Source: Candidatus Heimdallarchaeota archaeon (GTDB lineage Archaea > Asgardarchaeota > Heimdallarchaeia > JABLTI01). Taken from it: a stretch of DNA of 64,000 nt. This document shows, piece after piece, positions 1 through 64,000 of this stretch; the stretch's first letter is position 1, and each line of letters starts with the position of its first letter. The position numbers and the translations under genes were made by a program. The notes below the pieces were generated by a model that did not search any database, was not told the DNA's origin, and worked only from the letters and a program-made list of their open reading frames with translations. The stretch covers positions 32,001 to 96,000 of the forward strand of contig JAHLVW010000015.1 of the NCBI GenBank assembly GCA_019058275.1, in the 5' to 3' direction.

Positions 1-1
1 A

Positions 2-1225
2 AAGTGCTTCATAAACATGCTCTAGATCCTTTTTGAACAAGGTATTCAAATAGAATGGATCTTTATTCTTTTCACTAGGAATTCTAATTTTTCCAGATGC
101 AAATGCTTTTTCTCTTCGTAAAGAATTTGTTGGAAGAAAACCTGATTTAGGAATTATTATTGTAGCTCTATGCTTTTGGTCGATTTCTTTAGCAATAGGA
201 TCTTCTTTCAGTTTTATGCTCTTAACTTCCTTTTTTACAGGAGCTTTTTCAGGTGGTTCAGTAGCATCTACTAGTCTAGGTTGAATCGTATCAGTACTTA
301 CAAGATTGGGTAGATCAGCATCCATAGATTCAGTACTTGGTATTCCAAATGAGCTTTCTGCTCCCGCTGTTGATATATCCCAATCAGGTGGAGCCATCAT
401 TGCTGACTCAACAGTCTCAGATGGCATTTCACTTGAAAGTACACTATCTGCTTGAGGTAAATCTATTGGAGGGGCAATTTCTTCTTTTTGTGAAGGTTGG
501 GTTTCAGCTGGAGTCTGTGATATTGTTTCGCTTGATTCTTCAGGCTCAATTTGAGCAGGTCTTCGTGTTATTAATCCAAGAGCCTTATCGGATTCAAATG
601 GTTTGATAGAATAATATGATTTATTTGAAATTGTTGTAATGAAAAGATATCCTCTTTGATAAATTTCTCTTAATTGTCTATCTACCTCTTCTACTGTAAG
701 ACCAGAAACTTGGGAAACCATATCAGGAGTTACAACTTGCATTTTTACAATAACGAGTGCAACCATTTGCAGTTCAGTTGGAAGATTTAAGACTTCAAAA
801 GCATCTAAATCCTTTCTTTTTCCTTTTGCTTCGATTTTTCTTTGTTCAAATGCCTTTACAAGAGATACTAAATTGCTATTAATGGATCGGAATTGACTCA
901 AATCCTTACCATTGAATCTAGCTGCAATGTCTTCTTTAAAATCTAAAAAGAACCGTTCTTCTAATTCGGGGATAAAAACTGAAGGAATACTTGTTTCATC
1001 TAAATCCGTACCAACTACAAACAAGACATCATTGCTAGAATGATAATAATATTTACTTCCTTCAATTATAATATCTTGAACTTTACCAGTGAATTCACTA
1101 ATCGGTCCACTTAACCATCCATAGAACTTTTCTAACCGTTCACGTTCCTTTTGATCGGATAATTTTATAAAACGCATGCCTGCAATGGGTGTATCTTTGA
1201 TAATTATCCAAACAAACTGAATCAT
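2..1225 (-). CDS. Partial (runs off the window start) longin-like + winged-helix + low-complexity linker protein, >408 aa
   Basis: Not in the ORF track; translated by hand from ATG at 1225, open to the window edge. MIQFVWIIIKDTPIAGMRF...KYYYHSSNDVLFVVGTD...FNGKDLSQFRSI is longin-like. LPTELQMVALVIVKMQVVTPDMVSQVSGLTVEEVDRQLREIYQRGYLF is wHTH-like. A P/E/S-rich linker follows. Confidence 0.75.
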   Translation of the reverse strand, partial: MIQFVWIIIKDTPIAGMRFIKLSDQKERERLEKFYGWLSGPISEFTGKVQDIIIEGSKYYYHSSNDVLFVVGTDLDETSIPSVFIPELEERFFLDFKEDIAARFNGKDLSQFRSINSNLVSLVKAFEQRKIEAKGKRKDLDAFEVLNLPTELQMVALVIVKMQVVTPDMVSQVSGLTVEEVDRQLREIYQRGYLFITTISNKSYYSIKPFESDKALGLITRRPAQIEPEESSETISQTPAETQPSQKEEIAPPIDLPQADSVLSSEMPSETVESAMMAPPDWDISTAGAESSFGIPSTESMDADLPNLVSTDTIQPRLVDATEPPEKAPVKKEVKSIKLKEDPIAKEIDQKHRATIIIPKSGFLPTNSLRREKAFASGKIRIPSEKNKDPFYLNTLFKKDLEHVYEAL

Positions 1226-1390
1226 TACTTTGAACCTTCTAGATAGTAATCTAGTATTTGGTAGGTAAGTCTTATAACTTTGTTATGAGCATTAATATAT
1301 GATATTTTCTAAGTTTAGATTTTTTTCCATCATTTTAAGTTTAATGAAACAAGTTGGATTTAAGCATTAAGAAATTATAATTTGTGGCTC

Positions 1391-3259
1391 TTAATAACCC
1401 CAATATTTGTTATCTGCACTTATACTTCGCTTAAGCTCTATCAAGTCCTCTAATGCTTCTTTTTCATCAGTTGTTAAATCTTCATAATATTTTTCTTTGA
1501 TTTTTCGAACAACACTTTCTGGTAAATCCACATATAGCTCCATATCTTCAGTAATTTGTCTGCCTACTGTTGGTCCACGTATTGAAATAGCAACTTGTTG
1601 CCCTCTTTTAGCTTCTCTAATAGATTGACTTTTATCCTGTATTTGTTGAATTGAACCACATTTCTTACCATCAGTGCCCCTTATCAAAGGAGTCCTTGGA
1701 ACTATTCGACCAGAGAGAATTTCTACACCAACAATTGCAGGTTTATTTGATCTAAAAACCATTCCAGGTAATATTTTGATTTTTGCAGGATATGTTAAAT
1801 CCTTTAGGCTTTCAGCTTTAAGTTTACTTTCAATCTCGATTTTCCAATGTTCATAATCATCTAGTAGAGTATAGATAATATCGCTTTGGAAAAATTCTAT
1901 ATCATTTACTTCTAGTTCTTCTTGTGCATCATGCAAAATACCAACATTAAAAGCAACTATTGCTGCTAAAGATGGAGATATTTCTTTAACAACAATTGAT
2001 TCAGCAACATTGTTCTTATTCACATCGCCAATATCAGCTAATTTGATTGGAATTTTTCTATCTCGAAATTCTTTTACTAACGCTTCAAGTGCACCAAGAG
2101 TATCTGTTTTGATTATTATTCCTTCTTTTTCTGTATAAATTTTAAAAACTTTCATTTCTTCTTCAATCATTTTAATAGCATTTTCAATTTCCTCTTCTGT
2201 ATTAGCTACCATAACTAGAGCACCAGCAACAGCTTCATTTAATCCAGAACCTGTAATCTTTATCCCTGCAGCAGCATGAACCATATCTATTGAGTTGAAT
2301 TTTTCTCGAGGATCTCGTATTTCATCTAATTCTTTAGGTTCCAGTAAAGCTCTAATCTTAGCTTTGTGAGCCTTATTTTTGCCACCAAATACAATTGTAT
2401 CTGTTTTTAAAAAAGTTCCCTTGTGAACTATAACATTGATTGTTGTTCCCATGCCAGTTTCTTCTGTAACTTCAAGAATTGTACCTTCCCCAGGACCTTC
2501 GCTGTAAACTAATTTCTTCAACAAAAACTGTTGAGCTAGTCCAGATAATACTAAAAACAAATCTTGAATACCTTCATGCGTTTTTGCACTAGTTGGAACA
2601 ATTGCAACAATTTCAGTATAATTTCTAATTCGGTCATAACGATCTGATGGATAGCTTAACTTTGATAACTCACCCATTAATTCATACAGGTGTCTGTCAA
2701 GTGCTTTCTGGGTATCTACAGTTTGTTTTTTAAGTGTACTACTAAATTGTTCACCTTCTTTTGATTTCCACCCAGCAACCCGATCAATTTTATTTGCTGC
2801 AACGAGGAATGGAATCTTTCTTTGTTTTAGTAAACGCATGGATTCAAATGTTTGTGGTTGGAATCCTGCTTGCACATCTACTACAACAATTGCAATATCT
2901 GCAACAGAAGTTCCTCTTGCTCTAAGATTTAGAAAGGCAGCATGTCCAGGAGTATCTACAATTAAAATACCGGGGATTCTAAGCTTGATTGCTCCTTTAG
3001 TCATTAAATCTCCACAAATCTCTTGAATTGTTTCTATAGGAAAGTAAGAAGCACCGATTTGTTGAGTAATTCCACCTGCTTCTCTTGCTTGGACAGCAGT
3101 TCCTCTTACAGCATCAAGAATAGAGGTCTTACCATGATCAATATGTCCCAAAATAACACAAATAGGAGCTTTAATTCTCTTATTATCATCTATCTCTTTA
3201 TCTGCTTTCTTTTTTGTTTCTTTATTTGATTTTTCTTGTGACATAGTAATTAACCTCAT
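1391..3259 (-). CDS. infB: Translation initiation factor aIF5B (IF-2)
   Basis: GHIDHGKT, REAGGITQQIGA, DTPGH, NKID motifs; archaeal length and C-terminal domain. Confidence 0.97.
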   Translation of the reverse strand: MRLITMSQEKSNKETKKKADKEIDDNKRIKAPICVILGHIDHGKTSILDAVRGTAVQAREAGGITQQIGASYFPIETIQEICGDLMTKGAIKLRIPGILIVDTPGHAAFLNLRARGTSVADIAIVVVDVQAGFQPQTFESMRLLKQRKIPFLVAANKIDRVAGWKSKEGEQFSSTLKKQTVDTQKALDRHLYELMGELSKLSYPSDRYDRIRNYTEIVAIVPTSAKTHEGIQDLFLVLSGLAQQFLLKKLVYSEGPGEGTILEVTEETGMGTTINVIVHKGTFLKTDTIVFGGKNKAHKAKIRALLEPKELDEIRDPREKFNSIDMVHAAAGIKITGSGLNEAVAGALVMVANTEEEIENAIKMIEEEMKVFKIYTEKEGIIIKTDTLGALEALVKEFRDRKIPIKLADIGDVNKNNVAESIVVKEISPSLAAIVAFNVGILHDAQEELEVNDIEFFQSDIIYTLLDDYEHWKIEIESKLKAESLKDLTYPAKIKILPGMVFRSNKPAIVGVEILSGRIVPRTPLIRGTDGKKCGSIQQIQDKSQSIREAKRGQQVAISIRGPTVGRQITEDMELYVDLPESVVRKIKEKYYEDLTTDEKEALEDLIELKRSISADNKYWGY

Positions 3260-3288
3260 TTTATATTTTGAAGATTACAGAATAGATT

Positions 3289-3747
3289 TTATTCGTAAAC
3301 CCAATCTTCATTTATCATCTCATAAGAAACGATTTCAGACTCTTTAAAGTAGATTGAATATTCTATTTTAGCATTTTCAGGTGAATCTGCAGCGTGAACT
3401 ACGTTTCTACCAATAACCATCGCTAAATCACCGCGAATGGTACCAGCTTCTGCATCCATAGGATTAGTCGCACCAGCAATTTTACGTACACGTTTTACAG
3501 CATCTTTACCTTCAATAATCATAGCAACAACAGGTCCACTAGAAATGAATTTAATTAAACCATCATAGAAGGGTTTTCCTTTATGAATTACATAATGCTT
3601 CTCAGCCATTCCTTTTGTGAGTTGAAGCATTTTCATTGCAACAACACGTAATCCTACTTGTTCCAATCTCGAGATAATATTTCCAACAAGTCGACGTTTT
3701 ACACCATCTGGTTTTACCATAACAAATTCTCGTTCAAAATCACTCAT
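3289..3747 (-). CDS. ndk: Nucleoside diphosphate kinase
   Basis: MVKPDGV, HKGKPFY, GTIRGD, RNVVHAADS motifs; start moved to ATG at 3747. Confidence 0.97.
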   Translation of the reverse strand: MSDFEREFVMVKPDGVKRRLVGNIISRLEQVGLRVVAMKMLQLTKGMAEKHYVIHKGKPFYDGLIKFISSGPVVAMIIEGKDAVKRVRKIAGATNPMDAEAGTIRGDLAMVIGRNVVHAADSPENAKIEYSIYFKESEIVSYEMINEDWVYE

Positions 3748-3850
3748 TTGATTCACCCTACTATATTTCTGCAAAATTATTAGCTCAAAAAACTTTTGAT
3801 GATAAAGAAATTTCCAAAATTACCTATAATTGAAAAAAAAGGCTTAGGGA

Positions 3851-5056
3851 TTAAACCCAATCGCCAGTTTCAATTTTTGTTGGCAGATATTCTTCAGTGA
3901 AAAACTTAATACCACGACTTGCTAAAGCTTGAATTTCTGCTTTTTGTTTAGTATCGATCATTAGCTTAAGTTCTTTTATCCATTCTGATCGTACTTTTAC
4001 GAATTTTTCCTCCATCATTAACTTGGCTCGTGAAATGTCCATTTTACTCATAGGTAAACGACAATTTTGAGGTAGATTATATTTGTCCAAATCTGAAGGT
4101 CTTACACCTAACCATTTAATATCTGGAGTTGCTAACTCATATGATTCGTAAGATAAAGCTTTACTACCCAAACCATAAACTCTTAGAATATCCAAACCAT
4201 AAGGATCAGAATCCATAATAGCAAAAACTGGTAATTGTAATTCATGACTCATTCTACGCAAGAAAATCCTTGTTGCAACATTTGGTTGACCACTGCCTGT
4301 AAGAATTACACAAGGATATTTCTCGTAAAACTTATCTTCTGCTAATCTTAGAAAAGCTGCTTGTTTCTCCACTACTAGAATAAATTCAGCATCAGATTCT
4401 AAATCACTAATGTGATCTTGCATTGGATTTACATTTTTCCCACTTGACCCTTGTTTTGTACAATCTATTAAATCACCATTGTCTCTATAAGAAACTCTAC
4501 CTACAACTAAACCTCGATCATTTGCTGTAACATGGATATTTTTTCTATAAGTACCAAGCATTGCTGCACTATCTTCTATTAAGGGGTCGCTACCACGATT
4601 CTGATCCTCAAAAAGTGCAACATCAGTATAGAAAACTTCTCTTTTACTACCATGAATGCCTAGTTCTAAAAGCTCGTGGATTATCTGCAAAACTCTTAAT
4701 TGTGCAGTGAATTTCTTTATAGTACTTATATCAGCCCATTTTCTATCTAGATAATTTTGTCCTAGAAGTAGTAAATCTGATTCTTCATCATAAATTACAT
4801 TACTTGCACTTCTAGAAGGTACTTTTAATATTGGAGTTCCAGAATTTATAGTATCAACAAATACCTTTCTAAAAACTTCTTCAATTCTTCTCATGCCTTC
4901 TTCTCTACTAATTTCAGAAATTTCATGTATACCTTCTGGAAGATCTTCGATTTTCCTTCTGGTTGTTTGTTTGAGAATTTCTCTTTCCTTTAGTATGGAT
5001 TTGATTTTTGTTACTGGAACCTGTTTATGTTTTTTCTTTGTTTGTCTACTAGACAT
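3851..5056 (-). CDS. top6A: DNA topoisomerase VI subunit A (Spo11 family)
   Basis: KREVFY catalytic Tyr region, VVEK, DSDPYG Toprim motif, KAEIQAL. Confidence 0.96.
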   Translation of the reverse strand: MSSRQTKKKHKQVPVTKIKSILKEREILKQTTRRKIEDLPEGIHEISEISREEGMRRIEEVFRKVFVDTINSGTPILKVPSRSASNVIYDEESDLLLLGQNYLDRKWADISTIKKFTAQLRVLQIIHELLELGIHGSKREVFYTDVALFEDQNRGSDPLIEDSAAMLGTYRKNIHVTANDRGLVVGRVSYRDNGDLIDCTKQGSSGKNVNPMQDHISDLESDAEFILVVEKQAAFLRLAEDKFYEKYPCVILTGSGQPNVATRIFLRRMSHELQLPVFAIMDSDPYGLDILRVYGLGSKALSYESYELATPDIKWLGVRPSDLDKYNLPQNCRLPMSKMDISRAKLMMEEKFVKVRSEWIKELKLMIDTKQKAEIQALASRGIKFFTEEYLPTKIETGDWV

Positions 5057-5126
5057 ACTTATCCTTCCGATAATGTGATCGTTAATTAATAATCATGAAA
5101 TATTCATGTATTTATACATTGGAGTA

Positions 5127-8100
5127 TTAACTCGTTTGACCCTCTAATTCAGCTATTGTTTTAAACGAACGCATAATGTGTTTTCTTATTGCTTTAACTG
5201 TTTTTACACCTAAACCCTTCACTGAAGATGTTTTAGCAATTTTAGCACTATGAAATTGCTTTACTGTATAAATACCTATAGAGTTGAGATCTTCTTTAAT
5301 TGCATGTGTAATATGAGGTAAAACTTCAACAGATAACATCTTTCTTATTTCAATGATATCCTTCTCACTTATTCCTTTAATGTTAGCCAATCTTGCAATG
5401 TTCTTCCTAAAGATATCACTAACAGTTTTTACACCAACTTTAGCAAAACGCTCTTCAGTTGTTTTACCCATACCAGGTAATTTGCTAATTCTAAGAGCTG
5501 AAGATAGTAATCCTTTAGGTGGTCCTCTAACAGCTTTTTCAACTACTTCTGTATCTGATTTTGGTTTTTTAGTACCTAAGAATTCAGCTATGGATGTATC
5601 TTTAGGTATCTCAACTTTCTTGGTTTTTGTTGAAGGTTTTTTTGCATGGGCACCAAGTTTCTCTTGAACTGGTTTTGGCTTAGCTTTTGGTGCTGGTTTC
5701 TTAGTTGTCTTCCGTTTTGGAACAGTTAGAGAACCAGGTGTCATCAATAATTTTTCTTCAATATCAAGCTTTAATTTTGTAATTGTAGGTGATCTTAATC
5801 CTCTTATGTTTGTAAGACTATCATCTTCCGCTTCCAAAAATTGACCGACTGTAAAAATTTCCATAAGGTTAAGATCCCTTTTGCCCTCAAAATTAATTCG
5901 TGGAAGAACAATTACATCAGTATTTGCTCTATTTGTAGATATTGTTTTTGCACCTAATCCCTTAATCTTTAACAAACGGTTGTTGGCAACCATGTAGAAT
6001 TTACCTACTGATTCAATGCCCTTGTCTTGCAATCTTTGGGCCATGGTTTTTCCAACACCTTCAAGTTCAGTTAGTGGTGCATCTACATCTAAGAATCCAG
6101 GTGGAGGTGAAGGTACTTTTACTTTGGTAGGTCTAATAATTTCATCTTCTTCTGAAATTTCTTCAACACTTTCTTCACTCATAGCTTTTCTTAATTCTTC
6201 AATATCTAAATCTAGGTTTAATTTAATTAAAGAAATGAGAGACGAAACCCTATCAGTAGAAAGACCATGAATATTTGAAAGTAATTTGTCATCTGCTTCT
6301 AAGAAATCTAAAACGCTATAGATTTTCTTTTCATGTAATGCAGCAATGGATTTCACTGTTACATTAGGCATAACATCAACATTGCATTTTGATTTGAGTT
6401 CAGTAATAACACCTAAAACGAGATTGCTTTGTGTTAGATCTAGATTTGATGTTAAGAAGAACTCTTTGACATTCCTAATACCACGCATTCTTAATGCTTT
6501 TTGTGTTGCTGGGCCAACACCTGGTAAAACTGAAACATTATCAATTGCATTATATAGATTCATTCCATCAATAATACCTCTTTCTTTAGCAAATTCGTCT
6601 AAAGCTTTTGCACTAGCGGATTCTACCAATTCATCTTTAGCTAGTTCAGGTAGTTCAAGGATTGCTCTTAGAATTTGTTCAGCTTGATCTGAAGCTTCTT
6701 CCGACATTCCTAACGAAATCAATTCTTGCGTTTGATCTTCATCAAGTAAAACTAAATCTTGAAGGGTTTGGATATCATATCGTTCTAGATTAACACCTTC
6801 TATCGAATCCATTGGTAAAGCTTCTACAGGAATTGGGTTCTTTGGTAAAAAGATTGATCCTTCTCGTTGTCTTAAACAATTAGAGAATTGTGTTGAACTG
6901 AAAAGAAACTGAAAATCTTCTTCTACCATTTTCCCTATCATAAGTCCTACAATTGAAGTAGCAGTAGGAGCATATTTCTCAAATATTTGCATTCTTTTGG
7001 CTGCTTGTTCTCTTTTCTTCAAAGCTCTTTGAAACTTCATTAGTTTCCTTCCAGCTTTTTGCAAGCAAAGCCTTAGCTCTTTTCTGATCTCATCTACTTC
7101 TGCAATGTACTCTTTGCTAGTTTCTGGGAATGGTATTTTTGTACTTACCAATGATACCGCAAAAATCAATGGATCGTTATTTAAATTCGTTTTATAATTT
7201 GACCAATTGATGCTTTCAATTGTTTTCTTAATTAAGTCATTACCTTCACCAAAAAGTAAAGGTATTCTATTAGCAAACCTAACTAGCTTGTAAGGTGGTG
7301 AAATTTCTTCTCCGCCATATCCAATAGCAACTTCAACTTGAAAAGCATGTCCACTATAACTTGATGGAGGTCTACCTTCTGAACATGTAAACTCGGGCTT
7401 ATATACATCGTTCAATCCAGCTTCTAAATTAGAATGACCAAGAGGTGACAAGCATTTTCCATCTGGTGGGAAAAATCTTGCTTTAGTGAATCCTTCATGA
7501 ATTAGTCTTCTTAATTCCATTTCATCTAATTTCTTTGGATTCTTTGAGACTGATATTTTAGAGATTCTAAGGACTTCAGAGGCAGTTTTTTCTCCTATTC
7601 TTTGGAAGTGGGTTTTAAGGAAATCCTTCATGGTTGTACATCTAGTTCTAGAGATTTCACTTTTCAATTGATTTATATCAGTACCTATTGGATGTAAAGG
7701 AACTTCAATAGGTGGATCGGGTATTACATCAACTGTACGTGAATGAATAATAGGTTCTTCAAGATTATCGGGAGTAATAATACTAAAGGAAGCATAAGGT
7801 GTGACTACAGCCATTTCCTCGAAATACTCGAAAACGTATCTTTTGGATCTACTCCACGTGCCAGCAAAACAAACTGATACTTCTGTTCCATGTCCTTTTA
7901 ATTGATCCTTTGATTTTCCAGTATATTTCTTTTCTTCCACAATTTCTGGAGCATTTTTGACAATATCGATAAATAATTTATAATGACTTGTAGTTTCTGC
8001 TGGTTTCTTCTTGGAAAGAGCTAAACGTGATTTAATTTCAAATGGTACTCTAATAGTAGATTGAGAGTAGATTAAGACCATTTTTGCACCTAATCCAAAT

Positions 8101-8474
8101 CTTCCGCGTGATTGTCGTTCACCATAATTTGAACCTGTTAAAACTCTGCCAAAAAGTTTGGGAATATCAGCATGACGAATACCTATTCCGTTATCACGAA
8201 CTGAGAGTCTAATAAACTCACTAGTTGCGTCTTCATCTACTTGATAATCATCTAAACCCATTAAATCGCCAATCTCTTCTGGAGGCATTAGCTCAATCTT
8301 AATTTCAATATCAGGTAAAATGCTACCCTTTTCTGCAGCATCGAGTGCATTCTCAACTAGTTCTCGAATACTAGTATAGGTAGATCTAGTAGGATTGTCA
8401 AAACCAGCTATCGCTTTATTAGCTTCAAAGAATTCTGCAGCAGACCGTTCTATTATTTTCTCACGCGCAATCAT
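5127..8474 (-). CDS. top6B: DNA topoisomerase VI subunit B with a long C-terminal multi-HhH extension
   Basis: ELVENALDA, DNGIG, SRGRFGLG GHKL motifs; RFANRIPL and KIPFPETSKE transducer; adjacent to top6A. Confidence 0.95.
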   Translation of the reverse strand: MIAREKIIERSAAEFFEANKAIAGFDNPTRSTYTSIRELVENALDAAEKGSILPDIEIKIELMPPEEIGDLMGLDDYQVDEDATSEFIRLSVRDNGIGIRHADIPKLFGRVLTGSNYGERQSRGRFGLGAKMVLIYSQSTIRVPFEIKSRLALSKKKPAETTSHYKLFIDIVKNAPEIVEEKKYTGKSKDQLKGHGTEVSVCFAGTWSRSKRYVFEYFEEMAVVTPYASFSIITPDNLEEPIIHSRTVDVIPDPPIEVPLHPIGTDINQLKSEISRTRCTTMKDFLKTHFQRIGEKTASEVLRISKISVSKNPKKLDEMELRRLIHEGFTKARFFPPDGKCLSPLGHSNLEAGLNDVYKPEFTCSEGRPPSSYSGHAFQVEVAIGYGGEEISPPYKLVRFANRIPLLFGEGNDLIKKTIESINWSNYKTNLNNDPLIFAVSLVSTKIPFPETSKEYIAEVDEIRKELRLCLQKAGRKLMKFQRALKKREQAAKRMQIFEKYAPTATSIVGLMIGKMVEEDFQFLFSSTQFSNCLRQREGSIFLPKNPIPVEALPMDSIEGVNLERYDIQTLQDLVLLDEDQTQELISLGMSEEASDQAEQILRAILELPELAKDELVESASAKALDEFAKERGIIDGMNLYNAIDNVSVLPGVGPATQKALRMRGIRNVKEFFLTSNLDLTQSNLVLGVITELKSKCNVDVMPNVTVKSIAALHEKKIYSVLDFLEADDKLLSNIHGLSTDRVSSLISLIKLNLDLDIEELRKAMSEESVEEISEEDEIIRPTKVKVPSPPPGFLDVDAPLTELEGVGKTMAQRLQDKGIESVGKFYMVANNRLLKIKGLGAKTISTNRANTDVIVLPRINFEGKRDLNLMEIFTVGQFLEAEDDSLTNIRGLRSPTITKLKLDIEEKLLMTPGSLTVPKRKTTKKPAPKAKPKPVQEKLGAHAKKPSTKTKKVEIPKDTSIAEFLGTKKPKSDTEVVEKAVRGPPKGLLSSALRISKLPGMGKTTEERFAKVGVKTVSDIFRKNIARLANIKGISEKDIIEIRKMLSVEVLPHITHAIKEDLNSIGIYTVKQFHSAKIAKTSSVKGLGVKTVKAIRKHIMRSFKTIAELEGQTS

Positions 8475-8740
8475 TTTATCTACCTACTAGCCACCTCAAT
8501 GTGTATAAGAAAGGACGTCCTTCTATGTCTTTCTCTCTAATATCCGAAACCCGTTCAACATGTTAATTTGTTGTTCTAGTATATAACCAATAGATTATGA
8601 ATTTTTTAAATTGAACATTGCTTTGAATTATTATTCTTTACTAATACTTGTCTAACATTCAATTTCCTTTAGGTTCTTTAATACTTTATCTTTCTAGCAA
8701 ATTTAAACTTACATGCTTTTTTAATTTACGGTATAGAACA

Positions 8741-10057
8741 TCAGGGTTTGAGGATATCTACTGTTCGTGGGAACATTATTGCTTGTTTTATATTGTCTAA
8801 ATTGCAAATCCAAAATACTAATCGCTCAATTCCTAAACCATAACCTGCATGTGGCGGCATTCCATATTTGAAAAGATTAAGGTACCATTGATAACCTTCA
8901 AGACTGAAACCTTGATTTTTTATTACCTCAACCATCTTATCATATTCATGAACTCTTTGACCGCCAGTACAAAGTTCAGCAAAACCTCCTGGGGCCATTA
9001 AATCAAAACTATTGGATATTTTGGGATCTTCATCATTTACTCGATAGTAGATACCACGAGTATGAATGGGCCAGTCGGTAATAAAGAATGGTGCTTTGAA
9101 ATGGTGTGACATAGCAGTTTCTTCTGGTGAAGTAAAGTCTTTATCAAAATCAACTGGATCTTCAAGCTCAAAACTTGAGCAAAGTTCCTTAGCTTCTTTG
9201 AAAGTTATTCTAGGAAGGCCGGCTTTTAATTTCTTAGGTTTTGCATCTAATTTTGCTAGGGGGTCTTTTGCACACTTTATTGTAGTATTTACAACATAAA
9301 CTAGCATGTCTTCTAGAATTTGCATCATACTTATGTGATCATGAAAGGCAGCTTCAACTTCAATTTGCCAGAATTCTGCCACATGTTTTCTAGTTCGTGA
9401 TTTTTCCATTCGAAATGAAGGGATAAGACCAAAAACTTTCTCATGTGCAGTAATTGCTGCTTGTTTGTAAAATTGCGCACTTTGTGCAAGAAAAGCATCT
9501 TGTTCAAAGTATTTAATAGGAAACATTGTTGCTCCACCTTCCGTAGCTGTTGCTACAATTAAGGGAGAAAACAATTCAGTATAACCTCGTTTTAAGAAAA
9601 ATTCTCTGGTTGCTTGAGCTACATGAGATTTTACTTCAAAAGGTAGTTTATTCTTTGGTATTCTAATTGTCAATTCTCTTTGTGTAAAAACAGTACCATC
9701 ATCCATATGTGTTCGACCAGTGATATCCACAGGAATTGGTCCATGAACGGGATTGAGTATTGTCAATTTCTCTGGTAAAACCTCTACTCCGCTTGGAGCT
9801 TGTTCATTCTTTTTTATTACCCCTTCAATCCAAACAATTGTTTCATTCTTTAAACCAATTAGGTTATTCCATAACTCTTCTGGGAGTTTTGTTTTAATGC
9901 CAGTGATTTGTATCTTATCTGTGGAATCTCTAACAGTAAGAAAACATATCTTACCTTTATGCACTAGGTGCTCAGCCCACCCACCTATGTAAGCCTTTGA
10001 ATTATCAGTCATCTTTTTAACTTTTTCAATAGGAATTTTTGAAGAATAATCCACCAT
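8741..10057 (-). CDS. Class IIb Asp/Asn-tRNA synthetase (archaeal type)
   Basis: N-terminal OB fold, ATEGG, QSAQFYKQ, FRMEKSRT, GMPPHAGYGLGIERL, FPR. Confidence 0.9.
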   Translation of the reverse strand: MVDYSSKIPIEKVKKMTDNSKAYIGGWAEHLVHKGKICFLTVRDSTDKIQITGIKTKLPEELWNNLIGLKNETIVWIEGVIKKNEQAPSGVEVLPEKLTILNPVHGPIPVDITGRTHMDDGTVFTQRELTIRIPKNKLPFEVKSHVAQATREFFLKRGYTELFSPLIVATATEGGATMFPIKYFEQDAFLAQSAQFYKQAAITAHEKVFGLIPSFRMEKSRTRKHVAEFWQIEVEAAFHDHISMMQILEDMLVYVVNTTIKCAKDPLAKLDAKPKKLKAGLPRITFKEAKELCSSFELEDPVDFDKDFTSPEETAMSHHFKAPFFITDWPIHTRGIYYRVNDEDPKISNSFDLMAPGGFAELCTGGQRVHEYDKMVEVIKNQGFSLEGYQWYLNLFKYGMPPHAGYGLGIERLVFWICNLDNIKQAIMFPRTVDILKP

Positions 10058-10296
10058 ATTTAATCAACTCGATATTTAAGGATAGTATTGTCTCTTGACT
10101 CGAACATACTATTCTTGTTTAAAAGGTTTTTTTCTTAATATGAAATGATTTCATTTATAATTCATTTCGATAAAAAGTTGATTCTACTGAAAAGCAAATT
10201 TGATTAAGCAATAAATTTCCAAATAAATGTACATTAAACGAAAAGGAATCAATGCATCCTTTGCAGATAAAACCACTTGTAGTTGGAAGAGTTATC

Positions 10297-10707
10297 TCAA
10301 TCTTTGATTTTTCTTAATGCATCTGCAGCCCATGATCTAACTCTAATGTCATCGTCTTCCAAAGCAATTTTAGTTAATCCAGGTACAGCATTATCTGAAC
10401 CAATATTACCTAATGCAACTGCTGCTTCTAATCGGACACCAACTATTCGATCTGTTTCAATTGTTTCCAATAAGGTCGCAACTGCTTTTTGAGCTTCTTC
10501 ACCTAGATCACCTAAAGCTGCAGCTGCTGATGAACGAACTAATGAATCTCGATCTTCTTTTAGAAGCCTAGCAAGTTCCTCTACAGCTTCTTTAGCTTTT
10601 ATTTCACCTAAACGTGATGCAGCTCGTGATCTCACCAAGCCGTCTCTGTTTTTTAAATTTCTAAGAAGTTGACTAAGCTGCTTCTCATCATAACTCAATA
10701 TTCTCAA
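10297..10707 (-). CDS. HEAT/PBS-lyase repeat protein
   Basis: Four VR..AA..L repeats (VRSRAASRLG, VRSSAAAALG, VRLEAAVALG, VRSWAADAL). Confidence 0.88.
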   Translation of the reverse strand: MRILSYDEKQLSQLLRNLKNRDGLVRSRAASRLGEIKAKEAVEELARLLKEDRDSLVRSSAAAALGDLGEEAQKAVATLLETIETDRIVGVRLEAAVALGNIGSDNAVPGLTKIALEDDDIRVRSWAADALRKIKD

Positions 10708-10905
10708 ACCCTCAGCTAACTATGATAAATATAGTAATAGATTTACTTAAAGAAAAATGTTGTCAGAAGAATTTATATGCCATCGACAAAAATTATCGTG
10801 AAATTCATCTAACTTTAGAAAAAACATCATCAGGTTTGCTATTTGTTTAGTAATGTAAGCTCACTAGAAAAAATAATCATAATATTAAAGAAGAATGAAA
10901 AATGA

Positions 10906-11427
10906 ATGAACAATATGAAAATCTTCGCGATAATTGGATACACAAATTCTGGAAAAACAAAAACAGTAGTTGAAATAATCAAAGAGCTTATTAGAAGAGG
11001 AAAAACAGTAAACACTGTAAAAGCTATTCATATCGAAGGATTTAGCGTTGATACTGAGGGGAAAGATTCATGGAGACATCAGCAAGCTGGCGCAAAAGTA
11101 ACTGCTATAAGATCTGATGTTGAAACTGCTTTGCTTTTTCAAAAGTCCATGAGCGCTAAAGAACTCATTCCATTTTTTAACGCTGATTATCTTATATTTG
11201 AAGGTTTCACAAAAGAGAAAGATGTCCCAAAAATCCTATGTTCTACTAGTTTAGAGGATATTGATGAAAGGTTTAATCAAACTGTTTTTGCAATTTCAGG
11301 TGTGATTAGTAAGACATTAAAGGAATTCAAAAATGTCAAGGTTATTAATGGATTAACTTCAACTAAAGAATTAGTAGATTTAATTGAAAAAAGATCAATT
11401 AAAGCACAAAAATTACTAGATCTTTAA
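10906..11427 (+). CDS. mobB: Molybdopterin-guanine dinucleotide biosynthesis protein B
   Basis: GYTNSGKT, DTEGKDSWRH..AGA, EGF motifs. Confidence 0.88.
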   Translation: MNNMKIFAIIGYTNSGKTKTVVEIIKELIRRGKTVNTVKAIHIEGFSVDTEGKDSWRHQQAGAKVTAIRSDVETALLFQKSMSAKELIPFFNADYLIFEGFTKEKDVPKILCSTSLEDIDERFNQTVFAISGVISKTLKEFKNVKVINGLTSTKELVDLIEKRSIKAQKLLDL

Positions 11428-12237
11428 ACTTTCTTTATAGAAATTTAACAAATCATCTTTTTTTAATATTTCATTAGGTAAACCATATTTCTTTAGTGAT
11501 TTTAACATAGACAAATAATCAGTTTGTATTAATCCAATTTCCTTCAGATGTTCACTGTTTTGGAAAAATTGTACAATTGACACATTGTAAGCAACTTTCC
11601 CTTCTTTAAGTGCAATTATTTTATCAGTTGTTTCAAGAATTAAATCCAAATTATGTGAAACTAAAATTATTAACTTACCTTGTTTTTTCAATTCGTTGAG
11701 ATATTTTACAATCAATAATCTTTGAGTCATATCTATGCCAGAGAATGGCTCGTCTAAAATTATTGCTTGTGGTTCTTGCACAAGAACTGTAGCTAAAGCA
11801 AGTTTTTGTTTTTCACCTCTGCTTAAATTACGAGGATGCATTGTTCTTAACTCATCCATATCAAAGAAGTCTAGAATTTTGTTTACTTGAGATTGTTTCA
11901 CCTCTTTGGATAATTCAAATCTCATTAGACTTAATTCTAATTCCTTTTCAACAGTATTAGTAAAAAGCATTTGATTTGGGTTTTGAAAAACAAAACCAAC
12001 TTTAGTAGCTACATCAGCAATTGATTTATTCTTAATTGATGAACCTTCAATTGATATAGTTCCCTTTTGGGGTTTCAGCATTCCTATTAGTAGTTTAACA
12101 AGAGTTGTTTTTCCTGCACCATTTCTTCCTATTATTCCTACCTGTTCTCCTAGATTGAATGTTAATGAAATATTATCGAATAATGCTTTTCCTTTTCGAT
12201 AATAAAATGACAAGTTTGATAGCTCGATGTAACTCAT
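11416..12237 (-). CDS. ECF/CbiO-type ABC ATPase (A')
   Basis: GRNGAGKT, FQNPNQMLF Q-helix, LSRGEKQ, LDEP, SH. Confidence 0.9.
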   Translation of the reverse strand: MSYIELSNLSFYYRKGKALFDNISLTFNLGEQVGIIGRNGAGKTTLVKLLIGMLKPQKGTISIEGSSIKNKSIADVATKVGFVFQNPNQMLFTNTVEKELELSLMRFELSKEVKQSQVNKILDFFDMDELRTMHPRNLSRGEKQKLALATVLVQEPQAIILDEPFSGIDMTQRLLIVKYLNELKKQGKLIILVSHNLDLILETTDKIIALKEGKVAYNVSIVQFFQNSEHLKEIGLIQTDYLSMLKSLKKYGLPNEILKKDDLLNFYKESLKI

Positions 12238-13073
12238 TTCAACCAGCTCGTAAGAATTTTAATAGCTTCATCATAAGTAGTTGGGATTTTATCTAAAGAA
12301 AAAGCATTTACTTTGAATTCATGAAAAAGGGATGTAAGAGTTGGTGGAACTAAACCATTCCGTTTCAATAATTCAACATCAGTTAGTACTTCAGTTGGCA
12401 AACCATTTGCCATTATCTTTCCATGATTTACTAATATTACTCGATCAACTAGTTTTGAAATGAAGTCCAGATCATGATCTATTAGTATGATTGTCTTTTC
12501 CTCTTTCACTTTTAGATCCTTTAGAATCTTAATGAGTTCTTTCTTACTTGTTGAATCAATCATACTTGTGCTTTCATCAAGAACCAAAATATCTGGTTTC
12601 ATTGCTAGTATTGAAGCCAATATTACTCTTTGTTTTTCACCTTCACTCAAGTTAGAAGTTGATCTTTCACGTAAATGACTTATTCCAAGTTTTTCTAAAT
12701 AGGCAGTTATTCTATTTTCCATTTCTTCGACAGGTACCCCAAGATTTTCCATACCAAAAGCAATTTCTGATTCTACATAAGCTGAAGCAATCTGGAAACT
12801 TGGTTCTTGTAACATATAGCCTATTGTCTCACTCATTTGTTCAACAGGAATTTGGGTAGCATCCTTTCCATCAACAATGACTGATCCTTGAAATGATCCT
12901 TTAAAATGATGAGGTATTAAACCATTAAACAAATAACAGATAGTACTTTTTCCTGAACCAGTAGAACCAATTATTCCTACAATCTCTCCTTTTGAAATAT
13001 TTAATGAAAAATCTTCTAAGATATGTGTAGGGAAATTTAGATACTTAAAATAGACATCTTTTATTTCTATCAT
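12234..13073 (-). CDS. ECF/CbiO-type ABC ATPase (A)
   Basis: GSTGSGKST, EIAFGMENLG, LSEGEKQR, LDE; overlaps its partner ATPase gene by 4 nt. Confidence 0.9.
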   Translation of the reverse strand: MIEIKDVYFKYLNFPTHILEDFSLNISKGEIVGIIGSTGSGKSTICYLFNGLIPHHFKGSFQGSVIVDGKDATQIPVEQMSETIGYMLQEPSFQIASAYVESEIAFGMENLGVPVEEMENRITAYLEKLGISHLRERSTSNLSEGEKQRVILASILAMKPDILVLDESTSMIDSTSKKELIKILKDLKVKEEKTIILIDHDLDFISKLVDRVILVNHGKIMANGLPTEVLTDVELLKRNGLVPPTLTSLFHEFKVNAFSLDKIPTTYDEAIKILTSWLK

Positions 13074-13134
13074 TAAGGTTCATCCAATTTTTAACGATAG
13101 CGTTTAAAAAAATTGTTAGAAGGTAGATTCAAAA

Positions 13135-14316
13135 TTATGAATCCTTTTCCTTCATTTGTATGCAAATTTTTTCTGCCAAAACTGTGTAAACTTTTGCAGC
13201 CTTAATAATCTGGTCCATTGGAATGTGTTCTAAAGATGTATGAGCAAATTTCTCATCACCAGGACCAAAACCAACAACTGGTATGTTAACGTCAAAAATT
13301 TCAGAAATATTAACACCACTCATCCATTGACTAATTTTCGCACCTTTCCCAATTGCTAGATCCTTTGCTGCTTCAATTACAGAAATAATTTCTGATTTGG
13401 AATTTACATCTAATGGTTCAAAGGCACGCTTCAGATTTATAGCTACATCTTGCTCTTTGAAATTATTCTTTTTCAGAATTTCAATAAAGCTATTTTTGAT
13501 TTCATCAGGATTTTCACCTTTGAAAAATTGTCTTACAAGCAAAGCATTGCATTGATTTGGGATGGAGTGAGATTCACCAATAGGAGTAGAAGAAACTGAG
13601 CTAATTATCATATTGGCTTTTCCAAATCGCTTATCCTCTGGTAGAACTACATTTTGTTGCAAACAATCAATGATTTTGTTCATCTTCAGAATGGCATTTT
13701 CGCCATGTTTTGGATTACCAATATTAGCCATTTTTCCAGTAGCTACAAGTTCATACGTTGCTTGTCCTGGATGAGCAGTATTTATTTGGAGATTCGTTGG
13801 TGCACATGAAACTATGAAATGTGGTTCGATTTCAAATTTCTTTAACAAATTTTTCAAACCAGTTGAATTGCCATTTTTTGTACTTGCTAAACCTACAACG
13901 ACAAAATTTCCTTTTAATCTTGCACGAGCTCTTTTTAAAGCACTACCAGCACTTATCATCGCTGCAAGTGCCCCTTTCATATCACATGAACCTCGTCCTG
14001 TTATGACTTTCCCTCTTGTTCCGAATTTTGACCCATCAACTTCTTGCGGATCAAAAGCACCAACCATTTCACCAGGTGGAACAGTATCTATATGACCAAC
14101 AAGTACAAGTGTTTTGCCTTTGCCAATTCCAGGCATAACTCCAACTATGTTATTGTGCTCATCATATTGAACAAGATTGAAACCTGCTTTTTTCATTTCA
14201 ATGGCCATAAGAGTTGCGAGCTTTTTCTCATTTCCACTTGGACTTTGGTTTTTTATCAAACGTTTAGCTAAATCGGTTACTACCCGACCATCCACATACT
14301 CCAATGATTTGGACAT
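13135..14316 (-). CDS. M20/ArgE-DapE family metallohydrolase homolog (degenerate metal site)
   Basis: SPSGNE, GHIDTVP, GRGSCDMKG, GFGPG..AHT..E. Confidence 0.85.
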   Translation of the reverse strand: MSKSLEYVDGRVVTDLAKRLIKNQSPSGNEKKLATLMAIEMKKAGFNLVQYDEHNNIVGVMPGIGKGKTLVLVGHIDTVPPGEMVGAFDPQEVDGSKFGTRGKVITGRGSCDMKGALAAMISAGSALKRARARLKGNFVVVGLASTKNGNSTGLKNLLKKFEIEPHFIVSCAPTNLQINTAHPGQATYELVATGKMANIGNPKHGENAILKMNKIIDCLQQNVVLPEDKRFGKANMIISSVSSTPIGESHSIPNQCNALLVRQFFKGENPDEIKNSFIEILKKNNFKEQDVAINLKRAFEPLDVNSKSEIISVIEAAKDLAIGKGAKISQWMSGVNISEIFDVNIPVVGFGPGDEKFAHTSLEHIPMDQIIKAAKVYTVLAEKICIQMKEKDS

Positions 14317-14435
14317 GACATTTTTCTCCAGTTTACATTAAATGAAAATTACCACTCACATTTTTCCTAGTAATTCTTCTCATCTATTAATATTAAATAT
14401 CTCTATGAAAAAAGTTTTTCAACAAATTAAGTTTT

Positions 14436-15164
14436 TTAATCTAAAGATAATGTTACTCGTTCTTTACCTTTACCCATACTGCGCCTTTTTATCACTTTAA
14501 TTTTACCAATTTCAGAGGTATTTGTTACATGTGTTCCTGCACAAGATGCGTGATCATAGTCATTCACAGATATTACTCTAAATGTCTTTACTGAGGGTGG
14601 AACCATTGCAATATAATCTGTTTGATATCCTTTCTCTTCTAAGAATTTAATTGCATCTTCACGAGGTAGAAAATTAATCTTCACAGGAAGATTCTTGTTA
14701 ATTACATCATTAACTCCTTTTTCTATTTGTTTAAGTTGTTCTTCAGTAAGAGCTTCTTGTAAATTAAAATCAGCTCTACCATTGCGAGTTGAGATATTAT
14801 TACCTACACATTCAGAGTTAAAATGTGATTTCATGTATGTGCTTAAGACATGTATTGCAGTGTGATAACGCATGTGTGTAAATCTACGGTCCCAATCAAG
14901 TGCACATTTTACTGATGTGCTGATTTCTGGTATTTGATCAATTTCAAATATGAAATGTTTTACTTCCCCAGATTCTCTTCGAACTTTAGAAACAGTTAGA
15001 ATTTTATCATTGTAAGATAATGTTCCGGTATCACATTCTTGTCCCCCACCTTCAGGATAGAATGCAGTCTGATTTAAAACTACATAATTTTCTCCTTTTG
15101 AGATAATTTTCGCATCAAAAGAACGAATGTAATTATCTTCCATGTATAACATAGTCGTTTGCAT
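14436..15164 (-). CDS. alaXM: AlaX-M trans-editing misacylated-tRNA hydrolase
   Basis: TAFYPEGGGQ..D.G, HTAIH, CAGTH zinc motifs. Confidence 0.9.
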   Translation of the reverse strand: MQTTMLYMEDNYIRSFDAKIISKGENYVVLNQTAFYPEGGGQECDTGTLSYNDKILTVSKVRRESGEVKHFIFEIDQIPEISTSVKCALDWDRRFTHMRYHTAIHVLSTYMKSHFNSECVGNNISTRNGRADFNLQEALTEEQLKQIEKGVNDVINKNLPVKINFLPREDAIKFLEEKGYQTDYIAMVPPSVKTFRVISVNDYDHASCAGTHVTNTSEIGKIKVIKRRSMGKGKERVTLSLD

Positions 15165-15309
15165 AGGCTCACAATCACGTTTTATTGTAGTTGATATACA
15201 TTAACAACAGAGTTCATAATTTTTACTCGTGTTTAAAAAATAATGTAAGAGCTTATCCTACATCACTGTTCTAAACTAATTCAGACTTCCACTATAATCT
15301 ATATTTTTA

Positions 15310-16611
15310 CTAAATCCTTTCAAACATTTCATTAAATTCCCATTCAGTTACCTTTGTTGTGTTGGGATTTTTGACAGTTTTCGTGTATGATTCCCATTCC
15401 ATTTGTTTAGTTCTATTGTATATTTCCATGAATTGAGGTCCTAAAAAGTCACAAAGGTATTTGTCTGAATTTAATGCTGCTACAGCTTCTTTTAGAGTTC
15501 TAGGTGCTCTTACGATCTTCATTTCTTTGCGTTTTTCTTCAGTTAATTTATCGACATTCAATATTGTTCCTTCTATTGGCTCTATCTGATTTTTAACACC
15601 ATCCAAACCAGAAGCTAGTAATAGACCTAGTAATAGGTAAATATTGGCAGATGTATCTGCTCCTCTATATTCGATTCTTGCTGATTTTTCATATCCCGGT
15701 ACACGTATCAATGCAGTTCTGTTAGACATTCCCCATGAGATATAGACAGGAGCTTCATGCTCTGGTACTAGTCTTTTGTAGGAATTTACTGTTGGATTAA
15801 AAATAGCTGTTAATCCTTGTGCATGTTTTATTAACCCACCAACAAAGAATCTCAAAGTTTCTGATGGAACATTGCCTTCTGCACTGAACAGATTTTTACC
15901 ATCTTTGAAAAGCATATTATGTATATGCAAACCATTTCCTGCTTCTGAAGTGTAAGGTTTTGGCATAAAACTAGCAACAAGTCCAGCATTCCAAGATACC
16001 ATTCTAATTATTTGTTTTACAGTTTGTACCATATCTGCTGCAACTAAAACATCAGTCATAACAAATTCTATTTCTTGTTGAGAGGGACCAACTTCATGAT
16101 GTAGCATTTTTGGGTAAATATTAAAATTCATCATGAAATCTGTCATCATTCTACGCAGCTCGATCTCAGAATCCAAGGGAGGTACACACATGTAACCGCC
16201 AATATCTGCTGGTTCGCCATCTGGATTCATAACATACCATTCAATTTCGGGTCTTACTTTAAATTCGCAATTAAAATCCATTTTAGCAAGATTAATCGCT
16301 CGTTTCAGAATACTACGAGGATCACTTTGCAATGGTTGACCATTTGTATCAGTTATATCACAAATTACTCTTGCGATTCTATTGTCCCAAGGGATTACAT
16401 GAAGAGTTGATATGTCAGGACTTATACGCATATCACTTTGTTCGGTTGCGAGAAAACCAACAGAAGATCCATCAATACCTAATCCTTCTTCAAGATACTT
16501 TTTAGCGAATTTTTTAGGAACTTCTACTGCTTTCAATTCGCCAGAAATATTTGTGAATTGAAATTGAACATAATCAATTTCTGAAAGAACCTTAGCTACT
16601 TTTTGCTCCAA
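15310..16611 (-). CDS. glnA: Glutamine synthetase type I family
   Basis: DGSS, HHEVGPSQQE, FMPKP, GNGLHIH, NSYKRLVP..EAP, NRTALIRVP, IEYR. Confidence 0.92.
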   Translation of the reverse strand: MEQKVAKVLSEIDYVQFQFTNISGELKAVEVPKKFAKKYLEEGLGIDGSSVGFLATEQSDMRISPDISTLHVIPWDNRIARVICDITDTNGQPLQSDPRSILKRAINLAKMDFNCEFKVRPEIEWYVMNPDGEPADIGGYMCVPPLDSEIELRRMMTDFMMNFNIYPKMLHHEVGPSQQEIEFVMTDVLVAADMVQTVKQIIRMVSWNAGLVASFMPKPYTSEAGNGLHIHNMLFKDGKNLFSAEGNVPSETLRFFVGGLIKHAQGLTAIFNPTVNSYKRLVPEHEAPVYISWGMSNRTALIRVPGYEKSARIEYRGADTSANIYLLLGLLLASGLDGVKNQIEPIEGTILNVDKLTEEKRKEMKIVRAPRTLKEAVAALNSDKYLCDFLGPQFMEIYNRTKQMEWESYTKTVKNPNTTKVTEWEFNEMFERI

Positions 16612-16851
16612 TCTTTTTCACTCCAAATAGGAATTGTTAATTTATATTGGAATTAATGAACAGAATTTCCTTTAAATTAAAGCTTTTGATACACTCACTA
16701 TTTTATCTGATATAAAATTAGATATCCGAAAATATTGGACTTAAAAGAATGTTTATTTATTTTATTCCAATTAAAACAGATGTTAGTAAAATTACTAGAC
16801 CTAATTTTGAGTGTGGTAATTTTTCCAATCAATTTTAAGTAAGGGATTCAT

Positions 16852-18738
16852 TTGAAGAATTGTAAGTTATTGAATTTTGTAATGATTATTGCCTTGTTTA
16901 TAGCTCCTATTTCTTTCCAAATAATTACAGAAAAACCCTTAACTAGTATCTCTAAACATAGAGAATCATCATCTTTTACTTTAAATCCAACAGCATATAC
17001 AAAAACTGAGGAGCTAAAACTAAAAATAGAATTCATTGGTTTTAATCGAAATCTAATCGATGAAATTTCTATTGAAAATCAATTAATATCAAATTTTCAA
17101 TTTTCACAAGCTGTACCACAAGCTGAAATTAATTTTAATTTTGAATTTAATCATATTTCAAATGCAGATAAAACTGAATTAGAAAATTATATTAATTCAA
17201 CAGCTGTAAATGGTACTGGAACAGGGTATAAATTAAATAAAACATTGTTACTAGAAGATTTAATCTCGGGTAATCGATCAGATGTTTTCATTCCTAGAGA
17301 TGGCATGTCAATTGATGCTGAGCTAATAAATGAGTATATTAATGAGCACTTATACCAAGAACCAGTCAATGATCCAGGTTATACATTTTATATTATGAAT
17401 TTTTCACTGTTTGATTCTCCTGATCATTCCCTTGAACATTGGTATGAAACTACAGGAGTTGGATTGGATTCAAATCGGACAATAACCTGGTGGTATTCTG
17501 GTTACAAGGGCTTAGAAAAGAGAGCAGCAATGGGTTGGGGTGGTAAATACCGTTTTTGTTATTTAGATCTATCAGCAAGGTCTTGGTATTTGGATTATGT
17601 TAGAACAGCTTGGAGTCAATATGGTATTGGTTCTTATAGCTTTTATGATTATCCAGATCTTGACAACTTATCTCAAACCGTTGATATTACTACTCCAGAT
17701 GGACAAGATGTGTTAACGGAATACTTGATTGATTGGATAAATTCCTACATTGGTAATGTTTTATCAGGACCTGTTTACAATGACTTGCCCATTGGAAGGT
17801 CTGTTTCTCTACAAGTTATGGTTATTAATAATTTAACAATTAACGGTTTTGATGAACGAGATCTGAAATGGTGTATATCAAAGAATAGGATAATTGATCA
17901 ATTGGTTCTTGACTTCCCTTGGATAAATTGGTTGATTGATATTGAATGGCTGGAACTAACGGACTATCCTGAATATTTCTATTATCTTCAAGAAAATATT
18001 GAAGAAGATGTTAATGGAAAATATATTGAGGTTTCTGATGGTTTCTTCTTTGAATTAGAAGATGATCTAATAACAAATTTCAATTTAAGCAGAGCAGAAA
18101 TTGTTCTTCCTTGTTACTTTTTCATAACAAATGACGTAAGCTTCAGATGGAATGGAGTATCATTTGCAGGATTAGGGGGAATGAGTTGGGAAATTTTGTT
18201 AGGAGATCAATATAGCTTATTTGAAGATGGAAATACATCTTTACCAAAAAGAGATATGTCAACAGTAATGATTCATGAACTTGGTCATTCTTTAGGATTA
18301 CCACATCCACATAGCAGTACTTTTGGTTGGGGTTCATCATTCATAAATGAAGTAATGAGTTATTTCTCTACTTCACCTAGCTTTAGTACCTTTTACAAAG
18401 ATGCAATTGGTAGAGCCCATTCAGATGCACATTATATATACGCATTGGAAGAACTAAATACAACCATGGAACGCTACGAATATGAAGGAAGACCCATCGA
18501 ATTAAATGATTTATTGGATGAAATTGACAATACACTTGATTCAATATCACTTTATTATCAGCAAATGGACTACAATGCTTCTGCTTCACTTGGAATACAT
18601 GTTAGAAGTCTAATTCAGGATACTATGGACTATTTTCAAGAAACAGGGAATTTTGGTTACTTGGGTTTCCTTGCTTTACTGATTATCCCTGTGGTCATCA
18701 TAGCTGTTTTAGTAAATAGAAAAAGAGCGATCAAATGA
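16852..18738 (+). CDS. Secreted, membrane-anchored zinc metalloprotease (metzincin-like)
   Basis: N-terminal signal peptide; HELGHSLGLPH followed by VMSY Met-turn; C-terminal TM and basic tail. Confidence 0.8.
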   Translation: MKNCKLLNFVMIIALFIAPISFQIITEKPLTSISKHRESSSFTLNPTAYTKTEELKLKIEFIGFNRNLIDEISIENQLISNFQFSQAVPQAEINFNFEFNHISNADKTELENYINSTAVNGTGTGYKLNKTLLLEDLISGNRSDVFIPRDGMSIDAELINEYINEHLYQEPVNDPGYTFYIMNFSLFDSPDHSLEHWYETTGVGLDSNRTITWWYSGYKGLEKRAAMGWGGKYRFCYLDLSARSWYLDYVRTAWSQYGIGSYSFYDYPDLDNLSQTVDITTPDGQDVLTEYLIDWINSYIGNVLSGPVYNDLPIGRSVSLQVMVINNLTINGFDERDLKWCISKNRIIDQLVLDFPWINWLIDIEWLELTDYPEYFYYLQENIEEDVNGKYIEVSDGFFFELEDDLITNFNLSRAEIVLPCYFFITNDVSFRWNGVSFAGLGGMSWEILLGDQYSLFEDGNTSLPKRDMSTVMIHELGHSLGLPHPHSSTFGWGSSFINEVMSYFSTSPSFSTFYKDAIGRAHSDAHYIYALEELNTTMERYEYEGRPIELNDLLDEIDNTLDSISLYYQQMDYNASASLGIHVRSLIQDTMDYFQETGNFGYLGFLALLIIPVVIIAVLVNRKRAIK

Positions 18739-18855
18739 TAATTTTTTACACCTTAACTTTAAGGTATTCCGTTTCTCTTTTCACCCAGATCTAAGAAAAC
18801 TTTATTTAAGAGTGCATTATCACTTGAAATTACAAATTTGGAGGTGCTAGTTAAG

Positions 18856-18927
18856 ATGATAGACATGGCTATTATTTGTTTAAAAAATGGTTTTCAACTA
18901 AGCATCTCAATAGAAGATTCATTATAA
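18856..18927 (+). CDS. Putative 23-aa leader peptide upstream of RIO kinase
   Basis: Perfect SD GGAGGTG at 18840-18846, ATG at 18856, MIDMAIICLKNGFQLSISIEDSL*. Confidence 0.45.
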   Translation: MIDMAIICLKNGFQLSISIEDSL

Positions 18928-19139
18928 CACAGATAGTTCTTGTGTTTGGTAATTTTTTTCTGTTGTAATGACTTTAGAAAAAGACTTGTTTTCAAACATA
19001 TTTGCTAATCAAAGTCTTATTGGATTTTTATTGAAAACCCAGTGCAATCTAGGTCAAAAAATATCTGAATCTGATAAGTGTTGAAGATTTCGCCTGAATC
19101 TTCTTTGCTAATACCAATTAAAAAAAGAGGAATAAAAAA

Positions 19140-20213
19140 TTGACACAAGAAAAGAAAAAAGCACAAATTAAAGTGTATTACAAGAATAATAAAAAGAAAA
19201 GTTTGTCTCGAGAAGAATCAAAGCTCGGTGAAGCTGAATCAATATCAGATTCAAATGAATCCGAATTAAATGAGGAGCAGCTAAGAGTTGAAGATCTAGA
19301 GAGTCATGAACGCATTAAAGTTCGACAGAAAATAAAAGGTGTAAAGAGAGCCATTCGCACAGTTGAACGTGATCCTAAAGAAATGATAACAAAATATGAC
19401 AGAAAGACATTTGATCCTGGTTTTATGCAAATGCATACAAAGGAAATCACTTACAAACTACTAAGAGAGGAACTCAAAAAAACAGGTCTAATTAGTGATT
19501 TAGTCAAAGAGGTTAACGCAGGAAAAGAAGCCACAATCTTCATTGCACATTTACAAGGAGCATCCCTTATAATCAAATCTTTCAGGCATCAATTGACTTG
19601 TCATAGACAATCTAAAGGAAATCCACAGCAAATTGCTACCTCTATTGCTAGTAGAGAATACTATAGACTTACTAAAGCATATAAAGCTGGAATGCGAGTA
19701 CCTACACCAGCGAGACAGATTAACAATACCATTGCTATGAGCTTCATTGGAGAAGGGTGGGAACCAGCACCACAACTTCGAAATGTCACATTAGAAAACC
19801 CAGAAGTGGTTTTGGATGAGATTATAGAACAATTAAGAATAATGTATAGAAAAGCACAATTGATTCATGGAGATCTTTCTGAATACAATATTTTAGTTCA
19901 CCAAGGAAAACCTGTGATAATAGATTTCCCACAAGCAATAGACATAAGCCTAGTAGTTTCAAGATATATGGAAGTAAGAAAACGAAACCATCAAGTATTA
20001 CAAAAAGATATTCAAACGATTTGTAATTTCTTTGAGAAAGAATACAATCTCACTTTTGACTTCAATGAAGTATATGATTACATCGCAGGAAAAGATGCTA
20101 AATTCGAGAAAGTCGATTATTCAATAGAAGAAATTGAAGAAATGATAGGATTACAAAGATCTAATATAGAAATTCGAGACAAAACGATACATCTGGATAG
20201 CTACCAATATTAG
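19140..20213 (+). CDS. RIO family atypical Ser/Thr kinase/ATPase
   Basis: AGKEATIF, HGDLSEYNIL, IDFPQA motifs. Confidence 0.92.
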   Translation: MTQEKKKAQIKVYYKNNKKKSLSREESKLGEAESISDSNESELNEEQLRVEDLESHERIKVRQKIKGVKRAIRTVERDPKEMITKYDRKTFDPGFMQMHTKEITYKLLREELKKTGLISDLVKEVNAGKEATIFIAHLQGASLIIKSFRHQLTCHRQSKGNPQQIATSIASREYYRLTKAYKAGMRVPTPARQINNTIAMSFIGEGWEPAPQLRNVTLENPEVVLDEIIEQLRIMYRKAQLIHGDLSEYNILVHQGKPVIIDFPQAIDISLVVSRYMEVRKRNHQVLQKDIQTICNFFEKEYNLTFDFNEVYDYIAGKDAKFEKVDYSIEEIEEMIGLQRSNIEIRDKTIHLDSYQY

Positions 20214-20232
20214 TTGGTAGTTGTTCATTTTT

Positions 20233-21135
20233 CTAAAACCAGCTATCAAGTTTACTTTGATTAGTTGAGCTGGTGTTTGTATAAGATGATTTATACTCGT
20301 GTAAATTATATTTTTGACGTAATTTTGTTAGCTTTTTGTAAATACTATCTTTATAGCTCTTCGGTGGAGAACGACCCTTATAATAATCTTTGAAATTTGG
20401 TAAAAGCTTCGGATGAACCATTTCTATGAATTCTAGAAATCGTTTTTTAGGTGAGCTTGTTAAATACATTATACCAGGAATAACATATTTGGGTTTAACC
20501 TTACTAATTTCGCTAAATAACTCCTCCAAGTCTTCATCAGAATCATTCAGAAAGGGGATTATTGGCATTAATAATATGCCAACATTTATGCTAAAAGAAC
20601 TCAGTTCTTCAGCAAGTTTTAGTCGTCCTTGAGTTGAAGTTGTTCTCGGTTCTATCTGTTTTCTAATTTGATCATTGATTGAAGAAATGGAAATTACTAC
20701 ATCAACATAAGTTTCCTTTGACATTTCAGTTATGATATCAATGTCTCGAGATATCAAATTAGATTTTGTAGCTATTGTAAGAGGTACTTTGTATCTACTA
20801 AATTCCTTTAACATTTCTCGTGTTATCTGGTTTTTTTTTTTAATAGGTTGATATGGATCGCAAATTGATCCCAAATTAACTAATTCCTTTTTCCATTTTG
20901 GATTTGATAATTCTTTTCTCAATATTTGTGCTGCATTTTTCTTAACAATAATAGTTGTTTCAAAATCACTTTCTGGGTCAAGATTAAGATATCTATGAGT
21001 ATATCTAGCATAACAATAGATACATGAGTGTAAGCATCCTCGATATGGATTAGCTCCCTAATTAAATGGTAATCTCGGACTATCGATTTTATGTAGGATG
21101 CCTTTGCTATTGTGCTCAATATAAGTTATTTTCAA
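20233..21135 (-). pseudogene. Radical SAM protein (SplB-like/Rv2578c family) with an in-frame TAG at codon 26
   Basis: From TTG at 21135: MKITYIEHNSKGILHKIDSPRLPFN*GANPYRGCLHSCIYCYAR, in frame with ORF 20233..20922 (DPYQP, TKS, IEPR); TAG at 21060-21058. Confidence 0.85.
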
Positions 21136-21204
21136 TATTACTCACAAAAGTAAATTGTAAACTCTTTATTAAGTTAATATAATAATTTGTATTAAAAAAC
21201 AGTA

Positions 21205-21876
21205 CTATGTCTTTTTAGCAAGTATAACATCTACCGGTAGACCCCACATATTCATCTCTTTAATATCCATGATTACAAAATTCGCGTTTTTCAGATGGTC
21301 TCTTATGTAGATCGGTCGACAATCAGTTAGATTTGGATATTTCCTGTGAAACCATTCGTATATTTTTACTATATAATTCGTTTTTCTCTTTGATAGTGTA
21401 ACTACACAAATAAGACCTTTATTTTGCAAAACTCGAGAGGATTCACTTAGCACTACTGGGATTTCTTCTAAATTAAACAATTCAATTGTAAAACTGATTA
21501 AAATTTTATCGAATGCACTTCTCTTATAAGGCAATGATGAAGCATCACCACATAAGATATGAATTGGTTGTCCTACTTTCTTTCTTTTGATTTTTCGACG
21601 AGTTTTTTCTATCATGCCATCTGAGATATCAATGCCATTAACAGAACCATCGAAACCAACTTTTTTTGCTATTGAAATGATTGAGTCACCTGTTCCAAAA
21701 CCAATTTCCAGAATGGATTCCCCTAATTTTGAATCTAGTAACTTTAGACCAATTTTTTTGTAACACTTTTCAAAAATACTAAATGCATCATACCATTTAC
21801 TCATTCGATTGTAGCTTTCTTTAGTAACTTTTTTTGATAGGAGGAGTTCTTGCTGGTTTTCTTGTTGTTTTGCCAT
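21205..21876 (-). CDS. Class I SAM-dependent methyltransferase (UbiE-like)
   Basis: ILEIGFGTG, GIDISDGM, GDASSLPY. Confidence 0.88.
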   Translation of the reverse strand: MAKQQENQQELLLSKKVTKESYNRMSKWYDAFSIFEKCYKKIGLKLLDSKLGESILEIGFGTGDSIISIAKKVGFDGSVNGIDISDGMIEKTRRKIKRKKVGQPIHILCGDASSLPYKRSAFDKILISFTIELFNLEEIPVVLSESSRVLQNKGLICVVTLSKRKTNYIVKIYEWFHRKYPNLTDCRPIYIRDHLKNANFVIMDIKEMNMWGLPVDVILAKKT

Positions 21877-22007
21877 TTAAATTACCTTAGGTATATGATA
21901 TTCTATCTTGTATTAGTTTCTTAATTTTATACATTTAAAGATAATCCCAAAATAAAGAGGTAAGATTAATTATGTACTTGAGGATTGATTATTAGAGTGA
22001 AAAAGAA

Positions 22008-22382
22008 ATGTTTGAAACAATATCAACAATATTAATAATTTTAGCTTCAACCATCCTTCAACAAACACACATTATTTCATTTGCTTTCTGCCCATTAATT
22101 TTTGGTGGAACAGCAATTTTCGCTATTGTTAAGTGGATAAAATTAGAACCGGGTAGGAAGCGTGAAATGATTTGGTCAATTTTGATTATAATACTTGCAG
22201 TTCTTGTGTTAGTATTTGTAGGATTGAACACTTTTCTTTGGCTTAATGACTACTTGTTATTCTACCTTTTTATGGTACTAAGATTTTCATTGCTAGTTCT
22301 ATTGGCAATTTTAATGAATCCATATATTAAGTGGGCTCCACTAAAATCGGTATTTATTACCAAGACAGAAATAGCAAAGTGA
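22008..22382 (+). CDS. Small membrane protein
   Basis: 3-4 hydrophobic segments. Confidence 0.65.
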   Translation: MFETISTILIILASTILQQTHIISFAFCPLIFGGTAIFAIVKWIKLEPGRKREMIWSILIIILAVLVLVFVGLNTFLWLNDYLLFYLFMVLRFSLLVLLAILMNPYIKWAPLKSVFITKTEIAK

Positions 22383-22445
22383 TTTTTTACACTTTTTTTC
22401 TGTTTTATTAAAAATACTAATTAACCCAAAAGGTTTGAAAAAGGC

Positions 22446-22832
22446 ATGAAAGCATTCAGCTCAACTATAACATTTCTTCAAACAAATGATTTAAAGAATA
22501 CATCTGATTTTTATGAACAAAATTTACAATGTAAACTTATTTTAGATCAAGGACAATGCCGGATATTTGAGACATCAAAAAATGCCTATATTGGCTTTTG
22601 CTCACATGACTTTCTTGAAAAGAATCAGAACACAGTTTGTTTAACATTTGTTTGTAATTCAAAAGAAGAAGTTGACATTTGGTATGAAAAGTTAAAAGAA
22701 AAGAAAGTTCCGATAAAAGCTTGTCCAGCTGAAAATCAGAAATTTAAGATTTACAATTTCTTCGCAACTGATCCAAATGGTATAAGCATTGAAGTTCAAT
22801 ATTTTTTACATAAATTTCCACCTGATGAATGA
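22446..22832 (+). CDS. VOC/glyoxalase family protein
   Basis: DL..TSDFY..L, VD.WY..L, FF.DPNG..IEV. Confidence 0.88.
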   Translation: MKAFSSTITFLQTNDLKNTSDFYEQNLQCKLILDQGQCRIFETSKNAYIGFCSHDFLEKNQNTVCLTFVCNSKEEVDIWYEKLKEKKVPIKACPAENQKFKIYNFFATDPNGISIEVQYFLHKFPPDE

Positions 22833-22862
22833 AAAAAACAACTCAAAGTTAGAGGAAACATA

Positions 22863-24203
22863 ATGGAAAACATAGAGATATCTTCTGAAAATAATAATAA
22901 TTCAGAAAAGCAAAAAGCTTGGAAGAATTTTCTCAAGATGTATCTAGTGTTAGCCATTCTATTTCTAATTATGTTTGCAATGAGATCGACAGTTACAATA
23001 TTGCAAGTCTATGTTCCTGATATTAGTGCAACTTTTGCTATGACGGAGGGAAGAATAGCTATTATTTTTACAATTTATAATTTAACTGCAGCACTATTTT
23101 CTCTATTTGTAGGTCCTATTACAGAACGGGTTGGTTATAAAGTCATAATGTATACTGGCATGTTTACTTATGCTATTGCTATAGGTTTATCCGCTTTAGC
23201 TGTACAATTTTGGATGTTAGCACTAGCTCAATCAATTGGTGGTATTGGTGCTTCATTTTTTGGACCAGCAACCATTGCTTATGCAGGGGATTATTTTCCA
23301 AAAGAAAAAATTTCTACAGCTATTGGTCTTATTATGTCCTCATTTTATGTAGCAACAATTGTTGCTGTTCCCATTAACACTTACATTGCAGAGCTATTAA
23401 ATTGGCAGTGGGCTGTGGGTGTAATGGCAATCTTGAGCTTGCTTGTTTTCATTCTTATCATTATGATAGTCCCAAGAATTAAAGAGAAAAAGATTGAATC
23501 AACAGAAAGTAAAACAGATGAAAATGAACAAGTAGAGATTAAAGAAGAGAATAATTTGAATTATTTTGTTAGAATGAAGCTTGTTTTACAAAATAAATAT
23601 GCAGTAGGTACTTTCTTCATTACACTATTTCAAAGGGGAGGTTTGTTTGCTATGACAACATTACTATCAACTTGGCTGGCTAGGGATGGTTTTTGGAACG
23701 GACACTTCTTAGGATTAGACAAAAGTCAAACTGGGCTTGTTCTTATGGGTACAGGAATTGCAGCTTTGATTAGTAATACTATATTTAGCTGGGCTGCAGA
23801 CAGAATTGGTAAGCGAACAATTATCTTAATGGGTACTGGTTTAACAGGTATAGCAATAACTGTCTTTCCAGTATTAGCTGAAGTATATCACAATTTGAAT
23901 ATAGCGATAATTGGTTTTATCGTTGTGAATTTCTTTGGTGGAATTTCAATGGGTAGTTATAATGCATTTGTAACTGAAGTTGCACCAAAATCAAAAGGAA
24001 CATCAGTAGCAATAAACAATGCTTTTGGACAAATTGGTCTAGCTATTGCTGTTGCTTTAATCGCAAGACTAGTTTGGGATAAAACATTGAATTACGCTTA
24101 TTGTGCTTTTGTAGCTCTTGGATTCTACATTATAACAACAATTCTAATGTTTGTGATAGTTAGACCAAAAAAGATACAGGAAAATGCTTCAAAAGCAAAT
24201 TGA
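22863..24203 (+). CDS. MFS transporter
   Basis: About 12 TM segments; motif A variants GPITERVGYK and WAADRIGKR. Confidence 0.92.
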   Translation: MENIEISSENNNNSEKQKAWKNFLKMYLVLAILFLIMFAMRSTVTILQVYVPDISATFAMTEGRIAIIFTIYNLTAALFSLFVGPITERVGYKVIMYTGMFTYAIAIGLSALAVQFWMLALAQSIGGIGASFFGPATIAYAGDYFPKEKISTAIGLIMSSFYVATIVAVPINTYIAELLNWQWAVGVMAILSLLVFILIIMIVPRIKEKKIESTESKTDENEQVEIKEENNLNYFVRMKLVLQNKYAVGTFFITLFQRGGLFAMTTLLSTWLARDGFWNGHFLGLDKSQTGLVLMGTGIAALISNTIFSWAADRIGKRTIILMGTGLTGIAITVFPVLAEVYHNLNIAIIGFIVVNFFGGISMGSYNAFVTEVAPKSKGTSVAINNAFGQIGLAIAVALIARLVWDKTLNYAYCAFVALGFYIITTILMFVIVRPKKIQENASKAN

Positions 24204-24259
24204 TTTAATTACAAAAAAATGTTACTCAAAACACAAAGTTATTTGATATGTAATATTTA

Positions 24260-25057
24260 GTGTTTGTAGTAAAATATCATAATCGAGGTGGAAAATTGCA
24301 GATTAAAGGCAAAGAAATCCATGAATTAAAAGTAATTCAAGAATTGACTGTTTCCTTTAGAAGTGCTAATTCATTTGATGATATATACAATGGTTGTAAG
24401 ATTGTTTTCGAAAAATACTTGCCCTACGATTCTATTATAATTTTTATTTTTGATTTCCTAGAAAATTTACAAGTAAAAACTAAAGTAGGACTAGAAATTT
24501 CTATTGATGAGAGCGATTCAAATCCTAAGAAGAATGATTTACTGAAAAGTCTCTTTAATGACAAAACCATGAGAAGTTTTCATAATTGGAAGGGAGAGAT
24601 GGAACTTCAGAAGATATTCTTCAAATCCCCTCAGATAATGTCCGTTTCGATTATTCCATTGATTTCAAAAAATCGTATTTTGGGATTCATTACTATTGGA
24701 AATTCAGCTAAATATGAATTTAGTGAAGAAGAAAATAGAATATTACAAATTCTGAGCCAGATGATAAGTTACTATGTGGAGAATTTACTTTTTCAAGAAG
24801 ACCTACTCAAACAAAATGAAGTGTTAAAAGGTATTACCAAGCAAATGAGACATGATTTTGCCAATGATATTCAATCAATGGCAATGGCAATAGAACTACT
24901 AACAACAACAGAGTTATCTGAAGAGCAAGAAAAATTCACTAGAATTCTAAATAATTCCAAAAATGCAGCCATAGAGAAATTACAAGAACTGAAAAGGTTG
25001 AAAAATAAATTCGAAAAAAAAGTAGAATTATCATTAGGTTTAACTATTGACAAATAA
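24260..25057 (+). CDS. GAF domain + HisKA-like helices (no ATPase domain)
   Basis: SVSIIPLISKNRILGFITI...FSEEENRILQILS is GAF-like; RHDFAN is an H-box. Confidence 0.75.
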   Translation: MFVVKYHNRGGKLQIKGKEIHELKVIQELTVSFRSANSFDDIYNGCKIVFEKYLPYDSIIIFIFDFLENLQVKTKVGLEISIDESDSNPKKNDLLKSLFNDKTMRSFHNWKGEMELQKIFFKSPQIMSVSIIPLISKNRILGFITIGNSAKYEFSEEENRILQILSQMISYYVENLLFQEDLLKQNEVLKGITKQMRHDFANDIQSMAMAIELLTTTELSEEQEKFTRILNNSKNAAIEKLQELKRLKNKFEKKVELSLGLTIDK

Positions 25058-25212
25058 AAGTAGTTCTATGGAACTCATCAATTAGAAACTAAAGAAAGCT
25101 TTTTTTAAGAATTCTAGATGTAAAAGTTCTAACTCTCACTGTATATAATAAGTTATAAACTTAATTAACAAATATCTCGGGAGCAAGCAAAAACTACAAT
25201 GAGGTCACTTAT

Positions 25213-26472
25213 ATGAGTCAAGAAAGAATCGATAGTGGTACAATCATATTGGATCAAAATGGAGCAGAAATTGGTGTTATTAAGAAGATCTATTCTGAAA
25301 ATTTGGCAAGGTTAGAGCTATTAAATTCAGATTCAATCGCTATAGATACAACACTTATAACTGATATTAGTACCTCTGGCAGAATATTAAAGAAAAAGAG
25401 CGCAACTATCACACCAGAAGCTAAGGATTTCTTTAAAGGAGCAACTGATATATTAAATGACATTTCTTTCAAAAGTATTGAATTGATTATTCATCATTTA
25501 GCAGCAAAAGAAGTAAAAAGAGCGCTTCAACACTTCGAATTTGATTTACTAACTAAAACAGAAATAAATGAAACATTACCCATGTATGAAGCATTAGGAT
25601 TGGTAAGAGGAATTGAGCTTGCAGGAAAAACTGCCCAAGATTTCATAGTAAAAACCACTTTTCAAGCAAGCGATTTGAAACCGGAACTACATAATAAAAT
25701 TGCACCTGAAATTGTTGTAGACAAGTTAAACCAAGAAAAAGCTTTTCTTCGAATATTATGGAATATCACAAGAATTGCTGTCTCCCAAGCATTGAAATTA
25801 AAGAAACCTGAAGTAATAATGGCAAATATTGAAACTATTTTTGAGATAGGTATAAAGCATATTGAGATAGAAGCTAAGACGATTGCACCTTCAGATGACA
25901 TACTTTATTGGCGAAATCGAATAGATGAGTGCATTCTTACTTATGTTGCATTAATGATAAAAACATTAAACCCTTCATTACATGCTGAATTTGTTTCTAG
26001 TGCCAAAGATAAAATGTTTGAAGATTTGTGTAAAATCAAAATCAATGGTAATATAAAGGAGCAAGCATTGAAAGCTATCGAGTCCTTCAATCTAGATAAC
26101 TATGAGAAGCTAAAAACTATTGAAATGATACACTCTGGAATCAAAGGTTTTAATTTGAAAGTAATGTCTGAAAAGAAGGCAATGAAAGAATTAAGTCAAT
26201 TAATTAATGAGTTTATTGCAAGTGAAAAATCTAAAAGCATTATTAATTTACAAAAAGAAATTAACAAATTTACCCAAGAAACTAGAGATGTTTCCAAGGA
26301 TTTTCTCAACATTCTGTTTGAGATAGGTCAATATCTCAAAAAAATAGAGTACGGCGATAGTAAGATTAATGAATTCTATTCTCAACTTTTGGAAAGAATA
26401 CACAAGAGAAAGTACTATGATTTGGTTGATATACTTGATAACTTAAACCAAGTCTACCTCAAAGAAAATTAA
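25213..26472 (+). CDS. Hypothetical protein with an N-terminal PRC-barrel-like segment and helical body
   Basis: GTIILDQNGAEIGVIKKI resembles a PRC-barrel start; long ORF with SD-like GAGGT. Confidence 0.65.
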   Translation: MSQERIDSGTIILDQNGAEIGVIKKIYSENLARLELLNSDSIAIDTTLITDISTSGRILKKKSATITPEAKDFFKGATDILNDISFKSIELIIHHLAAKEVKRALQHFEFDLLTKTEINETLPMYEALGLVRGIELAGKTAQDFIVKTTFQASDLKPELHNKIAPEIVVDKLNQEKAFLRILWNITRIAVSQALKLKKPEVIMANIETIFEIGIKHIEIEAKTIAPSDDILYWRNRIDECILTYVALMIKTLNPSLHAEFVSSAKDKMFEDLCKIKINGNIKEQALKAIESFNLDNYEKLKTIEMIHSGIKGFNLKVMSEKKAMKELSQLINEFIASEKSKSIINLQKEINKFTQETRDVSKDFLNILFEIGQYLKKIEYGDSKINEFYSQLLERIHKRKYYDLVDILDNLNQVYLKEN

Positions 26473-26520
26473 TTGAAGATTAAACTCAAATCTAATCCTC
26501 AATTGAAATTTATTTTTATT

Positions 26521-27426
26521 TCATTCATCTGCATCTTCTAGTTGTCTTCCTCCACTACTTTTTAACCAAATCTTATAACCAAGACCAGTTTTTGTGGTTG
26601 CTAAGCCACCTTCAGATGTTTCTTTAATTTCACATGGTAACATCTGACCTATTTCATCCATTGCTGAAACAACATCATCAAAAGGAATAACGCTTTCTAT
26701 TCCACTTAAAGCCATATCTGCTACAACCATTGCCACAGCAGCAAATAGGCCATTTCTTTTTACGCAAGGAACTTCTACTAATCCTGCTACTGGATCACAT
26801 GCTAAACCTAACGTATTTTTTAATACTAAAGCCGCTGCGTTGATAGCTTCTTTAGCTGTACCTCCAGCAATTTCTACTGCTGCAGCAGCAGCCATTGCAG
26901 CCGAAACACCAATTTCAGCTTGACAACCATGTTCTGAACCACTTGTTGATGCTCGAGCATCACAAACTAGTCCAATTAACGAAGAAGCAAACAGTCCTTT
27001 TATTATCTGTTCTTCAGTAGCTTTACAAATTTCTGCTGTAGTATAAACAACAGCTGGTACCACACCAGAGGATCCAGCTGTAGGTGATGCAACAATAATC
27101 CCCATAGAAGAATTAAATTCTGCAACACCAATTGCTCTAGAAGTTACTTTCAAAATTGATGAACCAGAAAGAGTTTTTCCTTTCTTTTCCTTATCCAAGA
27201 GTTTCTTTGCATTTCCACCACTCATTCCACTAGGTGATTTTTGTGTTATCTTTACTCCTTGTTTTATTGAATTCACCATAACAGCCCATATTCGTTTCAT
27301 TGCTGAAATCACTTTTTCTTCGCTAACCTTTTGAATAGTGACTTCGTGTTCAATCATTATTTCACCCAGGGATTTTCCCTCATTTTCTGCTTGTAGAAGA
27401 AAGGGTTCGATACTATCAACGACCAT
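26521..27426 (-). CDS. sdaAA: Fe-S L-serine dehydratase alpha subunit
   Basis: PTAGSSG, GCQAEIG, GLACDPVAGLVEVPCVKRN, ETSEGGLA. Confidence 0.94.
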   Translation of the reverse strand: MVVDSIEPFLLQAENEGKSLGEIMIEHEVTIQKVSEEKVISAMKRIWAVMVNSIKQGVKITQKSPSGMSGGNAKKLLDKEKKGKTLSGSSILKVTSRAIGVAEFNSSMGIIVASPTAGSSGVVPAVVYTTAEICKATEEQIIKGLFASSLIGLVCDARASTSGSEHGCQAEIGVSAAMAAAAAVEIAGGTAKEAINAAALVLKNTLGLACDPVAGLVEVPCVKRNGLFAAVAMVVADMALSGIESVIPFDDVVSAMDEIGQMLPCEIKETSEGGLATTKTGLGYKIWLKSSGGRQLEDADE

Positions 27427-28118
27427 TAGAACATTTCCTCTCCTTCAGTAATCTTTGGTAAGATTCTAACCATTTTCATACCTCTAATTTTAGACAGTCT
27501 TTCTTCCAATTCATTTGGTGCTTTTTGTTCTATCTCGATTGTTGTTAATGCTTCTTCATCGTTTGGTATGTCTTTACTTTTTAAAGAAACAATATTTAGA
27601 TTAAACTTGGAAATTATGTTTGTTATTTTTGAAAGAGTTCCTATGAAATCCATGTGTCTTAAAATCAATGTTACCCTTCCACCAGAAATTTCTGTCTTGA
27701 ATCCCATAATTTCTCGTATGACAATATCACCACCACCAACCGATTCAGCTATCAAAGATACAGAATCATTTTTCTCACCTTCAATAACAATTTTAATGCT
27801 GTTAGGATGGTAAGCTCTTCCTAAATTTATCTTTTTAAAACTAACAACCATTTCTGCAGCTTCAGCATGCTTATCAGCTTCTTTTATGCGCTCATCAAAT
27901 GTCTTGTAGCCAAGCAAACCACCTATAACTGCCTTATCGCTACCGTGACCACGCCAGGTGTCAGCAAACGAACCATGGAAATAAACATGCACAATTTTAG
28001 GCTGTTTGCCATACAATAATCGGGCAGTCCGTCCTATTCTTACAGCTCCTGCGGTATGAGAGCTTGATGGACCTGTCATTATTGGTCCTAACAATCTAAA
28101 TGCACTATCTTCTGTCAA
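27426..28118 (-). CDS. sdaAB: Fe-S L-serine dehydratase beta subunit with ACT domain
   Basis: GPIMTGPSSSHTAGA, GHGSDKA, HPNS, SVGGG. Confidence 0.94.
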   Translation of the reverse strand: MTEDSAFRLLGPIMTGPSSSHTAGAVRIGRTARLLYGKQPKIVHVYFHGSFADTWRGHGSDKAVIGGLLGYKTFDERIKEADKHAEAAEMVVSFKKINLGRAYHPNSIKIVIEGEKNDSVSLIAESVGGGDIVIREIMGFKTEISGGRVTLILRHMDFIGTLSKITNIISKFNLNIVSLKSKDIPNDEEALTTIEIEQKAPNELEERLSKIRGMKMVRILPKITEGEEMF

Positions 28119-28209
28119 TTGCTTTATCCATCCACTATAAGATAATTTACTACTATTGTTTTAACACAACTGCTATTAAAAAATTGGTGCGTTAATACAA
28201 ATCAAGCTA

Positions 28210-29559
28210 TCATTCTCCACCAGCAATTTGTGTTTCTTTAATTCTAATTGATGGTGATAATGATCCTGATTCGTTTAATAGTTCCTTTGATACAGCATCG
28301 ATGTTTTTCAATAAATCAAAAATATTTGATCCTACCATTGTTTCTTTCAAGGGATGAGAAATTTCTCCTTTTTCAATCATAAATCCTTGATCAATTAAAA
28401 CTGAGATGTTTGGAGAACCAGATGATGGTTCTAAAGAACTATCCTTTAGATAAAGACCTCTCTTTGTTTCAGTAATCATTTCATCGATTGACCAATCACC
28501 AGCAGCGATTTGAATCTGTGTTAAATCAGGATGTGGCTTACTACTTAAACTACCCTTAGATGCATTTCCGGTATTTTTTATCCCTAAAACATTCGCGCAA
28601 TAAGAATTAGAGAAGTAAGCTATCGCAACACCTTTCTCAATTAACATTAGTTCTCTATGAGGAACGCCTTCGTCATCAAAAATGGATGAGCCCACTCCAC
28701 CAACATAAAGAGGATTATCTTTTAGAGTGATTTGCTCAGAAGTTATTTGCTCTCCTAAACGATCCTTAAAGTAAGCTGTTCCAAGAATGACTTCGTAAGC
28801 ATCTAATCCAGCACTTACTATAGAAGATAAAGTATCAAGCGTGCTTCTATTATCAAGAATTATAGGAAGTCTGTCGCTTTTGATTTTTTTAGAACCTAAC
28901 AATGAAACTGCATTTTCGGCTGCAACTTGTCCGATTTTTGAGGGATTAAATTCAGATCCTTTTCTTGTTTTTTGATAATCCCAAGATGTAGCAATATCTC
29001 CATTTCGTTCTGCTTTTACAAAAACTACTCCAGATAATGAACCAAATTTTTGTGTTACTTCAACGCCTAAGCTATTATAAATTGATTCTATAGCAAAGGA
29101 ACGATTAATATTACCACTTACAATTACATCATGTTTTTCTAATGCAGAATCAATAGCTTCAATTGACATTTCTGTAAGTCTATCTGCTGGTAAATCGTAA
29201 ATTCCATCGTCATATAACTCTTTGACTTCAGGATACTTATCAAAAGGTCCGGGAAGTGTTTTGAAAAGATTATCTGGTGGAGATAATTTACTTAGCTTAA
29301 CAGCTTTCACTACTATATCCTTTATTGAATCAGGATCTCCGAGTGAGGTTGTGGCTATTCCCAAACCCTTTTTGGAATAAGCTCTAACTCCTACTCCTGT
29401 CACACATTTACACTCAGCAGCCTTAATGGCATTTTTTTCCAACTGAACAACATCTGAATTTCCTTCTAAAATAAACAATTCAATTTGATCTGCACCTTTT
29501 TTCAAACCAAGATTTATTGCTTTATGGTAGATGTTGCCCATTATTTTATTGTCCTCCAA
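28210..29559 (-). CDS. pmbA: TldE/PmbA family protein
   Basis: FDDEGVP, TGNA, GFMIEKGE; no HExxxH; paired with TldD. Confidence 0.9.
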   Translation of the reverse strand: MEDNKIMGNIYHKAINLGLKKGADQIELFILEGNSDVVQLEKNAIKAAECKCVTGVGVRAYSKKGLGIATTSLGDPDSIKDIVVKAVKLSKLSPPDNLFKTLPGPFDKYPEVKELYDDGIYDLPADRLTEMSIEAIDSALEKHDVIVSGNINRSFAIESIYNSLGVEVTQKFGSLSGVVFVKAERNGDIATSWDYQKTRKGSEFNPSKIGQVAAENAVSLLGSKKIKSDRLPIILDNRSTLDTLSSIVSAGLDAYEVILGTAYFKDRLGEQITSEQITLKDNPLYVGGVGSSIFDDEGVPHRELMLIEKGVAIAYFSNSYCANVLGIKNTGNASKGSLSSKPHPDLTQIQIAAGDWSIDEMITETKRGLYLKDSSLEPSSGSPNISVLIDQGFMIEKGEISHPLKETMVGSNIFDLLKNIDAVSKELLNESGSLSPSIRIKETQIAGGE

Positions 29560-30946
29560 CTACAATCCGTTTTACTGCCATTGCTGGTCCACCAGCATGT
29601 ACTGGAACCCATTGTGATTGCTTTCCACATGAACCTGGAAAATCAAATTTAACTTCTTTACCGACTGCAACAGTTCTTTGAAGAACTTCGAGACAAAGTC
29701 CACTCATACTAACATTCTGAATAGCTTTATCTAATTCTCCATTCTTAATTAAATAACCACCTTGAGCAGAGAAATAAAATTCACCTTTCGCTGTATCTAC
29801 ATACCCACCATAACTATTTTCTAGGTACACACCATTCTTTATTTCTTCTAGTATTTCCTCAAATGTGTGTTCACCAGCATCAATGTAGGTATTTCCCATT
29901 CTTACAACAGGACGATAATTATAGTTCATTGCTCTTGCTGCACCATTAGGTTCAACACCCATTTTAGAAGCTGTTTCAAGAGAATGAAGATAACCAACTT
30001 GAACACCTTTTTCAACTAATTTTCTTTTCACAGTTTTTGTTCCTTCAGAATCATAACAATAACTACCACGAAGCCCTTTGATAGTAGGATCATCATAGAT
30101 GTTGATTAACTCGCAACCAATTTTCTTGCCCATTTTCCCTTCTAAAATTGAATCTTTGGCAAGAATTGAATCTGCTTCTTCAGCATGACCAAAAGATTCG
30201 TGAACATATACTCCTACTAAAGATGGATCCATAACAATATCCATTTTACCACTTGGTGGTTTTTCAGCTCGTAATAATTCGACAGCTCTTTTAGCCAGCT
30301 GTGTACCATTTTCAGTGACATTTAATTTTTCTATCTCCTCCCATCCATTAGTAGTTCCTTTTGCACAATAGACATTTTGCATGGTGTCCCCTTCTCGAGA
30401 TGTTGCCATGCAAGCTATGTTTAGATTACCATATTCAGTTTCAACTTTAGTTCCTAAGGAATTTGCTATTATTTCCTTTTGCAACCATTCCTTCATGGAT
30501 GCATTAGTTGATACGATTTTTTCTGAATACTCTCGAGTAACTTTCTCGTATTCTTCTACGACTTTATACTTATCATCAATCGAGATATCTTGAGGGGTTA
30601 TTTTGAATTTTGCTTTATATGATCCTTCAACAGAGTAATCGTCTGGCATACTTCCCTTTTCTTTTGTTTTTTTTGCAGTAGCTTTTGCTATCTTAATTGC
30701 TCGATTTAAAGAGACCTTAATCTCATCTAAATTAAAACCTACAATGGAAACGAATCCCCAACCACCATCAATTAATGCTCTTACTCCTGAACCAATTTCC
30801 TTTTCAAAATTAATTTGCTCAGGCCTGCCATTTTGAATAGTTATTAGAGTTCCATAACCTTTTTGTAATCTAATATCAACAAAGTCACCTTGCTTAAGTT
30901 CTGTTGCATCAATTATTTTCTGCAATTTGTCTAACATTGTATTCAC
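29546..30946 (-). CDS. tldD: TldD metalloprotease
   Basis: HESFGHAEEAD, DDPT, YDSEG, RMGNT, CGKQSQ. Confidence 0.93.
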   Translation of the reverse strand: MNTMLDKLQKIIDATELKQGDFVDIRLQKGYGTLITIQNGRPEQINFEKEIGSGVRALIDGGWGFVSIVGFNLDEIKVSLNRAIKIAKATAKKTKEKGSMPDDYSVEGSYKAKFKITPQDISIDDKYKVVEEYEKVTREYSEKIVSTNASMKEWLQKEIIANSLGTKVETEYGNLNIACMATSREGDTMQNVYCAKGTTNGWEEIEKLNVTENGTQLAKRAVELLRAEKPPSGKMDIVMDPSLVGVYVHESFGHAEEADSILAKDSILEGKMGKKIGCELINIYDDPTIKGLRGSYCYDSEGTKTVKRKLVEKGVQVGYLHSLETASKMGVEPNGAARAMNYNYRPVVRMGNTYIDAGEHTFEEILEEIKNGVYLENSYGGYVDTAKGEFYFSAQGGYLIKNGELDKAIQNVSMSGLCLEVLQRTVAVGKEVKFDFPGSCGKQSQWVPVHAGGPAMAVKRIVVGGQ

Positions 30947-31137
30947 TGCTACTACGAAGATTCACGTTTTCACAACGCTAATTGTTGTTTCTGCCATCTA
31001 AAGTTTTTCTATTATGCCGTACTTTTATGACTTTTTTCAGTTCAAGAAAATTTGAACTGGTGATTCAAGTTTTCTTAAAATAAATATTTATATAGTAAAG
31101 TGAACATCTAATTAAACAGACTTAATCGTGAGTTTAT

Positions 31138-34100
31138 GTGAATAACTCGGACAAAAAATTGAAAGTGAAACGAAAAATGAAGAATAGAATATTTAAAATC
31201 TCAACTGCCATGCTTTTCATTACTTTATTTGTAATGAGCAGTTATTCCCTGGCTAATATAAAGGGTTCAATTACTGAAACAGAGCCCCTTATTGCCGATA
31301 GAATATATACAGCTTCTAATTATATAGAGGGAATTAACTTGCATCCTATGAGGAGCAATGCAATTGGGGTTAATATGGAATTAATAGGTGGAAGTGTAAA
31401 TCTGCCATTTGATTTAACTACCTATAATAACTTACTTGGTTTTCAACTTGTAATTTCAAACCAAAGATTATGGCGAGATCATGCTCAAAGAAGATTTTGG
31501 GATGTTTCTGATGGTGCAACTATGCTCTTAGTTTTCAGAGGACTTACACTTGATGATGCAAAAGAAGACGCAAGAGAAATCAAACTTATGATGGAAACAC
31601 TCTATGGGTTATCCTTACATCTTGTTTTTGGAGAATGGGACAATGGTGACAGATTAGCTGTTTTTGTCTTTCAAGGACATGTTTCTGTTGGAGCTTATGA
31701 ATTATTTATTGATGAATTTGTTAGTTATGTACCAAATGCTGGCTTTGGCAAAGGTCTAACCTCTTCAGTTCTTGTCAATTCACCTGTAAAAGCTATGGGT
31801 ATTGGCTTATTACATGAAAGATTCCCAATTCCTGGCATAGGTATCACAACAGAATGGATTCCAATTTTAAGTGCAGCTTGGATTGATCCTGATGGTTTAA
31901 TCAAAGATGGAACACAAGTTGATATGAATCTTACGAACATCATGCCAAGTATTGGTCCTATAGAAGGTGCAGCATATGCAACTGCAAGTGTTGTTACTAT
32001 GAAATTACCTTATGTTGTTGATGTTCTTGAAATAGATCCACGAACAGACAATATGTATCCTCACCTTAAGGGTTACTTTGAATGGGTAGTGAAAGTAAAC
32101 TTACCATTGTTAAATTGGTCCTTAGAGAGATCATATGATGATATTTATGTGAAATATGACTTTAACTTAACTGATATGCAGAACTATCCCCAAGTAATAG
32201 GAGAAATGTCATTAGATTCCACATTACCAATAGATGGTTCAGAAGACTTAGTATGTAGCTTCACTTTTGAAAATGTTGATGATACTGAACCTGCCTATGA
32301 CATAGAATTAGCATATGGTGAATTCAAAAATAAAGACTTGGATGGTTTCACAGCTTTAGTTAACAATCCTGAATTAACATTTAATGATGCTAAAGAAATG
32401 TATTATAATGCTACATCTCAAATCTTAACTGATACAGTTATACCATTAGGTCCTCCTGAAATTGTTAAAATTACTGGTTGGTTCTGGAACAGTACAGGAA
32501 CTGCTGATTGGTTACGAAATAACCAAATTGTACTTCCTGAGGAGTTTGATAATCCTGAACAATTCATATATGTCGAAAAAGAATTCCTGCAATTGGATGA
32601 AATGGACTTTACACTAGAAAACTTGACAGATGCTAATGGTACATTGACTGGTTATTCAACATTGAAAACTACTATCCCAGTATTGAATCCAGGTGAAAAT
32701 GTTACAAAGAAATTTGCAATGCGCGATCTTCCAACAGGTAACTTTAATGAATATGTAGCTATTGAAAATACTACAAATGACTTCAGTATAATACTTAATG
32801 CAACTCACAGTTGGGAAGATCTCTTTATAATTATGATGCAACTCTTTGGTTCATCTCTGCATATTCCTGAAGATCAAGTAACATGGACTAACTGGTTCCC
32901 AGAACCAGTAATTGGATCAGCTTTTGTCTACAAAGACGGAGATGATAAGGAATATATGGGTATGACAAATGGTCTTGTTTTACAAGTCTACGATGATGAA
33001 GCAATTCTTGTAGGCAAAGTATCCTTAGATAAAGATGTATATCGATTTGGTGATAACACTACTTTTACTCTGGAGTTAACAAATATTGGAAATGCTAATG
33101 CAACTAATGTTAATTATAGTTTCTACCATGCATTTGTTACTGATGACCTTGAACTAGCATATATAGAGGAAATTGAAGATAGTGATGGTGTAATTAGCAT
33201 AATTGAACCTCTTGAAACTGTTACAAGAAATTATACAGTACCAGCAAGAACTCACATAGGTTTACATCCAGTATTCGCTATGTTCAATTATACGAGTGAT
33301 GAAGCTGATGATCCAACATATGATATTTTTAGTGCTTGTGATCATCCTGCGGTTTTAAGCTCAATGGATTTTGGCATTGTTTTGCCACCTCTTAATAAGG
33401 AACAAAATCAAGAACCAACATATCCAACACCAGAAGTAGAAGTGACTATGGATATTATAGGTTACGAAGAAAATGTCACAGAAATTGGTGATGAGTTGCT
33501 AATCAGGTATACTATTACCAATATTGGTGATGAAGACACCAACATAATATTTATCCAAAGATTTCCAATTGACGAAGTTTCTGGTACAATACTCCTAAGA
33601 CCAGTAAATGATGCAGATGAAGTTAATGTTACCGTAGATGGAGTTCCTTTCACTGATTATGATATTATTTGGGATCCAAACAACGAGCCTAATGATATTG
33701 GTATGCCAGTAGCAGCACTCGCTGATGAGATCATCAACTGGCGTGGAGCTCATGGTATTCCATTAGCTGTTGATGAAACAATGGTGATTGAATTTGCAGT
33801 AGAGGTGAATACTGCAGGAGAAATCTATCTACCACCAGCAGAGATTCGATACAGAAGTGAATATGAAATACCAGAAACAAATGCAGTTAATGAAGAACGT
33901 TCTACAGACACAGAAACTGCTGGTTCACCTGCAGGTCTCATTGCTGCATGTGATTTACCAGAGGAAATTGCATCTGTTCTCACACCACAAGTAGATCAAG
34001 AAGATTTTGCTGGTCAAAGTTCTACCAATTCTTGGGGATCCTATTCCGAAAGCTTATCCCTAGCAATTGCTGAATTAGCTGGTACTGGATTAAACTTCCT

Positions 34101-34179
34101 CTACATTGGTATTGGTGTAATTGCAGTAACTGGTGTTGCTATACTAATTTACTTCACTGCAAACGGAAAGAGAAAGTAA
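31138..34179 (+). CDS. Large acidic cell-surface protein (S-layer-like, repeated Ig/CARDB-type domains)
   Basis: Signal peptide, repeated T/F-x-x-T-N-I-G-x-x-x-A motifs, many NxS/T sites, C-terminal TM and KRK. Confidence 0.75.
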   Translation: MNNSDKKLKVKRKMKNRIFKISTAMLFITLFVMSSYSLANIKGSITETEPLIADRIYTASNYIEGINLHPMRSNAIGVNMELIGGSVNLPFDLTTYNNLLGFQLVISNQRLWRDHAQRRFWDVSDGATMLLVFRGLTLDDAKEDAREIKLMMETLYGLSLHLVFGEWDNGDRLAVFVFQGHVSVGAYELFIDEFVSYVPNAGFGKGLTSSVLVNSPVKAMGIGLLHERFPIPGIGITTEWIPILSAAWIDPDGLIKDGTQVDMNLTNIMPSIGPIEGAAYATASVVTMKLPYVVDVLEIDPRTDNMYPHLKGYFEWVVKVNLPLLNWSLERSYDDIYVKYDFNLTDMQNYPQVIGEMSLDSTLPIDGSEDLVCSFTFENVDDTEPAYDIELAYGEFKNKDLDGFTALVNNPELTFNDAKEMYYNATSQILTDTVIPLGPPEIVKITGWFWNSTGTADWLRNNQIVLPEEFDNPEQFIYVEKEFLQLDEMDFTLENLTDANGTLTGYSTLKTTIPVLNPGENVTKKFAMRDLPTGNFNEYVAIENTTNDFSIILNATHSWEDLFIIMMQLFGSSLHIPEDQVTWTNWFPEPVIGSAFVYKDGDDKEYMGMTNGLVLQVYDDEAILVGKVSLDKDVYRFGDNTTFTLELTNIGNANATNVNYSFYHAFVTDDLELAYIEEIEDSDGVISIIEPLETVTRNYTVPARTHIGLHPVFAMFNYTSDEADDPTYDIFSACDHPAVLSSMDFGIVLPPLNKEQNQEPTYPTPEVEVTMDIIGYEENVTEIGDELLIRYTITNIGDEDTNIIFIQRFPIDEVSGTILLRPVNDADEVNVTVDGVPFTDYDIIWDPNNEPNDIGMPVAALADEIINWRGAHGIPLAVDETMVIEFAVEVNTAGEIYLPPAEIRYRSEYEIPETNAVNEERSTDTETAGSPAGLIAACDLPEEIASVLTPQVDQEDFAGQSSTNSWGSYSESLSLAIAELAGTGLNFLYIGIGVIAVTGVAILIYFTANGKRK

Positions 34180-34209
34180 AAAACCTCCCCTCGTTCACCC
34201 TCTTTCAAA

Positions 34210-34238
34210 ATGAAAAAAGGGTAATAACCCTTTTTCAT
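34210..34238 (+). terminator. Hairpin downstream of the surface-protein gene
   Basis: AAAAAGGGT-AATA-ACCCTTTTT stem followed by T-tracts. Confidence 0.55.
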
Positions 34239-34342
34239 ACTATTTTTTCTAATTTTTATTTTGATAATGCTTTTTCTTGGTAATGTTCCTACCGAAATGA
34301 TTTTGAGTAAAACAATCATAATGCTATTGAGGATTTAAGAAG

Positions 34343-36283
34343 ATGTCTAAAAAGGAAGTTAGCTCTGACTACTTACGAGCCAGGGGTCTAAGTGAGCAAG
34401 AGATTCTAGTTTATTCAACAGTTTTAGGATTGGGTAGTGCAACTATCGGGGAAATTAATTTAGCCATTAAAATGGTGCTACCTGAAATCTATGTTCAAAT
34501 GAAACAATTAGAAGAAATTGGTTATATTAAGCAAATCCCTGGAAAAATTCCCAGATACATCGCGATGGAACCATTTCTAAAAGATTATGCTCAAGTAACT
34601 GCAGAAGTGAAACTTGGATTAATTAAGATTAAAGATAATTTCATATCACAAGCTGGACAATTCGACACAAAAATTAAGACCATTGTTCCTGGATTAGGTG
34701 ATTTTTGTGAAAATGAAAAGAACAAAAAATTGAATGATTCAGCTGTTAGAATTGATCGTTTGGAAGAAAGCATTAAACAAGTAGTTGAAAACAACTATCA
34801 ACAGCTAAAATATCTTGGAAGTACTTTATCAACTTGGACTTCAGAAAGTATCAAACAAACTCTTCCGGCTTTTGAAGAGGATTTAGAGAAAAGTAAAGAC
34901 AGTTTTGTTTCTACTATTTCAAAATATGCTGATTCCCTTGTTATTGATTCACGAGATATAAGAGATAAATTAGAAAAATCTACCATTCACCACAAAATCT
35001 TAGTTGCTGAAAGGTTAGAGAAATTAAAAGGTGATATTGATCAAGGATTAACTGAATTACGAGACAATATTGTCAAGAAGAATTTTACTACCTCTACAAG
35101 TTATAGTGCTAATTTAGATGAAAAGGATATTCAAGCGCGAGAAAGTGCTGCTGAAGTTATAAGTAGTCTAATTAGAAATGTCATTGTTCTCGCTCGCGAA
35201 AAACCAGGAGATATTAGTAGCGAGACTGCTCAAATGATTAACAACTCCTTGGGACCACTTTTCAGGAACTTTGACTTTCTGCAAAATGAAGTTAAAACCA
35301 CCCTTGTAACTCTATTAGAGGACAATTCTGAGGAAGTTTCCGTGCTCGTTCGTCATGTTAATAACTTGGTAGATGGCTCAATTCCAGAAGTTCTAGAAAT
35401 AGTAACTAACCATCTTGAGGAAAGTCGCGACGAATCTGCTAGATTTATTGATCAAAAGATAACTGATCCCTTTAAAGAATTAGAGAAGATGAAGGGAGAT
35501 ATTTCTCAAGATATTCTTTTGTTCAAAGAAAATATCAAACGAGAAGCAATAAGGCAAGATGAGATTGCGAAAGCATCTATAGTTGATCGATTAATAAAAG
35601 CAGAAGAGCGTATCGAACTAACTAAAATTGAAGTAAAAGATGCTCTTTCATTATCGAGAATTGAAGTTGAAGATCTAGTTCAAACTTTAATTAAGAACAT
35701 TATAAATGAAAATTCATCAAAAATTGAGCAAACTGCACAGATTATGACTGAAGCAGGAACGGCTTTAGAGAACACATTAGGTAATACTATTTACTTACTT
35801 GATAATTCAGGAAAAACATTCGACGGCATTCTCAATATGTCTGAGAAAGTAATGCCTATCGATGAGCTTGAACTAGAGCTTATTTATGGCAATAATAGCA
35901 TTGAAAGATCAATGAGAGATATGCTTTTACGAGCTAAAGAAGAATTCATTGTTATTACGCCTTATGTCAACACTGAATACTTGTATGAAATAGAAAAACA
36001 GCCACAGATAACTAACTACCAAATAATTTCTAATATAAGAGAAGAGGATGTTGGTCTTCTAACCTCACTTGTTAAGAGAGGTAATGTTAGTACTTTGAAT
36101 TACAAGGGAATGGACTTTTGGATTGCTATCAAAGATAATGAAGAAATTCTTTACGCACCAAAAATTAGTGCTGAAAAGAATATTGCATTTTATACAACAA
36201 ATCCAAAATTCTACAAGATCTTCTTTGATTTAACAAACCAGAATATCTTTTCAAAGATGAAAGCTCAGGAATTTCAATCCTAA
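34343..36283 (+). CDS. TrmB-type wHTH + long coiled coil + PLD-like effector domain
   Basis: GLSEQEILVYSTVL...LEEIGYI..IPGKIPRY (TrmB HTH); about 400 aa heptad-rich region; AKEEFIVITPY...IKDNEEIL C-domain. Confidence 0.78.
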   Translation: MSKKEVSSDYLRARGLSEQEILVYSTVLGLGSATIGEINLAIKMVLPEIYVQMKQLEEIGYIKQIPGKIPRYIAMEPFLKDYAQVTAEVKLGLIKIKDNFISQAGQFDTKIKTIVPGLGDFCENEKNKKLNDSAVRIDRLEESIKQVVENNYQQLKYLGSTLSTWTSESIKQTLPAFEEDLEKSKDSFVSTISKYADSLVIDSRDIRDKLEKSTIHHKILVAERLEKLKGDIDQGLTELRDNIVKKNFTTSTSYSANLDEKDIQARESAAEVISSLIRNVIVLAREKPGDISSETAQMINNSLGPLFRNFDFLQNEVKTTLVTLLEDNSEEVSVLVRHVNNLVDGSIPEVLEIVTNHLEESRDESARFIDQKITDPFKELEKMKGDISQDILLFKENIKREAIRQDEIAKASIVDRLIKAEERIELTKIEVKDALSLSRIEVEDLVQTLIKNIINENSSKIEQTAQIMTEAGTALENTLGNTIYLLDNSGKTFDGILNMSEKVMPIDELELELIYGNNSIERSMRDMLLRAKEEFIVITPYVNTEYLYEIEKQPQITNYQIISNIREEDVGLLTSLVKRGNVSTLNYKGMDFWIAIKDNEEILYAPKISAEKNIAFYTTNPKFYKIFFDLTNQNIFSKMKAQEFQS

Positions 36284-36404
36284 GCTCCTTCTTTTCTTTT
36301 ATAGTGTTATATAGATAACAAAATACCTTAAATATTAGTAATAAAATTCACTTAAGTGAGTAATATTTACTGATATCGAATAATTTTTAATTGGAGGACA
36401 CTAA

Positions 36405-36746
36405 ATGCCAAAAAGGAACGAAAAGAGCGCTGAAATATCAGGTATGATGGCAGAATTATATGAGCTAAGTATTCCTGGACAGTTGATTGGTAAAGAGGTA
36501 ATTGATGCATCTGCAAGAAAGATTGGTGTTATCCGAAATGTTAAACTAACCTTTCCCCCTGCTAAAATAAACGTAATTATTAAGGGGCTTGATATAGAAT
36601 TCCAATTACCAATGGATTCTATTTCCACTGTTGGTGGAGTAGTTCAATTAAAAGAAACTGTTAAACAAGCAGAAGAGTTAGAAATTCGTGATGTTGCACG
36701 ACTACGAGAAGAAATTGCTAATGAAATTGCTGCTTATCTAAGGTAA
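36405..36746 (+). CDS. PRC-barrel protein
   Basis: LIGKEVIDASARKIGVI...LPMDSISTVGGVVQLK; SD GGAGG. Confidence 0.85.
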   Translation: MPKRNEKSAEISGMMAELYELSIPGQLIGKEVIDASARKIGVIRNVKLTFPPAKINVIIKGLDIEFQLPMDSISTVGGVVQLKETVKQAEELEIRDVARLREEIANEIAAYLR

Positions 36747-36913
36747 TATTCTTTGTTGGTTTTATCCTTCATTACCTTCTTATTTTCTTGAATTGATGTA
36801 ATTTACCTCCAAAAAAACATCTAAAAAGGGATTTCAACCATTTATAAGTAGCATAGAACAAACTTTGTTCTACATGATAGAAATCTTACCTATCCTTATT
36901 AGGAGGTACAAAA

Positions 36914-38203
36914 TTGTCTGAAAATAACGAAAGAATGCTCCGAGAAGAAATAAGTGCAGCTGTTAATGAAAAGGATTACACCATTGCTGTTACAAAAGCT
37001 GAACAGATGGCTGGTTATTTTGAAGAAATTGGCGATTCTGAAAAAGCTAAAGAAGCTTGGATGGAAGCTGCTAAATTGTTTTTAGAATGGTCTCAAAACC
37101 AACGAGATAATAAAACTCATAAAAATTCTGCAAAATCTATGGTTCATGCTGCAGATATTTTTGGTAATTTGGGAGTTGAAAGAGAAGCTGCTCAAGCCAT
37201 TGATTTAGCTGCTCAAGATTTAGCATTAGCTGGAGATGAATATATTGTTTGGAAACAACCAGTTGGTGCGGGAGTATGCTATTCTGCTGCTGCTATACTA
37301 TATGTGCTAGTATCTCAAGAAGAAAAAGCACATCAAGTGATAAATCAAGTAAAAACTAGAGTAGATGCTTTAAGACATGATTCTGCTGCAAATGCAATGA
37401 TGGACTTACCTTTGCAATTAATATATGCAAAGAATCAGCTTGATATTCAGCTTCTTAATAATGTCAAAACAATGATTTACTCGAGTCTCATTCCTGCATT
37501 AACTAATAGTGGATTATCTGAATTTACATCTTATATTGAGAGAACAGTATTAGGTGTAGAGAGTTATATCAACGCAACTCAAAAATATCCAATACTTGAG
37601 TATGAAGTTAAAATGAAGGGAGAGGTTCAAGTTGATGAGGCTTTTGACATACAAGTTATGGTAAAGAATTCTGGAGAAGACACAGCTCATAACATTGAAC
37701 TTGAAATGGTACCAAAGAAAGAAGTAACAATCGTCAGAGAATTTAGTAAACTAAAAGCAACTGAAATTCCACCTGGATCAGCAGTAGCCTTAACATGGCG
37801 CTGTATTGTTAAATCAGAACATCTTATCGAAGAAACTCAACAAATCAACCTATCTGCGAGATTGAGTTTCTCTGACTCTAAAGGTTTACAGCAAACACTA
37901 ACTGTTAGTCCTATTGCTTTCTCGACTATGAGTACAAAAGAACAAGATCAATTAGGTATGGAATTGAAGGTTCTAAAAGATAACATACAGAAATACAAAG
38001 AGAATTTATTACCAATTGCAGAAAAAGCTGGTGAAAAAGTCGTTTCAAAGATTTTTGATATAATTGCTCAATTGATTGATCAAGCTGAAGGTTTTGTTGG
38101 AGCCGGTGCAGTTCAAGATGCAAAAGCTTGGAACAAACTTCTACAATTAATCTTAGAACTCATAAATGATATACCAAATCAAATTGAAATTGATAAAGAA
38201 TAA
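36914..38203 (+). CDS. Cytoplasmic alpha-solenoid (SNAP/TPR-like) + Ig-like domain protein
   Basis: Ala-rich helical repeats, then V.VDEAFDIQVMVKNSGEDTAHNIEL...IPPGS; SD AGGAGG; no signal peptide. Confidence 0.7.
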   Translation: MSENNERMLREEISAAVNEKDYTIAVTKAEQMAGYFEEIGDSEKAKEAWMEAAKLFLEWSQNQRDNKTHKNSAKSMVHAADIFGNLGVEREAAQAIDLAAQDLALAGDEYIVWKQPVGAGVCYSAAAILYVLVSQEEKAHQVINQVKTRVDALRHDSAANAMMDLPLQLIYAKNQLDIQLLNNVKTMIYSSLIPALTNSGLSEFTSYIERTVLGVESYINATQKYPILEYEVKMKGEVQVDEAFDIQVMVKNSGEDTAHNIELEMVPKKEVTIVREFSKLKATEIPPGSAVALTWRCIVKSEHLIEETQQINLSARLSFSDSKGLQQTLTVSPIAFSTMSTKEQDQLGMELKVLKDNIQKYKENLLPIAEKAGEKVVSKIFDIIAQLIDQAEGFVGAGAVQDAKAWNKLLQLILELINDIPNQIEIDKE

Positions 38204-38215
38204 TATTTCTTATAG

Positions 38216-38237
38216 AAAGGTAACGTTAATACCTTTT
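38216..38237. terminator. Hairpin between convergent genes
   Basis: AAAGGTA...TACCTTT inverted repeat with flanking T-tracts. Confidence 0.4.
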
Positions 38238-38254
38238 CTTTCCTTTATTTTTAT

Positions 38255-39673
38255 TCAGGAATCAGATGCAAGTTTTGTGCTCCAAGGATATCTTTCTAAT
38301 ATAGTAGAAATTACAGATTGTACTTTCCTTGCTTCATAGGTTTTATCATAGTAAAGAAAGATGCCATGTCCTCCTCTAATTCTCTTTAATTGCTGATAAA
38401 CAGTTTTAGTTGTTCGAACACAATCATAAATAATCAATTTATCAGCTTCTGGAAGATCAATATCTCTTTCACCAACAGGTGACATAATTATTGCTGCTTT
38501 TCCATCATAATTTCGAAAACTTTGCAAAACTACATTTTTATCGAAGATTTGTCCTGTTATCAAAAAGGGTTTTATTTTTGCTCGAGTTAAAAATAAACTA
38601 ATTGTTTTTGCAGTTCTAATGTATGAACATAGAATAACTGTTTTGTTGGTGTTTTTAGCAATTTCAACAGCTTTCAGAATTTTTTGTGGTGTAACAGATA
38701 ATTCACTTTCGTCGATATCTGGATATCTATAAAGGAATTTCTTTAATTGCTGAGGAATCATTGAAAACAAATACTTTCTCAATAAGGTTAGAGATTGTGC
38801 TTTACCACGAAGAGATTCAGTAACAGGAGCTTGAAGCAATGCTTGAGGACCTATAGCATCTACTTGTTTTAGGTAATCAGGATCTTCTTCTCGTAATTCT
38901 GCACGGATATCATTGTATGCTTCTTTTAACAAATCATCAATAATTTCTGATATTTCAATAATTGAAGGATCAGAAACAGGTATTGCTTCAACTGTTGTTT
39001 CTTTTGTGAATTTAGCAACATCAGTTCCTGTGAGACAATCCATATAGATTAGTTCAACATCTGGTATAAATTCAACCAAGGTGTCTAATTCTTTGCGTAA
39101 TTCGATTTGATCTTGATCAAGGACATAATGAGAATCACGTAAAGTTCCAGACATTCCAATAAATAATGATGAGCTAAGTTTGCCGATCAATTCAGGCCAA
39201 GGGTAGACCAAAACTCTTCTAGAACCCATTCGACGAATCAATTTGTCTACTTCATTAATTATAACAATATCAAATGATTCAGCTAATGTTCTGGGACCTT
39301 TATTCAGTATATTTGATAGTTTTTGAGGTGTGCAAAGAATAACTCGAGAATCTTGAAGCAACTTTTGAGCAAAAGAATTACTTATTCCGGGACCGATCCA
39401 ATTGAATCCCTCAACACCGCCATATTCATTTTGCAGGAAATCTTTTGTTTCTACTAGAGATGAGGAAGATAAAACAATAAAAATTATTTTTTTATCAGGA
39501 AAAAGAGTAGTCAATAGCTCATAAGTAATTACCCTTTTACCCATACCACAATCAAGTTCAAGTATAACACTTTTATCTTTACTAGTATGCAATTTGATTA
39601 AATCGAGTATGAGTTTCTGGTAACCACGAGGTTTAATTTTCCTATCTACTTTCTGCATCAATTTCTTCCTCAA
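38255..39673 (-). CDS. SF2 helicase-like protein (Hef/FANCM-like) with degenerate motifs
   Basis: KPRGYQ Q motif, CGMGKR, CTPQK, NEVD, GMSGT, VGERDIDLP. Confidence 0.78.
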   Translation of the reverse strand: MRKKLMQKVDRKIKPRGYQKLILDLIKLHTSKDKSVILELDCGMGKRVITYELLTTLFPDKKIIFIVLSSSSLVETKDFLQNEYGGVEGFNWIGPGISNSFAQKLLQDSRVILCTPQKLSNILNKGPRTLAESFDIVIINEVDKLIRRMGSRRVLVYPWPELIGKLSSSLFIGMSGTLRDSHYVLDQDQIELRKELDTLVEFIPDVELIYMDCLTGTDVAKFTKETTVEAIPVSDPSIIEISEIIDDLLKEAYNDIRAELREEDPDYLKQVDAIGPQALLQAPVTESLRGKAQSLTLLRKYLFSMIPQQLKKFLYRYPDIDESELSVTPQKILKAVEIAKNTNKTVILCSYIRTAKTISLFLTRAKIKPFLITGQIFDKNVVLQSFRNYDGKAAIIMSPVGERDIDLPEADKLIIYDCVRTTKTVYQQLKRIRGGHGIFLYYDKTYEARKVQSVISTILERYPWSTKLASDS

Positions 39674-39707
39674 TATTATAGTGACATTTTTCTTTAATAA
39701 AATATAA

Positions 39708-39875
39708 AGGGGCTAAAAAGGCGCCCCTCAATATGATAGCAAAGTTTGTGCTGGGCGCACAAAATTGAAGAACGATGATTTATTTTTCTTATCTCTTGCC
39801 GAGGAGATGATATTGCCGAGGTTTCAACCCAAAAGTAAATTCGTTCTTCATCTAAATAGATTAGTGGTCTATCAA
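39708..39875. ncRNA. Candidate structured RNA / cis-regulatory leader between nusA and the helicase-like gene
   Basis: Several perfect stems in a locally GC-richer intergenic segment (see findings); family not recognised. Confidence 0.45.
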
Positions 39876-39959
39876 TTATAAAAAGAAACACAGAAGAGTT
39901 CACCGAAAGTATTGTGGCTATTTTTAAATAAAAATAAGAAAAATCACTTTGTCGTTTTT

Positions 39960-40403
39960 TCATTGATTACTTATAATTACGTTTTCAATGTCAAAATGTC
40001 TTTTAGCTAAAAGTCTAGCACGTTCAATGTTACGACCATCCTTACCAATAGCTAAACCTCTTTGCCCTTGCTTAATTGTTACAAAAGCGAGGTTTGGTTT
40101 ATCTTTTCTTCTAACAACTACAACTTTCTCAACACAAGCAGGTACAAGTGCATTTTTTATGAATCGTTCAGGATCATCATCATCTTCTACAATTTCAATA
40201 TCCTTTGCTAACATTGATTTTAGTTTCTTAATGTTTAATCCACTTCGTCCTATTGCTGTACCTACAGCACCACGTCTTACAACAAAAATAACTCTATCAA
40301 GTTTCTTGTCTATAACGCAATCCTTAGCACTTATCTTAGTAACATTAGTAAAGACATTCATGGTTTTCATTTCATCGAGGGATAATTTGATTCCTCTTGA
40401 CAG
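39960..40403 (-). CDS. nusA: Archaeal NusA (KH domains)
   Basis: AIGRSG.NI and AIGKDGRNI..A..L..RH motifs; N-terminus extended to a probable CTG start at 40403. Confidence 0.95.
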   Translation of the reverse strand: MSRGIKLSLDEMKTMNVFTNVTKISAKDCVIDKKLDRVIFVVRRGAVGTAIGRSGLNIKKLKSMLAKDIEIVEDDDDPERFIKNALVPACVEKVVVVRRKDKPNLAFVTIKQGQRGLAIGKDGRNIERARLLAKRHFDIENVIISNQ

Positions 40404-40439
40404 TTTTTACACGACCTGCATAATTAACTTTAGAGTTGG

Positions 40440-40748
40440 TTATTTTTTCTTCAGCATTCTTAGAATTTTGCTATCACCAAGTTCATATACTGAAATGGCT
40501 GAAACAACGTGTCCCCTACCACATAAAGCACCTAATTCATAACCATTTCCATGGTAATTAACTATAGGAATATTGGCCAATTTAGAATAGTACTCTATTT
40601 GGTCTCTTTTCTCTTTTGGACAATTAGCAGCTAAAATTATTAATTGTGCTCGTCCAAATTTGACAGCTTTTACAGTTCGATTAATTCCATAATCCTTTTT
40701 GCCAGTTCTAGCAATAATTTGTATTTCTCTATTTATATCGTATGACAT
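40440..40748 (-). CDS. rpl30e: Ribosomal protein eL30
   Basis: TGK..G, IILAANCP, ELGALCGR..., GDSKIL; conserved position after rpoA''. Confidence 0.95.
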   Translation of the reverse strand: MSYDINREIQIIARTGKKDYGINRTVKAVKFGRAQLIILAANCPKEKRDQIEYYSKLANIPIVNYHGNGYELGALCGRGHVVSAISVYELGDSKILRMLKKK

Positions 40749-40855
40749 ATTACTTTTCTCCAACTTTTGTTTTCTCAAAGTAATGTTATTATTTTACTCC
40801 CAAGAAAAAGAGAATTTAAATCATTCGCTTATATTGAAAAGTAGATTCTTCTCTC

Positions 40856-42088
<1,233 letters not shown>

Positions 42089-42102
42089 TTACCACCCTCA
42101 AA

Positions 42103-44781
42103 TTATTCCTCTACTGTTGTTTTTAACACTCGGTCAATTATTGCATCGATATTAACTGCTTTTCCATGTTCAGTTTTTGCAGGATCAATTCCATCATCTC
42201 CATAAATGAATTGGATGATTTCACCACCCGCTCCTCTAACTGTACCATCATACTCAGCTTTAATATCCAATAAAGCATGAATTAATCGTCTTTGCATGTA
42301 TCCACTGGTTGAAGTACGAACAGCTGTGTCTACTAGACCTTCACGACCACCGCAAGCATGCATAAAGAACTCAACTGGAGTTAACCCTCTTCTAAAGCTA
42401 TTTCTCACGAAACCTCTTGAGGGAGCATCAAGAGCTCCCGGTTTAAAGTGTGGTAATGTTCTTCCTCTAAAACCTCTTTTAATTCGTTCACCACGGACAG
42501 ATTGTTGACCTAAACAAGCAGCCATTTGACCGAGGTTCAACATGCTTCCTCTAGCACCAGTCTTCGCCATAATTACTGCTTCGTTTTCCATTCCTAAGTA
42601 TTCACCAGCAACATCACTTGCAGTTGATCTTGATTTTGAAAGAATTTCCATGATTTTCATTTCAAGAGTTTCTTCTAGAGATCTACCTGCTAGTCTTTCA
42701 AGGATGCCTTGTCTGTAAGCTTCAATTGTTTCTTTGGTTTCTTTTTCAGCTTCATCCAATATCTCATCAATTCTTGCTTTAGCTTCTTTTGGAATGTTGA
42801 TATTCCAAAAGCCCATTGTAAAGCCCTTATAGGAAAGCACTCGAATGAAAAGCTTAGTAATAGCATCTAAGAATTCTCTTGCTTTTTCAGTTCCTTGATC
42901 AACCAAAATTCTGCCTAAAAGACTTCCTTCTTGTTGAGAACCTATAGCTTTCTTATCAATTACACCAGTTTTTAATATACCATTTCTTACAGTAACATAA
43001 GAATCATATTTGCAATTTTCTTGCAGACATTCAGTGCATTTCTGACAAATCTTAGCAGTATTTGTATAGTATGTTCCTTTGGGGATAAAGAGACTGAAAA
43101 TCTGTTTACCGCTGAAAAGTTCAATTGGTTCTTTAATTTCCGGTTCTGGTAGGTCTATATTAAATCCTGAAGAAATAATGAATTGCATTGCTTCTTTTCT
43201 TGTAAAGTATGAACCTTTTCTTGTTAGTAAGTAAGATGCAGAAATATAATCCCAATTTGCACCGATGAGTGGACCACCGTACCTTGGTGAGGAAATTTGT
43301 TGTTCAGCAAGCATGAGTGTTCTTGCTTCTGCTTGAGCTTCCTCGCTTTGTGGAACATGAAGGTTCATTTCATCTCCATCGAAATCTGCGTTATATGGTG
43401 GGCAGACACATAGGTTTAATCGGAATGTTCTGAAAGGCATAACTTTGACTTTATGAGCCATAATAGACATTCTATGTAATGATGGTTGTCTGTTAAATAA
43501 GACAATATCACCGTCTTTCAAATGTCTTTCAACTATGAATCCAGGTTCAAGTGAATCTGCTACATTTCGTTTCTCTTTAACAAAACGTAAGTCGATCCGT
43601 AATCCTTCTTGTCTAATAATGTAATTAGCCCCTGGATGATTCACAGGACCTCTCATAACAAGCTCTTTCAATTCCTCAATATTCCACTCAGTAACTCTTT
43701 CAGGAATTGTTAATTGCATTGCAATTTCCAAAGGAACACCAACCTCATTTATACTTAAATTGGGATCTGGAGAAATAACAGTTCGAGAGGAGAAATCAAC
43801 ACGCTTACCACATAAATTGCTTCTGAAACGTCCTTCCTTACCTTTCAACCTTTGAGTTAAGGTTCTTAATGCTCTTCCGGAACGATGTCTAGCAGGAGGA
43901 ATGCCTGAAACTTCATTGTTGAAGTATGTAGTTACGTGATATTGTAACAATTCCCAAAGATCTTCTACGATGAGTTGAGGGGCACCAGCTTCAATATTTT
44001 CTCGTAATCTTTGATTAATACGAATAATATCAACAAGTTTGTGAGTAAGATCATCTTCTGATCGGATACTGGATTCAAGAGTTATACTTGGTCTCATAGC
44101 AACTGGAGGTACTGGTAAAACTGTTAAAACCATCCATTCAGGTCTTGCATGTGCTGGATTTATTCCCAAAATTGGACAGTCCTCATCTGAAATCCTTTCC
44201 ATTCGATCTCTGACATCAGAAGGAGATAATTTCTTTCGATCAGTTACTTTGCTTTTCTTACTAACACGAATTTCTTCATAAAAAGTAGTTGGTTTTTCCA
44301 ATCTTATTTTAGATTCTAATGCTTGACAATGAGGGCATGTCTCAGTTTTTGCAGCTTTCTTAAGAATTTCGTTAATATAAGCAGAATTTTTTTGTTCCCA
44401 TCGCTTCTCATATTTAGTAAGCTCTTGTTTAAGCTTGTAGAGTTCTTCTTCTGGTAACAAGACTCTACTACATTCACAACAGATGGCTCTAAGAATCTTG
44501 TAAATTTTCTTGTTAAAACCTACATGGGAAATAGGTCTGGAGAGTTCAATATGACCAAAGTGTCCTTCACATTCACCAACTCTATTACCACAAGTTTTAC
44601 ACCTTTGACCAGGATCTATTGTGCCCAATCGTCTATCCATTAGTCCAGAGGGGATTGCTGTGCCGTCTTCATCGTAAGTGTCTGCAGTAATGACACGAAC
44701 AACACTCATTTTTCTAATCTCATCTGGTGATAATAAACCGAATTGTAATGCGTCGATTATTTTTGGTAATTTAAATGCCAT
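42103..44781 (-). CDS. rpo1N: RNA polymerase subunit A' (Rpo1N)
   Basis: YNADFDGDEMN active site, GHFGHIEL, GREGLVDTAVRT. Confidence 0.98.
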   Translation of the reverse strand: MAFKLPKIIDALQFGLLSPDEIRKMSVVRVITADTYDEDGTAIPSGLMDRRLGTIDPGQRCKTCGNRVGECEGHFGHIELSRPISHVGFNKKIYKILRAICCECSRVLLPEEELYKLKQELTKYEKRWEQKNSAYINEILKKAAKTETCPHCQALESKIRLEKPTTFYEEIRVSKKSKVTDRKKLSPSDVRDRMERISDEDCPILGINPAHARPEWMVLTVLPVPPVAMRPSITLESSIRSEDDLTHKLVDIIRINQRLRENIEAGAPQLIVEDLWELLQYHVTTYFNNEVSGIPPARHRSGRALRTLTQRLKGKEGRFRSNLCGKRVDFSSRTVISPDPNLSINEVGVPLEIAMQLTIPERVTEWNIEELKELVMRGPVNHPGANYIIRQEGLRIDLRFVKEKRNVADSLEPGFIVERHLKDGDIVLFNRQPSLHRMSIMAHKVKVMPFRTFRLNLCVCPPYNADFDGDEMNLHVPQSEEAQAEARTLMLAEQQISSPRYGGPLIGANWDYISASYLLTRKGSYFTRKEAMQFIISSGFNIDLPEPEIKEPIELFSGKQIFSLFIPKGTYYTNTAKICQKCTECLQENCKYDSYVTVRNGILKTGVIDKKAIGSQQEGSLLGRILVDQGTEKAREFLDAITKLFIRVLSYKGFTMGFWNINIPKEAKARIDEILDEAEKETKETIEAYRQGILERLAGRSLEETLEMKIMEILSKSRSTASDVAGEYLGMENEAVIMAKTGARGSMLNLGQMAACLGQQSVRGERIKRGFRGRTLPHFKPGALDAPSRGFVRNSFRRGLTPVEFFMHACGGREGLVDTAVRTSTSGYMQRRLIHALLDIKAEYDGTVRGAGGEIIQFIYGDDGIDPAKTEHGKAVNIDAIIDRVLKTTVEE

Positions 44782-44799
44782 TTTTTTTCCTCCATCTCT

Positions 44800-47700
44800 C
44801 TATGCTTGGTCCTTTAAGATCAATCTTGGCGCCATCCCAAGTGAGAATAGTTCTTGCAATAGCAATTTGAATGCATAACTCATTATTACTTGAGATACTG
44901 CTGCTTCGCCTTTACAAACAGGACAGAAATACTTGTCCCTGTTTCGGTCATAAGTAGCGATAACTCCACACGCTCCACAGATATTTATTGTTGTTTTATC
45001 TGATTCTTCCAACAATCGTTCTTTTAGGAGCAGTGCAGCTCCATGACCAACAAGACAATCTCGTTCCATTTCTCCGAAACGAAGACCACCTTCTCTTGCA
45101 CGACCTTCTGTTGGTTGTCTTGTGAGAATTTGAACAGGTCCTCTAGATCTAGCATGAGTTTTGTCTTTTACAAGATGATGTAGTTTCTGATAATAAGCCA
45201 TACCCATAAAGATGTCAACATCATACTTTCTACCAGTCAAACCATTATACATAGCTTGTTTTCCATAGTAGTTTAGACCTAGCTCTTTCATTCCTTTAAC
45301 AAGATCGTCTGAGGAAATTCCTTCAAAAGGTGTAGCATCCAATACGATTCCCTTTTTCGATCCCAGAACTGCAGCCATAGTTTCCAAAATTTGACCAATG
45401 GTCATTCTTGAGGGAATAGCATGACAATTAACAATAATATCAGGAACAATACCTTCCGATGTAAATGGTAAGTCTTCAGAAGGAGCAATTAAACCAATAA
45501 CTCCTTTTTGACCATGTCGAGAGGCAAATTTATCACCGAGTTCAGGAATTCGCATATCCCTCATTTTAACTTTAACTAAACGGTTTCCATCACTGGTTTC
45601 AGTTAAATAAACAGTATCAACAAATCCTTCTTCGCTGTGTCTCATGCTGATACTTGTTTCATGCCTAATTGGAGCTCGAACTTCAAACTCGCTATATTCT
45701 TCAAGAAATCTTGGAGGTGAGGTTCTTCCAATGATAACTTCATCGCCTTTAATGTTGCTTTCTGGTTCAACTATACCATCAGCACTTAAATGAACATAAG
45801 CTTCTGGAGGTCTGAACCCACGAACATCTTTACTCATTCGTTCAAATTTATCTTCTTGTCCAGCAGGATATCGTCTTTCTTCTGCTTCATACCTTCTGAA
45901 GAATGCAGAACGAGCAAGACCGCGCTCAATAGATTGTTTATTAAAAATAATTGCATCTTCCATGTTATATCCTTCATAACTAAGAAGGGCTATGACCATA
46001 TTTTGTCCTGCAGGTCTTTTGTCAAAATTAATAATATCCATACCATGTGTTTTCACAAGGGGTTTCTGAGGATAGAAGAGAATATGTGATCGAGTATCAA
46101 CTCGCAAACGGTAATTTGCAGCATACATACCTAGTGCTTGTTTTGCCATAGCTGATTCATAAGTGTTTCTTGGTGATTGGTTGTGTTCTGCAAATGGGAT
46201 TAGAGACGCACAAATACCTAGAATAGCACTTGGTGTAATTTCTAAGTGTGTATGTGTTGAATCACTTTCTAAATTATGAGGTTCCATTGCAATGTAAGAG
46301 CTTTCCTCTTCTTCTGCATCAAGATATTCTACAATACCTCTTCGAATCAAATCAGTCCAAGACCATGCTCCAGATATAACCTTGTCTATATGTTTCTTCT
46401 CTAACTTGAGCTTACTTCGGTCAGCTATTAAGAGAGGTCTTCTTACTCGACCATGATCACAATTAATCTGAATTTCTTGAATATCTTCGTAATAATTGAC
46501 ATTTACTTCAGAACTAAGGATATCTTTTCTTCTCGCTTTCTTAATGTCATTTACAAAACTTTTGGGACTTGGATGTGATCCTAGTAATCGACCATTAAGA
46601 AATATTTTACATGATTCAGTTGATTTCATATTTTCAAGTTCATTAAAACCTAATGAAGAAAGAAATTCTTCAATTTCTTTTACTGAAACACCTACGCTAA
46701 TGTAAGCATCCATTGCTAGATTCTTGACAAGACCACAATTTGGACCTTCTGGGGTTTCACTTGGACAAATTTTTCCAAAATGTGTTGGATGAAGATCTCG
46801 TGCTTCAAAATGAGGTTGATTTCTACTTAGAGGACTAACAACTCTTCTTAAATGGCTGAGTGTAGAGATATAGTTTGTTCTATCTAGCAATTGACTAACA
46901 CCAGCTTTACCACCAACCCAATTACCTGTAGCTAAAGCGTGTCTTAATCTCTCAGTAATAACATCAGCTCTAACTGCAGTTTTAATATTAGGGGTTCTAC
47001 CTCTAACTGCAGTTCTTTCAAGTTGGTATTTAATATCACGACACAAACTCATAAAGGCGACTCTAAACAATGAGATTAAAGATTCACCAGAGAGTTTTAA
47101 TCGTTTGTTTGAATAATGATCTTTATCGTCTTCAGTTCTTTTTCCTAATTCAAGCTCTAATAATCTTTGAGCCATTTGACCTAAGAAAAAGGCTTTTCCA
47201 ATACGATGTTCTTCTTTTGTACCAATGTGTCTAAGTAAATATCTATTCAAGATTTCACGAGCACGTTTTATTCGGTAATCCATTGTTTGACCAACAGCTA
47301 CTCGCTTACCAATGAAATCAAGAGCTTTTTCTTCATCAGTAACTTCAGAAGATTCATCTAAAGATGGAATTAATTCCTTACGAACATCTTGCTCATCAGA
47401 AACAGCATCTACAATGGATTTATCAGAAGCTAGACCTAAAGCTTTCATTAAAATTGAAAAAGGTATTTTTCTAGGAACAGAAGGGAAACTAATATTTAAG
47501 CTTCCATCTCGAGATCTTTCCATAGTAACAGGTGCTCTTACTCCTTGAGCAGTGCTAAAGACTTTGGCCATACTAGTTACACTACCAGTTTTCAACTCAA
47601 TTAAAATTCTATTAGGAGCTAAATCTTCTTGTGTAACTAAAACCCTTTCACTACCATTAATGATGAAGTAACCACCAGGATCATTGGGATCTTCTCCTGC

Positions 47701-48141
47701 TTTAATAAGTTCTTCATCTGTCATTCTGCTTAATGGACAAACTTTTGATTTTAACATAATGGGCATACGACCAACAAAAACCCTGGAGGTTTCTCGAGGG
47801 ATTTCATTTCCTGCTTCATCAATACGGATTGGAGTCATATCGAGATAGAGTGGAGCAGTATAGGTAAGATTTCTAATTCTTGCTTCACTAGGATAAATAT
47901 TATTTAATGATCCATCCGCTTCTCTAATATTTGGTGGGTCCATTTCAATTTTGTTAATTTTAACATAGTAATTTGGGATTTCAGGTTTAATACTACCTAT
48001 TTCTCTCACGACAGATTGCATGCCATTATGAATAAATTCATTGTAACTATCAAGATGCTGTCGGACGAGCCCAAGTTCCTTTACCATTGACTCTATTAGA
48101 ATCCATCTATCTTCTATTGTTATGTTTTCAGTTTCAGACAT
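44800..48141 (-). CDS. rpo2: RNA polymerase subunit B (unsplit Rpo2)
   Basis: GYFIINGSERV, ETPEGPNCGL, GDKFASRHGQKG, GLRFGEMERDC. Confidence 0.98.
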   Translation of the reverse strand: MSETENITIEDRWILIESMVKELGLVRQHLDSYNEFIHNGMQSVVREIGSIKPEIPNYYVKINKIEMDPPNIREADGSLNNIYPSEARIRNLTYTAPLYLDMTPIRIDEAGNEIPRETSRVFVGRMPIMLKSKVCPLSRMTDEELIKAGEDPNDPGGYFIINGSERVLVTQEDLAPNRILIELKTGSVTSMAKVFSTAQGVRAPVTMERSRDGSLNISFPSVPRKIPFSILMKALGLASDKSIVDAVSDEQDVRKELIPSLDESSEVTDEEKALDFIGKRVAVGQTMDYRIKRAREILNRYLLRHIGTKEEHRIGKAFFLGQMAQRLLELELGKRTEDDKDHYSNKRLKLSGESLISLFRVAFMSLCRDIKYQLERTAVRGRTPNIKTAVRADVITERLRHALATGNWVGGKAGVSQLLDRTNYISTLSHLRRVVSPLSRNQPHFEARDLHPTHFGKICPSETPEGPNCGLVKNLAMDAYISVGVSVKEIEEFLSSLGFNELENMKSTESCKIFLNGRLLGSHPSPKSFVNDIKKARRKDILSSEVNVNYYEDIQEIQINCDHGRVRRPLLIADRSKLKLEKKHIDKVISGAWSWTDLIRRGIVEYLDAEEEESSYIAMEPHNLESDSTHTHLEITPSAILGICASLIPFAEHNQSPRNTYESAMAKQALGMYAANYRLRVDTRSHILFYPQKPLVKTHGMDIINFDKRPAGQNMVIALLSYEGYNMEDAIIFNKQSIERGLARSAFFRRYEAEERRYPAGQEDKFERMSKDVRGFRPPEAYVHLSADGIVEPESNIKGDEVIIGRTSPPRFLEEYSEFEVRAPIRHETSISMRHSEEGFVDTVYLTETSDGNRLVKVKMRDMRIPELGDKFASRHGQKGVIGLIAPSEDLPFTSEGIVPDIIVNCHAIPSRMTIGQILETMAAVLGSKKGIVLDATPFEGISSDDLVKGMKELGLNYYGKQAMYNGLTGRKYDVDIFMGMAYYQKLHHLVKDKTHARSRGPVQILTRQPTEGRAREGGLRFGEMERDCLVGHGAALLLKERLLEESDKTTINICGACGVIATYDRNRDKYFCPVCKGEAAVSQVIMSYAFKLLLQELFSLGMAPRLILKDQA

Positions 48142-48273
48142 TCAGTTTTGCCTCACTGATACGGACTTCTAGGACAATTTTTCATGCCAAAAAGGTAATG
48201 TTTTGCAGCTGGAAGAGCAACAATCTCTTTTCGTATTCTATCGTCTTTTAAATATTACTACAAGGAACGCATT

Positions 48274-48394
48274 TCAAGATTATATTTAGTTATTTCTACT
48301 ATCTACATGCTATTAATAACATATTATTTTTCGAAATTCGATGGCATAATCTGTGAACGAACACGAATTGTAAATAATTAGAATATAATCTTGA
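48274..48394. repeat. 13-bp perfect inverted repeat in the divergent promoter region
   Basis: TCAAGATTATATT (48274-48286) / AATATAATCTTGA (48382-48394). Confidence 0.7.
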
Positions 48395-48648
48395 TGATTT
48401 AATGCAAATCATGATGAATTGTAACAAATCTAGTAGATGCAGCTATATATTGAATTTCCCCTGAGTTTTTACTTTCTGACATATCACATATTTATTATCT
48501 TTTTATATAATTAAGTAATAACTTAGTCAAATATTTTTCCATTAGATTGAAATAAAATCGGGGATTTTTAATGTCTTATTTTAAGAATAGTTGTGAGTAG
48601 AGTAGAAACTCTGAGGTCACAAGCATAATAATTGAATGACCCTTTCCA

Positions 48649-49626
48649 TTGGATGGATTTTACGTGCAAACAAATAAACAAGAGCTGGAACTTGAAACGG
48701 AAAAAATACTTTTGGCAGGTCTAGATAATGCTGGGAAAAGCTCAATTCAAGACATTCTGAAATTTACACCAATTGAAGCTGCACTCCGAAGAGTCCCAAG
48801 TAAGGATTTGGAAATCTTTAACAAGAATTTCTTGAAGAAGAATTATATTTTCTTTGTACCACCTGGACAAGAAGATCTCAGATTAAATGAATATCATGGT
48901 TCAATGAGAGAGGAATATTTTGGTAATGTTAGCACATTTATTTTTATCATCGACTCATCAGACGATTTGAGATTTAAGGAAGCAAGTGCAGAATTACAGA
49001 GATCTATTGAAGACTTACTAGATCTTTCTCCCAACTGTAAGAGCTTTCTAATTTTTGCTCATAAACAAGACCTCAATAACGCATCAGATGGGATGAGAAT
49101 AAAAAAAGAAATCTTGGATCCGTTAAAGCAATTGTATCCAGGGATAATTCTACAATTCAAAATATATGAAACAACGGTACTGAATCCTGAGACTATTCAC
49201 GAACCATTTGTAAGAGCTATTGCAAAACATGTTGGTATTGTAAGAATTGATTTTGATAAACTGGCTGAATGGATAAGAGAAAAGGTGAGAGCTAGAATTG
49301 TTCTAATTACTGATCCTAATGGTCTGCTTATTGGCGAGTCTTTTACAGGGGAAGAGAATTCGTTAGTATATGCTGCTTATGTAGCAAAGATTTTTTCAGC
49401 AACAGAAGATTTCCAAAGTGATTTGGAAGGAGATAGTGTGAAGATAATTTTGTTAGAAGAAAATAGCGAAAATCATTACAGCATCATTTCAAGAATCAAT
49501 TGTTCAAAGAATGATTATTTGGCTTTGTTTATTGGAAATCCTTTGGCGAATATTGGTATGACACGGTTAGTAAATAAGAAAGGACTTCAAAAATTAAAAG
49601 CTGCTTATAGTAATTACAAGGAATAA
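48649..49626 (+). CDS. Rag/Gtr-like small GTPase fused to a C-terminal roadblock domain
   Basis: G1 GLDNAGKS, G3 variant VPPGQ, G4 HKQD, G5 YETTV; C-terminal IVLITDPNGLLIGES...AAYVAKIF roadblock signature. Confidence 0.82.
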   Translation: MDGFYVQTNKQELELETEKILLAGLDNAGKSSIQDILKFTPIEAALRRVPSKDLEIFNKNFLKKNYIFFVPPGQEDLRLNEYHGSMREEYFGNVSTFIFIIDSSDDLRFKEASAELQRSIEDLLDLSPNCKSFLIFAHKQDLNNASDGMRIKKEILDPLKQLYPGIILQFKIYETTVLNPETIHEPFVRAIAKHVGIVRIDFDKLAEWIREKVRARIVLITDPNGLLIGESFTGEENSLVYAAYVAKIFSATEDFQSDLEGDSVKIILLEENSENHYSIISRINCSKNDYLALFIGNPLANIGMTRLVNKKGLQKLKAAYSNYKE

Positions 49627-49673
49627 AGAGTTAGGTAAAAAATCGAGTTAACTTTGAGTGGTAAGGTGTTTAA

Positions 49674-50750
49674 ATGAACCAAACAGATGATATAACAGCA
49701 GTATTAGTGGAATTCGATTCTATTAAGGGGCCAGTTATAAGAAAAAAGCAACCTGCAAGTTACATTTTCCCTGAAAATTCTGAAATGGAAAGTGTATTAA
49801 TGTGGGCAATTAGGGCATCTGAATTTTCCGTTCGTAAAATTGAAAAGCAAACAGCTTATGCAAAAGCGATTTCATTAAGAGACCCTAATTTCACCCGCAA
49901 GAAAAGACAATTCGGTATTGCACTAATTACTGAAACAACAATGGATTTAGGAAAGGCAGAATCCATTCTTGATAAGATTATTTCTGTTTGTGTAAAAGAA
50001 AGTGAAAATAAACCATATTTCAAAATGCTGAATGGTTTACTCATTGCAATTGGTGATTTTCAACAGATCATTAATGGTGAATCCTTAACAACAAAGAATC
50101 CAAACATTATAAATCAAAAAGAGAAAACGAGTGATTCTAATGAAAAGGAGGATAAATATAACGAGCAACAAATACAACAATACTTACTAATGAGCAACAG
50201 ATTGAATCTTTTCAACAAGATTACTTTTCTAGATAAAGAGAATAACACAAAAACAATTGTTTGCTTAGCAGAAGGGTTTAGCAAAGCTAATGGAGTTTTT
50301 GGCGTACCTTACGAATATACATCAGATAGATTTAACATCCAAGTGGATTTACGATATGAAATTCCAGAGGGATTAGAACAAGGTCTCGAGATATTAGCAA
50401 GGATACTTAGTACTATGACAACTGGTAAAGAATTCAACGAGAAGGTATTGGTTTCTGCGGAATTTATTGATAGATTGCTTTTTGAAAAAGTAGATATAAA
50501 ATATTATCTCCCATTTTTACAATATTTGATTTCAATGGATCATTTTACAATAACTGAATTCAAAACAGAAGAGTATAAAGAACAATATGCAAGTTTGAAA
50601 GAAACTCATGGAGATTGGATAGATTGCTTAATTGGCAAGGAATTTGATGGCCAAAAATTATCTGAATTCTTTAAAATCACTGGAACCAACAAGGAAGGAT
50701 TAGAACTACTTGTAGACTTATTATTTGTGAAATTAATTGCAATTTTTTAA
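49674..50750 (+). CDS. uDENN/longin protein (NPRL2/FLCN-like) with C-terminal wHTH-like end
   Basis: AVLVEFDSIKGPVIRKKQP and DPNFTRKKRQFGIALI motifs. Confidence 0.72.
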   Translation: MNQTDDITAVLVEFDSIKGPVIRKKQPASYIFPENSEMESVLMWAIRASEFSVRKIEKQTAYAKAISLRDPNFTRKKRQFGIALITETTMDLGKAESILDKIISVCVKESENKPYFKMLNGLLIAIGDFQQIINGESLTTKNPNIINQKEKTSDSNEKEDKYNEQQIQQYLLMSNRLNLFNKITFLDKENNTKTIVCLAEGFSKANGVFGVPYEYTSDRFNIQVDLRYEIPEGLEQGLEILARILSTMTTGKEFNEKVLVSAEFIDRLLFEKVDIKYYLPFLQYLISMDHFTITEFKTEEYKEQYASLKETHGDWIDCLIGKEFDGQKLSEFFKITGTNKEGLELLVDLLFVKLIAIF

Positions 50751-50794
50751 AAACCCTTGTTATCTTTGTATTGTAACAAGGAGTACAATCACTA

Positions 50795-51613
50795 ATGGAA
50801 ACAGAAAAGGCAAATAGCTCATGGATGATTCCTGGAAAACCAGCAATCGAGTTCTATGAAGAAAAGTTCGGAAAAACATTGGTAATTGCAGATTTGCATC
50901 TAGGATTTGTCTATGGGCAAAATAAGAAAGGAATTCTTATACCTGTTTCCAAAAGACCTGAAGAAGAACTTGTGGAATTAATTGAAGAAAGAAAACCGAA
51001 AAGGTTAATCATAGTAGGAGATTTTAAAGACGAGATATTTGGAACTGCGCATCCTTTGGCTGGTAGAGCTTGGAAGCTCCTACGAAGAATGTTGAATCTT
51101 ACAAGACTGACTATAATTAAAGGGAATCATGATGGGAAAATTGAAGAGATACTCCCAGATGAAATCGAACTTATTCAACCATCAGGTTTAGTTGTGAAAG
51201 AAAAGAAGGAAGGATTATCAGTGGGATTATGGCATGGTCATGCAAATCCTGTCTTGGATGTTTATTCTGCTGATGTAACCATATCTGGACATGCACACCC
51301 GACTTTTGCTTTTCGTGATGAAATTGGTACAAAAATTACAGAAAAAGTTTGGGTGAAAGCAAAATGGTTGCACGCTGAAGGAGATCAAGAGAGATTACAC
51401 ATAATTTTGCCTGCTTTCAATAAGTATCTTGATGGCTTTTCTATTGATGGGAAATTCTTCAAAACAATAGTAACAATGAAAGAAGGAATTGATTTTGATA
51501 ATGCCGAAGTTTTTACTCTTGATGGTGTTCTAATTGGTACGATAAAAGAATTACAAGATGAAAGAATCATTTCTGATAATGAAAGAACAAAGAAGAGATA
51601 CAAGAAAAGATGA
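50795..51613 (+). CDS. Calcineurin-like metallophosphoesterase
   Basis: ADLHLG, GD, GNHD, HGH, GHAHP, PAFN. Confidence 0.92.
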   Translation: METEKANSSWMIPGKPAIEFYEEKFGKTLVIADLHLGFVYGQNKKGILIPVSKRPEEELVELIEERKPKRLIIVGDFKDEIFGTAHPLAGRAWKLLRRMLNLTRLTIIKGNHDGKIEEILPDEIELIQPSGLVVKEKKEGLSVGLWHGHANPVLDVYSADVTISGHAHPTFAFRDEIGTKITEKVWVKAKWLHAEGDQERLHIILPAFNKYLDGFSIDGKFFKTIVTMKEGIDFDNAEVFTLDGVLIGTIKELQDERIISDNERTKKRYKKR

Positions 51614-51642
51614 CTAGTTCTGTTCTCAAATCATTCAATTCT

Positions 51643-53025
51643 TTATTTATCGTATTTTCTTGCTACTACTACACCTGATATTGCGCTTTGCATAACACCT
51701 CGAGTTATACCTGCTCCATCACCAACGAAGTAGAGATTTTTGATATCCTTTGATTCTAAATTATCAGTCAAATCTATTCTAATACTATAGAGTTTAATTT
51801 CAGGAGCATATAACAAGGTATTTGGTCCATCAATTCCAGGCATTATTGCATTAAGGTGTGTTAGGAAATCTCTTAGATCACTCATAACTCTACTTGGCAT
51901 AGCAAAAGTGATATCACCTGCGACTGCACTCTGGAGAGTAGGTTTGATAACAGAACGTTCGAGTCGTTCAGGAGTAGAACGACGACCATTCTTTAAATCT
52001 TCAAATCTTTGAACTAATGGAGAATTTCCTCCTGAAAGCATATTCGCAAGATTTGCAACATGTTTTGCATATTCTATGGGTTGTTTAAATGGTTCTGTAA
52101 AATTACATGTAACAAGTATCGCAAAATTTGTGTTTGGACTTTTAATATCAGTACGGCTTTCGCCATTAACACAAGTACTCTCATTGTATCTTTCTGTGGT
52201 TACAAAACCACCAGGACATACACAAAAAGTACGGACACGATCTTCGTAGGTTTTAGTTACATATTCAATTTTGAACTCGTATAAATTCTCTGTGAATTCC
52301 TCACAATATTCATTTAAAGTTTCAACACGAACTCCAATATCAACAGCGTTATGAGAATAGTTTATTTTAAGAAGATCGCATTCAGATTTCAACCAATTAG
52401 TGCCACCACGACCAACACCCATAACGACATTTTTAGCTTTGTAAACTTTCCCATCGGAAGTTGATACACCTTCAACTTTTCCATTGTTAACGATGATTTT
52501 ATCGACTGTGGTTTTTAGTACAATATTAATTTTATCTTTTAGATATTGGTAGATATTATGCATAATTGCAGTAGCATTATCGGTTCCTAAATGCCTAATT
52601 GGGTAAGTAATTAATTTCATATTTTCTTTTCGACATTTACTTTCCAAGCGATCTACAAATTCGGGATCAGGACTAAAGTAGCGATCACCACCATTGCTGT
52701 AAGAAAGTACTGTTTTATCAACATATTCTGTTAAATCTATAAGCTCCTCTGAGGTGAGAAAGTCACTCATCCAACCTCCAACAGTACCAGAAACATCTTT
52801 GGTTATCTTACCATCAGACCAAGCACCAGCACCACCAAAACCACTTGTAATATCACAAGTTTTACAAGCTCTACAATCAGTATTGCTTTCTCTTCGGGGA
52901 CACTTTCTCTTATAGACCTCTTTTCCACTTTCAATTAGAGTAATCTTCTTAATCCCTTTATTCAACAATTCAAGTGCACAAAATATCCCAGCAGGACCTG
53001 CACCAACAATAACGAAATCGTCCAT
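51643..53025 (-). CDS. NAD(P)/FAD-dependent oxidoreductase
   Basis: VGAGPAG, GFGGAGAWSDGK, RHLGTD, RTFCVCP.G, GDGAGITRG. Confidence 0.9.
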   Translation of the reverse strand: MDDFVIVGAGPAGIFCALELLNKGIKKITLIESGKEVYKRKCPRRESNTDCRACKTCDITSGFGGAGAWSDGKITKDVSGTVGGWMSDFLTSEELIDLTEYVDKTVLSYSNGGDRYFSPDPEFVDRLESKCRKENMKLITYPIRHLGTDNATAIMHNIYQYLKDKINIVLKTTVDKIIVNNGKVEGVSTSDGKVYKAKNVVMGVGRGGTNWLKSECDLLKINYSHNAVDIGVRVETLNEYCEEFTENLYEFKIEYVTKTYEDRVRTFCVCPGGFVTTERYNESTCVNGESRTDIKSPNTNFAILVTCNFTEPFKQPIEYAKHVANLANMLSGGNSPLVQRFEDLKNGRRSTPERLERSVIKPTLQSAVAGDITFAMPSRVMSDLRDFLTHLNAIMPGIDGPNTLLYAPEIKLYSIRIDLTDNLESKDIKNLYFVGDGAGITRGVMQSAISGVVVARKYDK

Positions 53026-53122
53026 TTGTTCTTACCTTGATTTCTTTTATTTACCAATTCAAAAATTCTTCGCTAGTTTTTCTAAAATTCTGACAACATT
53101 TATACAATTTGCGTGTTTTTTT

Positions 53123-54409
53123 CTATAATGAAAAAAGTAACAGAGCTAAATTGTTAAACAAGAGAAACATAACATAACCAAAAAGCATTAAGAAAACAAA
53201 AGGTAAGCCCGGGGTTACCCAAACAGTTTTTTTATCATGAATTTTTAGTTGCCAAATTGTTCTAAATTGTCTTTTTTCCATGACTTCTTCTTCATCTAGT
53301 CCCATGCATATTTTCAAACGCCATTCACCAGGTGGACTTTTTTTGGTCCCGTTGATTTTACCTTTTTTAGAAGTACCAACGTAATCTCCTTCTAATTCAC
53401 CTAATAATTCTCCATCAAATGATCCTTCAAAAATACCAGTGATTGTTCCAATGAAAATCCCATCTAATGGACCAGTATATTGTCCAGTATAGCTTATCAT
53501 TGAATTTCTAGACTTTATTTCGCTTTTCTCAGATTCAGTAGTCGAAAAGGTTTTTTTGTATTTTATGAGTACATGATCAATTACTTCATCATCATCTGAT
53601 TTTTCAATCTCTAGTTTCTTAGAAATTTCCTTTGCTTTTGTCAGAATTTCCTTTACATCTTGTTCATCAATTGGTTTGTCTAATTCTAAGAGGAATTTAC
53701 CAGTAATAGTACCAGTAAATTCACCATTCATTTTACCTTGAAAGATTCCTGTAAAGGTACCATCTAATCTCCCCTCAAAATCACCATTAAACTTACCTTT
53801 GAAAGATTGATTAATTAATTCCTCCATGAAATCATAATGAAGTTTTTCAACATTTATCTTGTCTACTTTCTTCCTAAAACCAAAGAGGAAACAACGAATC
53901 TTTTCAGAGGAGGAACCTCTTACTTCATCAAATAGTGACCCTCTTGTAGAGGTAATTGTATTAATAATCATAAGAACAATTGGATAAAAGAGAGCAATAA
54001 TTCCGGAATTGAGCAAAATAGAGAAGATTGATGTATCAATAATTGGTATGGAAGCAACAGAAATATCTAAGATATTCTTTTTAAGTGGATGTACTGGAGA
54101 GAGAATCGAGATAGCCCAAAGAGCTTTTGTATCAGCTCCACCCCAAACTCCTAGATAAAAGAGAATGAAGCCAAAAATAAAGCCTACAGTAATAGTTAGC
54201 AAAACATTAGCAAGAGGTTCAAAGTAGGAATTATCGCCTTCAAAATTTATAATATACAAGATATCTAAGATAATGCCAATTCCTGCCATCAAAACCCAAA
54301 TAATTTCTCTTCTAACTTCTCGGTATAAAAGATCCTTAATACCAGCATAAAGCAAAGCACCTAAAGTAAGAGTAGGAACTAAGATTTGATAAACATCCAT
54401 AAAAGCCAT
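53123..54409 (-). CDS. A24A prepilin/pre-archaellin peptidase (PibD/FlaK-like) with a large repeat insertion
   Basis: KDLLYREV and GGADTKA catalytic Asp motifs; C-terminal VWVTPGLPFV. Confidence 0.88.
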   Translation of the reverse strand: MAFMDVYQILVPTLTLGALLYAGIKDLLYREVRREIIWVLMAGIGIILDILYIINFEGDNSYFEPLANVLLTITVGFIFGFILFYLGVWGGADTKALWAISILSPVHPLKKNILDISVASIPIIDTSIFSILLNSGIIALFYPIVLMIINTITSTRGSLFDEVRGSSSEKIRCFLFGFRKKVDKINVEKLHYDFMEELINQSFKGKFNGDFEGRLDGTFTGIFQGKMNGEFTGTITGKFLLELDKPIDEQDVKEILTKAKEISKKLEIEKSDDDEVIDHVLIKYKKTFSTTESEKSEIKSRNSMISYTGQYTGPLDGIFIGTITGIFEGSFDGELLGELEGDYVGTSKKGKINGTKKSPPGEWRLKICMGLDEEEVMEKRQFRTIWQLKIHDKKTVWVTPGLPFVFLMLFGYVMFLLFNNLALLLFSL

Positions 54410-54491
54410 TTTATCACATTCTTAAATTTTAAAGCCATCCAAAGTCCTTAACTAATGTTATTTACTAACTTGATTTTTTCGCATTTTTTTC

Positions 54492-55430
54492 TTAATTGTC
54501 TTTGTCTTCACCATCTTCATCTGGAGTACTAGGTCGTAAACAACCAGTACTAATTAAAATATTGCGTAATTTTTCAAGATCACCTTCTGATAATGGAAGC
54601 AAGGGTCTTCTAGGAATACCAACATTAACACCAAGAAGGTTCAAACTTGCTTTAATTGCAACAGGGAAAGTTCCTAATTTTAATCCTAATTCTAAAGGAA
54701 TCAACTTTGTTTGTATCTCTTCAAATTTCTTATTCATTTCAACATTGAATGCTTCAAACAATTCAACCAAAAGATTTGGAACAACATTTGCACTTGGGAC
54801 GATTGCTCCTTCAACTCCGGCTTCTTTGATTGCTTGAGGAACTAATAAACCACGACCAGTATAAACAAGAAAACCATCACTTACAGCTGCACTTATTTGA
54901 GGTATTTTCTTGAAATCGCTACTAACTTCAACGATCCCAACAACATTGCTTAATTTTGAAAGTCTGCCAATATGATCAACAGGTAAATCTAGTTTACAGA
55001 GATCTGGATCATTAACAAAAAGCAAGTTTGCATCTATTTTCGAACTAACATATTCGAAATGATTCACCAATTCTGGAATAGTTATTGTTGGTAGTCGAGG
55101 AGGGTAAACAACAAAGCCATCAGCTCCTGCATCAATAGCATACTTCGAAATCTCTAACAAACGATGAGTGGACTCAGAAGGGAGTCCAATATAGACTGGA
55201 ACAGCATTATTTACTTGATCTATTATCGTATCTATTACAGAATGATAATCCTCATTATTCAGGGAATATGGTTCACCACAAATACCTGTAGGTATGATTG
55301 CATTAATTTCACTGTTAATTAGAAAATCAACGAGCTCACGAAGACCTGCTAAATCTAAAGTTTCATCTTCGTTGAAAGGCGTAACGCACGGGCAACCTAT
55401 TCCTTTGAATTTCTTCCCCATTATTTTCAT
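54492..55430 (-). CDS. DapA/NAL-family TIM barrel lacking catalytic residues
   Basis: VTPFNEDETLD, G..GE, GADG, N.VP, IKA..NLLG..VG.PR.PL.PL. Confidence 0.85.
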   Translation of the reverse strand: MKIMGKKFKGIGCPCVTPFNEDETLDLAGLRELVDFLINSEINAIIPTGICGEPYSLNNEDYHSVIDTIIDQVNNAVPVYIGLPSESTHRLLEISKYAIDAGADGFVVYPPRLPTITIPELVNHFEYVSSKIDANLLFVNDPDLCKLDLPVDHIGRLSKLSNVVGIVEVSSDFKKIPQISAAVSDGFLVYTGRGLLVPQAIKEAGVEGAIVPSANVVPNLLVELFEAFNVEMNKKFEEIQTKLIPLELGLKLGTFPVAIKASLNLLGVNVGIPRRPLLPLSEGDLEKLRNILISTGCLRPSTPDEDGEDKDN

Positions 55431-55445
55431 CTCAGTAAATCTATT

Positions 55446-55919
55446 TTAGTTCTTTTTTGTTTTTTTTCTCTTAGACTCAGCTTTCTTTAGCCCACACACA
55501 GGACAGAAATCTAAGGCAACATTAGGGTGAGCACAAAAGGAACAACTTGGCGATTCGACTTCTTTTGGTAACATTAATTCTCCAGTTGCAGAATCAAAAT
55601 AAACTAAAAGCTTTCCTTGCCCACGTAATTGAAGTAATAATACGCGTAAATAATCAACATCTAAAATTAAGTCTGAAGATAATTTATCAAGTGATATTGA
55701 ATCGACTTGTAAATTTGAAAAATACTTAAGGATTCTTCTCTCAATAATGTATTCTTCGAAAATACCAAATAAACCAGTTACGAAGAGAAGTATTCCAGGG
55801 AGAACTAACCAAACATCTCCGGGGATAAGTGGATGATTTGGCGTGAGAGCTCCCCAGATAATAAACAGCAAACCAAGAACAGTGCTAACAATATACCAAA
55901 TGTGATGTGTTTCACGCAT
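55446..55919 (-). CDS. 2-TM protein with wHTH/PCI-like and zinc-ribbon domains
   Basis: Two TM helices; ISLDKLSSDL...LRGQGKL..YFD..TGEL; CSFC...CPVC. Confidence 0.7.
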   Translation of the reverse strand: MRETHHIWYIVSTVLGLLFIIWGALTPNHPLIPGDVWLVLPGILLFVTGLFGIFEEYIIERRILKYFSNLQVDSISLDKLSSDLILDVDYLRVLLLQLRGQGKLLVYFDSATGELMLPKEVESPSCSFCAHPNVALDFCPVCGLKKAESKRKKTKKN

Positions 55920-56055
55920 TTTATTGCCTTCAAAGATTAGTGTGTTTAATTTCTAGCTGTTAGAGGAATATACCTATTATTTGATGATAATAAAGCATTT
56001 TCGATAGTAGAGTGCATAAAAACCTTAAAACAAACATCTACTGAGGAAAACGAAA

Positions 56056-56835
56056 TTACATCTCGAAGATAGTATCTTCAGCAATTTGGGTTATTTCTTG
56101 ATGAGATTTCCTAAGTGCAGTGCGACCAAGATTGGTTAGTTCGTAAACTTTTCTTTCTCTATCGCCATCCCATTTTGATTTACTAACAATGTAATTTTTT
56201 TCAACTAACCTGTGGAGGGAGGGATAAATAGTACCTAAAGCTATTTTCTGACCAAAGTAGTCATCTAGCTTTTCAACCAATTCGTACCCATGAAGAGGGG
56301 ATTGATCCAAGATAAGCAAAATGCGGAATTGAGCTAAACTTTTGAGAAGTTCAATACCAGGAGCGTCAGAGTCAATGCTAGAAATTTGGATTTTCAAGAT
56401 GCTTTGGAGATTCTTTTGAGCATTATTCATGGCAATACGACCAAAACGAGTGCTAACATAGGTCTTACGTTTGCGACCAGAAATAATCATGGTAGTGCTT
56501 TGGATGTACTCTTTAGATTCCATCCTTTGAAGGAGAGGGTAAATGGTTCCAGGAGATAAACGGCGACAATAAATAGGTTCTAAGCGATTGGCAAGCTCAT
56601 AACCATGTTGAGGACCATGCTTAAGGATAAGAAGGATCAGTAATTGAGTTAAACCTGAGATAAGCTCATGACCAACATCATCTGAAGCATTATTCTCACT
56701 TCGGGTAGCAGTTTCACTTTTTTCAGGCAAATAACTCACAACAATATTAGTATGATAAGATATATTCCTATATTCATCATGGAATAATGCCCTTATTATA
56801 TTTATCCATTTCAAAATACGAATGAAAAAACTCAA
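56056..56835 (-). CDS. Tandem double-PadR transcription regulator
   Basis: Two copies of HGYEL...GTIYP.L.R...RK.Y..T..GR; true start may be downstream. Confidence 0.88.
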   Translation of the reverse strand: MSFFIRILKWINIIRALFHDEYRNISYHTNIVVSYLPEKSETATRSENNASDDVGHELISGLTQLLILLILKHGPQHGYELANRLEPIYCRRLSPGTIYPLLQRMESKEYIQSTTMIISGRKRKTYVSTRFGRIAMNNAQKNLQSILKIQISSIDSDAPGIELLKSLAQFRILLILDQSPLHGYELVEKLDDYFGQKIALGTIYPSLHRLVEKNYIVSKSKWDGDRERKVYELTNLGRTALRKSHQEITQIAEDTIFEM

Positions 56836-56887
56836 AGAGAACTAGTAAAGAAAAGAAAAATAAAAAAAAGGAATAGAATCTAAAATC

Positions 56888-58294
56888 CTATTCTTTAGTT
56901 TTTTTAATTTTAACTTCGGTGATGACACCTACTGCAACAGTTTGACCCATGTCACGAGCAGCAAAACGACCCAAAGATGGATAATCAGTAAATTTCTCGC
57001 AAATGAATGGGGCAAATGGTTGGAAGGTAATCTCTGCAAAGTCACCGTTTAAAAGGTAGATATCTGGATTATATTCACCAGTTTTTACAAGTGATTTTCG
57101 TTGAGCAGATTTCTTGAGAACTTTGAATTTAACAATTTGACAAGCTTGAGCAGCTTGACCAAGATGAATGATAGGAGCATAACCCTTAGCCATACCGGTT
57201 GGTTGGTTAGCACCTGGTTTGGATAGGTTCTTCAAAATGAAAGTTCTAGCTACGAAGGTATCAACAAGCTTTGGTTCATCTTTACCAGGATGACCTATAA
57301 CATCACCTTTCAGAATCTCATTACGAGCAATGCCTTTAATGTTTAAACCAACATTGTCACCAGGTTCAGCTTTTGAAAGCTGTTCATGATGCATTTCAAT
57401 GGTTTGAACTTTGGCTTTTTGCTTGGAGATTGGGAAGATAACTTCATCACCAGGTTTCAAGATACCAGATTCAATTTTACCTACTGGAACAGTACCAACA
57501 CCTTTAATGGCATAAACATCTTGAATGGGCATTCGAAGAGGTTTACCAGTTGGTTTTTCAGGAACACTAAAATCATTGAGAGCAACCATAAGTGAAGGAC
57601 CCTTATACCAAGCCATTTTATCGCTCTTACTAACAAGACCGTCACCAGTCATACCGCTAGTTGGGACGAACTTGATGTTAGCAACACGTTCTTTTGAAAC
57701 TAAACCAGACTTAACAAAACCATCAATGAGAGCTCGAACACGCTCAACGACGTTATTGTAGCCAGCCTCTTTGAATTGAACAAGATCCATCTTGTTAACA
57801 GCAACAACAATTTGGTTGATGCCAAGAGTGATGGCTAAAGTTAAGTGCTCAATAGTCTGACCACCAGGGATACGACGATCGCCCTTAGGAGTCTTCTCAA
57901 CACGTTCAAGTGATAAACCAGACTCAAGGTCGTTCTTTTCAGCGGAAACGACAAGAATGGCAGCATTGGCTTGAGAAGCACCAGTAATCATGTTCTTAAC
58001 GAAGTCCCGGTGACCAGGAGCATCAATAATAGTAAAAACAGTACTCTTGGTCTCAAACTTGAAGAAAGAAACGTCAATGGTTAAACCACGCTCACGCTCT
58101 TCTTGGAGTTTTTGCAAGACCCAAGCATATTTCCAGGAAGGTTTGCCGATCTTCTCAGATTCCTCAGCATACTTGTCAATCAAACGCTTGTCAACAGCGC
58201 CAGCAAGAAAGAGCATGTGCCCAGTCATGGTGCTCTTGCCATGATCGACGTGCCCTATTACTACTAGGTTTAAATGGGGTTTATCATCGGCCAT
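56888..58294 (-). CDS. tuf: Translation elongation factor aEF1A (EF-1 alpha)
   Basis: KPHLNLVVIGHVDHGKST, EERERGLTID, DAPGHRDFVKNMITG, NKMD, LGRFAARD; start ATG at 58294. Confidence 0.95.
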   Translation of the reverse strand: MADDKPHLNLVVIGHVDHGKSTMTGHMLFLAGAVDKRLIDKYAEESEKIGKPSWKYAWVLQKLQEERERGLTIDVSFFKFETKSTVFTIIDAPGHRDFVKNMITGASQANAAILVVSAEKNDLESGLSLERVEKTPKGDRRIPGGQTIEHLTLAITLGINQIVVAVNKMDLVQFKEAGYNNVVERVRALIDGFVKSGLVSKERVANIKFVPTSGMTGDGLVSKSDKMAWYKGPSLMVALNDFSVPEKPTGKPLRMPIQDVYAIKGVGTVPVGKIESGILKPGDEVIFPISKQKAKVQTIEMHHEQLSKAEPGDNVGLNIKGIARNEILKGDVIGHPGKDEPKLVDTFVARTFILKNLSKPGANQPTGMAKGYAPIIHLGQAAQACQIVKFKVLKKSAQRKSLVKTGEYNPDIYLLNGDFAEITFQPFAPFICEKFTDYPSLGRFAARDMGQTVAVGVITEVKIKKTKE

Positions 58295-58601
58295 TTTTTT
58301 GTACACCTATTATATTTTCGTTTTTTTTATTCTCAAATTCCTTTTGATTTGATATTCGCAGATTGCCTTTTTTCTCTTTAAGAATTTTTTGTATGGATTA
58401 GTAATTAGAGAAACTCTCTGCATTCTAGAGGTTTTCTCTATTGATTATAAAATTTGTGTTAATTTGCTTGTTTGTCATCACCATCTTCTATTTTCTCCTC
58501 TTCCAAAGCTATTATTCATTCATTTGATATTTACATTCATACATAGTAGACAATTTTAGAAAAAAAAAAGAATTCTTAGAATATGTTTTATCTAAGAATA
58601 T

Positions 58602-59036
58602 CTAGTAATAAAAAACTCCCATAGTTACATATACAAACGTAGCAATGAAAGATAAGATTCCAAGTATGAAAAATAAAATTGTCAATATTTTAATAATTTT
58701 ATATCTCATTGCAGTTGGGGTGTGTTGCTCTTTTACAATCCATATGAAATCTGTATTAAAACATAATTTACCCTTTGTATTTGGTTTAGGAATTACAACT
58801 GGTAGTACATAATTTACTACTGCTAAAGATAAAAATAACATTGGAAATAATATCATTCTAAAGAACCAGTCAGAGAATTCATTGTTGAGTGATATGAAAA
58901 TATGACTAAATAGTATTGCAAATAAGAAATTTATAAACATTACAGCTACTGTTGTTCCACCAATAATTTTGAAGTCAAATTTAAACTGTTTAATTGCTTC
59001 TTGTTGTGCATCAAATACTTCATTTTCTGTTTCCAT
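58602..59036 (-). CDS. Small 3-TM membrane protein
   Basis: Three hydrophobic segments; 16 nt downstream of the 491-aa gene. Confidence 0.7.
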   Translation of the reverse strand: METENEVFDAQQEAIKQFKFDFKIIGGTTVAVMFINFLFAILFSHIFISLNNEFSDWFFRMILFPMLFLSLAVVNYVLPVVIPKPNTKGKLCFNTDFIWIVKEQHTPTAMRYKIIKILTILFFILGILSFIATFVYVTMGVFYY

Positions 59037-59052
59037 TAATAGATGTCATCTC

Positions 59053-60528
59053 CTAATTATTTTCAATACAAATAAATAGTATAGACAAAAGGATTGCTAT
59101 AACAACAATTGCTATGCCAATAATAAAAAGAAATGAACCTAATGTACTTGACAAAACCGTCCAGCCAATCCCTAAAGCCTTAAATAGTGGGATTTCAATT
59201 GCTTTTTTTATAGCCAAATATTCAAGTCCTTTCCATATTAAACCCAAACCTAATGCTCCAATAAGAGCAACCAAACCTGCTTTTAATGGAATTTTAGTAT
59301 CTGGATTTGTATCATTATTGGTTAAAATCTCATAAAATGCAACAAGATCAAATGTATATTCCTCACTTTCAGATATACCATTTATTTTAATATCTTGGAT
59401 TTGAACATAGTCTAATGTATCACAATCTGTAAATACAGTTGCATTAAATTCAATTAAATTATCACTTATTTTATATGTCTGATAACCTATTTGTCTTAGG
59501 ATTTCATTAGACATTGTAAACTTTACTAGATACCACTTATGATTTAACATAAAATTACCTAAATCAGTGATACTTGACTCTGTCTCTAAATCCCAATAAT
59601 AGCCACCTTCCCAACCGGTATATGCATAACAAAAACCATCAAATAATGATTGTTTATCAACATTGGTAGTTTCCGATATAATTTTTATTGCATCGATATA
59701 TGTTATTGAGCTGGTTGTTCTTGCAGAAATCCCAGGATGACCTTCATTAAGTCTGCTAGTATCATTAACTGTGTCATAACTAAATGTAGGAGTAGAAGAA
59801 AATTCGTTATTTTTGGTAACCCAGGCATTTAATTGTGTTCCAACGACCTCAAATTTCATGTGCCACCACGCGTAATTGATATTCTCACCTAAATCATAGG
59901 TTACTAAAGGTGTCCAACCAATAGCTTCTCTTCTGTAAATCCTAGCATAATCAACGTATAATCGTAACATATATCCGTCTGTAAATGAAGGGGCGGATGA
60001 AGAATCTAGAGTTGTCGTTCGAAGCCAGAGTGTAGGATAAAGATAACAAGTTTCGAGATAGAAATATGCTTCTATTGATCCATCTTCAAATGATTGATCG
60101 AATTGTATACCATCATAAAGTTTGCCATTCGAATCTGATGTTGTTTTTAATGAATAGTAACCTTCTTTTGCAATAACGTTTGTTCTACTGAAGTAAGTTG
60201 GATTAGCGAAACTATAAGGATCAAGAGGTTCATATATCGTTTCAAAACCTTGATAGTAGGTTTGTTGAATAAGATATTTCCCCTCATCATTGGTATTGCT
60301 ACCATCATCACCACCGCCATCACCACCACCACCAGGATCTAATACAACATCCATTGGTTCAAATCCAATATCTTGTACTGGATCAAACGATTGCGATTCA
60401 ATTTCAAGTAAATCATCAGCTATTTCAGTACTTGTCACATTCTTAACATGGGCTGGTAAGAATTGATTTACAGTTATACCTACCAATAAGCATATTATTA
60501 TTACACATAGATTTTTAGTTAATTTCAA
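59053..60528 (-). CDS. Secreted protein with a ConA/lectin-like beta-sandwich and hydrophobic Gly-rich C-terminus
   Basis: Signal peptide, DPGGGGDGGG linker, WWHMKFEVVGTQLNAWV...GHPGI...YIDAIKI motif, about 75-aa hydrophobic tail. Confidence 0.7.
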   Translation of the reverse strand: MKLTKNLCVIIICLLVGITVNQFLPAHVKNVTSTEIADDLLEIESQSFDPVQDIGFEPMDVVLDPGGGGDGGGDDGSNTNDEGKYLIQQTYYQGFETIYEPLDPYSFANPTYFSRTNVIAKEGYYSLKTTSDSNGKLYDGIQFDQSFEDGSIEAYFYLETCYLYPTLWLRTTTLDSSSAPSFTDGYMLRLYVDYARIYRREAIGWTPLVTYDLGENINYAWWHMKFEVVGTQLNAWVTKNNEFSSTPTFSYDTVNDTSRLNEGHPGISARTTSSITYIDAIKIISETTNVDKQSLFDGFCYAYTGWEGGYYWDLETESSITDLGNFMLNHKWYLVKFTMSNEILRQIGYQTYKISDNLIEFNATVFTDCDTLDYVQIQDIKINGISESEEYTFDLVAFYEILTNNDTNPDTKIPLKAGLVALIGALGLGLIWKGLEYLAIKKAIEIPLFKALGIGWTVLSSTLGSFLFIIGIAIVVIAILLSILFICIENN

Positions 60529-60768
60529 GTTTTTTTCCCTCTCATTGTTTATTCAATTTTGGAAAAAGAATGATTCCTAATCATATTAATAAATCATTTA
60601 GTCATTATAAATTTTATTTTTTTTCGTATTAATTAGTTTCATATGATAAACGCTTATTTATATAAAGACAATTCTAATGTATTATGAAAAACGCAGAAAA
60701 ATTGTCAGAGTTGCAGTTTTATAAGATTTTTCAGTAATAATGGAAAAAGAAGAGATGATTAAGCTAAA

Positions 60769-61824
60769 TCAAATAACTATGCGATAGAAGAAGCGTTCAT
60801 CTAAACTATTTTTTACTGCTATCATATCTAAAGCTGGAGCTGCAAACATTTTCACAGGTCTATTCTTGGATTCCAGTAAGTGTTTCAACTGTGTAATAAT
60901 ATCTATTGAACTAAGATTTGCTAGTGCAAGTAAAGCAAAGGATATTTGGTTTACATTTGGATAGTGTTCATACCCTTTAGATACAATTGCTATAAGCTCA
61001 GGAATATTCCTTTCATCAAGTAGCTTAGTAACATGCTTATAATCTGTATAAACACGTTATAGAGCTGTAGAGGGTATTAAGAAGATAAAAGCAGGACTCA
61101 AACAGAATAATAACACTAAAGTTTCTCCTGTTAAGGCATCTGATAATCCTATAATTGTAATATTAAGAATTCCTTTTATCAACAGAGGTATTCCTAAGAA
61201 ACAAACGCTACTAAATAATCACAGAATTGGTCTAGCCATACTTCTGAATTTTTTAGGATATAGGTTTACGTAGTTTCCATTGAAATCTTGATAAGGTTTC
61301 CTTTCTATTATTTGTCTGTTTGCTGTCGTTAATTTTTCCTCTACTTGTTTCAAGGTATTCTGAATGATTTGTTTCATCTTACCGGTTTCTATTTCTTCTA
61401 GATCTGATAAGACATCAACTACTGTATCGTTAGGCATAGTTGGAAGAGCGTAAATTGCTAATTTTCTTCTCCATTTTCTCTTACTGTTAATTTCATTTTT
61501 AGCTAGACCTAGAAGTTGGTAAACCTTCATACCTAGAACCATACTCCCAATAAATGCGATATTTTTTGACATTCTAGTTAGCATTATATTGCAGATGAGA
61601 CTAATACTGAATATAATAATCCCTCCAAAAAGTAAGGTTCCTAATGCAATGTTTGTGACATAAATAGATGGATATGGAATGTATTTTGTGAGAATAGCCA
61701 GTCCAATGCTTATTATCGCTAGTGTTCTAGTGAACCAAAAAATACCTTTTAGAACCTTCAAGTTATTCAATTGTCTAAGAAATTCTGTTGTATGACCAAT
61801 TGGTATGTTTTTTGTAATTGTCAT
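60769..61824 (-). pseudogene. Membrane protein with duplicated (2 TM + HEAT-like) units, interrupted by two in-frame stops
   Basis: The frame of ORF 61219..61824 continues past TGA (61221-61219) and TAA (61059-61057) to TGA at 60769 with protein-like sequence. Confidence 0.7.
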
Positions 61825-62182
61825 TATTTCCTAAAACTCCTTTTCAACTACAAAAATCAGATGTTTTTAGTATTTTTAAATTATTATTTTATTTTTTAGA
61901 ATTATTGATTATAGAAAAAAATAAGTTTATTCTGTTACATCAACGATTGAGCAGGAAGAAAGGGAAGATGACTAATCACGCTCAAAGAAAGGGAAAAGGG
62001 GAATTTCCTTAAATAACGGAGATAACAAATAATGTTTCAATAGTAACTTACGTTATAAACTATTTAAACTACCAAAACTTTTTCTTATAAATTTAATTAA
62101 GTATAAGTTAATGGAGTATATTGCAAACATTTTTAGAAATAATGACTAGGTTGTCAAGTATGAAGCAAGTGAGGGATTTAAA

Positions 62183-63085
62183 TTGATCAGAAGAATAATT
62201 GATTACAAGGACTCTTTAGATGGTACAATAGAATACCGATGGATAAAAGGGAAGATCGAAACAAACAACTTAAGCAATGTGCCTAAACACACCCTTTTAG
62301 TTGCTCAGAAATATAATCAAATAAAATCAAAATCCTATCCTCTGGAGCTTGCTAATGAGATTATTGTGATAGGAGAGAAAGATGGAGATATTGGTATACA
62401 ATCGCTTATACTTGCATTGCGTCGAGCTGAAAGAAAGAAAAATGCAAATTATATTTCTGTTATTAATTCCTCATTAGATAAAATTGCTAATGAACTTGGT
62501 TTTGAAGATCGTTTTGAAATGATTTCATTCTTTAATCCTCCTGAAATCATTGCTGAGGTTCCTTATCCTTATGATCTAACAGCTGATCGAGATTTTGATG
62601 AAAAATTACTTGACATTTACTCTTCTATTTTGAGAATTATCCAAGAAGTTCGACCAAATATCCAAGTTACTCTCCCTCGTATTGCTGAACTTGCAAATTC
62701 ACCAAAGAAGTACATTGATGATGTCATTATTGCTATTCTCGAACAAAGACCTGAGTTGGGAGAATTTTTGAAATTAGAACAAGTTTTCATTAGAAGAGAG
62801 AATACTGATGAGCTCATCGATGATTTAATTTCTCACCCTATTCCTCGCTATGGAACTTATAATTGCTTCTATTGCCATACTATTATTGAAAATCGTTCTG
62901 CAACCAATTGCCCCAGTTGTAATGAATCTATTCTTCGGTGTATTGTTTGTAAATTGCCGATCTCATCAAATGAATTCATTGGAGCTTGTAAGGAATGTCA
63001 AGGAGTTGCTCATTTAAATCATCTACAAGAATGGGTAAAAGTGAAAGGGACTTGTCCTGTTTGTCAGCGAAAAATATCAATCTAA
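62183..63085 (+). CDS. Zinc-ribbon + RING-H2-like protein (putative E3 ligase)
   Basis: CFYC...CPSC...CIVC...CKEC...AHLNH...W......CPVC. Confidence 0.8.
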   Translation: MIRRIIDYKDSLDGTIEYRWIKGKIETNNLSNVPKHTLLVAQKYNQIKSKSYPLELANEIIVIGEKDGDIGIQSLILALRRAERKKNANYISVINSSLDKIANELGFEDRFEMISFFNPPEIIAEVPYPYDLTADRDFDEKLLDIYSSILRIIQEVRPNIQVTLPRIAELANSPKKYIDDVIIAILEQRPELGEFLKLEQVFIRRENTDELIDDLISHPIPRYGTYNCFYCHTIIENRSATNCPSCNESILRCIVCKLPISSNEFIGACKECQGVAHLNHLQEWVKVKGTCPVCQRKISI

Positions 63086-63136
63086 TAATTAGAGAATGTT
63101 TTTTAATGACCGTCATAAAAAGCTATCTTGAGGATA

Positions 63137-64000
63137 ATGGGAAAAGATATACTTAGATTTTGGTTTGTTTGTTTTATTATCTTAATTTTATTACCTGTTG
63201 AATCAAAATTTGTTGATACAAAGAAACCCGCTCAGGAAGAATTTAGATTTCTCACTAACAGGCTCTTTGAAAATGAATTTCTTATAAGCAACACAGTAGA
63301 TGCTGTAATAGATATCGAATATGATAGCAATCTTACAGATTATAGTTTTCCAGGCGATGGTTCTGTAAGTAATCCTTACAGAATTGAAGATTATGTTATT
63401 GACACAACCATGAGATATGGGATTAAAATCATTAATACTACCAAACATATCCTCATCCAAAATTGTTCTATTAGGGCTGAAGGGAGAGCTATTGGAGTTT
63501 TCCAAACTGCTTCAAATACAATTACTATTGATAACTGTACATGTGACAGCTTTGATCGGTTTGGTTTGCTAGCAAGCTATGTCCCCAAGATGGTTGTTAC
63601 AAATAACTTGTTTATCGATAACGAACAAGGCATTAATTACAATAGTTGTTTTGAAGCACTAATTGCTAACAACACTTTTGTCGATAACGATATAGGTATC
63701 AGAATTGAAAATAATTCTACTTATGGTGTTTTATCTGGCAATTATATTTACGATAATAGTAATGGTATGCAACTAACAAATGCCCCTGGCAATCAAATAA
63801 AAGAAAATATTCTCTTTAACAATGGTGTTGGTATCATTCTAGATAGTACCTACCCAGAAGGAGCATCAACTAATTGTGAAATTAGCTATAATCTTATTGA
63901 AAATACTACTTCCTTTGGTCTTATAATATCAGCTTTCTTAAGTCAAGATTTCTCAAGTTACAATGAAATCCATCATAATTCCTTTGTCAATAATAATCTC
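63137..64000 (+). CDS. Partial secreted right-handed parallel beta-helix (NosD/pectin-lyase-like) protein
   Basis: Not in the ORF track. ATG at 63137 after GAGG; signal peptide; FPGDGSVSNPYRIE; repeated I.NN.F.DN..GI units; open to the window end. Confidence 0.85.
   Translation, partial: MGKDILRFWFVCFIILILLPVESKFVDTKKPAQEEFRFLTNRLFENEFLISNTVDAVIDIEYDSNLTDYSFPGDGSVSNPYRIEDYVIDTTMRYGIKIINTTKHILIQNCSIRAEGRAIGVFQTASNTITIDNCTCDSFDRFGLLASYVPKMVVTNNLFIDNEQGINYNSCFEALIANNTFVDNDIGIRIENNSTYGVLSGNYIYDNSNGMQLTNAPGNQIKENILFNNGVGIILDSTYPEGASTNCEISYNLIENTTSFGLIISAFLSQDFSSYNEIHHNSFVNNNL

Follow-up and report, generated by a model that had tools for sequence, protein, structure and literature searches.

Topoisomerase VI (Topo VI) is the decatenase of archaea and gave rise to the meiotic Spo11 complex, and the ways in which it recognizes and retains DNA are still under study; the known enzymes are reportedly distributive and depend on short loops of their B subunit to contact DNA. 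Within a window of 64,000 nucleotides (the whole stretch of DNA analysed here) from a member of the Heimdall group of Asgard archaea, the archaeal class closest to eukaryotes, a single gene appeared to join a Topo VI B subunit (Top6B) to a long array of helix-hairpin-helix units, (HhH)2. We asked whether this gene encodes a genuine Topo VI subunit, whether the array is an integral and conserved part of it, and what such an array might do.

The locus encodes a Topo VI with an extended B subunit

The top6B gene translates without stops, and its product starts with a complete Top6B core (Table 1). This core scored above the cut-offs of two NCBIfam equivalogs, PRK04184 (490 bits, cut-off 274, residues 3-516) and TIGR01052 (400.6 bits, cut-off 380.7), and contained Pfam matches to HATPase_c (residues 35-137) and to the transducer, Topo-VIb_trans (PF09239, residues 337-493, E 2.8e-50). 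The GHKL/Bergerat motifs ELVENALDA, DNGIGI and GRFGLGAK (N, G1 and G2 boxes) are invariant among 27 orthologues, as is the transducer segment ETSKEYI, which probably contains the switch lysine. The product of the neighbouring top6A gene contains the 5Y-CAP and Toprim domains, with matches to Pfam TP6A_N (E 4.3e-15) and TOP6A-Spo11_Toprim (E 2.7e-62), and its sequence shows a tyrosine within REVFYTD and an acidic cluster, DSD. Sequence comparison confirms the 1115-aa protein as subunit B of a type IIB topoisomerase, with an intact core and an arm of ca. 600 aa, and the gene is best explained as encoding the ATPase (B) subunit of a predicted working Topo VI.

The length of the arm is counted here from the end of the equivalog match, at residue 516; the original prediction, made from the DNA letters of the window, spoke of about 570 extra residues, which is correct for positions 5127-6850 (residues 542-1115). 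The fusion of six, perhaps seven, RadA-like (HhH)2 modules to its end gives this Top6B double the usual length.

Table 1. Features of the top6B-top6A locus and of the arm of Top6B (positions in the window; residues of Top6B).
Feature	Residues	Position	Strand	Characteristics
top6A partner		3851..5056	(-)	401 aa; 70 nt downstream of top6B
Whole top6B gene		5127..8474	(-)	Single ORF, 1115 codons + stop
Top6B core	1-516	6927..8474	(-)	GHKL ATPase, H2TH, transducer
Post-transducer segment	517-548	6831..6926	(-)	Conserved; pLDDT <50
Possible degenerate seventh unit, u0	549-606	6657..6830	(-)	Net charge -12; modelled helical, pLDDT ~72
Acidic segment	607-640	6555..6656	(-)	Predicted helical, low confidence
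HhH pair 1	641-755	6210..6554	(-)	Unit A 641-696, LPGVG hairpin; unit B 697-755; unit HMM 63 + 60 bits; pLDDT 80-89; G652, G654 invariant
Acidic flexible linker 1	756-794	6093..6209	(-)	Net charge -6; pLDDT <50; dN/dS 0.33-0.57; ends in PPPG (788-791)
HhH pair 2	795-909	5748..6092	(-)	Unit A with LEGVG and KGLG hairpins; unit B; unit HMM 69 + 68 bits; pLDDT 82-91; dN/dS 0.00-0.03
Lys/Pro-rich basic linker 2	910-989	5508..5747	(-)	Net charge +14; 11 Pro; modelled disordered; ends in PPKG (983-986)
Conserved short motif KDTSIAEFLGTK	958-969	5568..5603	(-)	PIP-box-like; five invariant positions
HhH pair 3	990-1104	5163..5507	(-)	Unit A with LPGMG; unit B with KGLG; unit HMM 73 + 72 bits; net +7 per unit

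The arm is an array of paired (HhH)2 units

The arm contains three tandem A-B pairs of 57-aa (HhH)2 units, separated by two linkers, one acidic and the other rich in Lys and Pro. In profile searches, it matched Pfam HHH_5 over four stretches (E 8.4e-26, 90.7 bits, cut-off 27), RAD51D_N over three stretches (E 4.5e-12) and IMS_HHH_1 (E 6.7e-12), scores that chance does not come close to explaining. The best named sequence match was the NCBIfam RadA model, whose positions 4-54 align to residues 993-1043, and the string LPGVGPAT of pair 1 is identical in the N-domain of the RadA from the same genome. An HMM built from the units was specific in its own genome, retrieving Top6B with an E of 1.8e-121, followed by RadA with an E of 8e-6. 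Scores between units of the same protein range from 52 to 78, a similarity that fits a possible local triplication of the A-B pair.

AlphaFold modelled the three pairs as separate blocks with a pLDDT of about 80-90, and pair 3 folded alone (residues 984-1115) reached a pLDDT of 91.5 and a pTM of 0.83; DSSP assignments of the models display the repeated helix-hairpin-helix pattern. Per unit, the model of pair 3 matched the thumb of Dbh/Dpo4 (Z 6.8, rmsd 2.1 Å, 63 residues), the N-domains of RAD51D (Z 5.7) and Rad51 (Z 5.1), the (HhH)2 of Hef (Z 4.9) and alpha-CTD (Z 4.9); for a helical domain of 60 residues, a Z of 5-7 is not decisive alone, and Z values below 8 are common. Per-unit matches extend over 61-65 residues with rmsd of 2.0-3.2 Å, and NusA AR2 and SAM domains also appear among the fold neighbours. 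Foldseek gave the single-pair model a probability of 0.99-1.00 for RadA/RAD51 and Dpo4, with consistent but moderate matches, whereas the whole arm had no match reaching an E of 0.001 in the PDB because its modules are flexibly linked. All matches in the structural Atlas had a TM below 0.5, and a profile search of the PDB retrieved the HhH domain of Hef at an E of 0.0044.

These results agree with the proposal of a type IIB topoisomerase with a built-in array of RadA-N-terminus-like repeats, since the Top6B equivalogs, HHH_5 and the AlphaFold fold occur in one ORF, and every peptide quoted in that proposal is present in the translation; the DNA wrapping, processivity or repair role suggested along with it is conjectural. 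The number and arrangement of the units had to be revised in part. About seven units had been counted, of which six are confident by fold and HMM; the seventh, u0, is a match of position and pattern only. Its pattern ALPMDS...DIQTLQDL...LGMS lies at the position occupied by the first arm unit in the giant Top6Bs described below, and neither its score with the unit HMM (i-E 3.7) nor its alignment with that unit (z 0.3-2.1) is significant, which leaves u0 as a possible seventh unit. Similarly, the last four units do form two pairs, each preceded by PPPG or PPKG and separated by a Lys/Pro-rich tract, but pairing extends to all six units.

The fusion is conserved and under purifying selection

The source of the window is a metagenome-assembled genome with an estimated contamination of 6.8%, which raises the question of whether mis-assembly, or the reading through of two genes, could have created the fusion. 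We found 27 full-length orthologues (67-82% identity) with an uninterrupted frame in independent assemblies from NCBI, JGI, ENA and Logan. The tail was present in all ten genomes of the same genus that were searched and shares the frame of Top6B wherever one contig covers both, with some matches counting single stop codons; this answers in the negative the question, left with the original prediction, of whether the tail is a separate gene in relatives. A profile search for free-standing tail genes among 1.84 billion representatives retrieved nothing beyond the 50% cluster to which the protein itself belongs, five short fragments and some weak matches of a generic HhH kind. P0125, the one fragment viewed in its context, comes from the border of a contig of 1.6 kb and is followed by a probable top6A, and is therefore a truncation instead of a stand-alone tail. 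Purifying selection also continues across the junction between core and arm. An artefact, or a separate tail gene, is rejected by the orthologue frames and by selection over the junction, and we consider its chances negligible.

Selection is not uniform along the arm. Values of dN/dS were 0.07-0.09 for the pairs, compared to 0.03-0.06 for the core, and 0.15-0.57 for the linkers, with pair 2 under stronger constraint than anything else in the protein. The region between the transducer and pair 1 (residues 517-640) is also conserved, with 83% identity to the orthologues and a dN/dS of 0.04-0.10. Five G-h-G hairpins are found in the arm (G652/654, G806/808, G839/841, G1001/1003 and G1087/1089), four of which are invariant among the 27 orthologues, with G1087/G1089 nearly so. 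The first hairpins of the B-type units are degenerate, and in pairs 1 and 2 these units have an acidic or neutral character; the A-type units and pair 3 have a pI of 9.6-10.4. The arm is strongly polarized in charge: its proximal third is strongly acidic (residues 549-640 have a net charge of about -17) and its distal third, comprising linker 2 and pair 3, is strongly basic.

Heimdallarchaeia contain giant arm-bearing Top6Bs

Other Heimdallarchaeia encode giant Top6Bs of 2300-4300 aa, which databases label plainly as Top6B; for instance, a complete genome contains an ORF of 4184 aa (L012:2312-14866). In a tree of the Top6B core, made by a quick search with no bootstrap, arm-bearing Top6Bs form a clade of 16 rows with an SH-aLRT of 98, in which the clade of the 1115-aa protein is sister to 11 giants. 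As in our locus, the giants show the gene order top6B-top6A and an arm that begins directly after the transducer, where the HMM built from our units detects 10 units per giant at an i-E below 0.01 in the first round, and 19-21 after iteration. The 1115-aa protein is the shortest form of an HhH-armed Top6B family that extends across the Heimdallarchaeia, and it is compact and retains canonical hairpins.

The two kinds of arm also differ in several respects. With about 600 aa and 6-7 units, the arm described here has a third to a sixth of the length of the giant arms; it contains long disordered linkers, and it conserves five G-h-G hairpins, whereas the giants have 0-1 in 1800-3660 aa. In arm-against-arm comparisons, BLAST retrieved scattered unit-level matches, with a best E of 0.002, and detected no collinearity. 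Scores between our units and those of the giants were 41-69, while those within the 1115-aa protein were no lower than these.

The genomic context of both groups differs as well, because the genomes with giants contain GyrA and one Topo VI, whereas the genome of the window also carries a second Topo VI, which is tail-less and Bathyarchaeia-like. GyrA (PF00521) was found in 28 of 29 genomes from sister families and in none of the 12 genomes of the family, including that of the window (92.8% complete), in a search restricted to GyrA. We can envisage a division of work between the two Topo VIs where gyrase is not found, by which the tail-less enzyme would carry out general relaxation and the native, eukaryote-side enzyme, armed with HhH units and a PIP-like motif, would be a processive decatenase clamped to both DNA and PCNA and coupled to the replisome, acting as a forerunner in cis of the trans partners of eukaryotic Topo VI/Spo11; we regard this scheme as rather unlikely.

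A PIP-like motif lies in the basic linker

Inside linker 2, where identity among orthologues is otherwise 47%, residues 958-969 contain five invariant positions (D959, I962, A963, E964 and G967). Its stretch DTSIAEFL can be compared with the PIP box, Q-x-x-[ILM]-x-x-[FWY]-[FWYL]: the I, F and L fit and the flanks are basic, but the glutamine is replaced by Asp. It resembles C-terminal PIP boxes from the same genome, such as QSTLESFF, QTSLFDFI and QASISSFL, and the 4184-aa giant has a similar sequence, KQTTLDEIS, after a basic Lys/Thr/Pro tract at its C-terminus.

A predicted complex of the organism's own PCNA with residues 940-988 scored 0.46, versus 0.19 for the best control, which amounts to weak support; PIP-PCNA complexes have already been solved, and the predictor may have passed this one because it had learned them. 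The genome encodes two PCNA homologues. Runs with PCNA showed at least 56% contact agreement and a partner pLDDT of at least 42. Of 80 solved complexes, 58 reached the mark used for these predictions, as did two of 110 mismatched pairs; at scores of 0.60 or lower, only seven of the 80 solved complexes did so, together with both passing mismatches. A weak pass is stated by the prediction tool to be wrong more often than right. Speculatively, the motif may tether the enzyme to PCNA.

The arm probably holds DNA

We infer that the arm binds DNA and affects strand passage, and its most likely function, with a probability of roughly 0.6, is predicted to be that of a sequence-independent holder of double-stranded DNA acting in cis. 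In solved structures of Topo VI, the C-terminus of Top6B is at the foot of the transducer, where subunit A and the DNA gate are close by. A flexible arm would leave from this point, with an acidic proximal part followed by three rigid two-domain (HhH)2 modules on disordered linkers. The arm would touch the phosphate backbone through its G-h-G hairpins, as happens in the N-domains of RadA/Rad51, the thumbs of Y-family polymerases, Hef/XPF and Topo V; HhH hairpins reportedly bind the DNA backbone non-specifically. The two arms of each A2B2 enzyme could then keep it on DNA, or grasp either the DNA flanking the gate or a second duplex, and might raise affinity, processivity or the capture of crossings, with the PIP-like motif speculatively providing an additional tether to PCNA.

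The intact core next to top6A, the conserved fusion, the HhH fold matches together with the specificity of the unit HMM, the conserved hairpins, the basic distal arm and the purifying selection all favour a DNA holder. Against it stand the modest Z-scores, the degenerate first hairpins of the B-type units, the acidity of the proximal third and the giant sister arms, which are nearly devoid of G-h-G hairpins, and therefore the arm may originally have served for something other than binding the DNA backbone. HhH, SAM and alpha-CTD folds, moreover, also mediate protein contacts, as NusA AR2 does, and the arm could be mainly a scaffold or spacer that docks proteins of the replisome, chromatin or segregation, PCNA included, and thereby places Topo VI. 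The retention of the fold in the giants with almost no hairpins, the invariant linear motif in a disordered linker and the PCNA prediction point in this direction, but the hairpins of the 1115-aa protein are canonical and invariant, its distal modules are basic, which gives it the look of a DNA binder, and the motif lacks the PIP glutamine; we judge a role mainly as scaffold unlikely, if well worth weighing. The marked polarity of charge suggests yet another possibility, that acidic residues 549-640 act as a DNA mimic, or cover the basic distal arm or the DNA-binding surfaces of the core, until engagement. Region 517-640 is indeed as constrained as the core in spite of being poorly modelled, but such auto-regulation is purely inferential, would be compatible with a DNA-holding arm and not exclusive of it, and appears improbable to us.

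Comparison with known DNA-binding extensions

A parallel in architecture is topoisomerase V from Methanopyrus kandleri, a type IC enzyme with 12 tandem (HhH)2 domains, which bind DNA (PDB 8DF7). In both cases, a topoisomerase core is followed by tandem (HhH)2 domains; they differ in catalytic class, as the 1115-aa protein is of type IIB and its N-terminal half is Top6B. AP/dRP-lyase repair chemistry has been reported for the HhH domains of Topo V, and by analogy the arm might add such an activity. This would be consistent with the general likeness of both arrays, with the abundance of lysines in the (HhH)2 units and with Topo V (8df7) being the top match of the whole arm in Foldseek, albeit a weak one (E 0.027, TM 0.09). 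We nevertheless consider a lyase very improbable: specific similarity to Topo V was detected neither in sequence nor by profiles, the enzyme being absent from the PDB profile matches at E values up to 0.01, the sequence singles out no catalytic lysine, and the closest relatives of the units, the RadA-type N-domains, are not lyases. Topo V appears to be an analogue, by its architecture, rather than a relative. The N-domain of RadA/Rad51 (HHH_5, RAD51D_N) shares with the units both sequence and fold, but here six copies follow one another on a topoisomerase, and the recombinase ATPase is absent. The beta-pinwheels of GyrA/ParC, through which type IIA enzymes bind DNA at their C-termini, and plant BIN4/RHL1 have unrelated folds, and the resemblance is limited to a functional analogy, as extra DNA surfaces that flank the gate or act in trans; the suggestion in the original prediction that the arm might stand in for BIN4/RHL1 is conjectural.

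Canonical Top6Bs, such as those from S. shibatae (about 530 aa) and M. mazei (621 aa, ending in an Ig-like domain), share the core domains and the C-terminal site of lineage-specific additions, but what they carry there is one or two helices or the Ig-like domain, and not an HhH array as described here. Top6Bs vary most in their C-terminal region, the domains of which have been tied to the presence of gyrase, with a proposed co-evolution (PMC9348778). In contrast with this pattern, the tail occurs here where GyrA was not found, and our results bear on the proposal in that the arm persists, in a short form, in these genomes.

In the openly searchable literature, the reviews and surveys of Topo VI contain no mention of an HhH tail, and an HhH-armed Top6B from Asgard archaea was found in none of the papers. 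If true, a natural Topo VI with an HhH DNA-binding arm would represent a new route to DNA affinity or targeting for a type IIB enzyme. The 1115-aa form offers a practical entry to the group, because it has an expressible size, the linkers between its three modules suit clean truncations, the canonical hairpins that it retains are open to mutation, and the cell's own tail-less paralogue serves as an internal control.

The fused Top6B and its conservation

The window encodes a topoisomerase VI B subunit (Top6B) in a single uninterrupted ORF. Its core, residues 3-516, matches the NCBIfam equivalog PRK04184 with 490 bits (cut-off 274) and TIGR01052 with 400.6 bits (cut-off 380.7), with the transducer at residues 337-493 (Pfam, E 2.8e-50). 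The genes around top6B and top6A are housekeeping: a class II aminoacyl-tRNA synthetase upstream, and a nucleoside diphosphate kinase and then aIF5B downstream. Database names of the orthologues identify the source organism as a Heimdall-group Asgard archaeon, whose genome (G000) is a 4.12-Mb MAG with a completeness of 92.8%. The first ~45 codons of the window top6A specify a Lys/Arg-rich N-terminal extension, a form absent from its paralogue on contig C36.

Coordinates of the features discussed (G000 contigs, C; loci, L, in brackets)
Feature	Location	Strand	Remarks
Top6B	window 5127..8474	-	1115 residues from translation
Top6B tail	window 5127-6850	-	residues 542-1115
Top6A	window 3851-5056	-	401 aa; 70 nt downstream of top6B; TP6A_N and Toprim domains
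HEAT/PBS-lyase-type repeat protein	window 10297-10707	-	136 aa, repeats only; between tRNA synthetase gene and MobB-like gene
Tail-less Topo VI operon	C36 about 8995-11640 (L009:241-2883)	-	outside the window; Top6B 497 aa, Top6A 375 aa
RadA/Rad51-type recombinase	C117:43636-44892	+	about 100 Lys/Glu-rich residues before HhH N-domain; stop-to-stop frame
PCNA homologue	C69:12237-12983 (L015:1489-2235)		248 aa
PCNA homologue	C95:4404-5210 (L016:1417-2223)		268 aa; basic N-terminal extension

The original prediction would fall if the tail were a separate gene in relatives. We instead found the fused frame in 27 full-length orthologues of 1074-1162 aa (67-82% identical), and an exhaustive profile search retrieved no strong free-standing tail homologue; one short tail fragment that we inspected was a contig-edge truncation. 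Likewise, all 10 same-genus genomes searched contain the tail, and contigs that span both show it in frame with Top6B, within open frames of 1108-1155 aa. An artefact is excluded by the recurrence of the same fusion in those genomes and in 27 proteins from independent NCBI, JGI, ENA and Logan assemblies. In close orthologue pairs (92-95% amino acid identity), dN/dS was 0.03-0.06 for the core, 0.04-0.10 for residues 517-640, 0.07-0.09 for the three helix-hairpin-helix (HhH) pairs together, 0.00-0.03 for pair 2 alone and 0.15-0.57 for the linkers. The five Gly-hydrophobic-Gly (G-h-G) hairpins of the tail are invariant or nearly so among the 27 orthologues.

Architecture and fold of the tail

Domain scanning and modelling both bore out the proposed HhH nature of the tail. 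Pfam profiles detected HHH_5 in four stretches (E 8.4e-26) and RAD51D_N in three (E 4.5e-12), with further matches to IMS_HHH, alpha-CTD, TfoX_C and others. AlphaFold2, run on an alignment of the 27 orthologous tails, predicted three confidently folded blocks (residues 640-757, 789-914 and 984-1112; pLDDT about 80-90), separated by disordered stretches (758-788 and 915-983). The same secondary-structure pattern occurs twice within each block, and the third pair modelled by itself reached a pLDDT of 91.5 and a pTM of 0.83, which together indicate a predicted tail built from three pairs of units, six in all, with about 57 aa and a five-helix (HhH)2 layout per unit. About seven units had been anticipated, with the last four paired; the pairs are real in the model, where they include all six units. 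The putative seventh, unit 0 (residues 549-606), has a fitting pattern and was modelled as helical at a pLDDT of about 72, without statistical support.

Type A units (1, 3 and 5) open with canonical hairpins (LPGVG, LEGVG and LPGMG), and in type B units (2, 4 and 6) the first hairpin is degenerate (MPNVT, LPRIN and LPHIT) and the second is G-L-x. Because A-A and B-B similarity scores were 52-78, versus 21.7 +/- 4.9 for shuffled sequences, and pair-to-pair alignments of about 100 residues show 28-35% identity, the A-B pair appears to be the element that multiplied. Charge also changes along the tail, from an acidic end near the core (unit 0, -12; residues 607-640, -5) to a strongly basic far end (linker 2, +14; units 5 and 6, +7 each).

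Comparison of the units with about 48,000 PDB representatives (alignments of 61-65 residues, rmsd 2.0-3.2 A) retrieved the Dbh/Dpo4 thumb (Z 6.8), the RAD51D N-domain (5.7), the AF1548 C-domain (5.6), the Rad51 N-domain (5.1), Hef (HhH)2 and the RNA polymerase alpha-CTD (4.9 each), as well as DisA, NusA AR2 and HhH parts of Pol X; these Z values are moderate, in line with expectation for helical domains of 60 residues. Foldseek retrieved the same families with probabilities of 0.97-1.00, yet with E above 0.02, and the fold call is carried by this family agreement together with the Pfam significance. The sole PDB sequence matched by the tail profile was the Hef HhH domain (E 0.0044). Topoisomerase V, to which the tail had been likened, was absent from the profile matches and surfaced solely in the Foldseek search with the whole arm, as a weak match (E 0.027, TM 0.09); it is therefore an analogue and no demonstrable relative. 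The label "RadA-N-terminus-like" was apt, since unit 1 and the N-domain of the G000 RadA have the octapeptide LPGVGPAT in common.

Possible roles of the arm

Structures from S. shibatae and M. mazei place the Top6B C-terminus at the bottom of the transducer, adjacent to both Top6A and the DNA gate, so that the two flexible arms of a heterotetramer would emerge close to the gate DNA. The simplest interpretation is that the arm would act as a non-specific duplex-DNA holder, by analogy with the HhH array of Topo V and the C-terminal domains found in type IIA enzymes, and might confer higher affinity, processivity or second-duplex capture. Most of the holding would be done by the basic far end, perhaps also with a PCNA tether. 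Of the other roles considered, a protein scaffold seems unlikely, an auto-regulatory element distinctly less probable still, and a lyase highly improbable.

A tether is suggested by K-D-x-[ST]-I-A-E-[FY]-[LI]-G-T-K (residues 958-969), essentially invariant within an otherwise variable Lys/Pro tract and like a PIP box save for Asp in place of Gln. Evident C-terminal PIP boxes of G000 are QSTLESFF, QSKLDSWF, QTSLFDFI and QASISSFL, and a 4184-aa Top6B from another family has a comparable K-Q-T-T-L-D-E-I-S at its very end, preceded by a basic Lys/Thr/Pro tract. Complex prediction with residues 940-988 and the 248-aa PCNA gave weak support (score 0.46, versus 0.19 for the best control), with runs sharing at least 56% of contacts and a partner pLDDT of at least 42. 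Of 80 solved complexes, 58 passed the mark applied, as did 2 of 110 mismatched pairs; with scores of 0.60 or under, only 7 of the 80 passed, together with both of those mismatches. The pass may reflect memory, because PIP-PCNA complexes have been solved. Binding to PCNA through the motif is a tentative lead, with the odds against it.

Giant relatives, a second Topo VI and gyrase

The other Heimdallarchaeial families sampled showed a single Top6B match each, in open frames of 2258-4305 aa where the contig was long enough. We read three of these giants (4184, 2314 and 3468 aa); a top6A of 468-470 aa comes after each of them. An HMM built solely from the window's units detected 10 units per giant at i-E below 0.01, and iteration raised this to 19-21. 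Their arms contain 0-1 G-h-G in 1800-3660 aa, whereas the window's has five in 595 aa. A maximum likelihood tree of the core, from a quick search with SH-aLRT as its only support measure, places the window's clade as sister to the giants (support 98); this position points to the arm as a feature of the native Top6B lineage in Heimdallarchaeia. A length survey, one of the checks proposed originally, located the about-1115-aa form, which has the shortest known arm, in the window's genus alone among 151 Asgard genomes; frames elsewhere were about 500-830 aa long, apart from one of 993 aa. Two genomes of family f19, outside the class (G058 and G068), have Top6B transducer matches within open frames of 2286-2293 aa, and each has a second match as well, and so giants may extend beyond one class of the phylum.

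The tail-less operon is on a 96-kb contig with the same G+C content, and its products are 37% (Top6B) and 28% (Top6A) identical to the window's pair. Of the 10 same-genus genomes, 9 carry it, and it also occurs in the family's one other genus. Outside the genus, it most resembles Bathyarchaeia proteins (about 50% identity), with which its Top6B clusters in the core tree (support 89); this affinity and distribution make lateral acquisition likely.

Whole-genome searches for GyrA (PF00521) found it in none of the 12 genomes of the window's family and in 28 of 29 from the families with giants, a contrast that involves one lineage and counts as a single event rather than a statistic; in G025, one of the genomes compared, GyrA shares a contig with top6B and lies about 2 kb upstream of it. 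Even so, the set of features in the window's family is distinctive: no detected GyrA, two Topo VI and a short arm with canonical hairpins. It has been proposed that Top6B C-terminal domains go together with gyrase (PMC9348778), and an armed Top6B in a family where GyrA was not found runs counter to a simple reading of that proposal.

We came across no account of a Top6B with an HhH tail in the searchable literature, where Asgard Top6B appears merely with a "globular domain" (Villain et al. 2022) or as "CTD +" (Brinkmeier et al. 2022). New here are the compact, pair-structured arm with canonical hairpins, its occurrence alongside a tail-less paralogue and the gyrase contrast between families. 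Carrying several Topo VI paralogues seems to be widespread among Asgard archaea; genomes of families f10, f11 and f16 commonly have 2-4 Top6B transducer matches each.
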